Virus record (IMG/VR): IMGVR_UViG_3300028584_000320
Coordinates: 1,001-65,000 of that record
Reading direction: 5' to 3' (one strand)
From: a virus
Length of the DNA: 64,000 nucleotides
In this document: piece by piece, positions 1 through 64,000 of the stretch
Numbering within the stretch: position 1 is the first letter of the stretch
Layout: the number at the start of each line of letters is the position of its first letter
Notes under the pieces: generated by a model
Databases searched by the model: none
What the model was told of the DNA's origin: nothing
Seen by the model: the letters and a program-made list of their open reading frames with translations, nothing else
Program-made: the position numbers and the translations under genes

Positions 1-101
1 CATTGCTGGGCATCAACATCCCAAGTAGCGGAAGCATCTCGCCATACGTCTTGGCTTCCGCAGCTATGACAGTGCTTGGTGACTTTGGCCATAAGTCCTC
101 C

Positions 102-1301
102 CTAAGCTTTGATATGAATGACTTCACCAAACAGCACTTGGGCTGATCGGTTAGCGATGGCGACCCAGATGATTGGGGTGTCCGTGGGCAGTCTCTCCAT
201 TGGTTCGCAATAGAGATCTGAGAACACGATAGCAGCTGTAGGCTGATGCTCGATCATGTGAGCTCGGACAGGCCGCAGGTCAGTTCCGCCGCGGCCAATG
301 ACCACCAGCTCGTCGAAGGGGTCTTCTTCGAGGAAGGTCTTCTCCCAAGTGATTCTGGTGTCGAATTGAACCAAAGTCAGCTTCTTGGGATTGTAGGTGT
401 CCTTGATGTATTTCACCTCGGAATTGAACCGGATGACCTGGGCGTCGGTGACGGAGCCAGAGACATCCAGGTAGTAAACCAGGTGCTCTAGCCGACCCTG
501 ATCCTCGATCTCGCCAGGCAGATAGACGTCAGAGTATCGGCGGTCCCTGACCTGCCAAGAGAAGTCGGTTTCTGACAGGTCCTGGAAGAACCTGTGCAGG
601 GCTGTCTCCCAAGGAATGATCGGTGCCAGGAACTGCTTGAGGGTCTTTTCGACCTCTCCGGGGATGGATCCCGCCTGGTTCGACATACGGGCACTGTGGG
701 CGGCCTGGATGACGTTGTTGACGGCTTGCTGGGTCTGACCAGCTGACGGCTGTCGCATGTCTCCTTGGTGGTCACCCGGGATAGGTTTCCCGTTTGGATC
801 CAGGGTACCCTTGCCGGTGTTCCCGAAGGGATTGCTGCAGGGTGGGTGGAGCTGCTTCTGGCGGAGCTGGTCGTAGATCTCCTCGGCTGATTGCTCGCCG
901 TAGGACTGATCTTTCCAACAGTCTTCAATGCCTTTGAACGAGTAGCCCTCGTTCTCCAGCATGTTGTTGATCACGATGTCGCAGGCGTAGTTGAAGATGA
1001 GGTGGTCACGATCGCCTAAGCGGATCATGTGCAGGAATGCAACGTGCCAGAGCTCGTGCATAAGGACGGTCTTGCGAGCATCAGGAACCAGTGAGAGGAA
1101 CCAGTTGGGGTTCCAATAGAAGTTGATCCCATCTGTAGCTGCAGTAGGCAGACTCTCATCCCAGACAAAGTTCAGGTAACACATGAGAGCGCCGAGAAAG
1201 CCGGCGTTCTTATCGCGGAATACGTGGGACTTAGTGCGATCCAGCTCCCTATTGAGGAAGTCTAGATCGAGGTCAGTGACCTCAATAAGAGCTGGTTGCA
1301 T
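102..1301 (-). CDS. vWA-domain protein with N-terminal putative metallopeptidase (DUF2201-like; N4 gp25-like)
   Basis: HELWH zincin motif, vWA MIDAS-like DVSGS and GRGGTD; adjacent to AAA ATPase as in N4-like phages. Confidence 0.85.
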   Translation of the reverse strand: MQPALIEVTDLDLDFLNRELDRTKSHVFRDKNAGFLGALMCYLNFVWDESLPTAATDGINFYWNPNWFLSLVPDARKTVLMHELWHVAFLHMIRLGDRDHLIFNYACDIVINNMLENEGYSFKGIEDCWKDQSYGEQSAEEIYDQLRQKQLHPPCSNPFGNTGKGTLDPNGKPIPGDHQGDMRQPSAGQTQQAVNNVIQAAHSARMSNQAGSIPGEVEKTLKQFLAPIIPWETALHRFFQDLSETDFSWQVRDRRYSDVYLPGEIEDQGRLEHLVYYLDVSGSVTDAQVIRFNSEVKYIKDTYNPKKLTLVQFDTRITWEKTFLEEDPFDELVVIGRGGTDLRPVRAHMIEHQPTAAIVFSDLYCEPMERLPTDTPIIWVAIANRSAQVLFGEVIHIKA

Positions 1302-1303
1302 TG

Positions 1304-2368
1304 TTAATCACCGTTGAAATATCGGCTGAGTTCGCTCAAAGCCTTGGCGAACTGAGGGTGTGTTCGCATCTTGGGTTGGCGAACGATGATTGAGCGGAAG
1401 AAGAGCACCCTGAAGTCCGCAGGAAAGCGGTTCACATAGGTGCAGACGTCACCGAAGTTTTCGGGGCTCGCCTTGTCCATCAGGTGAGAAATCACAGCCC
1501 AGCGAGTGGGCGGATCGTGAGGAACGAACATGCCAGACGGATCAGCCAGGATCTGTTTGATGGTAGGCATGTTCTGGTAGACCTTGGTGAAGGTCACGAA
1601 CTCGACAGCCACGCCGCTAGTGATAGTGCCGGCGTAGAGGTTGGTCTTGTCGTTGGTGACTTCCTTGCCCTTGACCAGACGGTTCATGAACTCCCAGGTC
1701 CGGGGACAGCAGAAGGTCTTCTCGTTGTGGGCCGGCTTGAAGTCCATCAGGTAGTTGGACTGGTAGTTGAGGAAGGCAACGATCCGCGGATCGTAATTCT
1801 GCTTGAGAGCCACATCCTCGAGCCATTCCTTGTGACTCAGGACCATCTCGATATGAACCACTCGGGACTGCATGGCAGTTGAGAGCGGGTTGGTGATGGC
1901 TCGGTCAGTGGCCAGGTTGCCGGCGCAGACTATGGCGGTGCAAGGGTGCAGCTTTCGCAGGCCTACCATGCGATCGAGGATCAGCTTGTAGGCTGCAGCC
2001 TGGGTCGACTTGGACGCAGCATTGAACTCGTCCAGGAACAGGAGCCAGCCATCCTTGTTGGCCGGCCGCGGACTGTCCTCGAGAGGGTAGACGTCAAACG
2101 GGGTGAAGGTGGCTGTCCTGGTTCCATTCTTGTTGGTGATGAAGTCAGGGATGCCGGCGAGGTCGACAGGCGACCTGGTGGACAGGCGCTCGTCGATGAC
2201 CTCCAGATTGAAGGTCTTGCCGATGTCATTGACGATGCTGGACTTGCCCATGCCAGGCGAGCTTTGGATGTAGGGAACCAGGCCCGCCTCGATGCAGTCC
2301 TGGATGGCTGCACGAGCCTGACGAGGCGTGCATTTGTAGAGGCTCTGGGCCGTGTTGGTGTCAGTCAT
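1304..2368 (-). CDS. AAA+ ATPase (MoxR-like; N4 gp24-like)
   Basis: Walker A SSPGMGKS, Walker B LLFLDE, AGN sensor, SR arginine finger. Confidence 0.9.
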   Translation of the reverse strand: MTDTNTAQSLYKCTPRQARAAIQDCIEAGLVPYIQSSPGMGKSSIVNDIGKTFNLEVIDERLSTRSPVDLAGIPDFITNKNGTRTATFTPFDVYPLEDSPRPANKDGWLLFLDEFNAASKSTQAAAYKLILDRMVGLRKLHPCTAIVCAGNLATDRAITNPLSTAMQSRVVHIEMVLSHKEWLEDVALKQNYDPRIVAFLNYQSNYLMDFKPAHNEKTFCCPRTWEFMNRLVKGKEVTNDKTNLYAGTITSGVAVEFVTFTKVYQNMPTIKQILADPSGMFVPHDPPTRWAVISHLMDKASPENFGDVCTYVNRFPADFRVLFFRSIIVRQPKMRTHPQFAKALSELSRYFNGD

Positions 2369-2380
2369 GAGACCCTCGAA

Positions 2381-2596
2381 TTAGGATTGTTGGGTGACGG
2401 GCGGGAGCATCTGCTCGATCTTGCCCATCTCGATGATGTCGGCAGTCAGGCCGATCGTGGCGGCTCGGACTTCCATCCTGGAATCATCAGGACCCACAAA
2501 AGTCCTGTGGCCCTGAATACAGTCTCTAAGGTGCCTCTCGATCACATCACGAGGCCCGACGTACTCGAGCACGCGAAGAACGCGGATAGTGTCCAT
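2381..2596 (-). CDS. hypothetical protein
   Basis: 71-aa ORF in the operon direction with AGGTAGAG upstream. Confidence 0.65.
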   Translation of the reverse strand: MDTIRVLRVLEYVGPRDVIERHLRDCIQGHRTFVGPDDSRMEVRAATIGLTADIIEMGKIEQMLPPVTQQS

Positions 2597-2680
2597 GGGT
2601 CTCTACCTGTCTGAGGGAGACGAACGTCTATTCCTTTGGCTCATGACCAGAGGATCTAGACGTGTTTCTCCGAGTGGTTG

Positions 2681-2875
2681 TTAGGCCACTTTGGTCTGTC
2701 GAACGACCTTGCCGCCTTTACGACCAGCCTTGATGGCCAGTTCGCGATTAGAGGCAAAGCTGCGGTTTTGTGGCTGTACCGAGGATCCACCCTTGCGGGT
2801 GAGCTCAGCGAAACGTTCAGGATTGTGCTCCTTCATGTGAGCGAACCCACGGAGCTTTTTGGTGTCAGTCGTCAT
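2681..2875 (-). CDS. KGG-repeat stress-induced protein (YciG/GsiB-like)
   Basis: RGFAHM...RKGG...RSFASNRELAIKAGRKGG pattern. Confidence 0.8.
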   Translation of the reverse strand: MTTDTKKLRGFAHMKEHNPERFAELTRKGGSSVQPQNRSFASNRELAIKAGRKGGKVVRQTKVA

Positions 2876-2921
2876 GCGGTACCAGGGTCCTTTGAGTCAA
2901 TAGCTTGGCTATAACCAACCG

Positions 2922-2957
2922 AAAAAACAAAAACGCCCCTCTGTTAGGAGGAGCGTT
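2922..2957 (-). terminator. rho-independent terminator
   Basis: AACGCTCCTCCT-AAC-AGAGGGGCGTT imperfect stem followed by TTTGTTTTTTC on the minus strand. Confidence 0.75.
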
Positions 2958-2988
2958 CTGTTAGATCGGTTGGTTTTGGGATCAGTAG

Positions 2989-3024
2989 GACCCCCACAAA
3001 CTGAGTAGGGGTGTGGGGGTCTAG
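2989..3024 (-). repeat. hairpin repeat after SGNH gene 2 (copy A; 28/36 nt identical to 6330-6365)
   Basis: CTAGACCCCCACACCCCTACTCAGTTTGTGGGGGTC; 10-bp stem GACCCCCACA/TGTGGGGGTC. Confidence 0.8.
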
Positions 3025-4310
3025 GCGGCGTAAGCGGCCAGAGTTTGCAGCGCGGGAAGGACTGCACCCGTCACCCCGACATCGACGGCAGCATCCGTCG
3101 CGTGAATGCCTTCAGTCGTATAGGTTCCGCTTGCGAACAGAGACGGCGTGGAGACGCTTTGGAGCACGCCTCCAAAGTTGATCGAGATGATGTTCGGGCC
3201 TGACAGCGCCATGAACTCAGCGTTGAGTGCTTGGCGGATTGTGTCGTCCGTATATCCCGGAAGCGTGTTGCCCGCATTGGTTCGCGGAATGGCGCTCACG
3301 GGCATGAAGATCACGCCCCGCTGGGCGCACAAATCCATCACGCGATACGCCCGGTTCTTCGCGGCCAAGGCGACGCTTGCCGTCATGTCCCCGTCGTTTG
3401 GAGAGCTGATATTGTAAGCCAGTGCCGTGGGGGAGTTGACGAACTGACCTGCGGCGTCCTTCAGCAGCAGGTAGTCAAGGGCGCGCTGGAAATAGGTAAG
3501 CGTCGTTTCGCCTGCGCGCGAGTGGTTCGACACCACAAGCGGAACAGATGGCGTCGAGACCTGGTATGCCGCCCGATGGAACTGCGAGAAGGTTTCCGCC
3601 GTTAGGGCCGAGCCTTCGGCGATAGAGTCCCCGAAAACGGCCATGCTGACTTGCGGAACCGCTGCCCTGTATTCGACAGCGATGATGGGAGACGTTGCGA
3701 AAAATGCCGTCACAGACCATCCAGCCGCAGAGGTTGCTAAACCATTGCTGCCTCTAGATGAAGCATCGAACCGTCCAGCGAGGGCCGCATTTCCCGATGC
3801 CCAGTATCCAGAAGATGTGCCCATAAAGTTTGCGCTGAACGCCAGCGCGCTTGTGCTGGGGTCAACCCGCGCGATCAGTAGGGGTAGCGTCCCGCCATCC
3901 GTTCGCGCGATGCTCGAAAGCGGCATCCAGTCAGACCAGCGAAGGGTTGGGCGACTGGCAGCGGCAGCGGCCGGGATGGTGACTGATGTTGCGCCATCCC
4001 ACGTCACCGCTACCATGACGCCGGTCGAGGGGTTGATATCCGCCGATGCGCCCGTCACGCCAACGCCGCCCGCAGAGATCAAGGCGGCGTTGGCGGGGTC
4101 AGCATTTCCAACCAGCACGCGCACGGCTGAAAACGGCGCTTCGGCCGTCATCACCCTCTGGTACGTGCGGTTGTTGAAGTTCCCCACCGGCGTGAGAACA
4201 GCGCAGCGGCCATCGGAGGCTTGAGGTGCGCTCGTGCGCTTCGGGATGCCGACATTCAATTGCTCGCGCATATAGACGCGGTCTGCCGCGATGGCGGTGT
4301 TCAGAGTCAT
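3021..4310 (-). CDS. SGNH/GDSL hydrolase-domain protein (module 2)
   Basis: Block I VFGDSIAEG, N in SSPND, terminal EGIHAT; beta-rich N-terminal half. Confidence 0.8.
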   Translation of the reverse strand: MTLNTAIAADRVYMREQLNVGIPKRTSAPQASDGRCAVLTPVGNFNNRTYQRVMTAEAPFSAVRVLVGNADPANAALISAGGVGVTGASADINPSTGVMVAVTWDGATSVTIPAAAAASRPTLRWSDWMPLSSIARTDGGTLPLLIARVDPSTSALAFSANFMGTSSGYWASGNAALAGRFDASSRGSNGLATSAAGWSVTAFFATSPIIAVEYRAAVPQVSMAVFGDSIAEGSALTAETFSQFHRAAYQVSTPSVPLVVSNHSRAGETTLTYFQRALDYLLLKDAAGQFVNSPTALAYNISSPNDGDMTASVALAAKNRAYRVMDLCAQRGVIFMPVSAIPRTNAGNTLPGYTDDTIRQALNAEFMALSGPNIISINFGGVLQSVSTPSLFASGTYTTEGIHATDAAVDVGVTGAVLPALQTLAAYAA

Positions 4311-4624
4311 TGCGGCCTCGCGGGGCTGATGGCGCGCTGGGTGCTAAAAACCCAAGGCTGGCCGTTGGTGGTCCAGATGTTGCCCCCCCCACCCGTACTT
4401 AGGGCGATGGTGAACCTGTGCATGTCCTGGTGGCCAAGACGGTACAGAGCATCCTGGACCTCATGGTAAAGCACGTGGTTCAGAGAGTTGCGGTCGAAGG
4501 CGTCCGTACCAGGTCCATCATGATAGAATGAACTGATGTTTGTGTGGCCTTCAGGAAGCACATCACCGTGCTCCTGAATGACTATGCTTCTATCTGAAGG
4601 CCTAAAGGCCATTTGATAATACAC
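4307..4624 (-). CDS. small conserved protein, paralog of 7804-8184
   Basis: Aligns with 7804-8184 over about 80 aa (YQ.A.R.SDR..V.QE.G...P......S.FYHDG.G.D......L.HVL.HEVQ..LY.LG.Q.M...TI...TGGG); ATGA overlap with SGNH gene. Confidence 0.85.
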   Translation of the reverse strand: MYYQMAFRPSDRSIVIQEHGDVLPEGHTNISSFYHDGPGTDAFDRNSLNHVLYHEVQDALYRLGHQDMHRFTIALSTGGGGNIWTTNGQPWVFSTQRAISPARPQ

Positions 4625-4634
4625 AGTTTGATCC

Positions 4635-6248
4635 TTAGCCTCGGTAAAGCGGTCCGCGAATGGTGATAATGCTTCTCTTGGAATTTGGATAGGTACAAAT
4701 CAAAGAGTGAGACCAGCTCGAAGGGCTGTCTGCATTGTATCCTTGGTTCATAAGACCGCAGAGACCAGCAGAGAATACACCGTCCAGGATGCCAGCTGTG
4801 TGGTCGTGGGCTTTGTTCATTTTCATGGCGACTTTGGTCAGAGCCATGGAAGATCCCCTGGCTCCGTTGGGACCTTTGTCGCCGTGGTAGATGTTCTCGA
4901 TCGGGCTGGTGTCCCGGCAGATCAGGAACGAGGCTTCCCGGGGCGGGAAGGCGATGTCTTTCAGGCCGGCAGCATCATGTTGCGCCAAAGCCCATTGAAC
5001 GACATCGAAGCCTGAGTTGCCTTCTTCGACAGCTCCGTAGAGAGCGTCGTTAGCCTGGAACCAAAGACGAGCATTTACCTCATCTAGGCGAGGATCAGCT
5101 TCTCTGAGCCAGCGAGGAAACGCATCGTTGTGGTTTGAAGGGATGACTGCTGTCTCACAGAAGTCTCTTGATATGGCTCTCAGGAACCTTGAGCCCTTGA
5201 TGAAGGCCTTCTGTATGGATCCTCCAGTCGACATAAGCGTCTGAAAGCGGAAAAGATGGTCGCCTCTGCGATGGTGATTGCGGTCCGCAAAGTCGATCAA
5301 GTCGTGGATGAATTGGTATTTGGGCTGCAGATGGTCGATGAGACCATCAGTAACCTTCTCCATGCTGTCAGCGTCGACGCCCCAGATGACCTTGGTGACG
5401 ACTGGATCCACTTTCTCGATGTGAACGTCGCCAGGGGTGATGGCCTCGACACGATGGCCTCTGGTGACGACGCCGGCGTTAGTCTGGGCGTCTAGATCCT
5501 GGAACGATCCATCTTCAGTGCCGCTGATCTGCCTGCAGAACACCACGCCATCGGGTGTGACCTCGACGATCGTGGCTCCGAAGACATGATGGAACTCGGC
5601 TTTGAGTCCGGCTTTCTTGGCCACGTAGTTGGGCACCGTACAGGCGCCTGTGGTCATCAGCATGGCTGGGTGACGAGTGAAGTGGTTTGGTACTGAGACC
5701 AGTTGGACCTTGGCGTGGGGGAACACGCCCCAGGCTCCTTGGGTGTAGGTGTCCAGGCCGGAGAGAGGCCTCACCGCGGTCGGCAAAGTGTTCATCTCAG
5801 CGCAGAACACGATGTCAGGACCCAGCTGGACTCGATCGTGGCGCATGAAGGGCTGGACTTCGCTAGCGAAGACAGCGGACCTGGCTGCGTGGTCCTCGAA
5901 CAGGCCCTTTTGGTAGGTGAAGCCTCCGACGATGACCTGGGCACCAATGTCGTGGGCGTAGGCTTGGAGGTTGTGCCAGAAGGGCAGGAACACGCTGGTA
6001 TTGTCTTGGGCTGAAGTCAGGATGAACCTGGCTGTCTTGCCGGCGACTGAGGTGTTCTTTCTATTGGTTCCGCGGATAGCAGCGTCTCGTCTGGCTCGAG
6101 CTCCTGCAATGGCATGATCTACTGCTGAGTTGTGTACGCCAAGATGTTTGGCGGCTTTTCTATGGGAACCGTGTTCCCTTACAGCTTGTAGGTAGACTCT
6201 CTGACGATCTGTGGCGTATTCGATAAGCACTTCATTAAGGTCAGGCAT
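4635..6248 (-). CDS. calcineurin-like metallophosphoesterase with N-terminal HTH
   Basis: Motifs GDVH, HDLID, SNHN, YHGD, AHDH; N-terminal GSHRKAAKHLGVHNSAV helix-turn-helix. Confidence 0.75.
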   Translation of the reverse strand: MPDLNEVLIEYATDRQRVYLQAVREHGSHRKAAKHLGVHNSAVDHAIAGARARRDAAIRGTNRKNTSVAGKTARFILTSAQDNTSVFLPFWHNLQAYAHDIGAQVIVGGFTYQKGLFEDHAARSAVFASEVQPFMRHDRVQLGPDIVFCAEMNTLPTAVRPLSGLDTYTQGAWGVFPHAKVQLVSVPNHFTRHPAMLMTTGACTVPNYVAKKAGLKAEFHHVFGATIVEVTPDGVVFCRQISGTEDGSFQDLDAQTNAGVVTRGHRVEAITPGDVHIEKVDPVVTKVIWGVDADSMEKVTDGLIDHLQPKYQFIHDLIDFADRNHHRRGDHLFRFQTLMSTGGSIQKAFIKGSRFLRAISRDFCETAVIPSNHNDAFPRWLREADPRLDEVNARLWFQANDALYGAVEEGNSGFDVVQWALAQHDAAGLKDIAFPPREASFLICRDTSPIENIYHGDKGPNGARGSSMALTKVAMKMNKAHDHTAGILDGVFSAGLCGLMNQGYNADSPSSWSHSLICTYPNSKRSIITIRGPLYRG

Positions 6249-6329
6249 TATTTAACCTTCGGCCTTACTTAAACTTGTCGCAGATTCGTACTGGTATTTG
6301 GTTCTGTGTGGGTGAGGGGATGCCGGATG

Positions 6330-6365
6330 CACCCCCACAAAATATACTGGGGTGAGGGGGTCTAG
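6330..6365 (-). repeat. hairpin repeat after SGNH gene 1 (copy B)
   Basis: CTAGACCCCCTCACCCCAGTATATTTTGTGGGGGTG, same position relative to the TAG stop as copy A. Confidence 0.8.
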
Positions 6366-7804
6366 GCGACCATGTCGAGAAGCGTATCGGCAACCCTTGA
6401 GGCGGCCATTTTTGCCCATTGGTCTTGGCCGAACTGGTGCATGTGATTGCCGTCGCCAACGGCCAGCCAATTAGTCCCGGTCGGCAACCAATTCTCCGAG
6501 ACGTTCTCGATATACCTCGTTCGATCCTGCCCGTCTGCGGCGAGGAAACCTGCCTGAATGCTCTGCGAGAGGGTAATGACCCCGGCGCTGCTACCCACGA
6601 CAGGGCCGATGCCCACAATGTATGCGCTGGGCCTCGCGGCTCGGATCGCATTCAGGGTGTCGGCCACCTTGTTCGTCAAGGTGGTGCCAGAGGTGTCGTT
6701 CTGCGAGCCTATAAACAGATAAATATCTGCTTCCGCATCAATGAAATCTTGCACCCGGTTTGGGTGACTCCAGGCAGCAGCGTTACTAACTGTAACATTC
6801 CACCCCGTGGAGCCTTGCGCAGTAATGAGCGCTTGATCACACAGGCCGAGCATTTGCGCGATCCGCAGGCCGATATGTCCGCCTGCATAGCCGAGATAAG
6901 TTCCAGCCTGTATGCTGTCGCCTATGACGCATATTTTCGGCATATCAACCGGGATTGGATCTTCATAGATTTTGTATCCGGTAGGTAGGACTAGACCCCT
7001 AAGCTCAAGACCTCCATGCCATACGAGTTCAACGCGCCGCATATTGCGCGTTGTTCCGTAGTTCTCATACGCTGGGAACGTCAGCTGAAGGCCAGTTCCC
7101 GACCCGGTTGTTGCTGTCTGTAATTGAGTGAGGCCGAGCGGGTTTGAGTTCATTGCGCCGCGATCTAGGGGCGTTACCGCCGTGACCACGCCTCCGGTGA
7201 CCGCTCGCACCCTGACCGTCAGCCCAGTACCGGTCACGCCAGACGGTATGAGCGTGACTATGTCCCCGATTGCGTGGGAGGAGCCACCAGATACCACGGT
7301 CGGAGCTTCGCTAGCGTAGCCAAAAGCATCAGTATTGCTTCCAAAATTGAATTGGAGATATCGAAAATTATTAAAGGCGATGGGAGCGTATTTATAATCG
7401 TCATACGCCAACTCACCATCGACCATCAGACCCATGCGTGAGGACTGACCCTCATAGACGCACGCCTCAAATGCTGGAGCGTCCGTAAGGAAGCGAACGC
7501 GAAACGGGCAGTTCCCGCCAGTCTTCGTCCCGTCAATGCCTGTGATATGCTTTCCCTCGCCGCCTTGACTGTCTGCGGTTAGCGGCGCTCCTGCAACATT
7601 GATCAGCGGGCTATTCCAGAGGTAGGTAACGGCCCCTCCGCTTTTTGTTCCGTCGACAACGCTGGTAGCCCCAGCACTGACTGAGCAAGTGGGTGGAGAG
7701 GCCATCGTCGCCGCAGGTAGCTGCAAGCCATCAAAGGATTGCGCCCAACGACGGACCTTGTCGGCGTTGTAGTTTGAGGCGGTAATCAGACGAGGAGCGA
7801 GCAT
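6362..7804 (-). CDS. SGNH/GDSL hydrolase-domain protein (module 1)
   Basis: VIGDSIQAG, QGSTG, GSQND, DGNHMH blocks; Gly/Thr-rich beta-rich central region. Confidence 0.85.
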   Translation of the reverse strand: MLAPRLITASNYNADKVRRWAQSFDGLQLPAATMASPPTCSVSAGATSVVDGTKSGGAVTYLWNSPLINVAGAPLTADSQGGEGKHITGIDGTKTGGNCPFRVRFLTDAPAFEACVYEGQSSRMGLMVDGELAYDDYKYAPIAFNNFRYLQFNFGSNTDAFGYASEAPTVVSGGSSHAIGDIVTLIPSGVTGTGLTVRVRAVTGGVVTAVTPLDRGAMNSNPLGLTQLQTATTGSGTGLQLTFPAYENYGTTRNMRRVELVWHGGLELRGLVLPTGYKIYEDPIPVDMPKICVIGDSIQAGTYLGYAGGHIGLRIAQMLGLCDQALITAQGSTGWNVTVSNAAAWSHPNRVQDFIDAEADIYLFIGSQNDTSGTTLTNKVADTLNAIRAARPSAYIVGIGPVVGSSAGVITLSQSIQAGFLAADGQDRTRYIENVSENWLPTGTNWLAVGDGNHMHQFGQDQWAKMAASRVADTLLDMVA

Positions 7805-8184
7805 TATGCGGCCTCCATCAGATATGCGCCGTCGTCGTCCGTCAGGATCGCGCCGTCGCTGTCAGTGAGAAAGATGAAGCCAGCAGGCACCCCCCCACCC
7901 GTGTCTCGGGTGATGGTGACGGCTTGCATATTCTGTTCTCCAAGCTTGTAGAGAACCTCTTGCACTTCGTGGAACAGCACATGACTAAGTGCGTAACTGC
8001 TGATCATGTCAGCACCACCGCCGTCATGATAGAAGTCGCTGATTTTGGTGTAGGTCTCGGGAATACTCTCACCGTATTCCTGGACGACTACGTTCCTGTC
8101 TGAAGCCCGGTAGGCTAGCTGATAGCGCATACTATCCGTTCTTCTTAAAAGAAAGAGAGCCAGTATCTGCTGGATAGCAGACAC
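7804..8184 (-). CDS. small conserved protein, paralog of 4307-4624, acidic C-terminal tail
   Basis: GTG start with GAGGGAG SD (alternative ATG at 8130); TAATG overlap with SGNH gene; tail LTDSDGAILTDDDGAYL. Confidence 0.85.
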   Translation of the reverse strand: MSAIQQILALFLLRRTDSMRYQLAYRASDRNVVVQEYGESIPETYTKISDFYHDGGGADMISSYALSHVLFHEVQEVLYKLGEQNMQAVTITRDTGGGVPAGFIFLTDSDGAILTDDDGAYLMEAA

Positions 8185-8233
8185 TGACTCCCTCTTAAAC
8201 GAAGAACTTTGTTAGTTACAAGTTTGTGGGAGT

Positions 8234-8374
8234 CTAAGACAATGCGTAGTTAGCCTGAGCAATGTCTTGATAGAGGCTTGGGTCCACTTTGCCGACACCA
8301 ACAGGACGTTGAACAATCTGCGAGACCAGGTAACTAAGCATGTCGCTTTTGGCGATCAGCTGGAGCTGCAGATT
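8234..8374 (-). pseudogene. displaced remnant of the RNAP2 3' end (46 codons + TAG)
   Basis: Translates NLQLQLIAKSDMLSYLVSQIVQRPVGVGKVDPSLYQDIAQANYALS*, 28/46 identical to the last 46 aa of RNAP2. Confidence 0.9.
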
Positions 8375-9092
8375 GTCAGGTCCCATGGCGAGCTGTGAAG
8401 CCGTACTTCGCTTCGGCGTTTTTGCGAGCAGCTACTGCGTCTTCGAGGAGGCAGAAGTAACCTAGTGGAACCGCCACCTTGTTCACGTTTAGGGTTGCTC
8501 GCCACTTATTACAATTTTCCGCCCATGTAACGCCAGAGCAGCCGCTTAGATTGTTTATGTACTTGCGTTTATTCTGCATGTTACCTGACACGGTTTTGCT
8601 TATGACATTGTCAGGCGTGTTTTCGGTTTTATTTCCGTTGTCGTGATCCACGTTGTCTGGGTCAACACCATGGATCATTTTATATATGATCCGATGTACC
8701 AAATATTTTACCCCGTCTAGGCACACTCTAAGATAACCGTCGTTTGTCAGCCTGCCGGCGGTTGTTAGAGCGTAGCGATTATTCCATAGGTTTGCGGTGT
8801 GTTCAGCTGACCTATACCCAGTTTCTTTAAAATGACTTGTTGGCCGCGTTTTCCAGGTAAGCCCTCCTGTCAAGGGCTCGTAGCGGAACGCTGATACAAG
8901 GTATTCCCTGCTGGGGAGTTGTATTGCTTTGCGGGGCACTTGAGAACATCCTCAGCTAAGTGCGTAATTTGCTTCTGGAATAATTTTCCAGAGCGTTTCA
9001 TCAATCTTACTCACGGTAATAGCTCTGCCAACTATTTGAGATACCAAATATGACAGCAGGTCAGACTTAGCGATCGAAGACAGTTGGTTTAC
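8375..9092 (-). mobile_element. homing-endonuclease cassette (replacement RNAP2 tail + HNH-AP2 gene)
   Basis: AT-rich 718-bp block; removing it fuses RNAP2 codon TAC (9095-9093) in frame to the remnant at 8374. Confidence 0.8.
8376..8939 (-). CDS. HNH homing endonuclease with AP2-like C-terminal domain
   Basis: YLVHRIIYKM..VDHDNGNKTENTPDN HNH core; SGCSGVTW..KWRA..LGYF..EDAVAARKNAE AP2 domain. Confidence 0.9.
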   Translation of the reverse strand: MPRKAIQLPSREYLVSAFRYEPLTGGLTWKTRPTSHFKETGYRSAEHTANLWNNRYALTTAGRLTNDGYLRVCLDGVKYLVHRIIYKMIHGVDPDNVDHDNGNKTENTPDNVISKTVSGNMQNKRKYINNLSGCSGVTWAENCNKWRATLNVNKVAVPLGYFCLLEDAVAARKNAEAKYGFTARHGT

Positions 9093-10163
9093 GTACTGCC
9101 GGCGCAGGTCATTGCCGTAGTGGGGCAAGCACCTGAAGCAGTCATGGACCGAGATGACCTTGAACGGCTTCTCAGGCAGACTGTTGATGAGCTCCAGGAC
9201 CACATCAGCATCGATCAGTCCGACGTTCTGTTCGTCGATGACGTCAAGGATGCGGGCAGATAGATATCCGCTGGCTCGATAGTGATCCCACAGCTTTCCG
9301 AGAAGGATGTCTTTAGGACGATCGATCCGTCGGTCAGAAGCAGCTCCGTGGCTGCTGAGAGCTGCTCGGACGTTAGCGATTTGAGCAGGGTCGTAATCAC
9401 ATCGTCTGGACATTTCACGGACGATCATCCCGTCGACTGAGTGAATGGTATTGGCGCCGAGTGACCGGCCACCTTCGGTAGGTGCGTTGACCTTGTAAGG
9501 AACCTCATAGGGCACGTCCATAAAATGGACGGTATCGACCACCCGGCTCATGACCTTGACGTGGACGTGGAAGTTGTCCGGAAGGATCCAGTCATGGCTC
9601 AGGGCATCGGGGTTCCACATGGTCAGGAACGCTTCGTTGAGCTCCCAGGCTCCTGGAGCCAGGTCGGTCATGGTTTGGTAGAAGGTGTCGAGCAGAGCCC
9701 CTTCACCGAACACTTTTCTTGGCATTGCGGTGGAACCATAGAGGGCAGTCATCACTGCCATTTTTGTCTGCTCCGCGGTCACATTGGCGGTTCCGCCTGT
9801 GCGGTTCAGCATCTCTTGATAGATGCCCCAATAGGCGTTCTCACGATTCCCGGTGTCGACGACATTGCACAGCTGGGCAGCCAGACGATCGCCAGTGAGA
9901 GCAGCGAGCAGCTGCAGGCCCGAAGCCGTGCCATCCAGGCTGATCATGTAGCCGATGGGCTTGCCCTTCTGGACATCACGCCAGGCTTTGACGCCGGCGT
10001 AATAAAGGGCAGGTTCCTTGGCCTGCTGGATCATGTCTTCCAGCCCCAGCTCGTGCTGGTCGAACCAAGAGAGACGTTCAGCCCAGGTCTTCTTGTCGAG
10101 GCCGAAGTTGCTAGCGATGTCGATCTTGAGATATTCGCGGCCGGTGAAGGTTTCGAAAGCCAT
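8952..10163 (-). CDS. N4 RNA polymerase II subunit 2 (RNAP2, gp16-like)
   Basis: T7-type motif A SLDGTASGLQ, motif B KMAVMTALYGS, motif C SVHDCF. Confidence 0.95.
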   Translation of the reverse strand: MAFETFTGREYLKIDIASNFGLDKKTWAERLSWFDQHELGLEDMIQQAKEPALYYAGVKAWRDVQKGKPIGYMISLDGTASGLQLLAALTGDRLAAQLCNVVDTGNRENAYWGIYQEMLNRTGGTANVTAEQTKMAVMTALYGSTAMPRKVFGEGALLDTFYQTMTDLAPGAWELNEAFLTMWNPDALSHDWILPDNFHVHVKVMSRVVDTVHFMDVPYEVPYKVNAPTEGGRSLGANTIHSVDGMIVREMSRRCDYDPAQIANVRAALSSHGAASDRRIDRPKDILLGKLWDHYRASGYLSARILDVIDEQNVGLIDADVVLELINSLPEKPFKVISVHDCFRCLPHYGNDLRRQYVNQLSSIAKSDLLSYLVSQIVGRAITVSKIDETLWKIIPEANYALS

Positions 10164-10187
10164 GGTGCAGTCTCCAAAGTATGAGCC

Positions 10188-10220
10188 AAAGAAAAAGGCC
10201 CCATCGAGTGATGGAGCCCT
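10188..10220 (-). terminator. rho-independent terminator
   Basis: GGGCTCCATC-ACTC-GATGGGGCC then TTTTTCTTT on the minus strand. Confidence 0.7.
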
Positions 10221-10255
10221 GCGTATTGCGCCAGACTGTGTTGGGTTATTGGGCT

Positions 10256-10687
10256 CTAGATGTTGAGCTCAACGTCGCTTTCTTTTGTAAAGTCGTCGCA
10301 TATGCTTCGCGAGATACCCAGTAGGCCCAGATTATCGTCATTTGTTCTACAGACGATGTCGGTATCATCTTCGCCAATACGAATAAACTCGGTGTTTAAT
10401 CCGAACTCTTGGGCCTCATAGATCAGATTTTCCCAAGCTTGAACGTCTTCGTAGCTTTCATACCATTTCCAGCTATAGCCACTTAGGTCGAGAACATGGA
10501 TTAGTATTTCTTCTGAACTCTTTTGTTCCTTTAAGTAAATGTCGGCCTTGACTGTGTATCTCGACAGGGAATCTTTAAAATACCTGAACACTTCTGATCC
10601 GAGGATCGTTGTGTGAAGTAGGAGAAACTCATCGAGCTTCTCTTTGGGTCCATAGATCAAGGACCTGACTTGGCTGCGGTATCCCAT
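10256..10687 (-). CDS. hypothetical phage protein
   Basis: 143-aa ORF, MGYRSQV...FIRIGEDDTDI pattern typical of phage hypotheticals. Confidence 0.75.
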   Translation of the reverse strand: MGYRSQVRSLIYGPKEKLDEFLLLHTTILGSEVFRYFKDSLSRYTVKADIYLKEQKSSEEILIHVLDLSGYSWKWYESYEDVQAWENLIYEAQEFGLNTEFIRIGEDDTDIVCRTNDDNLGLLGISRSICDDFTKESDVELNI

Positions 10688-10885
10688 CTAGAGGCCCTCA
10701 TTATGGTTGGCTTCTAGCGCTGCGATGTACGCTCGAAGAGCCTTGCCAGTTTCCTCAAAGTCCAACCTGGCTTGGATGACATAAGCCGGATTGTAGCCCT
10801 GGTCCTGCTGCCAGCCATGAGTCTGGGCAGCTTCTTCGAATGCGGTGATCAGCTCTTCAGCTTGTTTGCTCAGGGTGTTGGTCAT
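10688..10885 (-). CDS. hypothetical protein
   Basis: 65-aa ORF tightly packed in the operon. Confidence 0.65.
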   Translation of the reverse strand: MTNTLSKQAEELITAFEEAAQTHGWQQDQGYNPAYVIQARLDFEETGKALRAYIAALEANHNEGL

Positions 10886-10887
10886 GT

Positions 10888-11070
10888 TTACCAGGCTCCG
10901 TCACACGAGGACCATTCGTCCCCCACTTGAACCTCCTGGATCCTGCTTGGATCAGGGGCTTCTTCTTGATCTTCAGATTCCATGTAGCGCCGTATGGCTT
11001 CTTCCCGCGGAACATTGAGGTAGCACCTCATGCATCCGAGATAGCCGATGCTGATGATCGTGTTGGGCAC
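10888..11070 (-). CDS. hypothetical protein
   Basis: 60-aa ORF, GTG start, packed in the operon. Confidence 0.6.
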   Translation of the reverse strand: MPNTIISIGYLGCMRCYLNVPREEAIRRYMESEDQEEAPDPSRIQEVQVGDEWSSCDGAW

Positions 11071-11072
11071 TT

Positions 11073-11246
11073 TTAGTCCCCTATGCCCGATAGGTCGACT
11101 TCGCAGCCGTCCACTTCAAATACGGATGCCGAGCACGGATCGCTCAGGTCTATTCTCTTCATGACAGCAAAAGCCTTGACAGCCGCATCTAAGGGATCTT
11201 TGGAATCAAAGATGTCGATAGTCCAGGTTACGGTGCGTTGGGTCAG
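11073..11246 (-). CDS. hypothetical protein with putative CTG start (57 aa)
   Basis: AGGAGG SD 5 nt before CTG; CTGA overlap with upstream stop; (M)TQRTVTWTIDIFDSKDPLDAAVKAFAVM...SVFEV. Confidence 0.5.
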   Translation of the reverse strand: MTQRTVTWTIDIFDSKDPLDAAVKAFAVMKRIDLSDPCSASVFEVDGCEVDLSGIGD

Positions 11247-11389
11247 CAGAACCTCCTACGGTACTCGGCTTCCAGCTTAAGCCGGCGAGCCTTGTGGTAG
11301 TCGTACATGGTGTAGTTGTGGCGCTTCTGGTGGAACTCTTCCCAGCCACCTTCGTCAGCGATCGTGAGTCCGAGCTCTCGCTTATCCAT
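11243..11389 (-). CDS. hypothetical protein (48 aa)
   Basis: ATG GAT AAG...TGC TGA, fills the gap between neighbours; below the ORF-track cutoff. Confidence 0.5.
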   Translation of the reverse strand: MDKRELGLTIADEGGWEEFHQKRHNYTMYDYHKARRLKLEAEYRRRFC

Positions 11390-11609
11390 CGATTAAGGCC
11401 TTCACGTCCTCGCTAGGCTCGTAGTAACCCCAGGAGCTGTCTTCTTCTTCTTCCTCTGAGTAGATGCGCTCGGCTTTAGCGCTCCCCCAGCCGGCTTTGA
11501 AGCCAGCCCGGAACGCCTCTTCGCCGAGGACGTAGGCAGCGTCAGTGGTTAGCTTTTTGGTCAATCGATGTACTCCTTGTCGGCCAGCATCACGCAGGCT
11601 TTGTTCCAC
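11382..11609 (-). CDS. hypothetical protein
   Basis: 75-aa ORF overlapping the RNAP1 3' end; true start may be downstream. Confidence 0.55.
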   Translation of the reverse strand: MEQSLRDAGRQGVHRLTKKLTTDAAYVLGEEAFRAGFKAGWGSAKAERIYSEEEEEDSSWGYYEPSEDVKALIDG

Positions 11610-12400
11610 GGGGCTGCCTGGTACGATACGTGGTAGCCCTGGCAGTATGTACGACCGCGTTTGTCGTACTTGTGGGTGAGGTAGAACTCATTCCCTTCCT
11701 GGATCAGGAGGGCGATGACCTCGTGAGCGGTGCGATCGTATTTATCAAAGGCACGCTTTCGCTTCTCGAAGTCCTCTCTGGTCTCGCCTGACTTAGGCTT
11801 GTCCAGGTTCTTCCATTGGTTCTTGACCATGGTGGCGGTGTCCAGGTCCACCGAGAATTTGATCCTGTTGGCTCGATTCAGGTGGTCGATACACACGTCA
11901 TCATCGTGGTGGTTCTTCTTCAGGATCACCGAGCCACCGGACATCAGATAGCCGGTCTCGCTGTTGGTGGTGATGGTCTTGGGCTCAACGACCATGGGCA
12001 GAGGATACTGGAACATGTCCAGCTCACGCTGCAGGTCATCGGAGATGGTGTACCTGACGACGCAGATCCGCAGGTCTGTAGCCCAGTCCAGGAGGTCAGC
12101 TTCGACAGCCTTCCAGAGCATGTCCGCGGTCAGCTGGCTGTCGTTGAAATGGTGCCTCAGGATGCCGATCAGGGTCGGCAGAGTGGTCCGCTTGTGCAGA
12201 GCCATCTGAGCCAGGACATCGAACCCGAATGGCAGAGGGACTCCGTGTTCAATCATATGGGCGCCAAAGTCGAACTCTTTGCAGGTTTCGAACTCCTTAC
12301 GGATCCTTGGCAGGGTTTGGTTCTTGTTGAACAGCAGCTCCAGCTGAATTTGATGGGCTATACGATCGGCTTGAGGGTCGTTCATAGCGAGAGCAAGCAT
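11561..12400 (-). CDS. N4 RNA polymerase II subunit 1 (RNAP1, gp15-like)
   Basis: YLTHKYDKRGRTY (DxxGR motif) at the C-terminus; start moved to ATG 12400 after GGAG SD. Confidence 0.92.
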   Translation of the reverse strand: MLALAMNDPQADRIAHQIQLELLFNKNQTLPRIRKEFETCKEFDFGAHMIEHGVPLPFGFDVLAQMALHKRTTLPTLIGILRHHFNDSQLTADMLWKAVEADLLDWATDLRICVVRYTISDDLQRELDMFQYPLPMVVEPKTITTNSETGYLMSGGSVILKKNHHDDDVCIDHLNRANRIKFSVDLDTATMVKNQWKNLDKPKSGETREDFEKRKRAFDKYDRTAHEVIALLIQEGNEFYLTHKYDKRGRTYCQGYHVSYQAAPWNKACVMLADKEYID

Positions 12401-12430
12401 CGTTCTCTCCATACAGATAGAGGAATAGCC

Positions 12431-12469
12431 AAAGAAAAAGCCACTCTCGATGGCTATCGAGGGTGGCTT
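12431..12469 (-). terminator. rho-independent terminator upstream of RNAP1
   Basis: 14-bp stem AAGCCACCCTCGAT/ATCGAGAGTGGCTT (one mismatch) then TTTCTTT. Confidence 0.75.
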
Positions 12470-12495
12470 GTGTAGGCACTTAGCAAGCACCAAAC

Positions 12496-12511
12496 AGCCG
12501 CGTCAGCGGCT
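12496..12511 (-). promoter_or_regulatory. putative virion-RNAP hairpin promoter (upstream of RNAP1)
   Basis: Template-strand hairpin AGCCGC-GTCA-GCGGCT, near-identical to 15604 and 18164. Confidence 0.5.
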
Positions 12512-12667
12512 ACGAGCATACATAGTTGATCTGCTTAGTTGAGCTTCATCAATGGATAGGAAAGGTCCGCACCATATTTCTATGGTCTTGTATTTAGACA
12601 CAACCCAACCGCCGTATTCGTAATAGAAGCCCTCGCTGGGTATGTACTTGAAGCGGGCCTTGTTCAT
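12503..12667 (-). CDS. hypothetical protein (54 aa)
   Basis: TAATG coupling to the upstream gene; MNKARFKYIPSEGFYYEYGGW... Confidence 0.5.
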   Translation of the reverse strand: MNKARFKYIPSEGFYYEYGGWVVSKYKTIEIWCGPFLSIDEAQLSRSTMYARSR

Positions 12668-12882
12668 TAGACGGATTCTTCAGTGAGGTCGTCTTGTACA
12701 TTCATCGCTTCTAAAGCAGCAGCTACTTTCGCTTCTTCGCGATCTGCAAGGGTCTCCAGATATCCAAGTGCGGCTAGAGTTTCAGAACCAGAAGCACAGT
12801 TATTTAGTTGAGCCTCGTCATACCAGCGTACGCTTCCGTCTTGGTGGAACGAGACGCCTGTGTACCAGTGGATGTTGACCAT
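12667..12882 (-). CDS. hypothetical protein
   Basis: 71-aa ORF with AGGAGG SD. Confidence 0.7.
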   Translation of the reverse strand: MVNIHWYTGVSFHQDGSVRWYDEAQLNNCASGSETLAALGYLETLADREEAKVAAALEAMNVQDDLTEESV

Positions 12883-12890
12883 AAAGCCTC

Positions 12891-13172
12891 CTAATAGGTC
12901 CTGCAGTGGTAGAGTTGGTCGGTCACTCCACGGCAGTAGACCCAGGTTGTTCCATCATATTGTTTGATCTGTTGAACTTCAACAGGCTGATACTGTGTTG
13001 ACTGGTTCATGATAGCGATGCTGTCTCGGCTCATCTGCTGTGTGATGGTGGCTGTTCCTGATAGCGCCGTGTTGAGGTCATTGACCGTCATAGGGCTACC
13101 GTCGTCGTTTACCCAACCAGTGCAGCCGGCTAGCAGCATGGATCCAGCTACGATCATCAGCAGGTTCTTCAC
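12891..13172 (-). CDS. putative lipoprotein
   Basis: Signal peptide with lipobox LLAGC; C-terminal Cys pair. Confidence 0.7.
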   Translation of the reverse strand: MKNLLMIVAGSMLLAGCTGWVNDDGSPMTVNDLNTALSGTATITQQMSRDSIAIMNQSTQYQPVEVQQIKQYDGTTWVYCRGVTDQLYHCRTY

Positions 13173-13205
13173 GACAGTACCCTCTTAAAGTTGTGTCTTA
13201 CATTC

Positions 13206-13445
13206 CTACTGGTCGGTCGACCTGACGTCCAGATGCCAACCTAAGGCTTGGGCTTGGGCTTGGGTTGGTGGTTTGATGGGTACGACAAAAACCTGAGGTT
13301 CTTCTTTTTCCGGTTCAACGTCGACGCAATCCATGTCGTAGTGCTTGAGTCGCAGCTCTTTGGCTTGAACTGCGGTTTCTGCCCATACGAACAGATCTCG
13401 CTCGTATTCCTCTTTAGGGGAGGTGCTGATGAAATATAGATTCAC
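13206..13445 (-). CDS. hypothetical protein
   Basis: 79-aa ORF, GTGA overlap with upstream ORF. Confidence 0.65.
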   Translation of the reverse strand: MNLYFISTSPKEEYERDLFVWAETAVQAKELRLKHYDMDCVDVEPEKEEPQVFVVPIKPPTQAQAQALGWHLDVRSTDQ

Positions 13446-13591
13446 TCGTCTTCGTCCTCTTCTGGCTCAGCTGCATCAGCGCAGCTAGGGCACAATCCGT
13501 CGAAGCCATCGCCTACGGTTCCGTAGTCAGATGTTCCTTCGACAGCTCCGCATAGCCGGCATGGCTCATCGTCATCCCCAAACGGGCTCAT
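13442..13591 (-). CDS. small zinc-ribbon-like acidic protein (49 aa)
   Basis: MSPFGDDDEPCRLCGAVEGTSDYGTVGDGFDGLCPSCADAAEPEEDEDE; two CxxC pairs; AGGA SD. Confidence 0.55.
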   Translation of the reverse strand: MSPFGDDDEPCRLCGAVEGTSDYGTVGDGFDGLCPSCADAAEPEEDEDE

Positions 13592-13602
13592 GTGGTTCTG
13601 TC

Positions 13603-14328
13603 CTAGATGCCGAACAGCACGTCACCAAAAGCCTGGCCAATGGCCAGCTGGGTGACTGCGTCATAGTGGATGTTGTCAGGTGCGAAGGTGTGCTCGATCT
13701 CGATGTGATCGTGCTGTCGTTGAGCCTGGATCACCTGGTCTGACCAGGCAAAGCCGTCATCAGTGACGCTGATCGTCTCATCGCCAGGCCACGCATCCAA
13801 CAGCAGCTGCAGGTTGGTGGCGTAGCTATTGGCGCCTGCTTCGTTCATGGCGTCGGCTTCGCCTTGCACAATGAAGGTGTGCGACAGGCTCAGTCCGCTG
13901 AGGCCTTCAGCCACAGATACCTTTTCCAGTGACCTGGAAAAGGTTTCGTCTTGGCTCAAGGGAGACCAGTCTGTTTTGTCTGGATCCGCGGCTAGGCCGG
14001 TTTCGCCCCTGGTCGCTTTGACTATGTAGAGGATCTCAGAGGAGTTCTGGGTCCACTCAATCGCAATGCCAACCTCCGGTCCCCACATCAGAGGGCTGTT
14101 TGGGATGCCGGTGTTCACGCCAGGCGTCATGGTTTCGAATTGATCTCCGACCAGGATCTGGACCTGAGCCGTCGGTGTGTACGGAGCAGGTCCGTTGTTG
14201 GTGAAGCCGCCGGCGTTGGACTGTCCGATCAGAGCGATCAGTTTAGGACCGCCTTGTATCGTGGACACAGGCAGATAGCAGGCCGCTTCTTCGCCAAAGG
14301 CGAAGGCGTCCATATCAGGATTTTGCAT
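13603..14328 (-). CDS. sialate O-acetylesterase family (SASA, SGNH fold) carbohydrate esterase
   Basis: LIGQSNA, QGEADA, DNIHY catalytic motifs. Confidence 0.85.
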   Translation of the reverse strand: MQNPDMDAFAFGEEAACYLPVSTIQGGPKLIALIGQSNAGGFTNNGPAPYTPTAQVQILVGDQFETMTPGVNTGIPNSPLMWGPEVGIAIEWTQNSSEILYIVKATRGETGLAADPDKTDWSPLSQDETFSRSLEKVSVAEGLSGLSLSHTFIVQGEADAMNEAGANSYATNLQLLLDAWPGDETISVTDDGFAWSDQVIQAQRQHDHIEIEHTFAPDNIHYDAVTQLAIGQAFGDVLFGI

Positions 14329-14336
14329 AGCTATCT

Positions 14337-14364
14337 TTCAGGATGACGCCGCTTAAGCGGTCGT
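14337..14364 (-). promoter_or_regulatory. hairpin + CATCCTGAA element (one of at least 11 intergenic copies)
   Basis: ACG-A-CCGC-TTAA-GCGG-CGT-CATCCTGAA, 8 nt before the SASA ATG. Confidence 0.65.
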
Positions 14365-14386
14365 TGTGGGTAGGCTTAGTGGTAAC

Positions 14387-14581
14387 TCAGCGAGAGTGAG
14401 CTCGTATGCCTTCCTCGATCGAGCGACCGAAGATGGTTTCAGCGATGTTCAGGCCGGCAGCAGTGCCGTCCAGGGTGTCAGCGATCCGCTTGAGGCTGAT
14501 CGCTATGGAGGCCAGAGCCGGCCATTCTTCATCAGGCATGTGGGCCACGCCTGGCTCGAGGAGATTTTGGTTGAGGTTCAT
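14387..14581 (-). CDS. hypothetical protein
   Basis: Start at ATG 14581 by ATGA coupling; amphipathic helix LASIAISLKRIADTL. Confidence 0.6.
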   Translation of the reverse strand: MNLNQNLLEPGVAHMPDEEWPALASIAISLKRIADTLDGTAAGLNIAETIFGRSIEEGIRAHSR

Positions 14582-14811
14582 CAGTTGGCTCCGATCAGCT
14601 CGTTGTAGCGATCGATAGCCATTTGGGTGCCGAACAGGCTGTAGACGTTGTCTATTTGTCCCTCGATGCACGTGCGGAAGCAGTGTGTATGCGGCGTGAA
14701 GGTGAGCTTGATCCTGTGTCCCCAGCTGTCGGTGCAGCTGGCAATGGTGATGCGATGAGACAGCACATTCGTGACGTCGCTGAAGGTCAGCGCTTCGGGC
14801 TTAGAAGCCAT
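14581..14811 (-). CDS. hypothetical protein
   Basis: 76-aa ORF coupled to neighbours. Confidence 0.6.
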   Translation of the reverse strand: MASKPEALTFSDVTNVLSHRITIASCTDSWGHRIKLTFTPHTHCFRTCIEGQIDNVYSLFGTQMAIDRYNELIGAN

Positions 14812-14968
14812 GGCTTAGGAACCCAACGCTGCCGCCCACCAAGATAAAATATACCAAACCAACCAATGCCTTTTGGGGTCTGATAGTCTGGCCTGGTCTG
14901 AGAGTTCCGATGTTCCAAATAGCAATCAAGCCCCAGATGAATGCGGCGATTGCGATGCCATTTCTCAT
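14801..14968 (-). CDS. small membrane protein with two TM helices (55 aa)
   Basis: MRNGIAIAAFIWGLIAIWNIG...ALVGLVYFILVGGSVGFLSHGF; below the ORF-track cutoff. Confidence 0.6.
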   Translation of the reverse strand: MRNGIAIAAFIWGLIAIWNIGTLRPGQTIRPQKALVGLVYFILVGGSVGFLSHGF

Positions 14969-15060
14969 AGGTAATAGCCTTTAGGTGATTATCGCCAGAA
15001 TTGGCTCAAAAGTCGGAATAGTCGGAACTTGGTCTATCGCCAGTTGGACTATCAGTAGAG

Positions 15061-15103
15061 CTAAAACGAACCTCAGAGCAATAGCTCTGAGGTTCGTCTT
15101 TAG
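15061..15103 (-). terminator. long perfect hairpin, probable terminator after gp2
   Basis: 14-bp stem ACGAACCTCAGAGC/GCTCTGAGGTTCGT, 4-nt loop, TTTT on the minus strand. Confidence 0.7.
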
Positions 15104-15120
15104 AGGGATGTTGAGTTCGC

Positions 15121-15537
15121 TTAGCCGACAGCGAACAGCTTGGGACGAGCGTAGTGGTTCGACTCGTCGGTCTTGGGAGCTGCGACTTCATCCAGGATGC
15201 GTCGGATCTGGATAGCCATTCCGCCTTCGGCGTTGATGACATAGTCCTGGCCAGGTGCCAGGCCTTCGGCTGCTTCCAGGATCTGGGTCAGCAGGTCATT
15301 GCGAGCTGCTTGGAACATGGCGTAGTCGGGATTGCTGGAGCGGGTCTTCACTGCGTCCATGGTGTCCAGGGGAATGCCCATGGGCAGGCTGACGAAGCGG
15401 AAGGTGCCGTCTTCGTCCTTGACGTCCGAGACATAGCCAATGTTGAGCCAGAACTTGGCCTTGGGCTTGTCGCTGTTGTTGGTGGTCGTGGCTTGGGTGC
15501 CGAGGTTCTTCAGGGCCGAGAGGTTGATGGCGGACAT
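15121..15537 (-). CDS. N4 gp2-like ssDNA-binding activator of RNAPII
   Basis: KPKAKFWLNIGY...RFVSLPMGIPLDT...ARNDLL..I matches the recalled N4 gp2 family; early position. Confidence 0.8.
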   Translation of the reverse strand: MSAINLSALKNLGTQATTTNNSDKPKAKFWLNIGYVSDVKDEDGTFRFVSLPMGIPLDTMDAVKTRSSNPDYAMFQAARNDLLTQILEAAEGLAPGQDYVINAEGGMAIQIRRILDEVAAPKTDESNHYARPKLFAVG

Positions 15538-15549
15538 GGTGGTAGTTCC

Positions 15550-15577
15550 TTCAGGATGATGCCGATTTTCGGCGTTG
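15550..15577 (-). promoter_or_regulatory. hairpin + CATCCTGAA element upstream of gp2
   Basis: GCCGA-AAA-TCGGC-AT-CATCCTGAAGGAACTACC-ATG. Confidence 0.65.
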
Positions 15578-15603
15578 GGTAATGGGGCGAGAAACTCACG
15601 AAA

Positions 15604-15617
15604 GCCGCGTAAGCGGC
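15604..15617 (-). promoter_or_regulatory. putative virion-RNAP hairpin promoter (upstream of gp2)
   Basis: Template hairpin GCCGC-GTAA-GCGGC. Confidence 0.6.
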
Positions 15618-15624
15618 CCTTAGC

Positions 15625-16068
15625 TCAGAGGTAGACGTATTCACGATCATAATAGTCGTCGTAGTCTTTTTGCCGGTAGTCATCGACATAGTCGTCTTCA
15701 GTTTCTTCTTCGGGCTCGTTGTAGCGATCCCAATCTTCGTCGATGTAATCCCAGCCGTAGTCGTGCTCAGCCAGCTGCTCTTCCCAGCAGTCATCTTCAA
15801 TGTCTAGGAAGTGCTGGTTGATCATTGCAGCAATGGCGTGCTGCATTTGTCTACGACGGTCTTTGCCGGCTTTGCGCTTGAAGAACCTGGCTGCTCCAGG
15901 ACGGAATTCCTCCCGGTAGCAGTGGTTCTTGTTGGTGCTCATGTAGAGACATGAGCACCGTTTATGCGATCCCGAGTTAGCTCCGTCTTTGTCGGAGCTC
16001 CCGGATTGAGTGGATCCGTGGAGCTGCCAACGTCCGCGGACTTCCTGATGTTTAAGGAAATTGGGCAT
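15625..16068 (-). CDS. hypothetical protein with very acidic Asp/Tyr-rich C-terminus
   Basis: TAATG overlap at 16068; alternative start ATG 15942. Confidence 0.6.
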   Translation of the reverse strand: MPNFLKHQEVRGRWQLHGSTQSGSSDKDGANSGSHKRCSCLYMSTNKNHCYREEFRPGAARFFKRKAGKDRRRQMQHAIAAMINQHFLDIEDDCWEEQLAEHDYGWDYIDEDWDRYNEPEEETEDDYVDDYRQKDYDDYYDREYVYL

Positions 16069-16646
16069 TAGGCGACCCCTTCGCTTAGAGGTGGTGGAGT
16101 CGTTTCCAACTTCTCGACGAAGTTCTGGAGAGCGTCCCAGTCCTCGCTTATGGCGAGGTCGAAGACAGGGATGTTGTGGCTGGCAGCTATGCGTATCGCT
16201 TGACCAGTTCCACCAGATCCACTGCCGTTGGGTGTCCAGCAGACGACCATGTCAGCTGGTGTTTTGCAGTCCTCACCGAGGACCTGGCAGACGTTTCGCA
16301 TATGGAGGAGACGAGCATCCCTCAAGCACGCACCCCAGTTGGGATGGTGCTTACGAGCGATGTCTTCCATGAGCTCAGTGGGCTTGATGACGCGATAGCC
16401 TTGGATAGGGCAGGTGATTGCGTTGTTAAATCCGGACCAGGGAAGAAAGATCTTCTTGTTCCTGGCTCCATGTTCAAACGCTGTATCGGCCCCTCGAGCA
16501 TGGCCTGATCGTAGAAGCCATCCACGATCAGACAGAGCTTGAGACAGATAGGTGATGGTGGAGAGAATGGCATCGGGCGTCTTGCGAGACCCGATGCCGG
16601 CATAGGTGAGGCGCTTCATCCGTGGTGTGCCCACAGGGTTAGGCAA
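16068..16646 (-). CDS. SLOG/DprA-like Rossmann-fold protein
   Basis: YAGIGSR, SGHARGAD, WTP...GGTGQA motifs. Confidence 0.75.
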   Translation of the reverse strand: MPNPVGTPRMKRLTYAGIGSRKTPDAILSTITYLSQALSDRGWLLRSGHARGADTAFEHGARNKKIFLPWSGFNNAITCPIQGYRVIKPTELMEDIARKHHPNWGACLRDARLLHMRNVCQVLGEDCKTPADMVVCWTPNGSGSGGTGQAIRIAASHNIPVFDLAISEDWDALQNFVEKLETTPPPLSEGVA

Positions 16647-16860
16647 CCAGGATGCGCTGGGTGATCACCGGCATAGCCGAAAGGACCGGCAGCCAGATAA
16701 TGATCAGGCCCGCTGCCATGCCCAGGGACACGTAGCGAGTCGCCTTATGGGCACGGCCGGCACTGAGAGCGGAGAAGAACAGCATCCCACTCATGAAGGG
16801 TGGAATGACGCAGCAAGCGACCAACAGGATGTAGGTCACAGTCTCGATCGAGATGTGCAT
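16639..16860 (-). CDS. small membrane protein (2 TM)
   Basis: Start reassigned to ATG 16860 after GAAGGA SD; two hydrophobic segments. Confidence 0.65.
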   Translation of the reverse strand: MHISIETVTYILLVACCVIPPFMSGMLFFSALSAGRAHKATRYVSLGMAAGLIIIWLPVLSAMPVITQRILVA

Positions 16861-16870
16861 TGGGTAGTCC

Positions 16871-16896
16871 TTCAGGATGTGGAGCCTTTGGCTCTC
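16871..16896 (-). promoter_or_regulatory. hairpin + CATCCTGAA element
   Basis: GAGCC-AAA-GGCTC-CA-CATCCTGAAGGACTACCCA-ATG. Confidence 0.65.
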
Positions 16897-16906
16897 TTGG
16901 GCAGAC

Positions 16907-17119
16907 TTAGGCGGCTTCTTGAACCAGGTCCTTGGGCGCATCCTCGGTCTTGATGACCTTGCAGATGTAGGGGTTGTTTTTGAAGGCCAGCTGAATGTGG
17001 TCTTCGGGGCAATCGCCCCAGCCAGGGACCATGTCCAGAGCCACTTCGAAGGTGATCAGCACCTTCTTGGTGCAGGGTCCGAAGCTGTATTGGTTCGTAT
17101 TCTCAATCAGATGAGACAT
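16907..17119 (-). CDS. hypothetical protein
   Basis: 70-aa ORF with GAAGGA SD. Confidence 0.7.
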   Translation of the reverse strand: MSHLIENTNQYSFGPCTKKVLITFEVALDMVPGWGDCPEDHIQLAFKNNPYICKVIKTEDAPKDLVQEAA

Positions 17120-17130
17120 GTGGGTATTCC

Positions 17131-17158
17131 TTCAGGATGACGGGGCTTAGGCCCTCGT
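17131..17158 (-). promoter_or_regulatory. hairpin + CATCCTGAA element
   Basis: ACG-A-GGGC-CTAA-GCCC-CGT-CATCCTGAA; same bulged stem as 14337 with compensatory changes. Confidence 0.7.
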
Positions 17159-17200
17159 ATGGGGAATGGTGTGGCTTAGCTTTGGCTCGGAGTCGAGCGT

Positions 17201-17425
17201 CTAGCGACGGATGCTAAAGCCGTGACGGATGATGGTGATCGTCCCGAGGACGATGGCATTGGCGAACAGCAGGCAGGCAACGCCGAAAGCAAGCATGCCG
17301 AAGCTGTAGACCAGCATTTCGTATTTAGGCTCGATGGTGGAGGACGCTTTGTAGCTGACCCAGGCGAAGCCAGTCAGGAACAGGGCGACGTAGGTCGAGA
17401 GCATGATGGATGCGAGACGAGACAT
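17201..17425 (-). CDS. small membrane protein (2 TM)
   Basis: Two long hydrophobic segments; preceded by ATCCC-AAA-GGGAT-CATCCTG-ATG. Confidence 0.7.
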   Translation of the reverse strand: MSRLASIMLSTYVALFLTGFAWVSYKASSTIEPKYEMLVYSFGMLAFGVACLLFANAIVLGTITIIRHGFSIRR

Positions 17426-17450
17426 CAGGATGATCCCTTTGGGATTGTTG

Positions 17451-17744
17451 TTAGGCAGTTGCCCAGGGTGTGCGACCGGGTTTTGGATCGCCCATTAGGA
17501 GACGAGTCACGGACTTCTTCGGGGTAGCCCGATCATTGTCGTTCCGTGAGAACTCGATGGAGTACTGGCCTCGGCTTTCACCATTAGGAAGGCGAGTGAG
17601 CTTGTCGAGGATGGGCACTTCGGAGCGTCTTTTAGATCCGCGTTTGTAGAACGCAACATTACGCTCTTGGCAAGATAGTTCGTAGTCGTAGCTCATGAGG
17701 TCTACTCCAGTAGACATGAGTTGAGGATAGGTTGAGCTGTACAC
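17451..17744 (-). CDS. hypothetical protein
   Basis: 97-aa ORF; true start may be MSYDYEL. Confidence 0.55.
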   Translation of the reverse strand: MYSSTYPQLMSTGVDLMSYDYELSCQERNVAFYKRGSKRRSEVPILDKLTRLPNGESRGQYSIEFSRNDNDRATPKKSVTRLLMGDPKPGRTPWATA

Positions 17745-17815
17745 CAGTGGATGGTGAGCAGGTGTGTTTACCTGACAGTGCGTGGACTGTCTTTAGGCAA
17801 GGGATAGTCCCCCGC

Positions 17816-18127
17816 CTAAGCGGGGGACTTGTTGAGGGAATCGACGATTTCTTGGATACGATCAGCCCTGGTAGGATTCTTAGAGATATACTCACTAAGA
17901 GTGTCCTCAGCCTTGATGATACGCATAGCAACGCTGGAGCTGAGCTCAGCTTTGAAGCCATTCTTATTGGCTTCGATGGTCTGGGTTTGCTCCCAGTGCG
18001 CATTGTCAGCGAAAGAGTTGAGCATCTTTGCGCCAGTACCGACAGCACCGATGAGTGATGTAGCGGTAGATGCGACCTCATTGACGGTCGAGAGTAGTGC
18101 AGCAGCAGTAACGCGGGCGTTAGCCAT
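17816..18127 (-). CDS. first early gene (N4 gp1-like)
   Basis: ATG 18127 after GGAGAA SD; ALLSTVNEVA..A..LIGAVGTGAKMLNSF resembles recalled N4 gp1; directly follows a hairpin promoter. Confidence 0.6.
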   Translation of the reverse strand: MANARVTAAALLSTVNEVASTATSLIGAVGTGAKMLNSFADNAHWEQTQTIEANKNGFKAELSSSVAMRIIKAEDTLSEYISKNPTRADRIQEIVDSLNKSPA

Positions 18128-18158
18128 TGTAGTTCTCCATGTATATGGGTGAGAGTTC

Positions 18159-18179
18159 TCCATAGCCGCGTAAGCGGCT
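18159..18179 (-). promoter_or_regulatory. putative virion-RNAP hairpin promoter (Pe1-like)
   Basis: Template strand TCC-AT-AGCCGC-GTAA-GCGGCT; TCC offset resembles the recalled N4 promoter TCCAAAAGAAGCGGAGCTTC. Confidence 0.65.
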
Positions 18180-18204
18180 TAGTTTATGGGGGGTGGGTTG
18201 ATTT

Positions 18205-18244
18205 GTGTTAGTGTTAAGACCCCGGGGGGGTAGTGTTAGTGTTA
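18205..18244. repeat. direct repeat GTGTTAGTGTTA x2 within G-runs
   Basis: Copies at 18205-18216 and 18233-18244. Confidence 0.8.
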
Positions 18245-18527
18245 GGGGGGCATAGCCCCCAGTGTACTGCTACAGCACACAGCTAACGGTTTTCTTGTAC
18301 TGCGGCTGTTCGAGCCAGCACACAACAAACACTTTTCTGCGCACTGCGATCGCTAAACTAGCGCTCACCAACAGCTTTTCCCCTGTGACGGGAAAAGTTA
18401 CGCGCTCGATATAAATGTACAGATCAACCGTTCATCATATAAAAATGAGCCGCATTGCGCATGTTGAGATATAAGTTTGAGGAAGCTTAACCAGCTCAAC
18501 TGGCAGTGTTAGTTATACCGATGTTCG

Positions 18528-19019
18528 ATGAATACTCTATCTAAGCGTCTGCGACCCAATGTTGAGGAGCACTCCTTTGAGTTGAAGCGGTCTCTTGGCG
18601 GACAGTTAATCCGTCATATGGCCCTTAGCCGTCGCTTAAGCGTAGGTGACATGGACACCATGTTTGTCCTGTCGGTGCTCATTATCAGGATGGGGGGAGA
18701 ACCCCTGCAATCTAAGGGGAGATCGGCTGGTTCCCCAGCTGATGAGATCGGTCCGATCCCCATGCTGCCTGTCAGCATCCAGTTCATAGCTCGAGCCACG
18801 GGTATTCCGCGGGAGACTGTCCGTCGGAAGGTCAATCAGCTGGTTCAGATTGGCTGGGTCGAGAGGATCGATGGGGGAACCAAGTTAGGGCTCACTCCCC
18901 TGGGCTACAGAGATAGCCTGCCCATACGGGACTCTTGGATCGACCTGGTGGTGGATAATTACCTGGCGGTTGACAGGTTGCTGACCCGTAAAAGGCAGAG
19001 CGATTCTTCTACCTATTAG
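18528..19019 (+). CDS. winged-HTH transcriptional regulator (Crp/MarR-like C-terminal HTH)
   Basis: SIQFIARATGIPRETVRRKVNQLVQIGWVER HTH plus wing. Confidence 0.8.
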   Translation: MNTLSKRLRPNVEEHSFELKRSLGGQLIRHMALSRRLSVGDMDTMFVLSVLIIRMGGEPLQSKGRSAGSPADEIGPIPMLPVSIQFIARATGIPRETVRRKVNQLVQIGWVERIDGGTKLGLTPLGYRDSLPIRDSWIDLVVDNYLAVDRLLTRKRQSDSSTY

Positions 19020-19336
19020 AGAAGCCCATATTGGGCGCCTTCTATTGCGAGAGCTACCTTGGGTCCGTAGAGCCACCCGGGTTCTCTGCAGGGGTGTATA
19101 AAATAGGAGGAACCAGACAGAACACACAGAGCTTCCCGGGGGACAGGTAAAGAACCCCGAATGTCATTGTGCGTTCTGCTGGTTCCCCCGACTCTTATAG
19201 AGAACGAGGCCGTGGGCTCCCTACCAGCGATTTACCCCAAACCATCCTGAAGAGAGGGGGGTAGCGCTGGTCCCGCTCGCGAGAGACGGAAGCCTTATAG
19301 AGGTAACTTAGGGGAATGTCTCTCTGGTCATTGCCC

Positions 19337-19378
19337 AAAAAGAAAAGCCCCATCCGGCTCATTCCGGTTGGGGCTTTT
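19337..19378. terminator. bidirectional rho-independent terminator
   Basis: AAAAGCCCCA.CCGG / CCGG.TGGGGCTTTT stem flanked by A- and T-runs. Confidence 0.75.
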
Positions 19379-19744
19379 CCATGTAGGGCATCCAGGGCAG
19401 GAGGAACGACCCTGATCTATCTACTGCGAGTGTTATATCCCCACCGCTCGCTGGGGTCATGACTAACAAGCATCACTTACGCCGACCGCACAGGTCGAGA
19501 TCAGTGTTGGGCTAATAGAGCCGCTGAGTAAACACTCTAGTTATATTGGGGGAGTTCCCATTATTACCCTGGTCCTAAACCCCCTACGTAGTAGGGGTTT
19601 AGACAATAGCCGGGTCTGATCCGTTTTATTCCTAAGGAATCGGATCTGTCGGGTAGTACGGGTACTTGCGCAAAAGCGATATAGGACCTAGAGGCTAATC
19701 TGTAAAGCGTCCAAGTCGAGACGCCATCCTGATAGGTAAAACAG

Positions 19745-20242
19745 ATGAGCCATAGAGAGAACCCTATCGTACCGACAGTGGGGCGGACTGTATTGGTTAG
19801 AGGAACGCACGTTCATTCCCTGGATCCGCACCGGGAAATGCCTGCGATTGTTACGGAGGTGATCGACAAGAACACTCTGACGGTCGAAGTGTTTGGTAGG
19901 GGCCGAGAAGCGAACTTGATCCTGGACGCGGATTACCGACCCAATCTGGGTCTCCCTATTGTGGGGGCAGGCTGGCGGTGGATGGATTACCAGGTCCAAC
20001 AGGGCGCGAAGGCGGTCACGCCTGAGAAGGTGTCCGACGTGTCGACGCCCCTTAGCCGGCTGCAAGACGAGCTCCATGACCTGAGCACCAGGTTCACTGC
20101 CCTTGGTAATTTCCTTGGTTCGGCTGGCTTTAGGGCTCTGTCCATGACCCGCCAGGACCTGCTCGGTGCCCAGCACTCAGCCATGCAGGTCTACCGGAGC
20201 ATCCTCCTTCAGCGGACCCAGCTGCTGACAGCCGAGGCCTGA
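19745..20242 (+). CDS. hypothetical protein (beta-rich N-domain + helical C-domain)
   Basis: 165-aa ORF, first gene of the plus-strand block, preceded by hairpin + CATCCTGA. Confidence 0.75.
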   Translation: MSHRENPIVPTVGRTVLVRGTHVHSLDPHREMPAIVTEVIDKNTLTVEVFGRGREANLILDADYRPNLGLPIVGAGWRWMDYQVQQGAKAVTPEKVSDVSTPLSRLQDELHDLSTRFTALGNFLGSAGFRALSMTRQDLLGAQHSAMQVYRSILLQRTQLLTAEA

Positions 20243-20319
20243 GCACACACGGAACGCTAAGTTTCCGGCGTGAGTCGGGAACTGAGACCCAACCCAACGA
20301 CAACATAAGGCGTCCTGAT

Positions 20320-20691
20320 ATGAACCAGACCTCTCTCTTTCCTCCCACTGAAGCCGAACTGAAGGAGCGTTCAATTGCTCCTCGTGTGACGCTCGACGCG
20401 CTTAATGCGAACATCGCCTGCGTGAACTACATCAATGTGGGCGATGCGGTCTGCAAGTCGAACCAGCCTGATCACGTCAGCCACCATCTGCTGACGATCT
20501 GCGTCATCGTTCTCAAGAACGGATTCACCGTCACCGGCGAGAGCGCCTGCGCCAGCCTGGAGAACTACCAGCAGGACATTGGTGAGCGGATCGCGTTCGA
20601 GAATGCCAAGAACAAGATCTGGCCGCTAATGGGCTACGCTCTGAAGGAGCAGCTGCTCCTGGTCAACGAAGTGTCCGAGGTTGAAGCCTGA
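20320..20691 (+). CDS. Gp49/Sf6 gp66 family phage protein
   Basis: TICVIVLKNGFTVTGESACAS.ENY...IGERIA...A..KIWPLMGY signature. Confidence 0.85.
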   Translation: MNQTSLFPPTEAELKERSIAPRVTLDALNANIACVNYINVGDAVCKSNQPDHVSHHLLTICVIVLKNGFTVTGESACASLENYQQDIGERIAFENAKNKIWPLMGYALKEQLLLVNEVSEVEA

Positions 20692-20987
20692 TGGCCTTCT
20701 TCCGCAAGATAGCATCGCCGGAGCGCACGTTCGAGGCCATGCGCTGGCCAGGCATCACCAGCGTATGGGCGCTCGAGGATATCCTCAAGTTTGAGAAGTG
20801 GTTTCTAAAACAGAAGTCTTACCGGCCTGAAATGGCTGAGGCCAAGTACGTAGGTGATAAACTGGTTATCAGGCCCGGCCTAACCGCTGAACCTGGTGAC
20901 TGGGTCATCTTCGGCAAGGGCTGTTTTGGCGCCAGCATTCCAGAGTTCTTCGAGGCCAACTACGAAAAGGTCGAGGTTGATCAATGA
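20691..20987 (+). CDS. hypothetical phage protein
   Basis: 98-aa ORF, A.PGDWVI...F...YE pattern. Confidence 0.7.
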   Translation: MAFFRKIASPERTFEAMRWPGITSVWALEDILKFEKWFLKQKSYRPEMAEAKYVGDKLVIRPGLTAEPGDWVIFGKGCFGASIPEFFEANYEKVEVDQ

Positions 20988-21220
20988 ACGACAACGTCAT
21001 CAACCTGGTCCGTCCTCCTGTGAACGAGGACATCATTGCCATCCTGGAGGAGCAGCTGGAAGAGGCAAGGGCCGGCAACCTCAGGGCTTTGGCCCTGTCC
21101 GTCGTAACGACTGCCGGTGAGATTGGCGGAGAAGTCTACTCAGGGGACTGCTTTGCGGTCCTCTTGGCTTCTCTGACCTGCATCCAGCACGAGATTATCG
21201 ACCAGGCCAGAGGCGCCTGA
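20984..21220 (+). CDS. hypothetical protein
   Basis: 78-aa ORF, ATGA overlap. Confidence 0.65.
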   Translation: MNDNVINLVRPPVNEDIIAILEEQLEEARAGNLRALALSVVTTAGEIGGEVYSGDCFAVLLASLTCIQHEIIDQARGA

Positions 21221-21335
21221 AACGAAAAGGCAGCCGGGGCTGCTCCGCGACCAACGGACCCCGACTGCCAAACCCATCCAAAGCACAAAGCCACCAGGAC
21301 AGAAGTGAAATATCACTCATCCTGAAGGGTTCAAA

Positions 21336-22025
21336 GTGCTTACAAAAGAATTGGTGGAGCGGGCCGTGCCCGCAAACCTCAAGAGCTCTATTACTCAGCA
21401 GTTGGTCGACAGGATCAACAACGCTGTAGGCGACCCTGTCATTGCAGATCAGGTGCGTGAGAACTTCCTAAACTACACCTCCGTGCTGCGAGACGGGAAG
21501 TTCAAGACCGAAGATTACCTGAGCGCCGTCATGTACGTGAGCTTCAAGCTCCTGGGTGACAGCAACCTGATCGCCTACACGAAGACCTTCCCTCAGCGAT
21601 ACACCGACCTGCTGGCCAAGGGCACATCGTCCAAGGACATCGCTGCTTATGTGGCGGCCTACAACAAGGGCAAGCTCGTCAACCTGGTGTTCGAGCAATC
21701 CGCGGTGCCCAGCTGGGTGCTGAACCAGCACATCTACCAGGAAGCCATCAACACCCAGTACGACCTGATGACCTCTGCCCAGTCAGAGAAGGTCCGAACT
21801 GAGGCTGCGAACTCGCTGCTGACGCATCTCAAGCGACCTGAAGCCATCAAATCCCAGATCGATATCAACCTGAAGGACTCTTCAGGCCTGACTGAGATGA
21901 AAGAAGCCATGCGTCAGATGGCTGTCCAGCAACAACAGCTCATCCAAAGCGGCGCATCAGCCAGACTGATAGCCGATTTGCCCCTCATTGAAGGCGACTT
22001 CACCGAGGTGTCTGATGACGCTTAA
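21336..22025 (+). CDS. N4 gp69-like protein (probable terminase small subunit)
   Basis: Size and position directly upstream of terL as in N4-like phages. Confidence 0.75.
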   Translation: MLTKELVERAVPANLKSSITQQLVDRINNAVGDPVIADQVRENFLNYTSVLRDGKFKTEDYLSAVMYVSFKLLGDSNLIAYTKTFPQRYTDLLAKGTSSKDIAAYVAAYNKGKLVNLVFEQSAVPSWVLNQHIYQEAINTQYDLMTSAQSEKVRTEAANSLLTHLKRPEAIKSQIDINLKDSSGLTEMKEAMRQMAVQQQQLIQSGASARLIADLPLIEGDFTEVSDDA

Positions 22026-23610
22026 GGCCCCCTTGAAGAAGCAGGAACTGGACGTATGGCTGGATGAGGTCAACTACAGCTTCCTAAACAGCCAGGAATA
22101 CCTGCCCTCAGAGTTCGCTCTGATGTTCATGAACTTCATTAAGCTGGTGAATGGTTCGACTGGGGAGTCGCATAAGACCCCTCCAGTCCACCTTGCCATG
22201 CTGGATAAGGTGGCTAATGGGGGCTCTTACATAGCCAACTTGTGCTTCCGAGGAGCCGCTAAGACCACGCTCTTCATGGAGTATTTCTGCCTGTTCATCG
22301 CTGTCATGGGCTACTTGCCGGGCTTGGGTAAGATTGATGGCATGATCTACGTCTCCGACTCGATGGAGAACGGGGTCGCCTCGGCGCGCAAGAACATTGA
22401 GTTCCGCTACAATAACAGTGAGTTCCTGCAGGAGTGGCTGCCGGGAGCCCGGTTCACCGACAAATACATCGAGTTCCAGAACAAGGATGGCCATCGGCTG
22501 GGCATCAAGATGTTCGGCGCGAAAACGGGTATCCGCGGTACGAAGATCTTCGGCAAGCGTCCTAAGCTGGCTGTGCTCGACGACCTGGTGAGCGACGACG
22601 ACAGCAAGAGCCAGGCTGCGATGCTGGCCATCAAGGACACGGTCTACAAGGGTATCAACCACGCCCTCGACCCAACCAAGCGCAAGGTCATCTTCAACGG
22701 CACGCCGTTCGGTAAAGAAGACATCCTGGTCCAGGCCGTGGAGTCGGGAGCCTGGGACGTCAACGTCTGGCCGGTCTGCGAGAAGTTCCCGTGCCCCAAG
22801 GAAGAGTTCGTCTCGGCCTGGCCTGATCGCTTCACCTACGACTATGTCCTGGAGCAGTACGAGCTGTCGGTGAAGAACGGCCAGCTGTCTTCGTTTCTGC
22901 AAGAGCTAATGCTTCGCATTACCAGCGAGGAAGAGCGCCTGGTCCAGGACGCAGAGATCCGGTGGTACAGCCGAGCCAAGCTGCTGACCAACAAGAGCTC
23001 GTTCAACTTCTACATCACCAGCGATCTGGCTACGTCCAAGAAGCAGACGGCCGACTTCACCAATCTCTCGGTGTGGGCCTACAACGCCCAGGGTGACTGG
23101 TTCTGGGTCGACGGGATCCACGAGCGCCAGACGATCGACAAGACCTGGAACGATCTGTTTCGTTTGGTTCAGATCTACCGGCCCCAGGCCGTCGGCATCG
23201 AGGTCACTGGCCAGCAGCAGGCCTACATCAAGCTGCTGCAGCTCGAGATGATGAACCGCAATGTCTGGTTCAACTTTGCCTCCAGCGAGAAGAGCGGTGA
23301 CCCGGGCATCAGGCCGATCACCGACAAGCTATCCAGGTTCAACGTGGTCGTTCCCTGGTTCAAAGCCGGCAAGATGTACTTCCCTGAGGAAATGAAGGCA
23401 TCGACTATTATTGGCTATGCCTTGGGTCAGATTAGACTGGCCACACAAAGCGGCATTAAAGGCAAAGATGATTTCTTGGACGCGATCTCTATGTTGGGGT
23501 ATCTAACGCCTTGGAAGCCTTCTGAGACACCAGCCTTAACTCATCATGATCCAATGTGGGATGATGAGGTCAGAGAAGCACCTTCTGCCCTCTCATCTTA
23601 TATTGTGTGA
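22015..23610 (+). CDS. terL: terminase large subunit (N4 gp68-like)
   Basis: Walker A-like RGAAKTT, Walker B AVLDD, C-terminal nuclease DLATS and DDFLDA; start moved to ATG 22015. Confidence 0.92.
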   Translation: MTLKAPLKKQELDVWLDEVNYSFLNSQEYLPSEFALMFMNFIKLVNGSTGESHKTPPVHLAMLDKVANGGSYIANLCFRGAAKTTLFMEYFCLFIAVMGYLPGLGKIDGMIYVSDSMENGVASARKNIEFRYNNSEFLQEWLPGARFTDKYIEFQNKDGHRLGIKMFGAKTGIRGTKIFGKRPKLAVLDDLVSDDDSKSQAAMLAIKDTVYKGINHALDPTKRKVIFNGTPFGKEDILVQAVESGAWDVNVWPVCEKFPCPKEEFVSAWPDRFTYDYVLEQYELSVKNGQLSSFLQELMLRITSEEERLVQDAEIRWYSRAKLLTNKSSFNFYITSDLATSKKQTADFTNLSVWAYNAQGDWFWVDGIHERQTIDKTWNDLFRLVQIYRPQAVGIEVTGQQQAYIKLLQLEMMNRNVWFNFASSEKSGDPGIRPITDKLSRFNVVVPWFKAGKMYFPEEMKASTIIGYALGQIRLATQSGIKGKDDFLDAISMLGYLTPWKPSETPALTHHDPMWDDEVREAPSALSSYIV

Positions 23611-23619
23611 GCCAGACAC

Positions 23620-24315
23620 ATGGACGTCACTGAACTGTATCGTCGACTCGCACTTGGTGAGCTTTCCAACCTGGCCATGGCAGAGGGAGGTGTGATCTCC
23701 GAGACCAAGAAGGCAACGGTGATCCTTCACGCCAACGAGGCGCTCAACCATCTGCACATTCGCTTCCTGCTGAAGGAAGCCACGCTCATTGTCGAACAGA
23801 GCACAGACCGGACCAACTATCCGCTGGATAGCCGCTATGCGATGACGAACGTGGACGTGGGCAACACTCTGCCGCGGTTCATCAATGATCTGAGCAAGCC
23901 CTTCACTGACGACGTCATCAAGGCGATGTCTGTTTATGACGGCACCGGCGACAAGCTCCCAATGAACGACCCCAACGCTTTCAACAGCGTCTTCACGCCG
24001 CTGCCGGCAGTCCTGCAGGTTCCTCACCCCAGCGAGGACCAGCCACTCGGTGTGGTCTACCAGGCAGCACACCCCAAGCTTTCAGTCTCCACCCCTGCTC
24101 AGGTGCTGGAGTTGCCTGAGTTCTTCTCAGGAGCGCTGACTGCGTACATCGCTTACAAAGTGTTCTGTCAGATGAACACGCAAGAGAACACTGCAAAAGG
24201 GGCCGAGCATCTTCGGACATACGAGTCAATTTGCATTGAAGCGGCGGAACAAGACTTGGTAACTACCTACGTGTCTGCGGCTAGCACTCGCTTTGCAAAC
24301 AATGGTTGGGTCTAG
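23620..24315 (+). CDS. virion head-tail adaptor protein (N4 gp67-like)
   Basis: 231 aa, synteny after terL, LALGELSNL N-terminus. Confidence 0.75.
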   Translation: MDVTELYRRLALGELSNLAMAEGGVISETKKATVILHANEALNHLHIRFLLKEATLIVEQSTDRTNYPLDSRYAMTNVDVGNTLPRFINDLSKPFTDDVIKAMSVYDGTGDKLPMNDPNAFNSVFTPLPAVLQVPHPSEDQPLGVVYQAAHPKLSVSTPAQVLELPEFFSGALTAYIAYKVFCQMNTQENTAKGAEHLRTYESICIEAAEQDLVTTYVSAASTRFANNGWV

Positions 24316-24317
24316 GT

Positions 24318-26534
24318 ATGGCTTCTGCTCCTCTATTCTGGGATCCAACCGACACGGCTCCTCTTATCGATCGCATGATCGGTGACGAGTACGAGGTCGT
24401 TAAGCGTGTAGGCGAAAACGTCCCAGGGTTCCTGGCCGCACTCGCTCTCATCGACCTGACGTCCGAGCAGATCATCGCCTTTACCAGCCGCCTGGTGGAG
24501 CTGGAAAATCTTGCTGGCTCCCTGGAAGGCCTGGACACAAGCGGCATCACTGCGCTCATCAACAGCGAGGCTTTGTCTCGTGCCCAAGGCGACGCGGCCC
24601 TGGAACTTCTGATCCAGGCCCTAACCACGGCGGTTGGTCTGAAGGCCGACGCGTCCCTGGCCAATGTCAGCAATGTTACCTTTGCGGCCAAGATCGTTGC
24701 ATCGGGTTACACAGGCGGCGGTGCTGTGTCCTGGGCTGATGTCACTGACAAGCCGGCGTTCGCCACTGCTGCTATCAAGTCCATTTCCGACTTTGGTACG
24801 ATCAACGGCAACGATTCATTCGACAATCAGCCGACATTCACCACCACAGAAGCCAGCCCCTACGCTCGCATCTACCTGCCAGAAGGCACGTTCTATACGA
24901 CCACGGGTCTGACTGATCTGAAGAAGGCCTATTACGGCCCCGGCAAGATCCGGCTGACTGATGGCTCCGTCCTGCCTGGCAAATTTACGACCATCACCGC
25001 GGCGCTCACACCGTACACGACTACCGGCATCACTGGGTTCTTCAGGGGCGACCTGAGCAAGGTCGAGCCTGCCTATTTTAGGATAGAGCCCGGCCTCCGC
25101 ATCGGCCACAGTGAGCGTTACTTCGAGCCCGGCTATATCCCTAAAGTCACTTGGTTCACGCCCTGCGGTGGCTGGTCGGGTCGCTCTGGTCGACTGCAAG
25201 ATCCCGCAGCCATGAACGCGACTGCAATCAAGATCCTGGGCGGCGTCAGTGGCTTTGTGCCCGGTCAGACACTCAAGATCTATGACTTCGCCACGCCCAC
25301 CCTGTTTGACACCATCACGATCTCCCCGGGAGGCGTTGACGCGTCAACGCAGATCGTCAGCTTCACGCCCCCACTCAGCAGGGCCTATGCAGCAAATTCG
25401 TTTGTCACACATGGCAATCGCACCTGGCACGGCAACGACTATGTACACGTCCGTAACTCGGGCGGCGGCGATGCCTATGGTCACATTGTCAGGCTGCAGC
25501 AAAACTACGTTCCGCTCGACAGCCAACTCCACTTCTTCGACACGGCAACGGTCGGGCAGTACGGCGGTGACGTCGTGTTCACCACCCCCGGCACCTACGC
25601 CACCGGCTGGGAAAGCCAGTACATCGACCAAGGCAATGACGTTGCGGTAATCGGGCAGGTGGACAGCTTTGTCCGCAGCGTGGACACCGGCGCCCGCTCC
25701 TGCGTCTGGGTCGGCACCTACCTCAAGAGCGAAGGCACGGCTCCTTGTGATGCGGCCCATGTTGTCGTGGGCGGTTGGCGCATCGGCCTCGACTTCGTTC
25801 GAGGAGACTTCAGCAGCAACGGCCAGGCCGCGATCCAGTTGAAGACCGCCCAGCGTATCTACCTCAATGGCTCAGTGACTAACGCTGGCCGAGGTGGCGA
25901 CCCTGCGGGCATCTATACCCCGTTCTTCGGCAACATCCTTGGCGACACCTGGATCGAGCACAACACGGACGTCACTGGCGCATACGCCGACATCCAGGTT
26001 GGTGCGACTCACAGGCTGAGGATGCGTGCTACCGGCCAATGTACCTGGACCGGAAACCTTAACCTCAGTAACGGCCTCAACGTCAACGCCGGCAACGCCT
26101 CGTTTGCTGGCGAAGTCAACATGGCCACCACCAGGTTTCTGTACCTGAACGGGGCCAACACAGCTTGGCTGACCCACAATGCTGATGTCACCTCTCCATA
26201 CGTAGACCTGGCAGTCAGCGCAACCTATCGACTGCGGATGCGGGGCACAGGGGTTCTGTCCTGGAACGGACAGATGAACATCAGCAACGGCTTGAACGTT
26301 GACGACGGCAACGTCTCTATCAATAAAGAGATAACGCTCGGCGGGAAGCTGACGCTGAACGCTACTGGCGGCACCAGCGGCATCGCCCTGACCGGGTCGC
26401 TTACCGCCACCGACCACGTCACCCTTGCCGGCAAGCTCTTCCTGAACACCGCCCAGACCGCCTGGATCGAGTACAACGGATCAAACGTCCGCGTGACCAA
26501 GAACAGCGGGTCTACTTTCGCGAACCTCGTGTAA
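24318..26534 (+). CDS. tail fibre / receptor-binding protein
   Basis: N4-type anchor (LIDRMIGDEYEVVKRV), coiled coil, beta-rich body, C-terminal 72-aa tandem repeats. Confidence 0.8.
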   Translation: MASAPLFWDPTDTAPLIDRMIGDEYEVVKRVGENVPGFLAALALIDLTSEQIIAFTSRLVELENLAGSLEGLDTSGITALINSEALSRAQGDAALELLIQALTTAVGLKADASLANVSNVTFAAKIVASGYTGGGAVSWADVTDKPAFATAAIKSISDFGTINGNDSFDNQPTFTTTEASPYARIYLPEGTFYTTTGLTDLKKAYYGPGKIRLTDGSVLPGKFTTITAALTPYTTTGITGFFRGDLSKVEPAYFRIEPGLRIGHSERYFEPGYIPKVTWFTPCGGWSGRSGRLQDPAAMNATAIKILGGVSGFVPGQTLKIYDFATPTLFDTITISPGGVDASTQIVSFTPPLSRAYAANSFVTHGNRTWHGNDYVHVRNSGGGDAYGHIVRLQQNYVPLDSQLHFFDTATVGQYGGDVVFTTPGTYATGWESQYIDQGNDVAVIGQVDSFVRSVDTGARSCVWVGTYLKSEGTAPCDAAHVVVGGWRIGLDFVRGDFSSNGQAAIQLKTAQRIYLNGSVTNAGRGGDPAGIYTPFFGNILGDTWIEHNTDVTGAYADIQVGATHRLRMRATGQCTWTGNLNLSNGLNVNAGNASFAGEVNMATTRFLYLNGANTAWLTHNADVTSPYVDLAVSATYRLRMRGTGVLSWNGQMNISNGLNVDDGNVSINKEITLGGKLTLNATGGTSGIALTGSLTATDHVTLAGKLFLNTAQTAWIEYNGSNVRVTKNSGSTFANLV

Positions 26535-26642
26535 GCGTTTCGAATATCTGAGTTGTATGTGGTCATTAAACTGCGCTATCGAAGGATACGCAGGAAAGTC
26601 TCCTGTATTGAAGCGTAACTCTGTGCCAGAAGATCTCAAGAC

Positions 26643-26981
26643 ATGTCTAATGAATCTGTAGAAGTCCAGATCGCTCGCATGGATGAGCGCTTGGTTATGA
26701 TAATTGGTGACATGAAAGAGGCCAGAGAGTCTCGCAAAGAGCAGTACGAAAGCACGGAGGCTCTTAGCGGCAAGATCACCAAACTGGACAGTAGGGTGGC
26801 AAATGTAGAGTCGTCGTTTGCGGCTGCTAAGCCAACGATCGAAGAGTTCATTGCCGTCAAGCACAAGGTCATTGGCGCTGGCGCAGCCGGCAAATGGCTT
26901 TGGGTAGCTTGCGGGGCACTCATCGGAATGATCGCTGCGTCCCGTGAAGCAGTGTTCCATTACTTTAGCAAAGGCAGCTGA
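26643..26981 (+). CDS. holin-like membrane protein (N4 gp63 position)
   Basis: Coiled coil plus a single C-terminal TM; first gene of the lysis cassette. Confidence 0.6.
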   Translation: MSNESVEVQIARMDERLVMIIGDMKEARESRKEQYESTEALSGKITKLDSRVANVESSFAAAKPTIEEFIAVKHKVIGAGAAGKWLWVACGALIGMIAASREAVFHYFSKGS

Positions 26982-26983
26982 GC

Positions 26984-27226
26984 ATGATCAGCAAAGTCGA
27001 GGATCGCCTGGTATCTGGATGGCGGTCAGCCTGGAAGCTGTGGTCTGTGCAGCTGAATGCCCTGGGCCTGGTGCTCATTGGCGTGGCTGAGCTGCTGCAG
27101 CAAGGCATCGTCGCTCTGCCTCCAGCTCTGCTCGACAAGCTCCCTTACGCAAGCACGATCGCCACGGTCTGCTTCGTTCTTGGTCTGGTTGCCAGGCTGA
27201 TCCGCCAAGACAAAAAGGCAGACTGA
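26984..27226 (+). CDS. holin/antiholin (2 TM; N4 gp62 position)
   Basis: WKLWSVQL..L pattern, two TM helices, basic C-terminus. Confidence 0.75.
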   Translation: MISKVEDRLVSGWRSAWKLWSVQLNALGLVLIGVAELLQQGIVALPPALLDKLPYASTIATVCFVLGLVARLIRQDKKAD

Positions 27227-27228
27227 CC

Positions 27229-27843
27229 GTGGCTATGCAACTGTCCCCCAAAGATAAGAAGGTCAGCGTTGTCAGCGCAGTGGCTGCTGCCATTCTGGCT
27301 GGCGTGCTGGCTGTTGAGGGCGGCTACGTCAACAACAAGAACGACCCAGGCGGCGTTACCAATCACGGTGTCACCGAGGCTGTGGCTCGAGCCGACGGCT
27401 ACACGGGCGACATGAGGGCTCTGCCCCAAGAGCGAGCCTTGTCGATCTTCCACAAGAACTACATCGTCAAGCCGGGGTTCGAGCCGTTCCTGGAGCTCTC
27501 GCCGGCTGTGGCTGAAGAGCTGATCGACTCCGCGGTCAATGCAGGACCAGGCCGTCCTTCTCGTTGGCTCCAGAGCTCGCTCAATGCCCTGAGCCAGCGG
27601 GGACAGCTGTATCCCCTGGTTCCTGTGGATGGTCGTGTCGGTCCTGGAACAGTGGACAGCTACCGGGCTCTGCAGAAGGCTCGAGGCAAGGTTGCTGCCT
27701 GCCAACTGGTCATCAAGTCGCTCGATGCCCAGCAAGGTGCTTACTACCTGATGATCTCCGAGAAGAACCCGAAGCTCCAGACCTTCACTGCCGGCTGGAT
27801 GCTGCATCGGATCGGCAACGTCCCACTCTCGCGCTGTGGTTAG
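27229..27843 (+). CDS. endolysin, GH108 N-acetylmuramidase with PG-binding domain, SAR-like N-terminus
   Basis: EGGYVNNKNDPGGVTNHGVT; VDGRVGPGT; F.AGW..RI. Confidence 0.92.
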   Translation: MAMQLSPKDKKVSVVSAVAAAILAGVLAVEGGYVNNKNDPGGVTNHGVTEAVARADGYTGDMRALPQERALSIFHKNYIVKPGFEPFLELSPAVAEELIDSAVNAGPGRPSRWLQSSLNALSQRGQLYPLVPVDGRVGPGTVDSYRALQKARGKVAACQLVIKSLDAQQGAYYLMISEKNPKLQTFTAGWMLHRIGNVPLSRCG

Positions 27844-27854
27844 AGAGACCAGTG

Positions 27855-28376
27855 ATGAATATCCCGAACCAGTCGACTTTGACCAAGTTCGCCCTATCTT
27901 CGCTTGCGCTAGTACTTGTTATGAGTGCGTGCGTGATTACGGGCGTCAAGCAGGGCGAGAACAATATAAATGCCCTGTGGCAGAAAGAAAAGCGCGAGAG
28001 GGCTGATGCTCTCCTGGTCCTGAACGGCAAGATCAAACAGCAGGAGTCTGTTCACCGGCAGGAGACGACCCGCATCGACGAACAACTCCGTAAGACCGAG
28101 GATCGCTATGAAGAAGCTACTTCCGCTCTTGCTGCTGAGCGCACTCAGCGCCTGCGCCTGTCAGACCAAAGAGCTGCAGCTTACGCCGCTCAAGCCCAAG
28201 CCGGATCCGATCAGTGCCGAAGTGTTGCAAGCCATGCAGCCGAACTCGACCGATCTCTCGAAGAGGGCAGGGGACTGGTTGGAGAGCTCAAAGAAGCTCT
28301 TGGACGGCGGGACGACCAACTAAGGCTCCTTGGAGCCCAGATTAACAATGACCGTAGCCTCCTGGATGCCAACTGA
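27855..28376 (+). CDS. inner-membrane spanin (Rz-like)
   Basis: N-terminal TM then long coiled coil; start ATG 27855. Confidence 0.8.
28108..28323 (+). CDS. outer-membrane spanin lipoprotein (Rz1-like), nested in Rz
   Basis: Lipobox LSAC, Pro-rich linker, embedded out of frame. Confidence 0.85.
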   Translation: MKKLLPLLLLSALSACACQTKELQLTPLKPKPDPISAEVLQAMQPNSTDLSKRAGDWLESSKKLLDGGTTN

Positions 28377-30688
28377 TGGAACTGATTACGGACCCTTCGG
28401 TGGCAGTGAAGCTGACTACATGGAAGGCTGAGCCTTCTCTTCTGCGTCTGAAAGAAGACTTTGAGATGGCTAAGCCGTCTCATGATGCCCAGATGTTGAA
28501 GATCAACGGCTGGAACGACATGATGTTCGTTCGGGGCAGTGCTGCTCCGAAGAAGATCAAAGGCCGCTCGAGTGTGCAGCCCAAGCTGATCCGTCGCCAG
28601 GCGGAGTGGCGATATGCAGCACTGTCTGAGCCGTTCCTTGGCTCCAACAAGCTCTACAAGATCGACCCAGTCAGCTGGGAAGACGAAGACGCTGCCAAGC
28701 AGAACGAGCTGGTTCTCAACTGGCAGTTCCGAACCAAGATCAACCGCGTCAAGTTTATCGACGACTTCGTTCGCTCGACGGTGGACGAAGGCACCTCGGT
28801 GCTTCGTGTCGGCTGGTGCCGCACCGTCGTGAAGGTCAAGAAGAAGGTGCCGGTCTACAAGCACTTCTTGATCGCTGACGAAGAGCAGGCTCAGCAGTTC
28901 CAGCAAGCCCTGGAGCTGCGTGACAGCGATCCGCACACCTATAACAATGCGGTGCCGGCCAACATCCAGACGGCGATCGACTACTACGACGAGTCCGGCC
29001 AGCAGACCTATGCGATCCAGGATGGGACGCAAGAGGTTATGGTCGACAAGGTGGTCGAGAACCGACCCACGGTCGAGATCATCAACCCTCAGAACTTCTA
29101 CCTGGATCCAACCTGCAACGGTGACATCGACAAGGCGCTGTTTGGCATCCTGTCGTTCGAGACCAACCAGGCTGAGCTCAAGAAAAACCCTGAGCGCTAC
29201 AAGAACCTGAACCAGGTGAACTGGGAAACCAGTACCCCGATCACGCAGACTGACCACGCCAGCGCTATCACTGAACAGGCCCAGTTCAGGGACCTGATGC
29301 GCAAGAAGGTCGTGGCCTACGAGTATTGGGGCTTCTGCGACATCAACGGCGATGGCGTGCTGGTGCCTGTGGTCTGCACCTGGATCGGCAACACCATCAT
29401 CCGGATGGAGCGCAACCCGTTCCCTGACCAGAAGATCCCCTTTGTTTTGGTTCCCTACCTGCCGGTGAAGCGCAACGCTTTCGGTGAGCCCGATGCCGAG
29501 CTTCTGGAAGATAACCAGAAGATTCTGGGCGCTGTGAGCCGCGGCATGATCGATCTTCTGGGTCGGTCTGCCAACGCTCAGCGGGGCATGTCCAAGGGCC
29601 TGCTCGACCCGCTCAACAAGCGTAAATACGAGAACGGGGAGGATTACGAGTTCAATCCAACCCAAAATCCCCAGAGCGGGCTTATCGAGCACAAGTACCC
29701 AGAGCTGCCTCAGTCAGCGATGGTGATGCTCAACATGCAGAACCAGGAGGCTGAAGCACTTACGGGCGTGAAGTCCTTTTCTGGCGGCATGTCGGGCAAT
29801 GCCTATGGCGACACGGCTACCGGCGCCAAGGGTGTGATGGACGCTGCCGCTAAGCGGGAGATGTCGATCCTTCGTCGACTGGCTCAAGGCATGTGTGAGG
29901 TCGGCAACAAGTTCATCTCAATGAACTCGGCTTTCCTGACCGAGAAGGAAGTCGTTCGGGTCACCAACTCCGAGTTTGTGCAGCTGTCGCCGGCTCTCAA
30001 GGACGGTTCAAAAGACGCTCCTAGCTCCTTCGAGGATGGCCAAGAGGTCCAGAACAAGTTCGTCACGGTGAACCGGGAAGACCTGGCCGGCAACTTTGAC
30101 ATGTCCTGCGATATCTCCACCGCGGAGGTCGACAACGCCAAGTCCCAGGACCTGGCGATGATGACCCAGACGATTGGTCCCAATGCGCCTCCTGGTGTGG
30201 CCATGATGCTGATGGCTGAGATCGCTGACCTGAAGCGTATGCCTGGCCTGGCTCACAAGCTGCGGACCTACCAGCCCGAGCCTGATCCCATGGCCGAGCA
30301 GCTCAAGGAAATGGAGCTGCAGAAGGCCAAACTGGAGATTGCTGTTCTGGAGAGCCAGGTGGCTCTGAACCAAGCCCGTACAGCCGAGACCGCGTCCAAG
30401 AAAGACAAGATTGATCTGGACTACGTCGAGACGGAGACGGGCACCAAACACGCTCGTGATCTGGACAGACAAGGCGCTCAGGCCCGAGGCAACCAGGACT
30501 TGGTGATCACCAAAGCCCTGGCTCAGCCTCTTAAGCCAGAGAATACCCGCCCTAATATCGAAGCGGCGGTGGGCTATAACGAGATCACTGAAGAGAAAGC
30601 CCGCAACAACACTACATATAGCCCGCCTGTAAGTGTTGACATGCCTGAGCAAATACCAGCAATACCGGAACAAGCTGCCTTCTACTGA
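28376..30688 (+). CDS. portal protein (N4 gp59-like)
   Basis: 770 aa, [35 protein letters not shown]. Confidence 0.92.
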
Positions 30689-30744
30689 TTGCAGTTAAGC
30701 AAAAACAATACCCATCCTGAAACGTCTAAGGACCAGTTAGACAA

Positions 30745-31080
30745 ATGACCGAACTTGAAAATCTGGAACAGCAACTCGAAAACGCCAAGACGCTTATTGA
30801 TGTGCGTCAGCGGGCTATGAGACTGGCTCAGAACTCCGACTTCCGGAAACTGATCCTGGAGGGCTTCTGCACCACTGACGCTGCTCGTCTTGTTCAGCAG
30901 TCAGGTGACCCTGCCATGGGCGCTGAAGAACGGGCCGATGCCTTGGCCATGGCCCAAGCTTCAGGTCACCTGAAGCGCTATCTGTCGGCCGCTATCCGAA
31001 TGGGTGAGCACTCTGAGCGCACGCTGGGCGAGCTCCAGGAAGCGATCGAAGACGCTCGGATCGAAGGCGGTGCTGAGTGA
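30745..31080 (+). CDS. N4 gp58-like protein
   Basis: NSDFRKLILEGF pattern, synteny between portal and gp57. Confidence 0.75.
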   Translation: MTELENLEQQLENAKTLIDVRQRAMRLAQNSDFRKLILEGFCTTDAARLVQQSGDPAMGAEERADALAMAQASGHLKRYLSAAIRMGEHSERTLGELQEAIEDARIEGGAE

Positions 31081-32237
31081 GCGACCTGGCGGCGGAAGCC
31101 GCTAGCGTCCAGGAAGAAGAGCCAAACTTCCTCTCGATGTCGGACGAGGACATCATGAGCATGTCCTCGCCGACGGCTGAGGTGCCTGTTGCCGAAGAGC
31201 CGGCTGCAGTTGTCGAGCCCGCGGTCGTGGAGCCAGTAGCTGCTGCGCCTGTAGAGGCTAACCCGCTGGTCGATCCAGTGGCTGCTCTTCCTGGTTCAGG
31301 CGAAGCTGTAGCAGCTCCGGCTGTTGTGGAAGGTGAAGTCGCTCCTGTTGAAGCTAAGGCTGGCCCTGCGGACTATGAAGGCTTCTACAACCAGATCATG
31401 ACCCCGTTCAAAGCGAACGGCAAAACTATCGAGCTTAAGTCTCCGGACGAAGCCGTACAACTCATGCAGATGGGTGCGAACTACACTCGGAAGATGCAGG
31501 AACTTGTTCCTCATCGGAAGACAATCACTATGCTGCAGAACAACAACATCGATGAAGGGAAGCTTTCTTTCCTTATTGATCTAGACAAGAAGAACCCAGA
31601 GGCGATAAAGAAGCTTCTGAAGGAGAGTGGTATCGATCCTTTGGATATCGATACCTCCTCTGAGCCAGCATATCTGGAAGGCAATCACCAGGTTACTGAT
31701 GAAGAAGTGAACTTTCGTACTGCTCTGGAAGAGGTAAGCTCTACTCCAGACGGCAAAGCCACACTTCAGGTCATCAATAGCGACTGGGATCAAGCCAGCA
31801 AGGATGTGCTCTGGAAGAACCCAGAGACTATGGCGCTAATCCATGGACAACGTGAGTTCGGTATCTATGACCGGATCACTGAGGAAATGGCTCGCCAGAA
31901 GACCCTGGGTACAATTCCAGCCGGCAAGCCGTTTCTGGAAGCCTACAAGATTGTCGGAGATCAGCTGACTGCAGCTGGAGCCTTCGCCGATCTAGTGGAA
32001 AAGCACCAAGGCAACGCACCCTCGGAAGCGCCTGCATCGCCCGGCCCGGCGACAAGCAAGGTGGCTCCTGAGCCGGTTGTGACCAGGGCTGCGACACCCA
32101 AGCCTGCCGTCTCGAACGGTGCTGCAGCTGGAGCTGCTTCGCCTACTCGAGCCGCCCCCACAACCGCTCAGGTCTTCGTCAACCCACTCTCGATGTCGGA
32201 TGACGATTTCCTCAAGACTTTCAATGGCCGGCTGTAG
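31077..32237 (+). CDS. N4 gp57-like protein (scaffold / tape-measure annotation)
   Basis: FKANGKTI...EAVQLMQMGANYTRKMQ conserved block; repeated LSMSDED/LSMSDDD termini. Confidence 0.8.
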   Translation: MSDLAAEAASVQEEEPNFLSMSDEDIMSMSSPTAEVPVAEEPAAVVEPAVVEPVAAAPVEANPLVDPVAALPGSGEAVAAPAVVEGEVAPVEAKAGPADYEGFYNQIMTPFKANGKTIELKSPDEAVQLMQMGANYTRKMQELVPHRKTITMLQNNNIDEGKLSFLIDLDKKNPEAIKKLLKESGIDPLDIDTSSEPAYLEGNHQVTDEEVNFRTALEEVSSTPDGKATLQVINSDWDQASKDVLWKNPETMALIHGQREFGIYDRITEEMARQKTLGTIPAGKPFLEAYKIVGDQLTAAGAFADLVEKHQGNAPSEAPASPGPATSKVAPEPVVTRAATPKPAVSNGAAAGAASPTRAAPTTAQVFVNPLSMSDDDFLKTFNGRL

Positions 32238-32264
32238 CCGGCTAAAGCTTAAGGACACAGTCCA

Positions 32265-33455
32265 GTGCTGAACTACAACAACCCCTACGGCGGCACCAAG
32301 TCGGACATCGATGCCGTTGGTTCGACCCAGATGGAGACCTTCTTCCAACTGAAGAAGGCCATCATCACGGCCCGCAAAGACCAGTATTTCATGCCGCTGG
32401 CGTCGACGATCAACATGCCGAAGAACTACGGCAAGACGATCAAGGTCTACGAGTACATTCCTCTGCTCGACGACCGCAACGTCAACGACCAGGGCATCGA
32501 TGCTGCCGGCGCTACGATTACCAACGGCAACCTCTATGGCTCGTCCAAGGACGTCGGCACCATCACCGCGAAGATGCCGACCCTGACTGAAAGCGGTGGC
32601 CGCGTGAACCGCGTCGGTTTCACCCGCGTCCAGCGTGAAGGCTCGATCTTCAAGTTCGGCTTCTACACCGAGTTCACCCAGGAAGCCCTGGACTTCGATA
32701 CCGACTCGGAACTGATGAGCCACCTGGCCACCGAGCTGATGAACGGCGCCGTCCAACTGACGGAAGCTGTTCTGCAGAAGGACCTGCTGGCTGCTGTCGG
32801 TGTCATCGTCTACGCCGGCGCTGCCACCACCAACGGCACTGTGACTGCTGAAGGCGCTACGCCTTCGATCGTCAGCTATGCCAACCTGATGCGTCTGGAT
32901 CAGATCCTGACGGACAACCGCACGCCCAAGCAGACCACGGTGGTCACCGGCTCGCGCCTGGTGGACACCAAGACCCTGCCGGCTGCCCGGGTCATGTTCA
33001 TTGGCTCGGAACTGGTTCCGGTGATCAAGGCTATGAAGGACCTGCACAACGAGCGGGCCTTCATTCCGGTCCAGCGCTACGGCGATGCGGGCACCATCCT
33101 GAACGGCGAAATCGGCACCGTCGATGCGTTCCGCATCGTCCAGGTTCCGGAAATGCTGAACTGGGCTGGTGCAGGCGCCACTGTCAGCACCAACCCCGGC
33201 TATCGGGTCACTGCCGGCAAGTACAACGTCTACCCCATGCTGGTGCTGGGCGAGGACTCGTGGACCACCATCGGTTTCCAGACCGACGGCAAGTCCGTGA
33301 AGTTCGAGGTCATGACCAAGATGCCAGGCAAGGAAACCGCGGATCGCAACGATCCCTACGGTGAGACCGGCTTCAGCTCGATCAAGTGGTACTACGGTAT
33401 CATGATCAAGCGTCCTGAGCGCATGGGTCTGATCAAGACCGTTGCTCCGCTGTAA
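32265..33455 (+). CDS. major capsid protein (N4 gp56-like)
   Basis: 396 aa, strong codon bias, KYGFY.EFTQE-type block, followed by a terminator. Confidence 0.93.
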
Positions 33456-33478
33456 AGCGAAAGCATTCTGAAATAGAG

Positions 33479-33508
33479 AGGGCGGGCCTATTGGCTCGCC
33501 CTTTTTAT
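33479..33508 (+). terminator. rho-independent terminator after MCP
   Basis: AGGGCGGGCC-TATT-GGCTCGCCCT-TTTT. Confidence 0.85.
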
Positions 33509-33560
33509 TGACTACAGTGCAATCACTCAAATCACTCTTCCAATATGGATCCAAGGACCA

Positions 33561-34244
33561 ATGGATAACCAGAACAAAGACCAGAAGAACACGGCAGTTA
33601 TTGGCGTGTTTTCGGCTGCCGCTGAAGACACCACTCCGGAGATCGTGCAGCTTGATCCCGCTGCCGAAAAAGAAGTGCTGATGAACCGAGCCCGCATGAT
33701 GGGCATCGAGTTCTCCAACAACATCGGCATCGACACCCTGCGTCAGCGCATCAACGCCAAGCTCGACGAGAGCGATGAAGAAGATGAGCCGGACTACGAA
33801 GAAGTCGCGGAAGTCGAAGAGCCTGTGGTCACCAATGCGCTGACCGGCGAACCTGCGAACGCCCGCAAGAAAACGCTTCGCGAGACGATCCACGACGAGC
33901 AGATGAAGCTGGTCCGCATCCGGGTCACCTGCATGGATCCAAAGAAGAAGGATCTGCACGGCGAGGTGTTCACCCTGGCCAACGAGTACCTGGGCACTGT
34001 CCGCAAGTTCGTGCCGTTCGGTGAAGTCACCGATAACGGCTTCCATGTGCCCTACTGCATCTACACGATGATGGAAGAGCGTCGGTTCCTCAACATCCGC
34101 ACGATCAAGGATCCCCGCACGGGTCGTGACGAAGTCCAGAGCAACTACGCTAAGGAGTTCGCCATGGAGGTCCTGTATCCTCTGACGCCGCATGATCTGG
34201 CTCAGCTGGCCAATGCCCAGGCCGCTGCCGGCAGCATCGACTAA
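33561..34244 (+). CDS. N4 gp55-like protein
   Basis: LVRIRVTCMDPKKKDLHGEVFT..N...VRKFVPF conserved block. Confidence 0.8.
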   Translation: MDNQNKDQKNTAVIGVFSAAAEDTTPEIVQLDPAAEKEVLMNRARMMGIEFSNNIGIDTLRQRINAKLDESDEEDEPDYEEVAEVEEPVVTNALTGEPANARKKTLRETIHDEQMKLVRIRVTCMDPKKKDLHGEVFTLANEYLGTVRKFVPFGEVTDNGFHVPYCIYTMMEERRFLNIRTIKDPRTGRDEVQSNYAKEFAMEVLYPLTPHDLAQLANAQAAAGSID

Positions 34245-34256
34245 CACTAGCGTACA

Positions 34257-34289
34257 AAGCCCGCTCTCTTAAGTGAGAGCGGGTTCTTT
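34257..34289 (+). terminator. rho-independent terminator
   Basis: CCCGCTCTC-TTAAGT-GAGAGCGGG-TTCTTT. Confidence 0.75.
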
Positions 34290-34304
34290 GAAAGAGACCT
34301 GATT

Positions 34305-35156
34305 ATGGCCGCATCTGATACCGCAGCGAACGCCGCTTTTACGGCCCTGACATCGGGGACGGACTTCTCGATTTCCTCGCCAGACATGTCGTCGGCAAGC
34401 TATCAGCTGCCAGACCTGACAGGTCCTCTGCACGCAACGGTGACCAAGCTGGTCAACGCCGACCTGACCACGGGTGTGGTTGCAGGCACCGGCACGTTCG
34501 ACCAGCTGATGCAGGGTTTCAAAGTCCATCTCAGGGGCGAGTTCGAAGGCAACCGCATCAGCGGAGCCGAATACACCAAGGCTTTCATTGCCCTAACCGA
34601 AGGTGCGATGAGCAACGCTGTGCAGTTCCTGCTCGGCAAAGACACCGCTCATTGGCAAGCCATCAGCGCCCAGGTCCAGGCCCAGGTAGCGCAGGTTCAG
34701 CTGGTCACGGCCCGGGTTGGCCTAGAGACGGCCAAGGCTCAGCTGGAACAGCTGCAGATGGAAGCTCAGCTGGTTCAAGCCAACTACGCTCTGACCAAGC
34801 TGAAGCTGGCCACGGAGTCGGTAACCTACGACGCCTCGCTCTACACCGTGAACACGATGCTGCCTCAGCAGCTTCAGCTGGTGAAAGAACAGACCGAGGT
34901 CCAAAGGGCTCAGACCCTGGACGTCCGGGCTGATGGCGACACTGTCGTTGGTTCCGTTGGCAAGCAGAAGGCCCTCTACACCCAGCAAATCGAGTCCTAC
35001 AAGCGGGATGCTGAGGTTAAGGCTGCCAAGATCTTCACCGACGCCTGGATCACCCAGAAGTCGATGGACGAAGGCACTCTGCCTCCTGACGCTTTCAACA
35101 ATGCCAGCCTGCAGACGGTTCTGATTGCCATCAAAGCCGCTAACGGGCTTGGCTAA
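34305..35156 (+). CDS. virion structural protein (N4 gp54-like)
   Basis: G.FD.LM...RI.G.EY..A pattern; VGKQKALY.QQI.SY. Confidence 0.8.
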   Translation: MAASDTAANAAFTALTSGTDFSISSPDMSSASYQLPDLTGPLHATVTKLVNADLTTGVVAGTGTFDQLMQGFKVHLRGEFEGNRISGAEYTKAFIALTEGAMSNAVQFLLGKDTAHWQAISAQVQAQVAQVQLVTARVGLETAKAQLEQLQMEAQLVQANYALTKLKLATESVTYDASLYTVNTMLPQQLQLVKEQTEVQRAQTLDVRADGDTVVGSVGKQKALYTQQIESYKRDAEVKAAKIFTDAWITQKSMDEGTLPPDAFNNASLQTVLIAIKAANGLG

Positions 35157-35159
35157 TCG

Positions 35160-37631
35160 GTGGGCCTCTTCAGCTCCAAGAAGAAGACCTATGTCGCTTC
35201 GACTTGCTACAATCTGGCAGGCGATGAGAACGAGCGCCCCGACTACCTGAAGTCAGTGGTCGTCGGGGCTGTGATCAGCGGCGATCGTAGCGTCTCTCTG
35301 GGTGAAGCGATCCAGAACGGCTTCACTGGGGGTCCTGGAGCCAAGCTGAAGAGCTACTACCGCTGGGCCAGGGACAACTACGAGTCACTGATCGGCTTCT
35401 CCTCCAGCGGGCTGGCTTCGGCCCCTGACGTCAGCGCCTCGACCGTGGACAGTCACATTTCCGCGGCGCCTGGCAACTCGGTCTCTGTGCAGTCGGTCAA
35501 GGTAGGACCTGCAGACCTGGAGGTTTGGGCCGAGCAGTGGATGCTCAACAACTACTACGCCCAGTTCAGCGGCGAGTGGCGAGCCGACTTTGACGAAGCC
35601 ACAGGGGAGGTGGTTGTCACCCTGCCTGCTGGTTCGGTGCATCGGTTTACGCCGGCCGGCTTCGACAAAGACGCCACCTACGTGTTCGCGACCTACAACG
35701 AGGTCACCGAAGGTGTGACCCTGCCGACGGTCATTGGCAGCACGATCCTTCTGGCGACAGGGGCAGCATTTCCCTCCACGACTGGCTGGTCGACAACGAG
35801 CTTCACGACCACCCCCAGGACTGTACCCTCCGCCTACAACGAGACGCACGGCGTTTACACCAAGACTGAGCTGGTCGGGAACGAGTCGTCGGTCATCGTC
35901 TACAACCTGACCAGCGTGATGTACCAGGACCAGACGGGCCGCGATAACGGCTCTGGTGTGCTCATCATCGACAGGTCTTACAAGATCAACACGACGCAGA
36001 CGGTCGTGGTCGACTACTCGCCGCTGAAGGTGTTCATCTACAAGGTTGGCTCTGGGATTACCGAGCTTGATGATCAGGTAAGCGACAACTCAGGCGGAAT
36101 GAGTGGGTTCTTTCCGCCCATTCCTGTTCGCATCAACAACCAGTTTGTGTCCGACAGCTTCCTGCCTGACCAGTATGATAACGCCAAGAAGGCGTTCAAA
36201 AAGCTGATTGGCGGCACCAAGTTCGATGAGCTGGTGGCTTCTCTGGAAGACAACCCGGACTTGGGCGACATTGACTACGTCTATGTGGTCCCTGGCGTCT
36301 CCCTCAATGTGAAGGAAAACGCCTGTAGGAAGTACCTCTACAAGTTCTTTGCCAACGCAATGGCGACCTCTCTTTATGGAGAGACGGAGTACACTGCCTG
36401 GGGGGCCGGCACAGAGGATGGCAAGGAAGCCATGCTCGAGTGGAGAGAATGGCTTGCTGCCCAGGCGATCGATGGTGATGCCCTGCAAGGCAGTGCTGAG
36501 CCAGTCCGCGGTAGCTATGCCGCATCGGCCACGAATGAGATCCTGGTCAAGGCTACAGCTGACAGCCTGGGGTATGACACTCGCATTTCCTGGAGCTCGA
36601 TCACTGAGGACGCTGGTTCGGGTCTTTCCAGGCCAGGCGCTGTTAAGGGTGATGTCTGGCTCGCTTCTGGAGATTCGCTCTACAGCCAGGGCCTGATCAA
36701 CGGCGGCTCTCTGGGAGAGCTCGATACCGCCAATACGACGGACCTGGTGATCTACTGGCAGCTAAGCGCCGTCAGCTGGAAGCGTTTGACCATCCGTGAG
36801 CTGGTTCACCGCAACTACGTCTACGGCGGCAAGTTCGTGGAGATCAGTGCCCAGGAAGCGATGGAGGATATCGACGACTCTGGCTTCATCGTACCGCTGC
36901 ACTATGAGACCCTGAAGAGCATGTCGGCCAAAGACTGCGCTCAAATGTCCACGGCTTGCCTGTTCATCGTCATCAACACCTACCAGATCGTAAAGAAGAA
37001 GTGGTATCAGACCGGCTGGTTCAAGCTTCTGGTGATCATCGTTGTTGTGGTTTTGACGATCATCTTTCCTCCAGCAGGACTGGTGGGAGCGTCTGCTTTC
37101 ACAATTGCTGTGGTTACGTTGGCGAACATCTTGATCAGCATGATACTGTTCAAGATCATTCAGACAGTGTCTATCGAACTGTTTGGTAGAAAAGCCGGCA
37201 CGATCATCGCGATCATAGCCAGTTTCTTGGCTATGAACCCTGAACTGTTGACGCAGAGCCTGGGCGAAAGCCTAACTTACTTGAGCCAAGTGGAGCAATT
37301 GACCAGCCTTACCAGTGCTGTTGGTCAGCTTGGGCAAGCCATAAGCGCTATCAAAGTCCAGGACATAGCGAGCAAGAACCAGAGTGTTCTGGAAGATTAC
37401 GCACGCATATCCAAACAACTATCGGATCTATATGCCAAGAACCTTGGTTCAGACTTCTCGTTTGACGCTATGTCGCTAACAAGCTCTTCAAACGCCGATC
37501 GTTTTGTTGTAGAGCCGAGGAGCGTCTTCCTCGCCAGAACACTGATGACCGGAAGTGACATTGCTGAGCTGTCTAACAGCCTGGTGTCTGACTTCACGTC
37601 GTTGACTCTGAACACGGAACTCCCGGTTTAA
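35160..37631 (+). CDS. virion structural protein (N4 gp53-like)
   Basis: MGLFSSKKKTYVAS start, 823 aa, KKKWYQTGWF then hydrophobic segment. Confidence 0.8.
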   Translation: MGLFSSKKKTYVASTCYNLAGDENERPDYLKSVVVGAVISGDRSVSLGEAIQNGFTGGPGAKLKSYYRWARDNYESLIGFSSSGLASAPDVSASTVDSHISAAPGNSVSVQSVKVGPADLEVWAEQWMLNNYYAQFSGEWRADFDEATGEVVVTLPAGSVHRFTPAGFDKDATYVFATYNEVTEGVTLPTVIGSTILLATGAAFPSTTGWSTTSFTTTPRTVPSAYNETHGVYTKTELVGNESSVIVYNLTSVMYQDQTGRDNGSGVLIIDRSYKINTTQTVVVDYSPLKVFIYKVGSGITELDDQVSDNSGGMSGFFPPIPVRINNQFVSDSFLPDQYDNAKKAFKKLIGGTKFDELVASLEDNPDLGDIDYVYVVPGVSLNVKENACRKYLYKFFANAMATSLYGETEYTAWGAGTEDGKEAMLEWREWLAAQAIDGDALQGSAEPVRGSYAASATNEILVKATADSLGYDTRISWSSITEDAGSGLSRPGAVKGDVWLASGDSLYSQGLINGGSLGELDTANTTDLVIYWQLSAVSWKRLTIRELVHRNYVYGGKFVEISAQEAMEDIDDSGFIVPLHYETLKSMSAKDCAQMSTACLFIVINTYQIVKKKWYQTGWFKLLVIIVVVVLTIIFPPAGLVGASAFTIAVVTLANILISMILFKIIQTVSIELFGRKAGTIIAIIASFLAMNPELLTQSLGESLTYLSQVEQLTSLTSAVGQLGQAISAIKVQDIASKNQSVLEDYARISKQLSDLYAKNLGSDFSFDAMSLTSSSNADRFVVEPRSVFLARTLMTGSDIAELSNSLVSDFTSLTLNTELPV

Positions 37632-37652
37632 GTGTCGGTACAGGAACAAGAC

Positions 37653-38099
37653 ATGACCCCCTTCCAGATGCCCAACAGCGGGTTTTCTATGCCCGACAAC
37701 GGCAGCGGCCTTTTCAATGCGGCTGGCTTTTCTCCAGATCAGATTAACTACGGCGGCGGCTTTGGCGGGATGAAGAGCCTTATGAGCTCTGGCCCTGCTC
37801 AGGACGGTGGGTTGTTCGGCTTCAAAGGCTTGGGCAAGAACATGGCTACGATCAACGCAGGTCTGTCTGGTGTACAGACGCTGGCTGGTCTGTGGGGCGC
37901 TCTGAAGGCTGCTGACGTGGCCAAGAAGCAGCTGGCTTTCACCAAAGCCACGACCAACGCCAACCTGGCTAACCAGACCCAGTCTTACAACACCGGCATC
38001 GCTGACCGTGCTCGGGCTCGTGGTGCTTTCGAGGGTCAGAGCCAGTCCCAGGTGTCGGACTACATCACCCAGAACTCGCTCGCCAAGCGTACCGTCTAA
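37653..38099 (+). CDS. virion/ejection protein (N4 gp52-like)
   Basis: Gly-rich N-half, NLANQTQSYNT block; ATG after AGGA SD. Confidence 0.75.
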   Translation: MTPFQMPNSGFSMPDNGSGLFNAAGFSPDQINYGGGFGGMKSLMSSGPAQDGGLFGFKGLGKNMATINAGLSGVQTLAGLWGALKAADVAKKQLAFTKATTNANLANQTQSYNTGIADRARARGAFEGQSQSQVSDYITQNSLAKRTV

Positions 38100-38108
38100 G
38101 GATTTCTA

Positions 38109-40112
38109 ATGACCCAGTTCACTTGGCGGGACGTAGCCGCTCCTGATTTCTCCGGTGCTGCCAAGGGCTTCACCGAAGCTGGCCGGCTGCTGCAAGATAC
38201 GATCGGAAAGGCGTCCAGCGGCATTGAGGCGTTCGACAAGAGCCAAGACACTTTGGCTGCCGAACAGCTCAGGACGTTCATCGCCAAGAACCAAGATCCT
38301 GCTGCTCTGCAAGCAGCTTTTGTCGCCGGCAATGTGGGCGGCATGGATACGGTCGGCAACAAGCGCTTTGCTCGGGCTGCGCTGGATCAGCTGAACCCTG
38401 ACGCTATCAGCGCTATGGTCGAAGCTCAACGAGCTCGAGCTAATAGCCAAACGGCTTTTGACCAGAAGACGAAAATGGACGGCCTCTCTGACGAGCGGCA
38501 AGCCATCGACGTGGCTCTGGCCAATGGCCATGTCAAAAGGGCTGAGGAAATTCGGGCCGGCATTGATGCAACTGGCTTGGGCTGGGACAATGTGGGCGTC
38601 ATTGGCTCATCCCTCATCAAAGCCAGAAACAGCCAAACGGGCGCCGATAGCTCGGCGTTTGATTTCAGCAAGACGGTTGATGACCACCTGACGAACAAGG
38701 CGGTCATTCAGTATGTCGAGCAGATCCGCGGTAGCGAAGACCCGTCTGGCTACGAGCTGGCTCTGAACTCTCTCGATGTCAGCCCAGAAGTGCGGGCCGG
38801 CGTTCGCAGGAGCCTTGGCATCGGATCTGATGCTGCACCTGGCTCCTCTGCAGGGTTTGGCGGTTCGGGTGCCGCTGGTGGTGCTGGTGGCGGCTACGGC
38901 ACCATTGTTGGCGGCGTTGTATCTCCGCCCAGGCCCATCGAAACGATGACGATCGCTGAACTCGAAGAGTTCGGCAACAAGGTGGTCATTCCTGCGACCA
39001 GAGACATGGATCCCGCTAAGCGAGCTCAGCTTGGTTTGACCGGTAACCTGGGCTCTAGCGCCATGGGTCGCTACCAGATCATTGGCGACACGGCGATTTC
39101 CTACGCCAAGAAGCTAGGTCTGGATCCAAGCACCACGGTCTACAGTCCCGCTGTCCAGGAGCGGCTGGCAGAAGCCATCTACAACGACGCCAAGGGTGGC
39201 GATCTTACCAAGGTGTTTGCTTCGGTGCCGAAGCGTCCTGCTGGCTTCTACGCCGGTAAGAGCTGGGCAGAGATGCGTGACTCAATCGCTGCCGGTGAAT
39301 CTGGTGGTTCGGCTGCAGCGCTCATGATCCAGACTGCGGCTGCGAACCAAGATGTGAAGAGCACGTCTCAGTTGAACAACGCCGGCTCCTTGGCGGAGGC
39401 GTTCGACAAGTCCTGGAACGACGGCAGGAGCGAGTCTCAGGTAGCTCAGGATCTCCTGGATAAAGAGGGCTTTAAGGGCAAGGGCGTCGACCAAGGCCTT
39501 CTCATCGGTAAGCTGGGTCAGATCCAAGCCAGGGCACTCAAGGCCGGCTACGAGATCCGGCCGGCAGTGGCTGCTGAGATCCTGAAGAGGTCCCTCCAAG
39601 AAGAGAACGCGCTTGAGCGTTTTGCTCTTGGTGAGGATATCGGCAACGGTCGGAAGATGAACTGGCGCCAGGTTGATAGCTACATCAACCAGTTGCAGAC
39701 CGGACAGATCAAGACGGCAGCAACCGCTAATGAGGTGCTTGCACAGACTGAGTCTGGTTTTGGTGTCGCTAAGCAAAACTATGAAGCAGCTAAACAGCGA
39801 CTTACCACAGTAACCGCTGCAGCCAAGAGTAAGCCTAACTTCAATCCTGCCTCTATTGCTAGAGCGCAAGAAGAGTTCAACTCGGCCACCGCTGCATACG
39901 CTATTGCGGCGGAGTCGAGGGATGCAGGTATTTCCGCACCAGTGCGGGCTACTAACCCGACTGTTGCAAGGCAGTCTTCTGCTCCTGCAGCAGTAGCGGC
40001 CCCAGTCAAGAAGGGTCCAGAGACCCGGTACGTGACTGTAAATATCGGTCGAGGTCTGACTGAGCGAGTTCGAGAAGTTAAGTCTCCTCGAGGTGTTTGG
40101 ATCAAGGGCTAG
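38109..40112 (+). CDS. ejection protein (N4 gp51-like) with lysozyme-like domain
   Basis: TWRDVAAPDFS N-terminus; SSAMGRYQI...YSPAVQERLA lambda-lysozyme-like motif. Confidence 0.75.
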   Translation: MTQFTWRDVAAPDFSGAAKGFTEAGRLLQDTIGKASSGIEAFDKSQDTLAAEQLRTFIAKNQDPAALQAAFVAGNVGGMDTVGNKRFARAALDQLNPDAISAMVEAQRARANSQTAFDQKTKMDGLSDERQAIDVALANGHVKRAEEIRAGIDATGLGWDNVGVIGSSLIKARNSQTGADSSAFDFSKTVDDHLTNKAVIQYVEQIRGSEDPSGYELALNSLDVSPEVRAGVRRSLGIGSDAAPGSSAGFGGSGAAGGAGGGYGTIVGGVVSPPRPIETMTIAELEEFGNKVVIPATRDMDPAKRAQLGLTGNLGSSAMGRYQIIGDTAISYAKKLGLDPSTTVYSPAVQERLAEAIYNDAKGGDLTKVFASVPKRPAGFYAGKSWAEMRDSIAAGESGGSAAALMIQTAAANQDVKSTSQLNNAGSLAEAFDKSWNDGRSESQVAQDLLDKEGFKGKGVDQGLLIGKLGQIQARALKAGYEIRPAVAAEILKRSLQEENALERFALGEDIGNGRKMNWRQVDSYINQLQTGQIKTAATANEVLAQTESGFGVAKQNYEAAKQRLTTVTAAAKSKPNFNPASIARAQEEFNSATAAYAIAAESRDAGISAPVRATNPTVARQSSAPAAVAAPVKKGPETRYVTVNIGRGLTERVREVKSPRGVWIKG

Positions 40113-40165
40113 ATATAAGTCTAGCTAGACTTCTACTTGCTGTCTAAAGGCAACAAGGATTAAAG

Positions 40166-40204
40166 AAAGAGGCCTCGGTTTTGCTGACCGCGGCCTCTTT
40201 TTTG
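40166..40204 (+). terminator. rho-independent terminator before vRNAP
   Basis: GAGGCC.CGGT...ACCG.GGCCTC stem then TTTTTTT. Confidence 0.75.
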
Positions 40205-40216
40205 TTGGGATAACCT

Positions 40217-43200
40217 ATGGCTGACATCAGCGCTCTGATCGCCCAATCTTTGGGTGTGGTTCCCAGCAAGCAAGCTGAGGTCAGCGCAGCAGCCGAACAG
40301 AAGAAGCAACAGCTATCTGGGAAGACCCCAGCTCAGGCGTACTTGGACGCTGCTGCTCGGTTCAAGGGCCAGGACGTGGCCGGGCCTGATATGAGCACGG
40401 GCAGTGCTGCAGATATCCAACGAGCTCTGCTTACCGAGTCGATCGCTTCAAACCAGTTCTACGGGGACAGGTCCGCGGAACGCAGCGAAGCCGAAACCTA
40501 CGGTGACATCGCTTCTGGAGTAGGCCTGGGAGCCGTCAATTCGGTGCTCGGCATTGGAGCCCTGGGTCTGGGTGTTGTCAGTGACGAGCTGGGCACCGCA
40601 GCTGCAGAAGGCATCTCCGACTTCAATAAGTGGGGACACGACAAGCAGTCGGCTGGCTTGGCTGCAAAGCGCAATGCCTACGGTGCGTCGAACGAAGTCG
40701 ACATGCAGGACAACGCCGCCCTGTATGAGTCTGACCTGGCTCAGTACGGAGCGTTCCAGGCTGGCCTCAACCGCATGGGTCGGGATGCTGTCGACGCTGG
40801 TCGTAACGCTCTCGAGGACCCGGCTATCCTCACGGACGGTATTGCTACTGGAGCTGGCTCACTGCTGGTTGGTGGTCCCGCAAGCAAGGCCCTGAAAGCA
40901 GTAGGCGTTGCAGAGAAACTGGCTTTCCCTCTGGCGATCGGAGCCATGGAAGGTGGTGGTGCATATCAAGGCGCCGTCGAAGCATCCCTTGCGAAGGGTG
41001 CTTCCCGAAATGACGCCAATGCTGCTGGTCTGATTGCTGCTGCGGTCCAGGCTCCGGTGGGTGCTGTGACCGGCAAGATCGTCTCCAAGTTTGAGACTGC
41101 ACCTCTCAAGGTTTCCAACCTGGTGGAAGGCCTGGCCAACATCGGTCGGGAGACCCTGGAAGAAGGTCTGCAGTCGGCCTCTGGTCAGTTTGCCCAGAAC
41201 GTCGGTGTGAAGGTTGCTGTTGATCCAAACCAGTCGCTGACCGAAGGCGTAGGCGAACAGACGGCTCTTGGCTCGCTGTACGGCATGGGTACGGCCGGCG
41301 TTATTCAGGCACCTGGTCTGGCAGGTCAGGCCGCGGTGTCTGGAGCCAAGGCTGCCTTCAACGCTACGGTCGTGCCCTTCATGGGTCGGGAAGCCCGCAT
41401 CCAGGAAGCGGCCAAAGCCCAGAGCACTGAACAAGCCAACGCTGCCCAGGCTGAGGTGGTGGCTGGTGCTCCGACCCTGCGCCAGGAACTTGATGCTTTG
41501 GTTGGTTCCAGCGGTAGCGCTGATGCCCCGAAGATGGCCGAGTACCTGAACCAGTTCTTCGACAAGGTGGCGTTCGATCCTGCAGAAGCTGCCAACGAGT
41601 CGCCAGTAGTTCGGGCCGCTGTCGAGGGCACGAACAATCGCTTTGACGCCCTCAAGAGCGTGGCTGCGATCAACGACGATCCCAATGCCTCGGATCAGAT
41701 GAAGGCCCTGGCTGGGGCGTATCTGCTTAAGCAGTACAACGAGTTCAAGGATCTTGTTCATGGCGGACTGAACGCCACCGTCGATAAGATCGACGACAAC
41801 GATCCGCTGCTCGCAAAGCTGCGTGAGTTTGAAGACACCACCCTGGCTCTGGCCAGTCATCCGGTGATTGCGCCGGCGATGAAGGCTGCTCTGGAAGCAG
41901 CCAAGAGCCCTGCTGTCGCTGAGCAATTCAGCCAGGCTTCTATGGAAGCTCCTGGCGGTATCGAAGCTGCTCAACAGATGGCTGAAGCCGTCACTGAGCT
42001 GACCAAGAGTGACCCATCAAGCGGCAATCTGGAGGTGTTGAACACCATCAGAGCGCACGCTGTATCGGGCAAGATCAAGCTTACTCCGGAACAGCTGAGC
42101 ATCCTGACGGCTTCGTCGGCGCTGATCAGGGGCAATGCTGAGCGTGTTGCGGCTATGAAGGCGCTCGGCATCAAAGAGAATGCCCGGGTGTCGGAAGAGG
42201 CTCAGAGCCTTGAGGCCAATGGGGATCCTGACAAAGAGCCGGTGCAGTCGGCTTCCGCCAAAGCCAAGGCTGCTATCAAGGCTGCCCTGTCTGGTGACAC
42301 TGAACTAGCCAGCTTGCACCTGGTGGATATGCGTCTGCTGGCGGAGCACTTCCAAAACAAAGTGACCGCCTTCAACGACAACCTGGCAAGCGGCCGTCCT
42401 GACAAGAAGACGGGCTTCACCGGCATCCGCAAAGAGCGCCGGCTGGCAGAGGCCAAATGGGGACCGGCTAGCCCTGTTTGGCTCAACACCGGAAGCGAGA
42501 CGTCTATCCGACTGGCTCAGGCTGCTGCGTTGGACGGCAAGGCGATCGCTGATATGGTCAACGGTCTGTCAGAGGCATTCCCCGACATCGCCGTGAAGCG
42601 TGTCGATCCTGTTGCTCTCACTGTCGATCCTGGCCTGACCAAGACCGCTGCTGAGATCATGAAAGAGCGTAGCCGAGCCAAGGACAAGCAACCCGTCCAG
42701 GAGGCAAAGCCTGTCGAGGCTCCTGTCCAGGAAAAGCCCCAGGTTGATAAGCCGGAGCCTGCGAAGGCCGAGGAAGAGCCTGCTCCTGTGGCTGAGAAGC
42801 CTGTCAAAGAAGAGGCTCCCGCTAAGGCTGAACCAGCTCTCGAAAAGCCGGTTGCCGAAGTCGTCCCTGACAAGAAGCCTGCCGAGACCGCGGAGAAAGT
42901 CGCTGTTGAACCAGAGGCGAAAGAAGCCCCATTCAGCAAGCTGATTGGCGCCGGCAAGAACCGTAACTGGTTCATCAACGGGTTCTCTGCCCCTGATGCC
43001 AGCCTGTCTCGCCTGGTGGGTATGGGCGACAAGGTGTTCTCGAACATCAAGGCTGCCGTGCTGTCCTCGACGGCTCTAGCCAATCTGACGGGCAAGAAGA
43101 ACAAGGCCATGGGTGCCGATCTGTCGGCGTCCTTCGGCACGGTACTGGGTATGTCTGGCTCGATTGTCGAAGTCATGGAACAGCGTCTCGCTGCCTTCCT

Positions 43201-46200
43201 CTCCTCGACCGACATCGACAAGGCCCGTGAAGAAAACCCGACCCAGGAGTGGGTGGGTGGTCGAGCCCTGAACATCGTCGAGGTTCGTGAAGACGGAACC
43301 AAGGGCTACAATGTCGAGCTGCTGCAGCAAGCCGTTCTGGCCGGGTTGAGCTGGTTGGTTCAAAGCCAAAGTCGGCCCCTCAAGGGCATGGATGCTGAGG
43401 CTGTAGCTGAGTACGCCGGCAAGCCGGTCGAACAGATCACGCCTGACATGATCGACGCCTTCAACTCAGGGGTTCCCCTGGTTCAGGCTGCTGCTGACAT
43501 GGGTGCTGCAATCACCCGCTTCTGGGGCGTGAAGGCAAACGACAATGCACCTGAGGGCCTGGTCAAGGGTGTCGCTGAAGGCGTCGCCAAAGAGATCATG
43601 GCTGCCATGCGGCACGAGAGCGTGTCCCTGCTGGACATCTCGCCGCGGACTTTTGCCGACCCAGTTGGCCAACAAGATGCCGAGAGCGAGGACGGTGCGG
43701 TCGAGAAGTCCTACCAGTTTGTCGCGCTGAAGATCCTGGGCGACACGGACACTGACAAAGCTGGCTACAGGAAGGCCTGGCGCAACATGTCCACCATGCC
43801 AGACGCCATTGAGCAGGCTGCTCTGGTGGCCCCTGATCCGACTCGGTTTGTCGGTGCTCCATCTGCCAACGTGCCCAAGAGCCAGCTGCGAAACAGCATG
43901 GTGCCTTTGAGCGATGAGCAGGTCGAAATGGTGACGAACGCCAACCAGACCGCTCACATGCCCAACATGCCGATGGTCGGCCTGTATAAGGCCCTGGGCT
44001 TGGATGCCTTGAGAGAGCTGTTCGGTGCCGGACTGCTAGATGCAGACGTCGAAGCCAAGACCAACGTCAACACGTTCCGGTCGATGAAGGGCAAGAACAA
44101 CAGCATCTCTGGAGCCTTTGAGGCCTTCGAGAGCATGGTTGGCTCGATCGAACTTGAGGCTGCTGAGCTGGGTAAAGAAGCGGCTGACGTGCCTGTGTTC
44201 TTTGAGCACGCTGTCTTGGGCAGCGGTCGTCTGATGGTGACTGGAGCCTACAATCCTCAGGCCAGCAAGCTGACCCGGGAAGCCTGGCTCCCCACTCGTG
44301 CTGTGGTCGATCTGACTGATCCTGAGATGCTGACCCGCTTTAAGCTGGCAGTGGCCCAGGCGTGGGGCGAGAAGGTCCACAAACAGAGCCACGAGGCTTC
44401 GGGCCTGGTCGTCGACAGGATGGCCCAGGAGGACGTCTCTGAGGTCCTGGCGGCGCTGGATAGGTTCCTGGACACTGGCGTCATGGAAGACGACTTTGCC
44501 CAGCTGATGATCGAGAAGTTCAAAGGCAAGCAGACGGCTGTAGCCTTGCACGCCTCGCTGGAGATGGCTCGCTACTTCCTAGCCAGCCCTGAAGAGCTCA
44601 AGGCTTTCCAGACGCATTTGTATGTCGAAGCCGATGGCATGACCAACGGTCCGATCATGGCGCTCTATCATCTGTCGGAGGGTAGCTTCACCGAGAGCTG
44701 GATCGAGCTGATGAGCAAGGGTGGCTTGTATCTGGGAGCCCCTGGCATCAACGCCAGGATCTTTATCACAGGCGACAAAGAGAACGAGCTGGACGTCTAC
44801 AACGTCAGCTCGACCGGCACCCAAGCCAATGTGGCTGCAGCCAAAAAGACATACACTGGCAAGGTACTCAGGCACTCTGGCCTGGTCGACACGCTACTGA
44901 AAGATCTGCTCAAGGGCGCTTCTATCAACGATAAGGGCGAGCTCGAAGTTGGTCGAGACGTGACCAAGAACCCTCAGACCGTGATCGTCTATGGTGCTGG
45001 CGTAGCGGGTGTCACCAATGCTGTGGTCAAGAAGATTGAAGAAGCCTTTTACGCTGAGCTGACGAAGGCTGAACAAGGTCTAGCCAACAACGCTGATGAC
45101 ATGATCGCTCTTGTTGAAGAGCTGAGCAGCACCTTTATCGGCAAGAGCAAAGATGGCGAGGGCTTTTATGTTACTCTGGCGCGGGAAGTGAATCTTCCCA
45201 AAGACAGAAGCTACACAAAGTACACGCTGACTAAGAGTCAACTGAAGAATTTGTCTGGTAACGTTCAGTTCTTCTTCGTTAGTCACATGGTGAAAGCTCT
45301 AGAAGCGGTCATGGACGACACGTCCAAGGGCCGAGATGCTCTTCAGCAGGCAACAGCTGCCCAGTCCCTGGTCATGCAGCACACGTTTGTGAAGCTGATC
45401 AGCGACAAGCTGGCGACCAAGAGTGACGACGAGGCCAAGAATTTCCTTAGCAAAAAGGAAATGCGGGAGGTCGAGCGGGATCTCCTCAAGATGTTCCCGT
45501 TGATCAAGACGGATGACCAGTCGTTCCTGGCCGCCAAGAACGCTGTGTCGGCTGTCTATTCCAGGGCTCGTCCCGGCAAGGATGGCAAGATGCCGTCTCG
45601 CCGGCGCTACTTCCAATTCTCTCGCACGCTGGATGGCGATCTGAGTTCGGATGCCCTGGTTCGCGGACCCAGCAATGCTGGCGTCGCCGCCATTCCTATG
45701 ATGGTTCAGGGCTTCGGTGATGCTCTGACGATCCAGAAACTCACGACTGGGAAGGATCGCCCAAAGAGAATGCTGCCGGTCTATGACGGCATTCACTTCC
45801 CCTTGGACACGCTCAAGGAAGACGGTACCAGAGCCAACGAGGCTGTCTATCGAGCCTGGCAGAGCAATCCTTTGCAGGCCGTTAGCGAGAGTTTCCAGGG
45901 TTTCTTGTCGAACTTGTCAGCCAAGGATGCGTCTGGAGAGTTCAGCATCGGCATGTCTGAAGAGCTCCGCATGGATCTGGCGGATCTGTTTCTGGGTAAG
46001 CCAAGGAAAGGCGAGCCTCGCAGAGGAATGGATCCCACTGAGATCCAGGTCGAGTTGCGGCTTGCCGGCCGCAGGCTTGCTAATGCCGCCAGGAAGTCCC
46101 TGGCTCGTCACCGTGCTCTGGCCCGGGTGCAGATGTCTGTTGACCAGATGTCCTCGATCGAAGCGGCCTATGAGCCAAACGGCAAAGATCTGATCAGCCT

Positions 46201-49200
46201 GGAAGGCATGAGCAGCGCCGAGCAGGTCATGGTTCTGAACCAGCTGATGGAAGAAGAACTGGCTGCGATCGACGAAGAAGCCGCGTACCTGGAGAAGGGC
46301 ACGAAGGAAGCCAAGGCCTTTGCGGAAAAGAAAACCCGCAACGCGAAGGAGGTTTCGGCTGCGCCGAAAGCTACTAAGACCCAAGCCCCGAAAGTCACCC
46401 AGGGCGTTGATCTGCTTCGGATGGTTCGTGCTGCCAAGGCGTCTCCCGATCAGCTGAACCTCCTGAAAGAGGTTGCCAAATCGCTGGCCAAAAGCGGCTG
46501 GGAAGTGGTCGAAGGTACTGCAGATCAGCTGGCTCAATATGCCATTAGCAAGGGCCAAGAGCCCTACCGCGGTGAACCAGGTCAGACCATCAAGGGCTAT
46601 GCGTCTTTGGCTGAGCAGCGGATCTATGTGGCTTCAGGCGAGAGCGAAACGCTTCTCCATGAGCTGATCCACGCCTCGGTGTCCCAGACCATCCTGGCTC
46701 ACTATCAGGGCAATTCCACGCCTGAAGTGGCTGAGGCCATCAAGCGCATGGAGACCCTGAAGAATGAGTGGCTGGCTATGGATCGTCAGGCCCTGTCCGA
46801 GCTGACGCCCGGCCAGCGCCAAGCCTATCGTGATGCTGTCCACCAGATGACTCTGGAGGCCGGGCGTACCGATCGATCCAAGGAAGAGAACGAGGCTGCA
46901 GCCCTTGATGAGTTCCTGGCCTGGAACCTGTCCAACCAGGATCTGATCAAGGTTGCCCAGGGCACGAAAGTTGAGACACGCTTCGCTCGAGTGGTGAAGC
47001 GGGCAGTGGCTGCGCTCAGGTCGCTGATCTACGGCAAGGGCTCTGTGCGGGGCGGCAACTTCTACACCGCTCTGCGTTTCAACGCCGGCATCCTGATGAA
47101 CGCCAGTCCTACGCTGCAGAGCCGATCGGATCTGGTGTTCCGTGCCCAGCTGGCTGGCAACGCAACCCGTACTGATACGATCCTCAAGGGCCTACAAGCC
47201 AAGATCAATGTCTATCTGAACCAGCATTCGAACGAGACTATCAACGAGATGGTGTCCAAGGAGTTTGGTGCAGTTGCCGTTGATGTTGGGTTCGACCTGG
47301 CTCAGTCCTTCAGGAAGGCCGGCTTTGATATCTCTCATCAGGATGAGATCGCGTTTGCTTCGCTGGTCGCCGTGCTTGGAACCAACATGAAGCTGGATGC
47401 AGCTTCTCTTGGTCGGATCGGGGATCTGTATGCCCATGTGAACAAGATGATCTCGCCTACCGACTTCGTGACGGAGGAAGGCAACCAGGCCCAGGAGAGC
47501 ATCGGCAACACCAAGGTTCAGGCGCTCCGCGGTATTCTGAACGGTCAGTCGATCGAGCGCACAGACGCCTATGGGCGCTCGACCCTGATGCCGGCGTTTC
47601 TGGCTCTCGCCATGGTCAATGATGAGTTCCGGGCTGTGCTCTCGAAGATGGATCTGCCCAAGGCTGAAAAGCTTAAGGGCGATAGCGTCGACAACATTGC
47701 CCAGAACATTGGCAACAGTGCGATCGATAGCCTGTCTGAAATGGTGAGCGGAGAGGGCCGTAACCGTCCTGACGTCCGGTCGGCCATCGACACCCTGACC
47801 GAGCACCTGGCTAAGACCGTCAGCCGGGATGAGCGCATGGTTCTGCGGGCTACGGATCCCATCGCCAACATGATCGACAAGGCCAACGACAAGGTCGCTG
47901 CGGTAATGCAGTCAGGCGTGAAGAAGGCCTATGACAAGCTGGGTGATCTCGAGGCCGGAGCCACGGGTAAGAAGACCAAGGCGCTGCTCGAGGTCGCAAA
48001 GCTGATCGTGGCTCTGCCGAGCGAGGATCTGGGTAAAGGCGCCGGCGAAGGGTGGCTGTCTCTGGCCAACAAGTCGAATGCCTGGGAGCCGCTTCGGGCT
48101 GTCCTGAACGACCTGGTAGGCCGGTCGGAGAGCAATGCTCCTATCTTTGATCTGATCAAGCCGGTCCGTTCCTTTGTACAGGCTGTCCGCCAGCAGGCCC
48201 GGGAGTTTGTGCCTAACCTCATTGGTTCCAAGTTCAAGAAGCCCCTGGCCAAAGAGCAGTGGTCGCATGTGTTTAGCGGCCTGGCTCAGAGCGATCTGGC
48301 TGCCTTGAAATTGGGTCGTAAGGCTGAGGACGTGCTGCAGTTCCTGTCGGACGACACCAAGCGTAGTGCCGAGATCAGCCGTCTGGAGAAACAAATCGAA
48401 CAGCTGGTGGGCGCCGACACCTGGAAGGTGATGAAGCCCAAGGCTGAGCAGCTGGCCAAGTTCATGAACACCCGGGAGAAGGGCGTTCACCTCCTGCGTA
48501 ATGCCGAGGCTGTGGCGGGTCTTTATGGGCTGAAGCAAGGCTACGTCCCGATCGATGGCGTTGCTGCTAAAGTGGACCAGCTGGTGAGCTTGTACGCTGT
48601 CGACACGCTGCCGACCGACACCAGGGCGTCGTTGGCCTCTTTGGTTCAGGACGAGTCCGAGGGCATGGTCTACGCCCTGGAGTACATCGTCGGTCAGCGA
48701 GTGACGGAGCTGGCCAAGGCTTCAACGCCGAAGGCGAGAGCCAACCACTATAAAGGCTATGTGCCCTCGACCGCGGAACGAGGCGTTCAGCTGATCGTGG
48801 CTTCGGACAGCGAAAAGGTTCGTCTGGAGATGTTGGGGTTCTCTCGCAAGGGCGACTACAAAGGCAGCCGCTATGAGCGTCGTCAGGGTCTGGGCTACTA
48901 CTATGCGCCCCTGGCTAGCCGATCGACTTTCTCAGCCGGCGTGATGCAGAACGTCCGCCAGACGGCTTCCGGCGTGGATCCAGTGACGGGCTTCACACAC
49001 GATGGCCTGATGATTGCTGGCCGCATTGAGAGCCCTGCAGCTATCCGCCGCATCCAAGCTCAGATGGCCGTCCGAGGCATTGCTGAGACAGAAGGCCTGC
49101 TTCCGGTGTTCGGGGTCGACGGCTCTGTGGTCGCCTACGAACGTGGTGTGGATCCCCTCCAGGAGGAGCTTCTGAAGCGGGACAAGCATCTTGGCCGGAT

Positions 49201-50524
49201 GTTGGGTGTGTGGCGTGGTCGCCAGGCCGAAGAGGCTATTGCTCAGCAGTTCAACGAGCAGCTGGTGACCAGGCTGCAGACGATCTGGGAAGAGGGCAAA
49301 GGCAAGACCCGCGGAAACGAGTTCATCAATCTGTTCGACGCTGACGAGCAGAAGAAGGACCCAGTTATGGCTGATGCCATGAGCCTGCTCACGCCTGAGG
49401 CCCTTGAGCACATCAAGAACACCTTTGGTGCTGACGGCTTCATGGTTCGTCGGGACATGATAAACGACGCCATCGGCTACCGAGCGGCTTCGATTGGTGA
49501 TGCCTGGCACGGCACGACTCGCATTCCTGCAGCGGCCTCTGACGTGGTTCGCAAACTGGCTATCGGTGTGTGGGGCAAGGATGCCTATCGCAACCTGGTG
49601 GTGGCTGAGAAGCTGACCCAAAACCTGGTGAGCGAAGCCCGCCAGACCATCGTGGTTCGATCGGTTGTGGTGCCTGTGTCGAACCTGGTGGCCAACATCT
49701 ACCAGATGCTGTCCAGAGGTGTTCGCCTGGACCGCATCGCCAAGGACATGCCCAAGAAGCTGGCTGAGGTGAATGGCTACGTAAAGCGCCGTAAGCGCCT
49801 CCTGGAGCTGGAAGCCGACCTTCGTGCAGCCGGTGACAGCTCAGCCCGTGTTCGTCAGATCCAGACCGAGATGAAGATCATCAATGACACCGACAAGCGG
49901 ATGTCTATCTGGCCGTTGATTGCGGCCGGCGAGTTCTCGTCGATCTCTGAGGCCGGTAGCCTGGAGAAGGAGGAGCTCAGCCTCTATGAGGGCCGGCTGA
50001 CGGACTACATCGAGAGCAAGGTGGACAAGCTCCCCAAGGGTCTAAAGACCGCGGTTCGCTACGGTCTCGTGACCCAGGACACGGCGCTGTTCCAGGGCAT
50101 GGCCAGAGCCATGGAATACGGGGACTTCCTAGGTAAGGCTATTCGATACGATCACCTGATCGAGGAGAAGAGACTGTCTCAGGAAGAAGCCTTGGCTTCG
50201 ATCGGCGAAGAGTTCGTGAACTACGATCGCCTGCCTGGCCGAACCAGGGCCTACCTGGAGAACATGGGTCTTCTCTGGTTCTACAACTTCAAGATACGAA
50301 GCGTGAAGGTGGCTTTGGCTGCTATCCGAGAAAACCCTCTCCACGCCTTGCTGGTCTCGTTGATCCCGACTCCCCCGTTCATTGGATCGGTCGGGACCAT
50401 GCTGGGAGACAACGTGGTGGCCATGGCTGTCGATGGCAGCCTGCCTTGGTCCATCGGACCGGACATGGGCTTCAGGGCTCACGAGATGAACCCTACGGTT
50501 CAGCTTTTTGATCACGTCTTTTGA
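40217..50524 (+). CDS. virion-encapsidated RNA polymerase (N4 gp50, vRNAP)
   Basis: 3435 aa; GSGRL, motif A EADGMTNG, motif B RDVTKNPQTVIVYG, motif C VYDG; Pro/Glu/Lys linker. Confidence 0.96.
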   Translation: MADISALIAQSLGVVPSKQAEVSAAAEQKKQQLSGKTPAQAYLDAAARFKGQDVAGPDMSTGSAADIQRALLTESIASNQFYGDRSAERSEAETYGDIASGVGLGAVNSVLGIGALGLGVVSDELGTAAAEGISDFNKWGHDKQSAGLAAKRNAYGASNEVDMQDNAALYESDLAQYGAFQAGLNRMGRDAVDAGRNALEDPAILTDGIATGAGSLLVGGPASKALKAVGVAEKLAFPLAIGAMEGGGAYQGAVEASLAKGASRNDANAAGLIAAAVQAPVGAVTGKIVSKFETAPLKVSNLVEGLANIGRETLEEGLQSASGQFAQNVGVKVAVDPNQSLTEGVGEQTALGSLYGMGTAGVIQAPGLAGQAAVSGAKAAFNATVVPFMGREARIQEAAKAQSTEQANAAQAEVVAGAPTLRQELDALVGSSGSADAPKMAEYLNQFFDKVAFDPAEAANESPVVRAAVEGTNNRFDALKSVAAINDDPNASDQMKALAGAYLLKQYNEFKDLVHGGLNATVDKIDDNDPLLAKLREFEDTTLALASHPVIAPAMKAALEAAKSPAVAEQFSQASMEAPGGIEAAQQMAEAVTELTKSDPSSGNLEVLNTIRAHAVSGKIKLTPEQLSILTASSALIRGNAERVAAMKALGIKENARVSEEAQSLEANGDPDKEPVQSASAKAKAAIKAALSGDTELASLHLVDMRLLAEHFQNKVTAFNDNLASGRPDKKTGFTGIRKERRLAEAKWGPASPVWLNTGSETSIRLAQAAALDGKAIADMVNGLSEAFPDIAVKRVDPVALTVDPGLTKTAAEIMKERSRAKDKQPVQEAKPVEAPVQEKPQVDKPEPAKAEEEPAPVAEKPVKEEAPAKAEPALEKPVAEVVPDKKPAETAEKVAVEPEAKEAPFSKLIGAGKNRNWFINGFSAPDASLSRLVGMGDKVFSNIKAAVLSSTALANLTGKKNKAMGADLSASFGTVLGMSGSIVEVMEQRLAAFLSSTDIDKAREENPTQEWVGGRALNIVEVREDGTKGYNVELLQQAVLAGLSWLVQSQSRPLKGMDAEAVAEYAGKPVEQITPDMIDAFNSGVPLVQAAADMGAAITRFWGVKANDNAPEGLVKGVAEGVAKEIMAAMRHESVSLLDISPRTFADPVGQQDAESEDGAVEKSYQFVALKILGDTDTDKAGYRKAWRNMSTMPDAIEQAALVAPDPTRFVGAPSANVPKSQLRNSMVPLSDEQVEMVTNANQTAHMPNMPMVGLYKALGLDALRELFGAGLLDADVEAKTNVNTFRSMKGKNNSISGAFEAFESMVGSIELEAAELGKEAADVPVFFEHAVLGSGRLMVTGAYNPQASKLTREAWLPTRAVVDLTDPEMLTRFKLAVAQAWGEKVHKQSHEASGLVVDRMAQEDVSEVLAALDRFLDTGVMEDDFAQLMIEKFKGKQTAVALHASLEMARYFLASPEELKAFQTHLYVEADGMTNGPIMALYHLSEGSFTESWIELMSKGGLYLGAPGINARIFITGDKENELDVYNVSSTGTQANVAAAKKTYTGKVLRHSGLVDTLLKDLLKGASINDKGELEVGRDVTKNPQTVIVYGAGVAGVTNAVVKKIEEAFYAELTKAEQGLANNADDMIALVEELSSTFIGKSKDGEGFYVTLAREVNLPKDRSYTKYTLTKSQLKNLSGNVQFFFVSHMVKALEAVMDDTSKGRDALQQATAAQSLVMQHTFVKLISDKLATKSDDEAKNFLSKKEMREVERDLLKMFPLIKTDDQSFLAAKNAVSAVYSRARPGKDGKMPSRRRYFQFSRTLDGDLSSDALVRGPSNAGVAAIPMMVQGFGDALTIQKLTTGKDRPKRMLPVYDGIHFPLDTLKEDGTRANEAVYRAWQSNPLQAVSESFQGFLSNLSAKDASGEFSIGMSEELRMDLADLFLGKPRKGEPRRGMDPTEIQVELRLAGRRLANAARKSLARHRALARVQMSVDQMSSIEAAYEPNGKDLISLEGMSSAEQVMVLNQLMEEELAAIDEEAAYLEKGTKEAKAFAEKKTRNAKEVSAAPKATKTQAPKVTQGVDLLRMVRAAKASPDQLNLLKEVAKSLAKSGWEVVEGTADQLAQYAISKGQEPYRGEPGQTIKGYASLAEQRIYVASGESETLLHELIHASVSQTILAHYQGNSTPEVAEAIKRMETLKNEWLAMDRQALSELTPGQRQAYRDAVHQMTLEAGRTDRSKEENEAAALDEFLAWNLSNQDLIKVAQGTKVETRFARVVKRAVAALRSLIYGKGSVRGGNFYTALRFNAGILMNASPTLQSRSDLVFRAQLAGNATRTDTILKGLQAKINVYLNQHSNETINEMVSKEFGAVAVDVGFDLAQSFRKAGFDISHQDEIAFASLVAVLGTNMKLDAASLGRIGDLYAHVNKMISPTDFVTEEGNQAQESIGNTKVQALRGILNGQSIERTDAYGRSTLMPAFLALAMVNDEFRAVLSKMDLPKAEKLKGDSVDNIAQNIGNSAIDSLSEMVSGEGRNRPDVRSAIDTLTEHLAKTVSRDERMVLRATDPIANMIDKANDKVAAVMQSGVKKAYDKLGDLEAGATGKKTKALLEVAKLIVALPSEDLGKGAGEGWLSLANKSNAWEPLRAVLNDLVGRSESNAPIFDLIKPVRSFVQAVRQQAREFVPNLIGSKFKKPLAKEQWSHVFSGLAQSDLAALKLGRKAEDVLQFLSDDTKRSAEISRLEKQIEQLVGADTWKVMKPKAEQLAKFMNTREKGVHLLRNAEAVAGLYGLKQGYVPIDGVAAKVDQLVSLYAVDTLPTDTRASLASLVQDESEGMVYALEYIVGQRVTELAKASTPKARANHYKGYVPSTAERGVQLIVASDSEKVRLEMLGFSRKGDYKGSRYERRQGLGYYYAPLASRSTFSAGVMQNVRQTASGVDPVTGFTHDGLMIAGRIESPAAIRRIQAQMAVRGIAETEGLLPVFGVDGSVVAYERGVDPLQEELLKRDKHLGRMLGVWRGRQAEEAIAQQFNEQLVTRLQTIWEEGKGKTRGNEFINLFDADEQKKDPVMADAMSLLTPEALEHIKNTFGADGFMVRRDMINDAIGYRAASIGDAWHGTTRIPAAASDVVRKLAIGVWGKDAYRNLVVAEKLTQNLVSEARQTIVVRSVVVPVSNLVANIYQMLSRGVRLDRIAKDMPKKLAEVNGYVKRRKRLLELEADLRAAGDSSARVRQIQTEMKIINDTDKRMSIWPLIAAGEFSSISEAGSLEKEELSLYEGRLTDYIESKVDKLPKGLKTAVRYGLVTQDTALFQGMARAMEYGDFLGKAIRYDHLIEEKRLSQEEALASIGEEFVNYDRLPGRTRAYLENMGLLWFYNFKIRSVKVALAAIRENPLHALLVSLIPTPPFIGSVGTMLGDNVVAMAVDGSLPWSIGPDMGFRAHEMNPTVQLFDHVF

Positions 50525-50672
50525 AGACAGGCCGGAGCGCTAGAAATAGTGCTCCGGCTATGAGGGCGATCATGATTACGACCAGGATCACCTTGGCCAA
50601 AATGAAAATGGCCGCTGCCAGGATACCGGCAGCGGCCATAAACATCAGGGCCTTGAAGGCCAGTTTCGCCAT
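50493..50672 (-). CDS. small hydrophobic membrane protein (59 aa), 3' end overlapping vRNAP antisense
   Basis: MAKLAFKALMFMAAAGILAAAIFILAKVILVVIMIALIAGALFLALRPVFKRRDQKAEP. Confidence 0.55.
   Translation of the reverse strand: MAKLAFKALMFMAAAGILAAAIFILAKVILVVIMIALIAGALFLALRPVFKRRDQKAEP
50531..50558 (+). terminator. GAAA-tetraloop hairpin at the convergence of late and middle transcription
   Basis: GCCGGAGCGCTA-GAAA-TAGTGCTCCGGC; the one G.T pair works only on the plus RNA; no U-tract. Confidence 0.55.
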
Positions 50673-50675
50673 CAG

Positions 50676-51221
50676 TTAGGCGGCAGCTTCCGACGAGTCG
50701 TTCACCGGACGGCTCAGGCCGGCGAAGATCGAACGCTTCAGGGGCTGTGAGCCCTCGACGTCTTCCACGCCATCTTCGGCCGGCTCAGCGATTTCATCGC
50801 TGATGGCCACAGTGGGGTTGTTGCCGAACAGCGACTTGGGGGCACTGATGACAGCAGCTTCGCCCTCAGGCGACAGGGTCACTGCAGGAGCGACCTCATC
50901 TTCTTCAGTCTCGGCTTCAGCTTCGGCAGCGAGAGCAGCTTCAGCAGCCTTGCGGGTCACCCGGGGACGGAAGACAACCGGAGCTGCGGCCGTCTCAGTT
51001 ACCGGGGCTTGGGGAGCCGTCACCTGTTCAGCAGCAGGAGCCTGTACATTCTCGGCGCCGGCCTTGATGGGCGAGATGTCGATGTTGGCGATGAACCCAT
51101 CTTCCCCGCGGGTAGCGCGGATCTCCATGGTGATTTCCATGCCTTCCTTGACGGTGATCTGGCGTTCGATGTGGGCTCGGATCGCTTCTTGGATCTCGGA
51201 CTCAACGATAGTGATCTTCAT
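50676..51221 (-). CDS. conserved N4-like protein with acidic low-complexity tail
   Basis: MKI.I.E.EI.EAI..HI N-domain; KSLF/RSIF motifs echoing the SSB C-terminus. Confidence 0.75.
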   Translation of the reverse strand: MKITIVESEIQEAIRAHIERQITVKEGMEITMEIRATRGEDGFIANIDISPIKAGAENVQAPAAEQVTAPQAPVTETAAAPVVFRPRVTRKAAEAALAAEAEAETEEDEVAPAVTLSPEGEAAVISAPKSLFGNNPTVAISDEIAEPAEDGVEDVEGSQPLKRSIFAGLSRPVNDSSEAAA

Positions 51222-51238
51222 ACCTGTCTCCATTGGTT

Positions 51239-51667
51239 CTAACTTTGCAGACCATCACTGACGTATATGTCGGTGTTAGGTCCGATTAAGTGGACAGTTG
51301 CATCCACTCTTGGGTTGATGGTGTCAACCCCACCGAAGCGGAATGCGACGATAGGGAGGATCTTGCAGTTGTCGTCTTCAAGTTTGCCAGCGCTTACCAG
51401 GGTGTCGCTGAAGAACTTGTCGACCACAGTGCAGATGTTGGCGGTATCTACGAGCCCTTTGTCAGGCGTGAACAAGCTGTAGACGATCATGGCACGATCC
51501 AACTTAGGAAGGTGTTGAACCATGGGACTGACCCTTTCGGCAAATGCCTCTTTCGCCTTGTTTAGTGTCTGGTAGTGCTCGTTCCTGTAGACGTTAAGAT
51601 TGAGCTTCCACCACTTCTTGGCCGATATTTGGACGGCCAAGGGGAGTTTGATCGTCCACATAGACAT
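51239..51667 (-). CDS. rusA: RusA-like Holliday junction resolvase
   Basis: LNLNVYRN; D.AN...VDKF..D.LV..G.L.DDN. Confidence 0.8.
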   Translation of the reverse strand: MSMWTIKLPLAVQISAKKWWKLNLNVYRNEHYQTLNKAKEAFAERVSPMVQHLPKLDRAMIVYSLFTPDKGLVDTANICTVVDKFFSDTLVSAGKLEDDNCKILPIVAFRFGGVDTINPRVDATVHLIGPNTDIYVSDGLQS

Positions 51668-51694
51668 AGCCCCTGTAGAACTCTACAGGGGCTA
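51667..51694 (-). promoter_or_regulatory. perfect 12-bp hairpin occluding the rusA SD and the first base of the start codon
   Basis: TAGCCCCTGTAG-AGTT-CTACAGGGGCTA(TG). Confidence 0.7.
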
Positions 51695-51723
51695 CCCTAT
51701 ACTGCTCTTATGCTGCTGAGCAA

Positions 51724-52497
51724 CTAGGCGGCTTGAGCGCCGAACAGACTCTTGCGAGCAGTCGAAGCGCCGCTCGAGGCTGCGCCCGGGTGAACGCCGG
51801 CACGGGGACGACCCGATTGCACGCCTTCGCCGTCCTTGATGGAACGCTTGTCTTGGGTCTTGCCCTTGTTCTTCTCGAGCCAGACGTCGATGAACTCAGC
51901 GACCGGAACTTCGCCGGCAGCAGCCTTCTTGGCTTCGACGACGGTGACGCGCAAAGTGGGATGGAAGACCTTCTCGATGGTGTTTTCCTCGCGGGTCTCG
52001 GCAGTCGGAACGTAGGCCTCGCCGACCTTCTCGTTCTTGTTGACCAGGGTCTTCTTGATCGCGATTAGGACGTCCTTGCCGGTCAGCTCGGTCAGCACGG
52101 GCACCGACTTGGGCAGTTCCTTCTTGGCGTCGTAGTCGTAGATCTGGACGACCTTGTCTTCGGCGACCATGTCGGCCAGGACCTTGTCGGCGGACACCTG
52201 GCAGATGTCGTCGATCGTGGTGAAGCCAGGCAGGGCGACCTTCTTGGTCTTGTCGTCCTTGTTGAGGAAGAAGTTCTCACCCTTCTTGTTGGTGATGTAG
52301 ATCGTCTCGCGGTATTCGTTGCCGTCGGCCATGGCGATCAGCAGCGTCACATTGTGGGCGCCACCAGCCGATTGGCCGGCGTAGGCGACCTTGATCTTGC
52401 CAGCATAGACATCGGTTTCCCGACGGCCGCTGGCGCCACCGGCACGGTCTTCATTGTCTTCGAGACCGGCAGTGGTGAGGTTTTTGAACAGGCTCAT
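51724..52497 (-). CDS. single-stranded DNA-binding protein (N4SSB, gp45-like)
   Basis: MSLFKNL...EDR.GG start; YRETIYIT.K.GENF; KSLFG C-terminus. Confidence 0.85.
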   Translation of the reverse strand: MSLFKNLTTAGLEDNEDRAGGASGRRETDVYAGKIKVAYAGQSAGGAHNVTLLIAMADGNEYRETIYITNKKGENFFLNKDDKTKKVALPGFTTIDDICQVSADKVLADMVAEDKVVQIYDYDAKKELPKSVPVLTELTGKDVLIAIKKTLVNKNEKVGEAYVPTAETREENTIEKVFHPTLRVTVVEAKKAAAGEVPVAEFIDVWLEKNKGKTQDKRSIKDGEGVQSGRPRAGVHPGAASSGASTARKSLFGAQAA

Positions 52498-52548
52498 TTT
52501 TGGTTTCTTTCGTTTTCAGGATGTTGGTTCTATTGGCTTTTTTCTGTT

Positions 52549-53316
52549 TTAAGCTTTGTAGAACCTGTTGAGGTGGTCCAGCAGGACCATGGCATCATTG
52601 TCCATAAAGGTCTGTTCACGGGTGAACATTCCCATAGGAGAACGGATGCGTTCTCCGACCGTATCTTTGGTCGGTCGAGTCTGGAAGACGTGCTTGTAGC
52701 CCAACTCGCGATCATCTTCAGTGATGTTGAGGAGGTCTGACTTGTACGGATCCAGAGAGCGGATCTCCATTTTCTTGGTGGAGACCACGGTGGAGAAGTA
52801 GGCTTCCACACCGTTGTTGGCCAACGCCCCCTTGATAGGGACCGCGGTATCGTAACCCATGCTTCGCTCGTTATAAACGGACTTCGTATGGGCCATGATG
52901 ATGACGGGCTTGCCAAAGGCCACGATCTTCTTCTGCATCAGCGTCTTGAAGAACTGCTGATAGCTGCTCCAGCCCTTCATGGTGTCGCTTGCACCGATGA
53001 TGAACTGGGTCTCGAACATGTCCATGAGGAAGGTCAGGCTGTCGATAATGACGCCATTGGCCAGATCGAGATTGGCGGTTGCCTGGTCGAACGCATCCCA
53101 GACTTCGTAAGGGTCTTCGACGCGCAAGGACATGAAGCTGTTTCTGAAGGGCAGACGTTTGCCGGCTTCGGTATTCAGATAGGCCCACTTCTCCTGGTTC
53201 CGGATGTTCATCAAGCTGGCGCTCTTGCCAGTCGATGAGGAGCCAGAGATCAGGACCAGCTGGTCGTTGGTTTCGCCAGGTGCGTCTGCCTGGGTGTCAG
53301 TTTGACCGTCGGCCAT
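52549..53316 (-). CDS. AAA/P-loop ATPase (Sak4-like; N4 gp44-like)
   Basis: LISGSSSTGKS Walker A; VIIDSLT Walker B; IMAHT. Confidence 0.85.
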   Translation of the reverse strand: MADGQTDTQADAPGETNDQLVLISGSSSTGKSASLMNIRNQEKWAYLNTEAGKRLPFRNSFMSLRVEDPYEVWDAFDQATANLDLANGVIIDSLTFLMDMFETQFIIGASDTMKGWSSYQQFFKTLMQKKIVAFGKPVIIMAHTKSVYNERSMGYDTAVPIKGALANNGVEAYFSTVVSTKKMEIRSLDPYKSDLLNITEDDRELGYKHVFQTRPTKDTVGERIRSPMGMFTREQTFMDNDAMVLLDHLNRFYKA

Positions 53317-53317
53317 A

Positions 53318-53542
53318 TTAGGTTACTCCATGGAGGTACATGCCCACGTAGTAATTATCGTCTATCTGGCCATCAAGGTAGTGCTGGCCGTCGTTGCAGG
53401 GCACGAACAAGCCGTGCTTGTCATGAGCAACGGTAACGACAGCACCTTCACGTATGCAGGTAAAGTCGCCGTCTACTTCTATTTGGCTGCCTTCTTTGAC
53501 TTCATTAATTCTGGCGTAAGGTCGTCCGCTGACATCTTTCAT
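53318..53542 (-). CDS. hypothetical protein
   Basis: 74-aa ORF, VDGDFTC...LFVPC..GQHYLDGQ. Confidence 0.7.
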   Translation of the reverse strand: MKDVSGRPYARINEVKEGSQIEVDGDFTCIREGAVVTVAHDKHGLFVPCNDGQHYLDGQIDDNYYVGMYLHGVT

Positions 53543-53573
53543 CTGACTCTTTCAGTTTGTGGGATCTGCCGGC

Positions 53574-53614
53574 CCCAGACCCAAGAAAAAGACTGACTCT
53601 TTCCTGGGCCTGGG
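53574..53614 (-). other. 18-bp RNA hairpin with three G.U pairs
   Basis: CCCAGGCCCAGGAAAGAG-TCAGT-CTTTTTCTTGGGTCTGGG; all three non-Watson-Crick pairs are G.U on the transcribed strand. Confidence 0.75.
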
Positions 53615-53631
53615 TGCCATCAACAGCCTGG

Positions 53632-55803
53632 CTAGGCTGCCTGCGCTCGATGGAACCGCTTGCCGACAGTCACCATCACGGTGGTGTCGAGCTCGTCTTC
53701 CGACAGCGGAGTGTTCAGCTTCTTGTTGAAGGCGTGAACCTGCTGGTTGACCTCGATCATCGACATGCCGCTGTCCACCAGGGCTAGGGCGTACTTGATC
53801 ATGTGATTGTTGCGGTTGCCCGAAGCAATCCGCTGGGCGAACCAGCGCTCGAGGTTGTCGTGGGACTGGAGCTTGCGGTTTTCCTGGATGTACTGCTCGT
53901 TCCGGGAAGTCTTTGGAATGAAGGGCAGGGCGTCCAGAAGCTCTCCATCGTTGTAGTGGTATTGGCCTCCTTCGAAGCACTCCCACTTCTTCTCGCGCTT
54001 CTCCGAAGACTCATCGGTCTTGAAGGGAAGCCACTCAAAGATCAGAGACATGAACTCCTTATACTCAGCAGAGTCGAGCTCAAGGTAGTAATTGATAGGG
54101 AAGATCAGCCTAAACCTGTTGGCGTCTTCAGTTGAGCGCTTGGTGGTATAGGTGAAGAACTTGTAGTCTTTCAGAAGTTCATGAGCAGCATCAAGACTGA
54201 TGCCCTCATCAACGTCGATCACCACAAGGTTGAAGCCGGTGAGGATGTTCTCTTCGGCTCTATGTCCCTGACCAATGTCACCTTTCTTGAAGTGGTGATT
54301 GGTCCAGTGCATCCCTGGTGCCTGGGTCAGCAGATGGAGCTGATCGAAGGGCACCTTCTCGGCCAGGTAGTTGTAGGCCCAGTGGTCGCTGTAGGAGACG
54401 ACCATCTCGTTGAGATCGGTCTTGGTCAGGGTTTCCCCTTTGAAGAACTCGATGCCGTCGACGAACGACTTCTTGATGATGATGTGCTGCTTGTAGCCCC
54501 AGGCCGTGGCCAGGTTCATCATGTCCTGCCGAGCAACATTGCTCTTGGGATAGAACGACAGGTCCTCCAGAAGGTCGGTATGGGTGACCTCGTTGTCGGA
54601 GTCGGCCATATACCGGGCCAGCTTCACATAGGTCCTCTCGCGGGTGAGGATCGTCTGAAATGAGGCGCCAGACTCTTCGACCAGGAGGATGGCCGAGAGC
54701 AGCTGCTCCATTTCTATCTCATTGGATCCATCGACGAAGGCATATGCGCCGGCGAGCTTGAGGGCCTTGAAGTAGCGGTGGCTGATCTCGGCCTTACGGA
54801 TCTCTTCGTGATCCTTCATGCCTTCAGCTGCCCGCTCACAGGCGATCTTGTACTCGATCAGCTTGATGCCAACCTCGTCTTCGACAGTCATCTTCCAGCC
54901 GTAACAAACCGGGTCGGCCAGCCCGTGAAAGTAGTTGGACCACTTCTTGATGGCGGCGTCGTTCTTGGTTGAGGTGAGGCTGTTGTAGATCTCTTCAGGC
55001 GTGCTGGTGAGGTAGGCCCGATCAGAGAGACCACCCCAACCGAACAGGCACCGCCTAGCGTAGCCGGTGTCGAGCAGGGAGTAGAAGAGGTCCTCGGTTG
55101 GGCCACCGTCCAGCAGCTTAGAAGGCGTGCCGAACATCAGCATGTTGGTTGGCGTTTTGCCGTCCAGGTCTTCGCCGCGGCTGTTGTCCTTGCTTTCTTT
55201 GGTCAGCTTGGGCTTCACCCGTCCCTGGTCAAAGAGCTCCAGGAACAGGATGAGGCCCTCGGTTGACTTGGCCAGGTTGAGACCAACCTCGTCGATCTGC
55301 AGGCTGACAGCGCCGCAGCCTGCCATCAGCAGCTTCTTGCGCATCTGCTTGACGGCTGGCGAGGAAGCTTCGTCGAAGGTATAGAGAAACGAGCCGACAG
55401 CTTTGTATTCGATGCTGACTTTGTCAAACTCGGCCTGCTGATCGGTGCCGTCTCGGGCTGCCCGATCGTTGGCGATCTTCCAGAGATTATCTTCAGCGAC
55501 GGTAGGCATGGTCTCGTCGAGGAACCGGCGTTTGAAGCCCTTCATGAACTCCTCTTCGACGATCGAGACGGAGTAGCCCTTGCCAAAGCCGGAGGTGGCC
55601 AGAGCCAGGGCATAGGTGTTGACGGGGATCTCGCCACGATCTTTGGTGACGATCGAGGCCCTCATGTTGGAGGCCATCTTCGAAAGGAAGTAGGCGGCTT
55701 CGACCTGGAAAAATCCGCGGTCGGTATTCTGGGTCTTGTTGCAAAGCACGTCCACCATTTCGGTGAGGGCTGGGTGGTGCTTGACCCCAGTCAAATCGAT
55801 CAT
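53632..55803 (-). CDS. DNA primase (N4 gp43-like) with P-loop region and PriCT-like C-terminus
   Basis: ATSGFGKG; VVIDVDEG; NRFRLIFP; GNRNNHMIKYA; start ATG 55803 via TGATG overlap. Confidence 0.85.
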   Translation of the reverse strand: MIDLTGVKHHPALTEMVDVLCNKTQNTDRGFFQVEAAYFLSKMASNMRASIVTKDRGEIPVNTYALALATSGFGKGYSVSIVEEEFMKGFKRRFLDETMPTVAEDNLWKIANDRAARDGTDQQAEFDKVSIEYKAVGSFLYTFDEASSPAVKQMRKKLLMAGCGAVSLQIDEVGLNLAKSTEGLILFLELFDQGRVKPKLTKESKDNSRGEDLDGKTPTNMLMFGTPSKLLDGGPTEDLFYSLLDTGYARRCLFGWGGLSDRAYLTSTPEEIYNSLTSTKNDAAIKKWSNYFHGLADPVCYGWKMTVEDEVGIKLIEYKIACERAAEGMKDHEEIRKAEISHRYFKALKLAGAYAFVDGSNEIEMEQLLSAILLVEESGASFQTILTRERTYVKLARYMADSDNEVTHTDLLEDLSFYPKSNVARQDMMNLATAWGYKQHIIIKKSFVDGIEFFKGETLTKTDLNEMVVSYSDHWAYNYLAEKVPFDQLHLLTQAPGMHWTNHHFKKGDIGQGHRAEENILTGFNLVVIDVDEGISLDAAHELLKDYKFFTYTTKRSTEDANRFRLIFPINYYLELDSAEYKEFMSLIFEWLPFKTDESSEKREKKWECFEGGQYHYNDGELLDALPFIPKTSRNEQYIQENRKLQSHDNLERWFAQRIASGNRNNHMIKYALALVDSGMSMIEVNQQVHAFNKKLNTPLSEDELDTTVMVTVGKRFHRAQAA

Positions 55804-56780
55804 CAGATGAACGTGTCCTTTTGTTTGCACAGGTCATAGACCTGACAATAGTTGCAGGCTTTAGCTTCGCCGGGGATAGTGATGACTACGCCGACTCCGC
55901 CTTTCTCTGCTTTGAACTGCTCGGCTTCGTGCTTGTTGTCGAAGTTCTTGGTAGAGCGTCCGGAGATCTTGGTGGAGTCCTTGTAGTACTTGTAGGCCGG
56001 CTCTGATCGCCAGAGCTCCTTGTCGGAGCAGGGAGGAATGTTTTCCTCAGGATCGGCCCAGTGTCGTTGGATCAGCGTCAGCCGGTCTTTGACCCATCGA
56101 TCGGTTTCAGCCACCGAAAGAAGCGGGATGTGCTTCTCCTCAACCCGCTTCTGCGGGTACTTCGGATTGGTCTTGGCCTGCATCCTCGACCAGTCGGTGA
56201 AGATGTAGTTGATGTGGATGTGGTTGCCGTAGATCTTCTGGGGATTGAGCCAGCGATAGAGCGAGCCCTGGACCTGGTGGTCATCGTCCCTGGTTCCGAA
56301 GAGCCAAGAAAAAGCACTGGTGCTCTTGTGGTCGTAGAGCTCACCGTCAGCCACCATGTCGAACTTGCCGCCGACGGTGTAGACGACGTCACCGATGGTG
56401 ACCTCGCGATACTCCCGCTGCTCCATGTAAACAGGGATAGCTTCGTTGGTTGCCCGGAGCTCTTCATCCGTGGGGTTGATGAGGATCCTGGCAATGACAT
56501 CGTCAGGGTAGCCCAGCTGTTTCATGGCCCGCTTGTGGCCATTCTTCCAGGCGCCCTCGATCGAGTCATGGATCGAGTGACCCAGGGCTCGAGCTGTGTT
56601 GTCAGAGACGTCCATCTCACGCTGACCGGCCGGTATGCGGGCACCCAGGATCGTCTGCTTGATGGGCTTCATCAGGCTAGTGGCCGAGATGTAGTTTGGC
56701 TTGTCGACATAGTCATAGGTGTCGTGGAGCAGCCACACTGCCAGAGGCAGGTTGATACCCGTCTTGTTGGTGATCTTCAT
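55803..56780 (-). CDS. PD-(D/E)XK exonuclease (N4 gp42-like, Cas4/AddB-type Cys cluster)
   Basis: GKFDMV...YDHKST; C-terminal CNYC.....C. Confidence 0.8.
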   Translation of the reverse strand: MKITNKTGINLPLAVWLLHDTYDYVDKPNYISATSLMKPIKQTILGARIPAGQREMDVSDNTARALGHSIHDSIEGAWKNGHKRAMKQLGYPDDVIARILINPTDEELRATNEAIPVYMEQREYREVTIGDVVYTVGGKFDMVADGELYDHKSTSAFSWLFGTRDDDHQVQGSLYRWLNPQKIYGNHIHINYIFTDWSRMQAKTNPKYPQKRVEEKHIPLLSVAETDRWVKDRLTLIQRHWADPEENIPPCSDKELWRSEPAYKYYKDSTKISGRSTKNFDNKHEAEQFKAEKGGVGVVITIPGEAKACNYCQVYDLCKQKDTFI

Positions 56781-56852
56781 ATCATGCCCTCTTCAGGATG
56801 ATTTGGGTGCTCTGTCCCGTTGATCGGGATCAGGCGTAGGGCGGTATTTGTC

Positions 56853-57065
56853 TTAGCGCAGTCGTGCGATCTCCCGGGCCAAGTACCAGGCTGCTTTTTC
56901 CAGATCCTGGATTTGGTTGCCCTTCTCGTCGGCTCGCCAGATGTATTTCATGGCGTTGCCGAGGTTGAAGTTCATGTGCTCGGTCACCTGGATGCATTCA
57001 ACGCCGCTAGGGTGTGCGTTGTAGTGCGCCGGATGATTGACCTGGTCCTGGGAGATCTCAGCCAC
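56853..57065 (-). CDS. DUF3310 protein (T7 gp1.7-like)
   Basis: VNHPAHY...ECI...FNLGNAMKYIWRA..K...DLEKA.WYL; GTG start at 57065. Confidence 0.85.
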   Translation of the reverse strand: MAEISQDQVNHPAHYNAHPSGVECIQVTEHMNFNLGNAMKYIWRADEKGNQIQDLEKAAWYLAREIARLR

Positions 57066-57402
57066 GTTCCAAAAGGTCCTTGGTGAAGTCGATGATCTCA
57101 GCCGAAGGCTTGACTCGTTCCTGGACGGCCAGGCCCTCAGGACGAGCATTGAACTCGGCTTCGGTCATCTCGCCAAGGAGAACCAGGTTGGTGACGATAA
57201 CGTCAATGACTTCAGGGCTTTCACCCAGCTTCTTGAACATAGTGACCTGCAAAGCCTGTTGGGCTTTGCCCAGCTGGTGCAGGCCGATGTTCTCGTTGTC
57301 GGTGATGATCATGGCATTCTGGGGAATGCCCTGAATGCCGGCGTCGCTGTTGATGATCACATTGCCGGCGACGAGGTAGTAATACTGCTTCAATTCGCTC
57401 AT
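57058..57402 (-). CDS. conserved N4-like hypothetical protein
   Basis: 114-aa ORF, YYLVAGNV...LGKAQQALQ...DV.V.NL..LGEMT..EF. Confidence 0.75.
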   Translation of the reverse strand: MSELKQYYYLVAGNVIINSDAGIQGIPQNAMIITDNENIGLHQLGKAQQALQVTMFKKLGESPEVIDVIVTNLVLLGEMTEAEFNARPEGLAVQERVKPSAEIIDFTKDLLERG

Positions 57403-57421
57403 TTGGTTCTCCAGAGCAGCT

Positions 57422-58169
57422 CTAAGCGGCTGCTAACATTTGGCTGTCGATGATGTTGTAGATGTCGCCTTCACTAGCCCCGTTAGGAATAGTGATGTCT
57501 TGGCTCCAGTCGGGATAGAATATGGACAGTTCTCCGCCCAGCTTGACCTGATCATGGGCAATGTCTGGGTGGTCTTGCCACTGAACAGCACTTACCAGAT
57601 GCTCGTTCAGGTACATTAGAGCCTTGATGTCGTCCTTAACGAGGGCATAGCCGGCGTCATGGATCTGAGCACAAGGTCTGATCATAGTTCGATACGGAGA
57701 GTTCCGCACCTTGATCATGGTCTCGCTCCAGGCCCTGGAGTTTAGAAGACACCAGGATTGTCCAAGAGCGTTACCTGCTGACCTGCCTTCGGCTTCTGCT
57801 TCGAAGGGTGTCTTACTCGTGCCACGAATGACTTGAGCTAGTTTTGGCGTCCTCAGTCGTAGCCCGAAAGCCACAGTCACGTATCCTGTTCTACTAGCCT
57901 CGTCCAGCTTGGCAGAGACCCACTTGTCGCTGACCTCGTACATGGCGTGATAGCGTTCTTCGATCAGCTTGGCTTTCTCCATAGAGAAGCCGCAGTTAGC
58001 CATTAGCGCCTGGTACGTACCTTGGTAGGTAAGAGCAAAAGGTAGGCGCCTTCGATTCCTGCCGAAGTGCGCCCCCTTTCGTCCCAGAGATCTTGTTGAT
58101 CTCGCTGACATTGAACGTAGTGGGAGAGATCTCCTCGATTCCCGCGACGTCTGCTATATTAACTTCCAT
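57422..58169 (-). CDS. DNA polymerase (family A) C-terminal fragment, interrupted by a +1 frameshift at 58037-58040
   Basis: Frame 1 from ATG 58169: MEVNIADVAGIEE...ALRQESKAPTF; frame 2 continues (F)ALTYQG...AQIHDAGY (motifs B and C). Confidence 0.85.
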
Positions 58170-58891
58170 TGAAATCCGTATCCAATTTTCTGGGAATTAC
58201 CGGGGTTCAGCGCGTTGGCGATGGGGCCGCTCGTGAGCTTTCCAAGCGACCTGGCGGCAGCGGTGGGGCTTGGAAAAGTGGCGACGATGGTGCCCGTGGC
58301 TGGGTCTATTTGAGCCACGGGTCGCCGCCTGGGCGCATTGGCTTCGGTGTTTCTGGCCCGCTTTTGTTGGACCAACATAGCCTCAAAGTCTTTGTCGCGC
58401 CTTGTACGGATGGCGTGATTACGTAGGTTGATGGTCAGCCTGGACAACCCCACCCCCATACGTTTTGCCAGCAGCGTCATACTGTGATTGAGCAAAAATT
58501 CTTCCAACAGCCAATCGAGCTCGTTCGCATCAAAGTTCCTCTTTTGGCTCATATTGCCGAGCCTGTAGGCGTGCTTGATGTTCTCAGACTGCGTACACCA
58601 CTCCAAGTTATACAATCGCGGATTTGAGCGGTTTGCGTCGATGTGGTTGACGAAAGGCTTAAACTCCGGATTTGGAATGTAGGCCCCTGCAACAAGTCGA
58701 TGCAGCAGTTTAGCCGTGACTTTGCCGCTCTTGGAGAGATTCACATAGATGTAGCCGTTCTCGTTGAGGGTGTGCTTTAGCGTCGTCCCTTTAATTGTGT
58801 TAGTGACAATACCGTCCTCAGACACAGTGTAGTTCTCAAAGCCCGCTATTTTTCTCAAAGTATTCCTCAATTGGCGTACGGACACCCCCAT
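58154..58891 (-). CDS. HNH homing endonuclease (NUMOD4-HNH-NUMOD1 type) inserted in the polymerase gene
   Basis: YTVSEDG.V; LHRLVA..YIPN....FVNHID.NRSN...NLEWCT.SEN..HA; V.QID..TG..VATFPS...AAR; likely TTG start 58858. Confidence 0.9.
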   Translation of the reverse strand: MGVSVRQLRNTLRKIAGFENYTVSEDGIVTNTIKGTTLKHTLNENGYIYVNLSKSGKVTAKLLHRLVAGAYIPNPEFKPFVNHIDANRSNPRLYNLEWCTQSENIKHAYRLGNMSQKRNFDANELDWLLEEFLLNHSMTLLAKRMGVGLSRLTINLRNHAIRTRRDKDFEAMLVQQKRARNTEANAPRRRPVAQIDPATGTIVATFPSPTAAARSLGKLTSGPIANALNPGNSQKIGYGFQWKLI

Positions 58892-60896
58892 CGGTTACTA
58901 TAAAGTCCCCACTTTTGCACATCAAGATGTTATTGCCTACTTTGACCCGAAAACATCTGTCCTCTGGCTGTGCTTGACGAACCTCTGGCATATGCTCGCT
59001 ATAGTACGCGTAGGCCCTGAGTGAGTGCCCGTCGTACCCATCACTGTAGACCTTTAATTTAGCGGGATCCTTCGTCGTCAGAGCCGAGATCCGGTCTTCG
59101 AGAGATGCGAAATCCAGGCCAACAAACATCCAGCCTGGTGGTGCTGCGAAGCACTTCTTGATCCACTTGGCGTAGAGCGCAGCCTTCTCGGACTTTCCGT
59201 TGGCCGGCAGGTTCTGCAGGTTTGGGTTTGAGCTCGACAGGCGACCACTGATGGTGCCTCCGAGATTGAAGTTGCCAAACAGGTAGTGCCAGCTATCAGG
59301 CCCCTGTACGGCCGCTTCCAGGGCCGGGATGAAGGACGTCAGGATCTTGTTGACCGCGGCGTGGTCACTCATCGCATCCAGGAAGTCGATTATGTCCTGT
59401 TGTGTCGTGTGGTTCCGCAGAGCCCTGATGGTCTCCCCGTCCACCGATGGCTGTTTGTTGTCAGTGTAAGAGATGACCGGCAGGTCGAGCATCTCATAGA
59501 GGAGGCTCTGCAGCTGGGGACCAGAGTTGGGATTGAAGGTGATCTCGTCCCTAACGGTCTTGCTGGTCTTAGCTTCTTCCAGGGTCTCGGTGACCGTGGT
59601 GCGCTTCTTCTTCCACTTGGCATTGCGAGTGGCGACGCTTTTTTCCAGGAGCTTGTAGTTGAAGCGCTGAACCACCTGGCTCCCATGGATAGAGGCCATG
59701 GCTCCGTTGTAGTCAGTCTGTAGGGCCTTTTTGCTTTTGATGACCTGCTTCATGTCGACCGGCATTCCGGTCAGCTGCATCTGGATGATGTCGACTGTGG
59801 CCGGCTGGAATACGTCTCGGTAGACCGACAGCTGGTCATCACGAACCAGGGTGTCCCAGTGCTTGTCGTGGACGAACCAGGTCGAGAGACCGTCAATCAG
59901 ATTGTAGCGGAGCAGGTCAGGCAGAGGGATCTTCCTGATGTCAGGATCGTCACCTAGCAGGGCGTAATTGCCAGAGAACTCCTGGGCCTGCTCCTTGAGG
60001 CTGAGCTTGTTGCCGGCGCAGCTGTTGGTGGCCAGGTAAGTGATTAGCTTGGTGCATTCCCAGCCACCTGGGCGAAGCATGATCGACAGGCCATCCAGGA
60101 GACCCTCGGTGTCGAGGATGTGCTCCATGAAGAGCTGATAAATCAGGACGTAAATGTCGAAGGCGGCATTGTGGTAGATCAGCTTGTTGCGGAACTGCTG
60201 GAAGAAAGCCTTCAGCATGTCTCGCACGATCTTACCGTCTGGCCCCAGATCTACCGGGAACACCACCCCCTCGTGTTGGCTCCAGCAGAGGGTGATTGTG
60301 CCGATGCCCGCTGAGTTGTGCTTGAGGCTGAACGTCTCGATGTCACAGGTCAGGGGCATGTCGCTATCGATAAGCTGGATGAGCCAGTGCTCGATCTCTT
60401 CAGGCGTCTGAGGGTAGGCAGCATACTTGATGATGCTGGTGCCAGGCGCCTCATAGCCACCGGCCCTGTAGGCCTTCATGGCGTCTATGCCCTGGGCGAT
60501 CTTTCCGCGGATCTTGTCTGGATCGTAGAAGATCTGGCGCTGGTTGGGGACGTAGACGACCTTCCAGGGGCCGAACTTGCAATCTAGCACGTAGCCCAGA
60601 TTGGCGTCGGCTTTGCTGACGCCGGCGAGGACCTTGAAATACTCCGAGTCGTTAACAACGATGATCTCGGTGCCCATGTCGATCCAGGTCGGGACAAGCT
60701 CTTCAGTGATGTAGCGCTTGAACTCGGCGACAGGGGTCTTCTTGGTCTCTCCATAGTGGAGATCGAGGATTAGGACCTCGTTAGGGTCCAGGCTGTGGGC
60801 GTCGATATAGGCCTTGCGGATCTCATCCTTCCTGATGGTTTGAACCAGCAGGCAGATCGGATAGGCGTCCTGTTCAGAGAAGGTGAGAAATCGCAT
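58836..60896 (-). CDS. DNA polymerase (family A) N-terminal fragment: UDG-like, 3'-5' exo, motif A
   Basis: TCDIETF, YHNAAFD, YNLID exo motifs; GRLSSSNPNLQN; motif A GLDFASLE; DGHSLRA; start ATG 60896 via TAATG. Confidence 0.92.
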   Translation of the reverse strand: MRFLTFSEQDAYPICLLVQTIRKDEIRKAYIDAHSLDPNEVLILDLHYGETKKTPVAEFKRYITEELVPTWIDMGTEIIVVNDSEYFKVLAGVSKADANLGYVLDCKFGPWKVVYVPNQRQIFYDPDKIRGKIAQGIDAMKAYRAGGYEAPGTSIIKYAAYPQTPEEIEHWLIQLIDSDMPLTCDIETFSLKHNSAGIGTITLCWSQHEGVVFPVDLGPDGKIVRDMLKAFFQQFRNKLIYHNAAFDIYVLIYQLFMEHILDTEGLLDGLSIMLRPGGWECTKLITYLATNSCAGNKLSLKEQAQEFSGNYALLGDDPDIRKIPLPDLLRYNLIDGLSTWFVHDKHWDTLVRDDQLSVYRDVFQPATVDIIQMQLTGMPVDMKQVIKSKKALQTDYNGAMASIHGSQVVQRFNYKLLEKSVATRNAKWKKKRTTVTETLEEAKTSKTVRDEITFNPNSGPQLQSLLYEMLDLPVISYTDNKQPSVDGETIRALRNHTTQQDIIDFLDAMSDHAAVNKILTSFIPALEAAVQGPDSWHYLFGNFNLGGTISGRLSSSNPNLQNLPANGKSEKAALYAKWIKKCFAAPPGWMFVGLDFASLEDRISALTTKDPAKLKVYSDGYDGHSLRAYAYYSEHMPEVRQAQPEDRCFRVKVGNNILMCKSGDFIVTDGGVRTPIEEYFEKNSGL

Positions 60897-61405
60897 TAGT
60901 AAAGTAGCCTCGCACAAGCATAAAACTCAATACGAGGCAGCGTCTTTAGGTACTGCTTCATGGTTCGAGTGTCATGCTGAATGGTGTATGCCGCGTCTCT
61001 TAGCCTTGGAAGAGTCTTGAGATCTTCCAAGGTGTCGACGATGCAGTTGGGAAGCGCATCTCTAATGTCTTGAGTGTCGTTACAAGGCATTAGAAGAGGC
61101 ACCAACATTTGGGATATGAGGTGCCGATCGGTCCAGACCTTCTCGATGTCAGCCAGGTATTCGTCCATAGTATCGACAAGTGAGGGATGAAGGCTGGCTC
61201 GTGTTCTAGTACCTCTGGCCAAGTTCGCAGGAAAGTAGCTCATGCCTTTATAAGCAAAGCCATCATGCGGCTTGTCCGGGTAACACTCCTTATTAGAAGT
61301 GATAGCTTGGTCCTTGATCTTCTCTAGTCTGCGCTCTTCAGCAGCGAAGAGAGATCCTGCTATGCGCTTGATGACCTCATGCGCGTTACTAAGGGCCATG
61401 CCCAT
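60896..61405 (-). CDS. conserved N4-like hypothetical protein (gp38-like)
   Basis: QDIRDALP..V motif, synteny between helicase and polymerase. Confidence 0.75.
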   Translation of the reverse strand: MGMALSNAHEVIKRIAGSLFAAEERRLEKIKDQAITSNKECYPDKPHDGFAYKGMSYFPANLARGTRTRASLHPSLVDTMDEYLADIEKVWTDRHLISQMLVPLLMPCNDTQDIRDALPNCIVDTLEDLKTLPRLRDAAYTIQHDTRTMKQYLKTLPRIEFYACARLLY

Positions 61406-61409
61406 CCTC

Positions 61410-62714
61410 CTATTGGATTATGCCTCCGTACTTATCAGCCAGCTTTCCATAGAAAGCGATGCGTGTTCGGGGGCGAGAGACAGCAACGTACAGCATCCGA
61501 GCCGCTTGGTTTGGATTGTGGCAGTCGCTGATGTTGGCGGCGTCAATGTAGATGGTCTCGGTGGTGCTGCCTTGAGCCTTATAGACTGTGGAGGCATCAC
61601 GTTGGCGCAGATCAGGAACCTTGTTCTTCAAGAAGAAGTAACGGTTCCAGTTAGCTTTGCTCTTGTACCACTTGAGCAGAGACTCGAAGTGGGGACGATC
61701 GACCGGCATAGTGACGTTCTTGAACACCTCGCCCAGAGCGGTGCGTAGGTCGGTGCGTCGAACCACCAGAGAGAACTCGCTGTCGACCTCGAGCAGCTCG
61801 GTTTGGGATGCCTGGCTGAGGATTGTGACTTCCTCTTCGACCTTCAGCATCCGGTCCTTGAACTGGATTGCTGAGCTGCTGACAAGGCGTTCACCGACTT
61901 TGAACTCGCTGGGCAGCTGTCGGACTTCACGGATGAAGTCGTTGTAGGTAACCACCTGGCGGTTGGTGTAGGCGAGGATCCGGCTGTCGTGGTCTTGGGT
62001 GCTGAAGACCTGGGAAATCTCAGCCATCATTTCGTCAGGGGTGAGGTGATCGATGACACCCGGGACAACCTGGATCGGTTGAAAGATCCCTGTCTCCACG
62101 GTGTTCCTGAGCTGCTGGCAGATTGCCATCAGAGCCGGCTGAGCACTGTTTCGCATTGGCTCAGTCAGCACGAAGTGCTTGATGCCGCGGCGGTAGATCG
62201 GCGAGAGCGGCTCGGTAATTGGAGCCATCTGGCAGTGATCGCCGACGTAGACGATCTTGCAGTTGTGGGTGCCCTCCAGGATCGCTGTTTCCAGGGGGCT
62301 GTCGATCATCGAGCACTCGTCGACGAACAGGATCTTTCGTTCGTGGACGACCCAGTTGGTGGTCTTGGTGACCTTGGACTTGCCGGTCTCGTAGTTGTCC
62401 TGGACCTTCAGGTTCATAAAGGAGTGGATGGTCGACGCCGGCCGTCCGGTGGACAGGCTCAGGGCCTCGACAGCCTTGTTGGTGGTGGCTGTCATTTCGA
62501 CGGAGTCGTACTGAGGCGTGATGCCCATCAGTTTGCAAGCTTCATAGTACCGCGGCATGATCTCATCGATCATGTGACCCATCAGGAAGGTCTTGCCGTA
62601 GCCACCTGGCCCGCTGATCACCAGCTCCTTGTCTTCGCTGAAGAGGAAAGAGAAGAACCCTTCTGCAGCCTCGTTCTGCCCCTGGTTCAGGGGAGGCTTG
62701 GGTTGAGCGCTCAT
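61410..62714 (-). CDS. SF1B Dda/RecD-like DNA helicase (N4 gp37-like)
   Basis: SGPGGYGKT, FVDECSM, VGDHCQ, TVYKAQGST, YVAVSR. Confidence 0.93.
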   Translation of the reverse strand: MSAQPKPPLNQGQNEAAEGFFSFLFSEDKELVISGPGGYGKTFLMGHMIDEIMPRYYEACKLMGITPQYDSVEMTATTNKAVEALSLSTGRPASTIHSFMNLKVQDNYETGKSKVTKTTNWVVHERKILFVDECSMIDSPLETAILEGTHNCKIVYVGDHCQMAPITEPLSPIYRRGIKHFVLTEPMRNSAQPALMAICQQLRNTVETGIFQPIQVVPGVIDHLTPDEMMAEISQVFSTQDHDSRILAYTNRQVVTYNDFIREVRQLPSEFKVGERLVSSSAIQFKDRMLKVEEEVTILSQASQTELLEVDSEFSLVVRRTDLRTALGEVFKNVTMPVDRPHFESLLKWYKSKANWNRYFFLKNKVPDLRQRDASTVYKAQGSTTETIYIDAANISDCHNPNQAARMLYVAVSRPRTRIAFYGKLADKYGGIIQ

Positions 62715-62932
62715 GCTTGCTCCAGGGTGTTAAGGGGCCGCATGTTCTTGATTGCCTCAGCCACCTGTTCAGCCGTCTCCCAAGTGATAATTATCTCTTG
62801 AGGAGTACTGTCGGATTCAATGTAGGCAATGCGGCACAAACTAAGGCCATCGTTGTCGGGCGATACTTCGACGTAGAAGTTGCGGTTGTTTTCGTAGACA
62901 CGGGCAGTGTGTTCCGTCCATATGTTGGTCAT
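62711..62932 (-). CDS. hypothetical protein
   Basis: 73-aa ORF, ATGA overlap with helicase; preceded by CAATCCTGAA variant. Confidence 0.7.
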   Translation of the reverse strand: MTNIWTEHTARVYENNRNFYVEVSPDNDGLSLCRIAYIESDSTPQEIIITWETAEQVAEAIKNMRPLNTLEQA

Positions 62933-63108
62933 TTTATTCTTTCAGGATTGGATTGAGCTCTAGAGGCTCTTGGGTGGAATGCTTGCGAGTCGCATTCTGC
63001 TCAGCGGGGCAATAAGCAGGGGCAGGGACCGGGTAACCACGTCGGGGGAGGATGTGGCTGCAAGCATTCCGCCGAAGAGCCCCAGCTGCGAGAGCTGGGG
63101 CTGCAGGA

Positions 63109-63372
63109 TTACTTGGCGTAGGAGACCACGCATTCGCCTTCGGTCTTGGTCAGCCGGCCAGTCTTGTCGTCGACAAAGTCTATGCGGCCGGTGGCGTCGA
63201 ACTCGATGCGACCCGTAGTCGTGGTGTTGACCATCATGCCGTTGTAGCCCTGGCAAATGATGTGGGCCGGCTTGTCACCGTAGAAAGCTTGTCGTTGAGC
63301 AACTTCAGTGTCGCTGACGGTACAGGCAGTCATAGAAGCGGCCAGAAGGCCAAGGATCAGGATCTTCTTCAT
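63109..63372 (-). CDS. putative lipoprotein
   Basis: MKKILILGLLAASMTAC lipobox. Confidence 0.75.
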   Translation of the reverse strand: MKKILILGLLAASMTACTVSDTEVAQRQAFYGDKPAHIICQGYNGMMVNTTTTGRIEFDATGRIDFVDDKTGRLTKTEGECVVSYAK

Positions 63373-63397
63373 TGTTTTTCTCTTGGTTCAGGGGAAA

Positions 63398-63474
63398 TGG
63401 CGCACCCACCTGGGTTTGAACCAGGAACAACCGACTTAGAAGGTCGGTGCTCTATCCAATTGAGCTATGGGCAC
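63398..63474 (-). tRNA. tRNA-Arg (anticodon TCT), CCA encoded
   Basis: 77 nt cloverleaf; D-loop AATTGGATA; anticodon arm CCGAC-CTTCTAA-GTCGG; GGTTCAA T-loop; ends GCCA. Confidence 0.92.
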
Positions 63475-63480
63475 TTTGGT

Positions 63481-63936
63481 TCAGACGAAGCTGGAGAGAT
63501 CCGGCTTCTCGTAGTCGGCGCTCTTCATGATCTTCATGTTGGGGTCGAAGATCGGGTCTCCAGATTCATTGAACTTGGAGAAGTTGGATCGGTTGACCTC
63601 GGTCATGCCGCCCATGATGTCGAGATCCGACATATGAGCGCAGCCTGTGACGGTAACGATCTGATCACAGAGAGCATCTAGGTACTCTTCTCTGTCCGCA
63701 TCAGCGATGCTGACGACACCTGTGTGGGTCTTCAGGTGCATGGATAGGGAATGAAGCGCTGACTTAGCGCAGTCGAGATAGATCTGAGTGGGATAGTCCT
63801 TGGTTTGAAGGACCATCAACATCTCGTTCACTTCCTCCAGATGGCAACCCAACTGGGTGTGGAAGTTCTGATCCGCGGGTTCAGGCACGGCTTTTTCGAA
63901 CCAAGACAAAGCCTTGGCGAGGGTATCCAGGAACAT
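63481..63936 (-). CDS. MazG-like / PRA-PH nucleotide pyrophosphohydrolase
   Basis: LEEVNE, DALCDQIV, EVNRSNFSK. Confidence 0.85.
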   Translation of the reverse strand: MFLDTLAKALSWFEKAVPEPADQNFHTQLGCHLEEVNEMLMVLQTKDYPTQIYLDCAKSALHSLSMHLKTHTGVVSIADADREEYLDALCDQIVTVTGCAHMSDLDIMGGMTEVNRSNFSKFNESGDPIFDPNMKIMKSADYEKPDLSSFV

Positions 63937-64000
63937 ACTGGGTCTTTCTACGGGTTATGGGCGATGCAGTCCTTCACCAGCAGGTTCTTCACATAGTCCT

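Follow-up and report, generated by a model that had tools for sequence, protein, structure and literature searches.

In the published record, a homing endonuclease that brings along a translational recoding signal of its own is known solely from the mobA/gene 60 region of bacteriophage T4. This mobA/gene 39-gene 60 element, with its 50-nt bypass, has been described by Bonocora et al. 2011 (as cited in PMC5009743) and by Manning & Atkins (bioRxiv 10.1101/2022.08.31.505936). According to the latter report, an endonuclease, tails and a bypass that prevents self-nicking come together in this element, and the bypass insert, rather than the flanking polymorphisms, blocks nicking of the carrier genome by MobA; the bypass cassette was termed unique in the same 2022 survey. 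In the nrdA-a/mobE/nrdA-b region of Aeromonas phage Aeh1, an essential gene is likewise divided by an HNH endonuclease gene, and its halves, once translated as separate polypeptides, reassemble, as is proposed herein for another gene; unlike the present case, neither a frame-breaking insert nor recoding is reported for Aeh1 in that account (bioRxiv 10.1101/2022.08.31.505936). With regard to decoding, UUU_Ynn sequences are shift-prone in bacteria even without a stop codon (PMC5009743), and with 70S ribosomes +1 shifting is promoted by a stable hairpin adjoining the E site, an effect that is enhanced by duplex invasion of the E site (PMC6321510).

In the present study, a window of 64,000 nucleotides (positions 1,001 to 65,000 of the IMG/VR virus record IMGVR_UViG_3300028584_000320) was analysed, in which an N4-like (Schitoviridae) family A DNA polymerase gene lies in pieces on the minus strand. 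The best reading of this locus, which we hold with reasonable confidence on the strength of comparative sequence evidence, is a programmed +1 frameshift carried by a mobile homing-endonuclease cassette. The locus resembles T4 mobA/gene 60 in several respects. In both, a free-standing HNH-family endonuclease splits an essential replication gene, to which conserved C- and N-terminal tails are added, and the non-coding bases lie in highly conserved DNA, at codon 44 here and codon 46 in T4. In both, the insert is always found with the endonuclease, some lineages keep the split and the tails and have lost the endonuclease and the insert, and the cassette moves between diverged phages. The two systems differ in the gene and the phage (family A DNA polymerase of N4-like podoviruses here, topoisomerase II of T4-like myoviruses in T4), in the length of the insert (1 nt versus 50 nt in T4 gene 60), in the decoding (a predicted +1 shift on an overlapping codon versus a hop between matched GGA codons), in the stop codon at the take-off site, which is present in T4 gene 60 and absent here, and in the putative stimulator (a 5' hairpin ending at the site versus a take-off stem-loop and the nascent peptide). 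Protection from cleavage has been shown in T4, whereas for the present locus we infer it. Although the window site works on the gene 60 principle, it falls outside the family of gene 60 bypasses.

The proposed site can also be compared with that of prfB (CUU_UGA_C). Both would depend on an obligatory +1 shift for functional protein, with the P-site tRNA re-pairing on an overlapping codon and with an upstream duplex near the E site promoting the shift (SD:anti-SD in prfB, an mRNA hairpin here), and a minority of species have UUU_U as their RF2 shift site. Unlike prfB, the window site (ACC_UUU_UGC) has no in-frame stop, autoregulation or SD at 3-nt spacing, and it lies inside a catalytic motif as part of a mobile element. 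The same slippery tetranucleotide and tRNA are used at other UUU_Y sites, including the argI error site of E. coli, Yersinia YopN-TyeA and influenza A PA-X (UCC_UUU_CGU), to which the site of one lineage described below, L080 (ACG_UUU_CGC), is close. Those sites give minor or alternative products, whereas here the shifted product would be the only functional one. No published description of such a polymerase cassette with a +1 shift was found.

Results

Organization of the polymerase locus

The source genome of the window is an IMG/VR record of 71.8 kb with a CheckV completeness of 98%, and it encodes one PolA only, without a second polymerase. The best named relatives of this polymerase are those of Delftia phage RG-2014 and Pantoea phage G19, and the gene is uninterrupted in both. 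The features of the locus are listed in Table 1.

Table 1. Features of the split polymerase locus, in window coordinates
Feature	Position	Strand	Description
Polymerase part 1	58836..60917	-	Family A; exonuclease domain, motif A, DGYDGH
Part-1 C-terminal tail, last 48 aa	58982-58839	-	Cassette-borne; VRQAQPEDRCFRVKVG...EKNSGL; no counterpart in unsplit polymerases
Free-standing homing endonuclease gene	58154..58891	-	245 aa, NUMOD4 + HNH_3; inserted between motifs A and B
Polymerase part 2, zero-frame segment M1-F44	58038..58169	-	Cassette-borne N-terminal leader, then first half of motif B (RQESKAPTF)
Predicted RNA hairpin	58034..58088	-	21 pairs, loop CAGGAA; 3' arm ends at shift site
Putative shift site UUU_U	58037..58040	-	Phe codon 58040-58038 + surplus base 58037
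Polymerase part 2, +1-frame segment A45-A248 + stop	57422..58036	-	Rest of motif B (ALTYQG), AEGRSAGN, motif C (QIHDA)
Zero-frame stop TAA	57996..57998	-	Would terminate the 57-aa product of non-shifting ribosomes

The true start of part 1 is probably ATG 60896. Its homology to unsplit polymerases stops at ...SEHMPEV, and the cassette-borne tail lies beyond this point. The zero-frame ORF of part 2 (58169..57996, minus strand) consists of MEVNIADVAGIEEISPTTFNVSEINKISGTKGGALRQESKAPTF, then CSYLPRYVPGANG, then the stop; from ATG 58169 the frame runs to ...RQESKAPTF and stops 13 codons on. The +1 frame reads (RRRLPF)ALTYQGTYQ..., that is, ALTYQG and 198 further residues before a stop at 57424-57422. 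The local DNA is GCG CCT ACC TTT T GCT CTT ACC TAC CAA GGT, with TTTT at 58040-58037, and the codon following the Phe codon is UGC in the zero frame and, past the surplus base, GCU (Ala45) in the +1 frame. When TTTT is counted as one step, a single protein of 248 aa (P0123) results from one shift, at F44. Residues 1-244 of P0123 align to an uninterrupted part-2 protein (P0076) at 66% identity without a gap at the junction, and the APTFALTYQG of the joined product is identical in Delftia phage RG-2014. The joined product scored 34.9 bits against Pfam DNA_pol_A (cut-off 34.3), versus 28.1 bits for the ORF from ATG 58111. These results agree with a sequence-only reading of the window, which had placed the break of the frame from ATG 58169 inside motif B with the remainder in the +1 frame, had attributed it to one extra T in TTTT (58040-58037), and had dismissed the ORF from 58111 as lacking the R...K of motif B: the same reading of the frames was obtained, one shift yields a 248-aa protein collinear with P0076, and the score of that ORF falls under the Pfam cut-off. 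The predicted tryptic peptides across the site are APTFALTYQGTYQALMANCGFSMEK for the shifted product and APTFCSYLPR for the zero-frame product.

Several other routes to the +1 segment were considered and rejected. Separate initiation is not compatible with L080, in which no ATG, GTG or TTG occurs between the upstream stop and FALTYQG, nor with L074, in which the counterpart of ATG 58111 runs into a stop; moreover, the O helix of the resulting protein would have neither its R nor its K. A -2 shift was likewise dismissed, as a second Phe would then be inserted and the R-K-F-Y spacing spoiled. A phage suppressor or four-base-decoding tRNA was rejected on the basis of the tRNA content, since the sole tRNA gene in the 71.8-kb genome is tRNA-Arg (anticodon TCT; 63398-63474, minus strand).

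Recurrence of the surplus base in diverged lineages

A surplus pyrimidine after the Phe codon, together with the frame break, was observed in seven lineages: the window, L074, L075, L076, L077, L080 and L081/L082. The surplus base is TTT-T in six lineages and TTT-C in one (L080), and it is never a purine. L074, a contig from an unrelated run with the same layout and the sequence ACC TTT T GCT, was reached by a search with the 57-aa zero-frame ORF, which retrieved a 57-aa protein. A degenerate DNA pattern search yielded three more metagenome contigs (L075, L076 and L077). Among 985 matches in a search for part-2-sized proteins, the small number of gene calls that were truncated (190-224 aa) pointed to L080 (ACG TTT C GCT) and to L081/L082 (ACG TTT T GCC, in an AT-rich genome); every truncated gene call found in this search of 5.8 billion proteins lay at an endonuclease-bearing locus. 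The other carrier lineages were drawn from JGI, ENA and Logan assemblies of independent samples.

The site is flanked by synonymous differences between the seven lineages, and the identities among the window, L074, L077 and L080 are 52-73% in the C-part and 46-63% in the polymerase core. In all seven lineages the +1 frame is open for ~200 codons, with AEGR(S/T)AGN and the motif C HDA, and the zero-frame extension past the site differs between lineages and is not conserved. The sequence-only reading had suggested conservation in relatives as a check, and the break does recur in all six lineages other than the window. When IMG/VR was scanned by pattern for either form of the site (TTTT or TTTC), only the window's own record was returned. 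No isolate with the cassette was found (a megablast against GenBank phages gave distant polymerase matches only, and a tblastn of the 44-aa leader against GenBank phages gave nothing), and no close cultured relative was found for P0085 or P0003. Judged from these comparisons, the surplus base is almost certainly real and must be recoded.

RNA hairpin and codon context

The predicted hairpin has a 12-bp, GC-rich upper stem that ends directly 5' of the E-site codon ACC, and a lower stem in which CC-UUUU-GC(U) pairs with (G)G-CGAAAGG; its 3' arm comprises the Ala-Pro-Thr-Phe codons. In the segment from -48 to +7, the minimum free energies of the seven lineages were -27.3 (window), -25.3, -23.0, -20.3, -20.3, -15.9 and -8.3 kcal/mol, compared with -8.5 ± 3.9 in controls (n=96), the best unsplit control reaching -17.1. 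Stable hairpins were thus predicted in six of the seven 1-nt lineages, and that of L077 is weak (-8.3) despite its surplus T. For the window, z was -4.66, and none of 200 shuffles was as stable. In an alignment of five sequences, 82.9% of the cells pair, versus at most 56% with a slid partner, and both sides are altered in three pairs, e.g. Arg CGG/Ser UCG to AGA/UCU; with five sequences only, the shuffle control for covariation was not significant (110/500). Similar hairpins without a surplus base, at -19.3 and -17.9 kcal/mol, are predicted in L125 and L136, two endonuclease-free split loci of the ALTYDG clade, which may be descendants that lost the cassette.

A purine tract is present within 50 nt upstream in all seven 1-nt lineages, with anti-SD duplexes of -9.3 to -12.6 kcal/mol versus -4.3 ± 1.9 in 96 controls. 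This tract is the 5' arm of the hairpin. prfB-like SD stimulation was therefore rejected: the tract lies ~30 nt upstream, no SD is found at 3-nt spacing, and the purines are accounted for by the hairpin. The zero-frame A-site codon, UGC, is an ordinary sense codon and not a stop, and it is not known to be decoded slowly in the host. Phe is encoded by TTC in 76% of the cases in the genome, yet TTT is used at the shift site; at this site the controls show TTT:TTC of 52:50.

The homing endonuclease cassette and its linkage to the frame break

The start of the endonuclease gene overlaps the end of polymerase part 1, and the start codon of part 2 sits within the conserved C-terminal YGFQWK codons of the endonuclease gene (58154-58169; CAATGGAA). 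The same arrangement is found in L074 and L080, and because the start codon is embedded alike in all three, it is suggested that translation of part 2 is coupled to that of the endonuclease ORF. In the carrier lineages with upstream DNA, a NUMOD4/HNH gene always splits the polymerase, ~100 nt upstream of the break, and the tails and leaders are conserved at the protein level among the carriers. The split at this position, with conserved tail and leader, is widespread, being found in dozens of protein clusters of 243-256 aa. An IMG/VR search with the endonuclease protein of the window returned one weak relative only. The sequence-only reading had recognized the break and had missed this cassette, which explains the surplus base.

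The loci, which comprised two IMG/VR samples (69 and 80 loci) and the carrier loci, were classified by script on two criteria, the frame of motif B and its distance from DGYDGH. The distance from DGYDGH to motif B is 132 nt in unsplit genes and 330-520 nt in genes split without an endonuclease. In all fetched loci (~150), each broken motif B is separated from the upstream DGYDGH by at least 870 nt that include an HNH gene, and a broken motif B was found in none of ~140 endonuclease-free loci, unsplit or split, at distances of 520 nt or less. Five further split loci without a recognised HNH gene have an intact motif B and contain small ORFs.

The gap between the polymerase halves is variable in content. 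One to six ORFs of 30-202 aa without a Pfam match occupy it in L166, L167, L168, L169 and the P0008 locus, an unrelated 149-aa ORF occupies it in L136, and two different HNH endonuclease genes lie in tandem in L079 (1808-3314); small ORFs are frequent at the split point, which forms a hotspot for them. In N4-like polymerases, another split site, independent of the first, is located just before GYDGH (P0022, P0030, P0052 and similar proteins), with a leader of the type ...VG(N/S)(T/S). In Gamaleyavirus coliphages this site holds an HNH gene (L164, Escherichia phage SP5M, 850-4124). In coliphage SP5M, the HNH gene lies at this different split site (before GYDGH) and motif B is intact; therefore, that cassette must protect its target otherwise, and the rule linking break and endonuclease is confined to the cassette family and the split site of the window.

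An intron or an intein was not supported as the form of the insertion. Rfam gave no group I intron match at E<=1 in 57000-61500, the endonuclease gene is flanked by merely ~90 nt and ~20 nt of non-ORF sequence, and stops part the frames. The tail and the leader together comprise only ~60 aa, the Cys lacks conservation and Val occupies the +1 position. The termini of both parts were nonetheless seen to resemble intein block A and the C-terminal His-Asn, with no nucleophile at +1: the part-1 tail starts with RC(F/Y)(R/K)V.VG...GD.I...DG....IE.Y, and the part-2 leader ends in (F/H)N before Val (window 58839-58982 and 58110-58169; L007, L017, L042, L054 and L077). Lineages without the endonuclease do not conserve the tail Cys. 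What is left of a degenerate intein may thus be seen in the tail and the leader, which now would serve as a clasp between the two halves.

Mosaic origin of the segment with the shift site

The window and L074 are 46% identical in the polymerase core, 52% in the C-part, 63% in the endonuclease and 68% in the leader. Relative to L004, the closest unsplit relative of the window, the identity of part 2 is 98% over residues 86-165, 68% over residues 45-85, 55% over residues 25-44 and 21% over residues 1-24. Residues 25-44 of the window are 80% identical to L080 and 85% identical to L074. The boundary of the mosaic is found 3' of the shift site, and the surplus base falls within the imported segment. 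This pattern is the one expected from homing with co-conversion, in which the leader, the hairpin and the shift site would have been imported along with the endonuclease.

Other inserts at the same spot

Other endonuclease-bearing lineages have inserts of 5 or 6 nt no more than 15 nt from the same spot, each opening with an in-frame stop codon. The 6-nt inserts are CCT [TAGCTT] ACN TTT (L041/L042, L078 and L079) and CCG [TGAACA] ACA TTC (L106), and the 5-nt insert is ACT [TAGCT] TAT (L054). All of the 1-, 5- and 6-nt inserts are located in those 15-nt DNA windows that are most conserved in the region. Those 6-nt-insert lineages that were folded lack the upstream hairpin, and a 6-nt pattern scan of IMG/VR returned already known loci only. 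To judge from their sequences, the 5- and 6-nt inserts would need ribosomal hops of +5 or +6, for which re-pairing from CCU to CUU or from ACU to GCU is plausible and from CCG to ACA is poor.

Discussion

Herein, we propose that the cassette comprises a C-terminal tail for part 1, the NUMOD4/HNH gene, a new start and leader for part 2, the hairpin and one surplus pyrimidine, and that full-length part 2 (248 aa) would be produced by a programmed +1 ribosomal frameshift. The peptidyl-tRNA-Phe on the P-site UUU would re-pair on the overlapping UUU (UUC in L080), and GCU would be read next; the surplus base is always a pyrimidine, and therefore tRNA-Phe has a cognate codon in the +1 frame. The upstream hairpin may refold behind the ribosome up to the E-site codon, where it could invade the E site and aid the shift, a stimulatory role suggested by analogy with the hairpins studied on 70S ribosomes (PMC6321510). 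Parts 1 and 2 would then assemble as two polypeptides via the tail and the leader. The sequence-only reading had offered a programmed +1 shift with re-pairing of tRNA-Phe as one of two options, and this option is now favored by the conservation of the break, the lineage-specific hairpin and the intact downstream frame.

The other option of that reading, a homopolymer error of sequencing or assembly over a true TTT, had been considered at least as likely, and a single extra base in a 4-nt run of an assembled metagenomic contig would fit it. This option is rejected on account of the conservation of the surplus base across seven diverged lineages, which stem from independent samples and assemblies and one of which has C: the extra base recurs in six other lineages (JGI, ENA and Logan assemblies, other samples), the TTTC of L080 is no homopolymer extension, and the extra base strictly co-occurs with the endonuclease and the hairpin. 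We regard the probability of an error as close to nil. Similarly, the fact that the genome is a metagenome assembly with no known isolate would allow for a gene recently inactivated by mutation in a defective or helper-dependent phage. This is very improbable, given a break kept in seven lineages despite C-part identities of 52-73%, ~200 open codons with all catalytic motifs, a dedicated hairpin that co-evolves with the break, and a genome at 98% CheckV completeness in which no second polymerase is found. More serious is the possibility that the surplus base is real and cassette-borne and is removed in the RNA by hairpin-driven transcriptional slippage. The nascent hairpin 5' of CCUUUU would melt the upstream RNA:DNA hybrid, and the transcript would realign forward by one base to give mRNAs with UUU (UUC in L080) that are translated normally. 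The GC-rich stem-loop directly 5' of the U run has a terminator-like geometry, and in the Roseiflexus IS630 a 5'-adjacent stem-loop leads to transcripts minus one base at T5C5 (PMC5009743). Slippage is to be counted as a rival since a one-U deletion would restore the frame in L080 as well (ACG UUC GCU). However, the run is merely U4 (U3 in L080), compared with a 10-nt motif of two runs in the precedent; it is lengthened by an ACT codon in none of the seven lineages, versus ACT in 23 of 102 controls; a simple intrinsic-terminator scan did not flag the site; and the surplus base is always a pyrimidine, preserving the cognate Phe codon in the +1 frame. Moreover, the stop-initiated, heteropolymeric 5- and 6-nt inserts of the sister cassettes cannot be removed by slippage, and therefore the ribosome is indicated. 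Slippage thus appears unlikely, and on these sequence features we hold with considerable confidence that the recoding is ribosomal rather than transcriptional.

With respect to purpose, we propose that the surplus base would disrupt the recognition or cleavage site of the endonuclease in the most conserved DNA of the gene; because of this disruption, the carrier genome would be immune, and cassette-free relatives would be cut and converted. We lean toward this self-protection function, which is drawn from the co-occurrence and the T4 analogy, and it is the most likely one because insert and endonuclease strictly co-occur, three insert types cluster, and the motif is restored in lineages that lost the cassette. 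Alternatively, the +1 shift may be real and purely regulatory, setting a low polymerase level or yielding a functional 57-aa product, with no protection of a target. A lower yield of part 2 is an inevitable consequence of any shift site, and the T4 bypass, which is ~50% efficient, is suspected by its authors to have further functions (bioRxiv 10.1101/2022.08.31.505936). Against regulation, the break is absent without an HNH gene at this split site, the split lineages lacking HNH have an uninterrupted motif B, three unrelated insert types share one 15-nt stretch of the most conserved DNA, and the zero-frame extension is not conserved between lineages. We assign the regulatory explanation a low probability, and self-protection of the endonuclease target is a better-supported purpose than throttling of the polymerase.

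Taken together, the cassettes of N4-like phages might represent three separate solutions to the destruction of a target in the invariant motif-B DNA, with the protein left unchanged and the inserts skipped by the ribosome; on this joint reading our judgement is evenly balanced. The three solutions would be a 1-nt insert with a hairpin-assisted +1 shift at UUU_Y and, with the same even balance for and against, stop-opening inserts of 5 nt and of 6 nt that need short hops.

Conclusions

Polymerases of this type would be tagged as truncated or as pseudogenes by gene callers and annotators, to which the present locus and its relatives offer a 57-aa ORF and ORFs of 190-229 aa, and quality filters may drop valid phage genomes as erroneous. 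The 1-, 5- and 6-nt inserts, the cassettes with and without a hairpin, and the lineages that have lost the cassette form a natural series for experiments. If the proposed reading is true, the locus provides a natural 5' refolding hairpin as a +1 stimulator, which until now has been shown with designed or engineered reporters only. The locus and its relatives would show the logic of T4 mobA/gene 60 with a different gene, phage family and decoding mechanism, and the T4 gene 60 bypass would then be one case of a general strategy of immunity by recoding among selfish nucleases.
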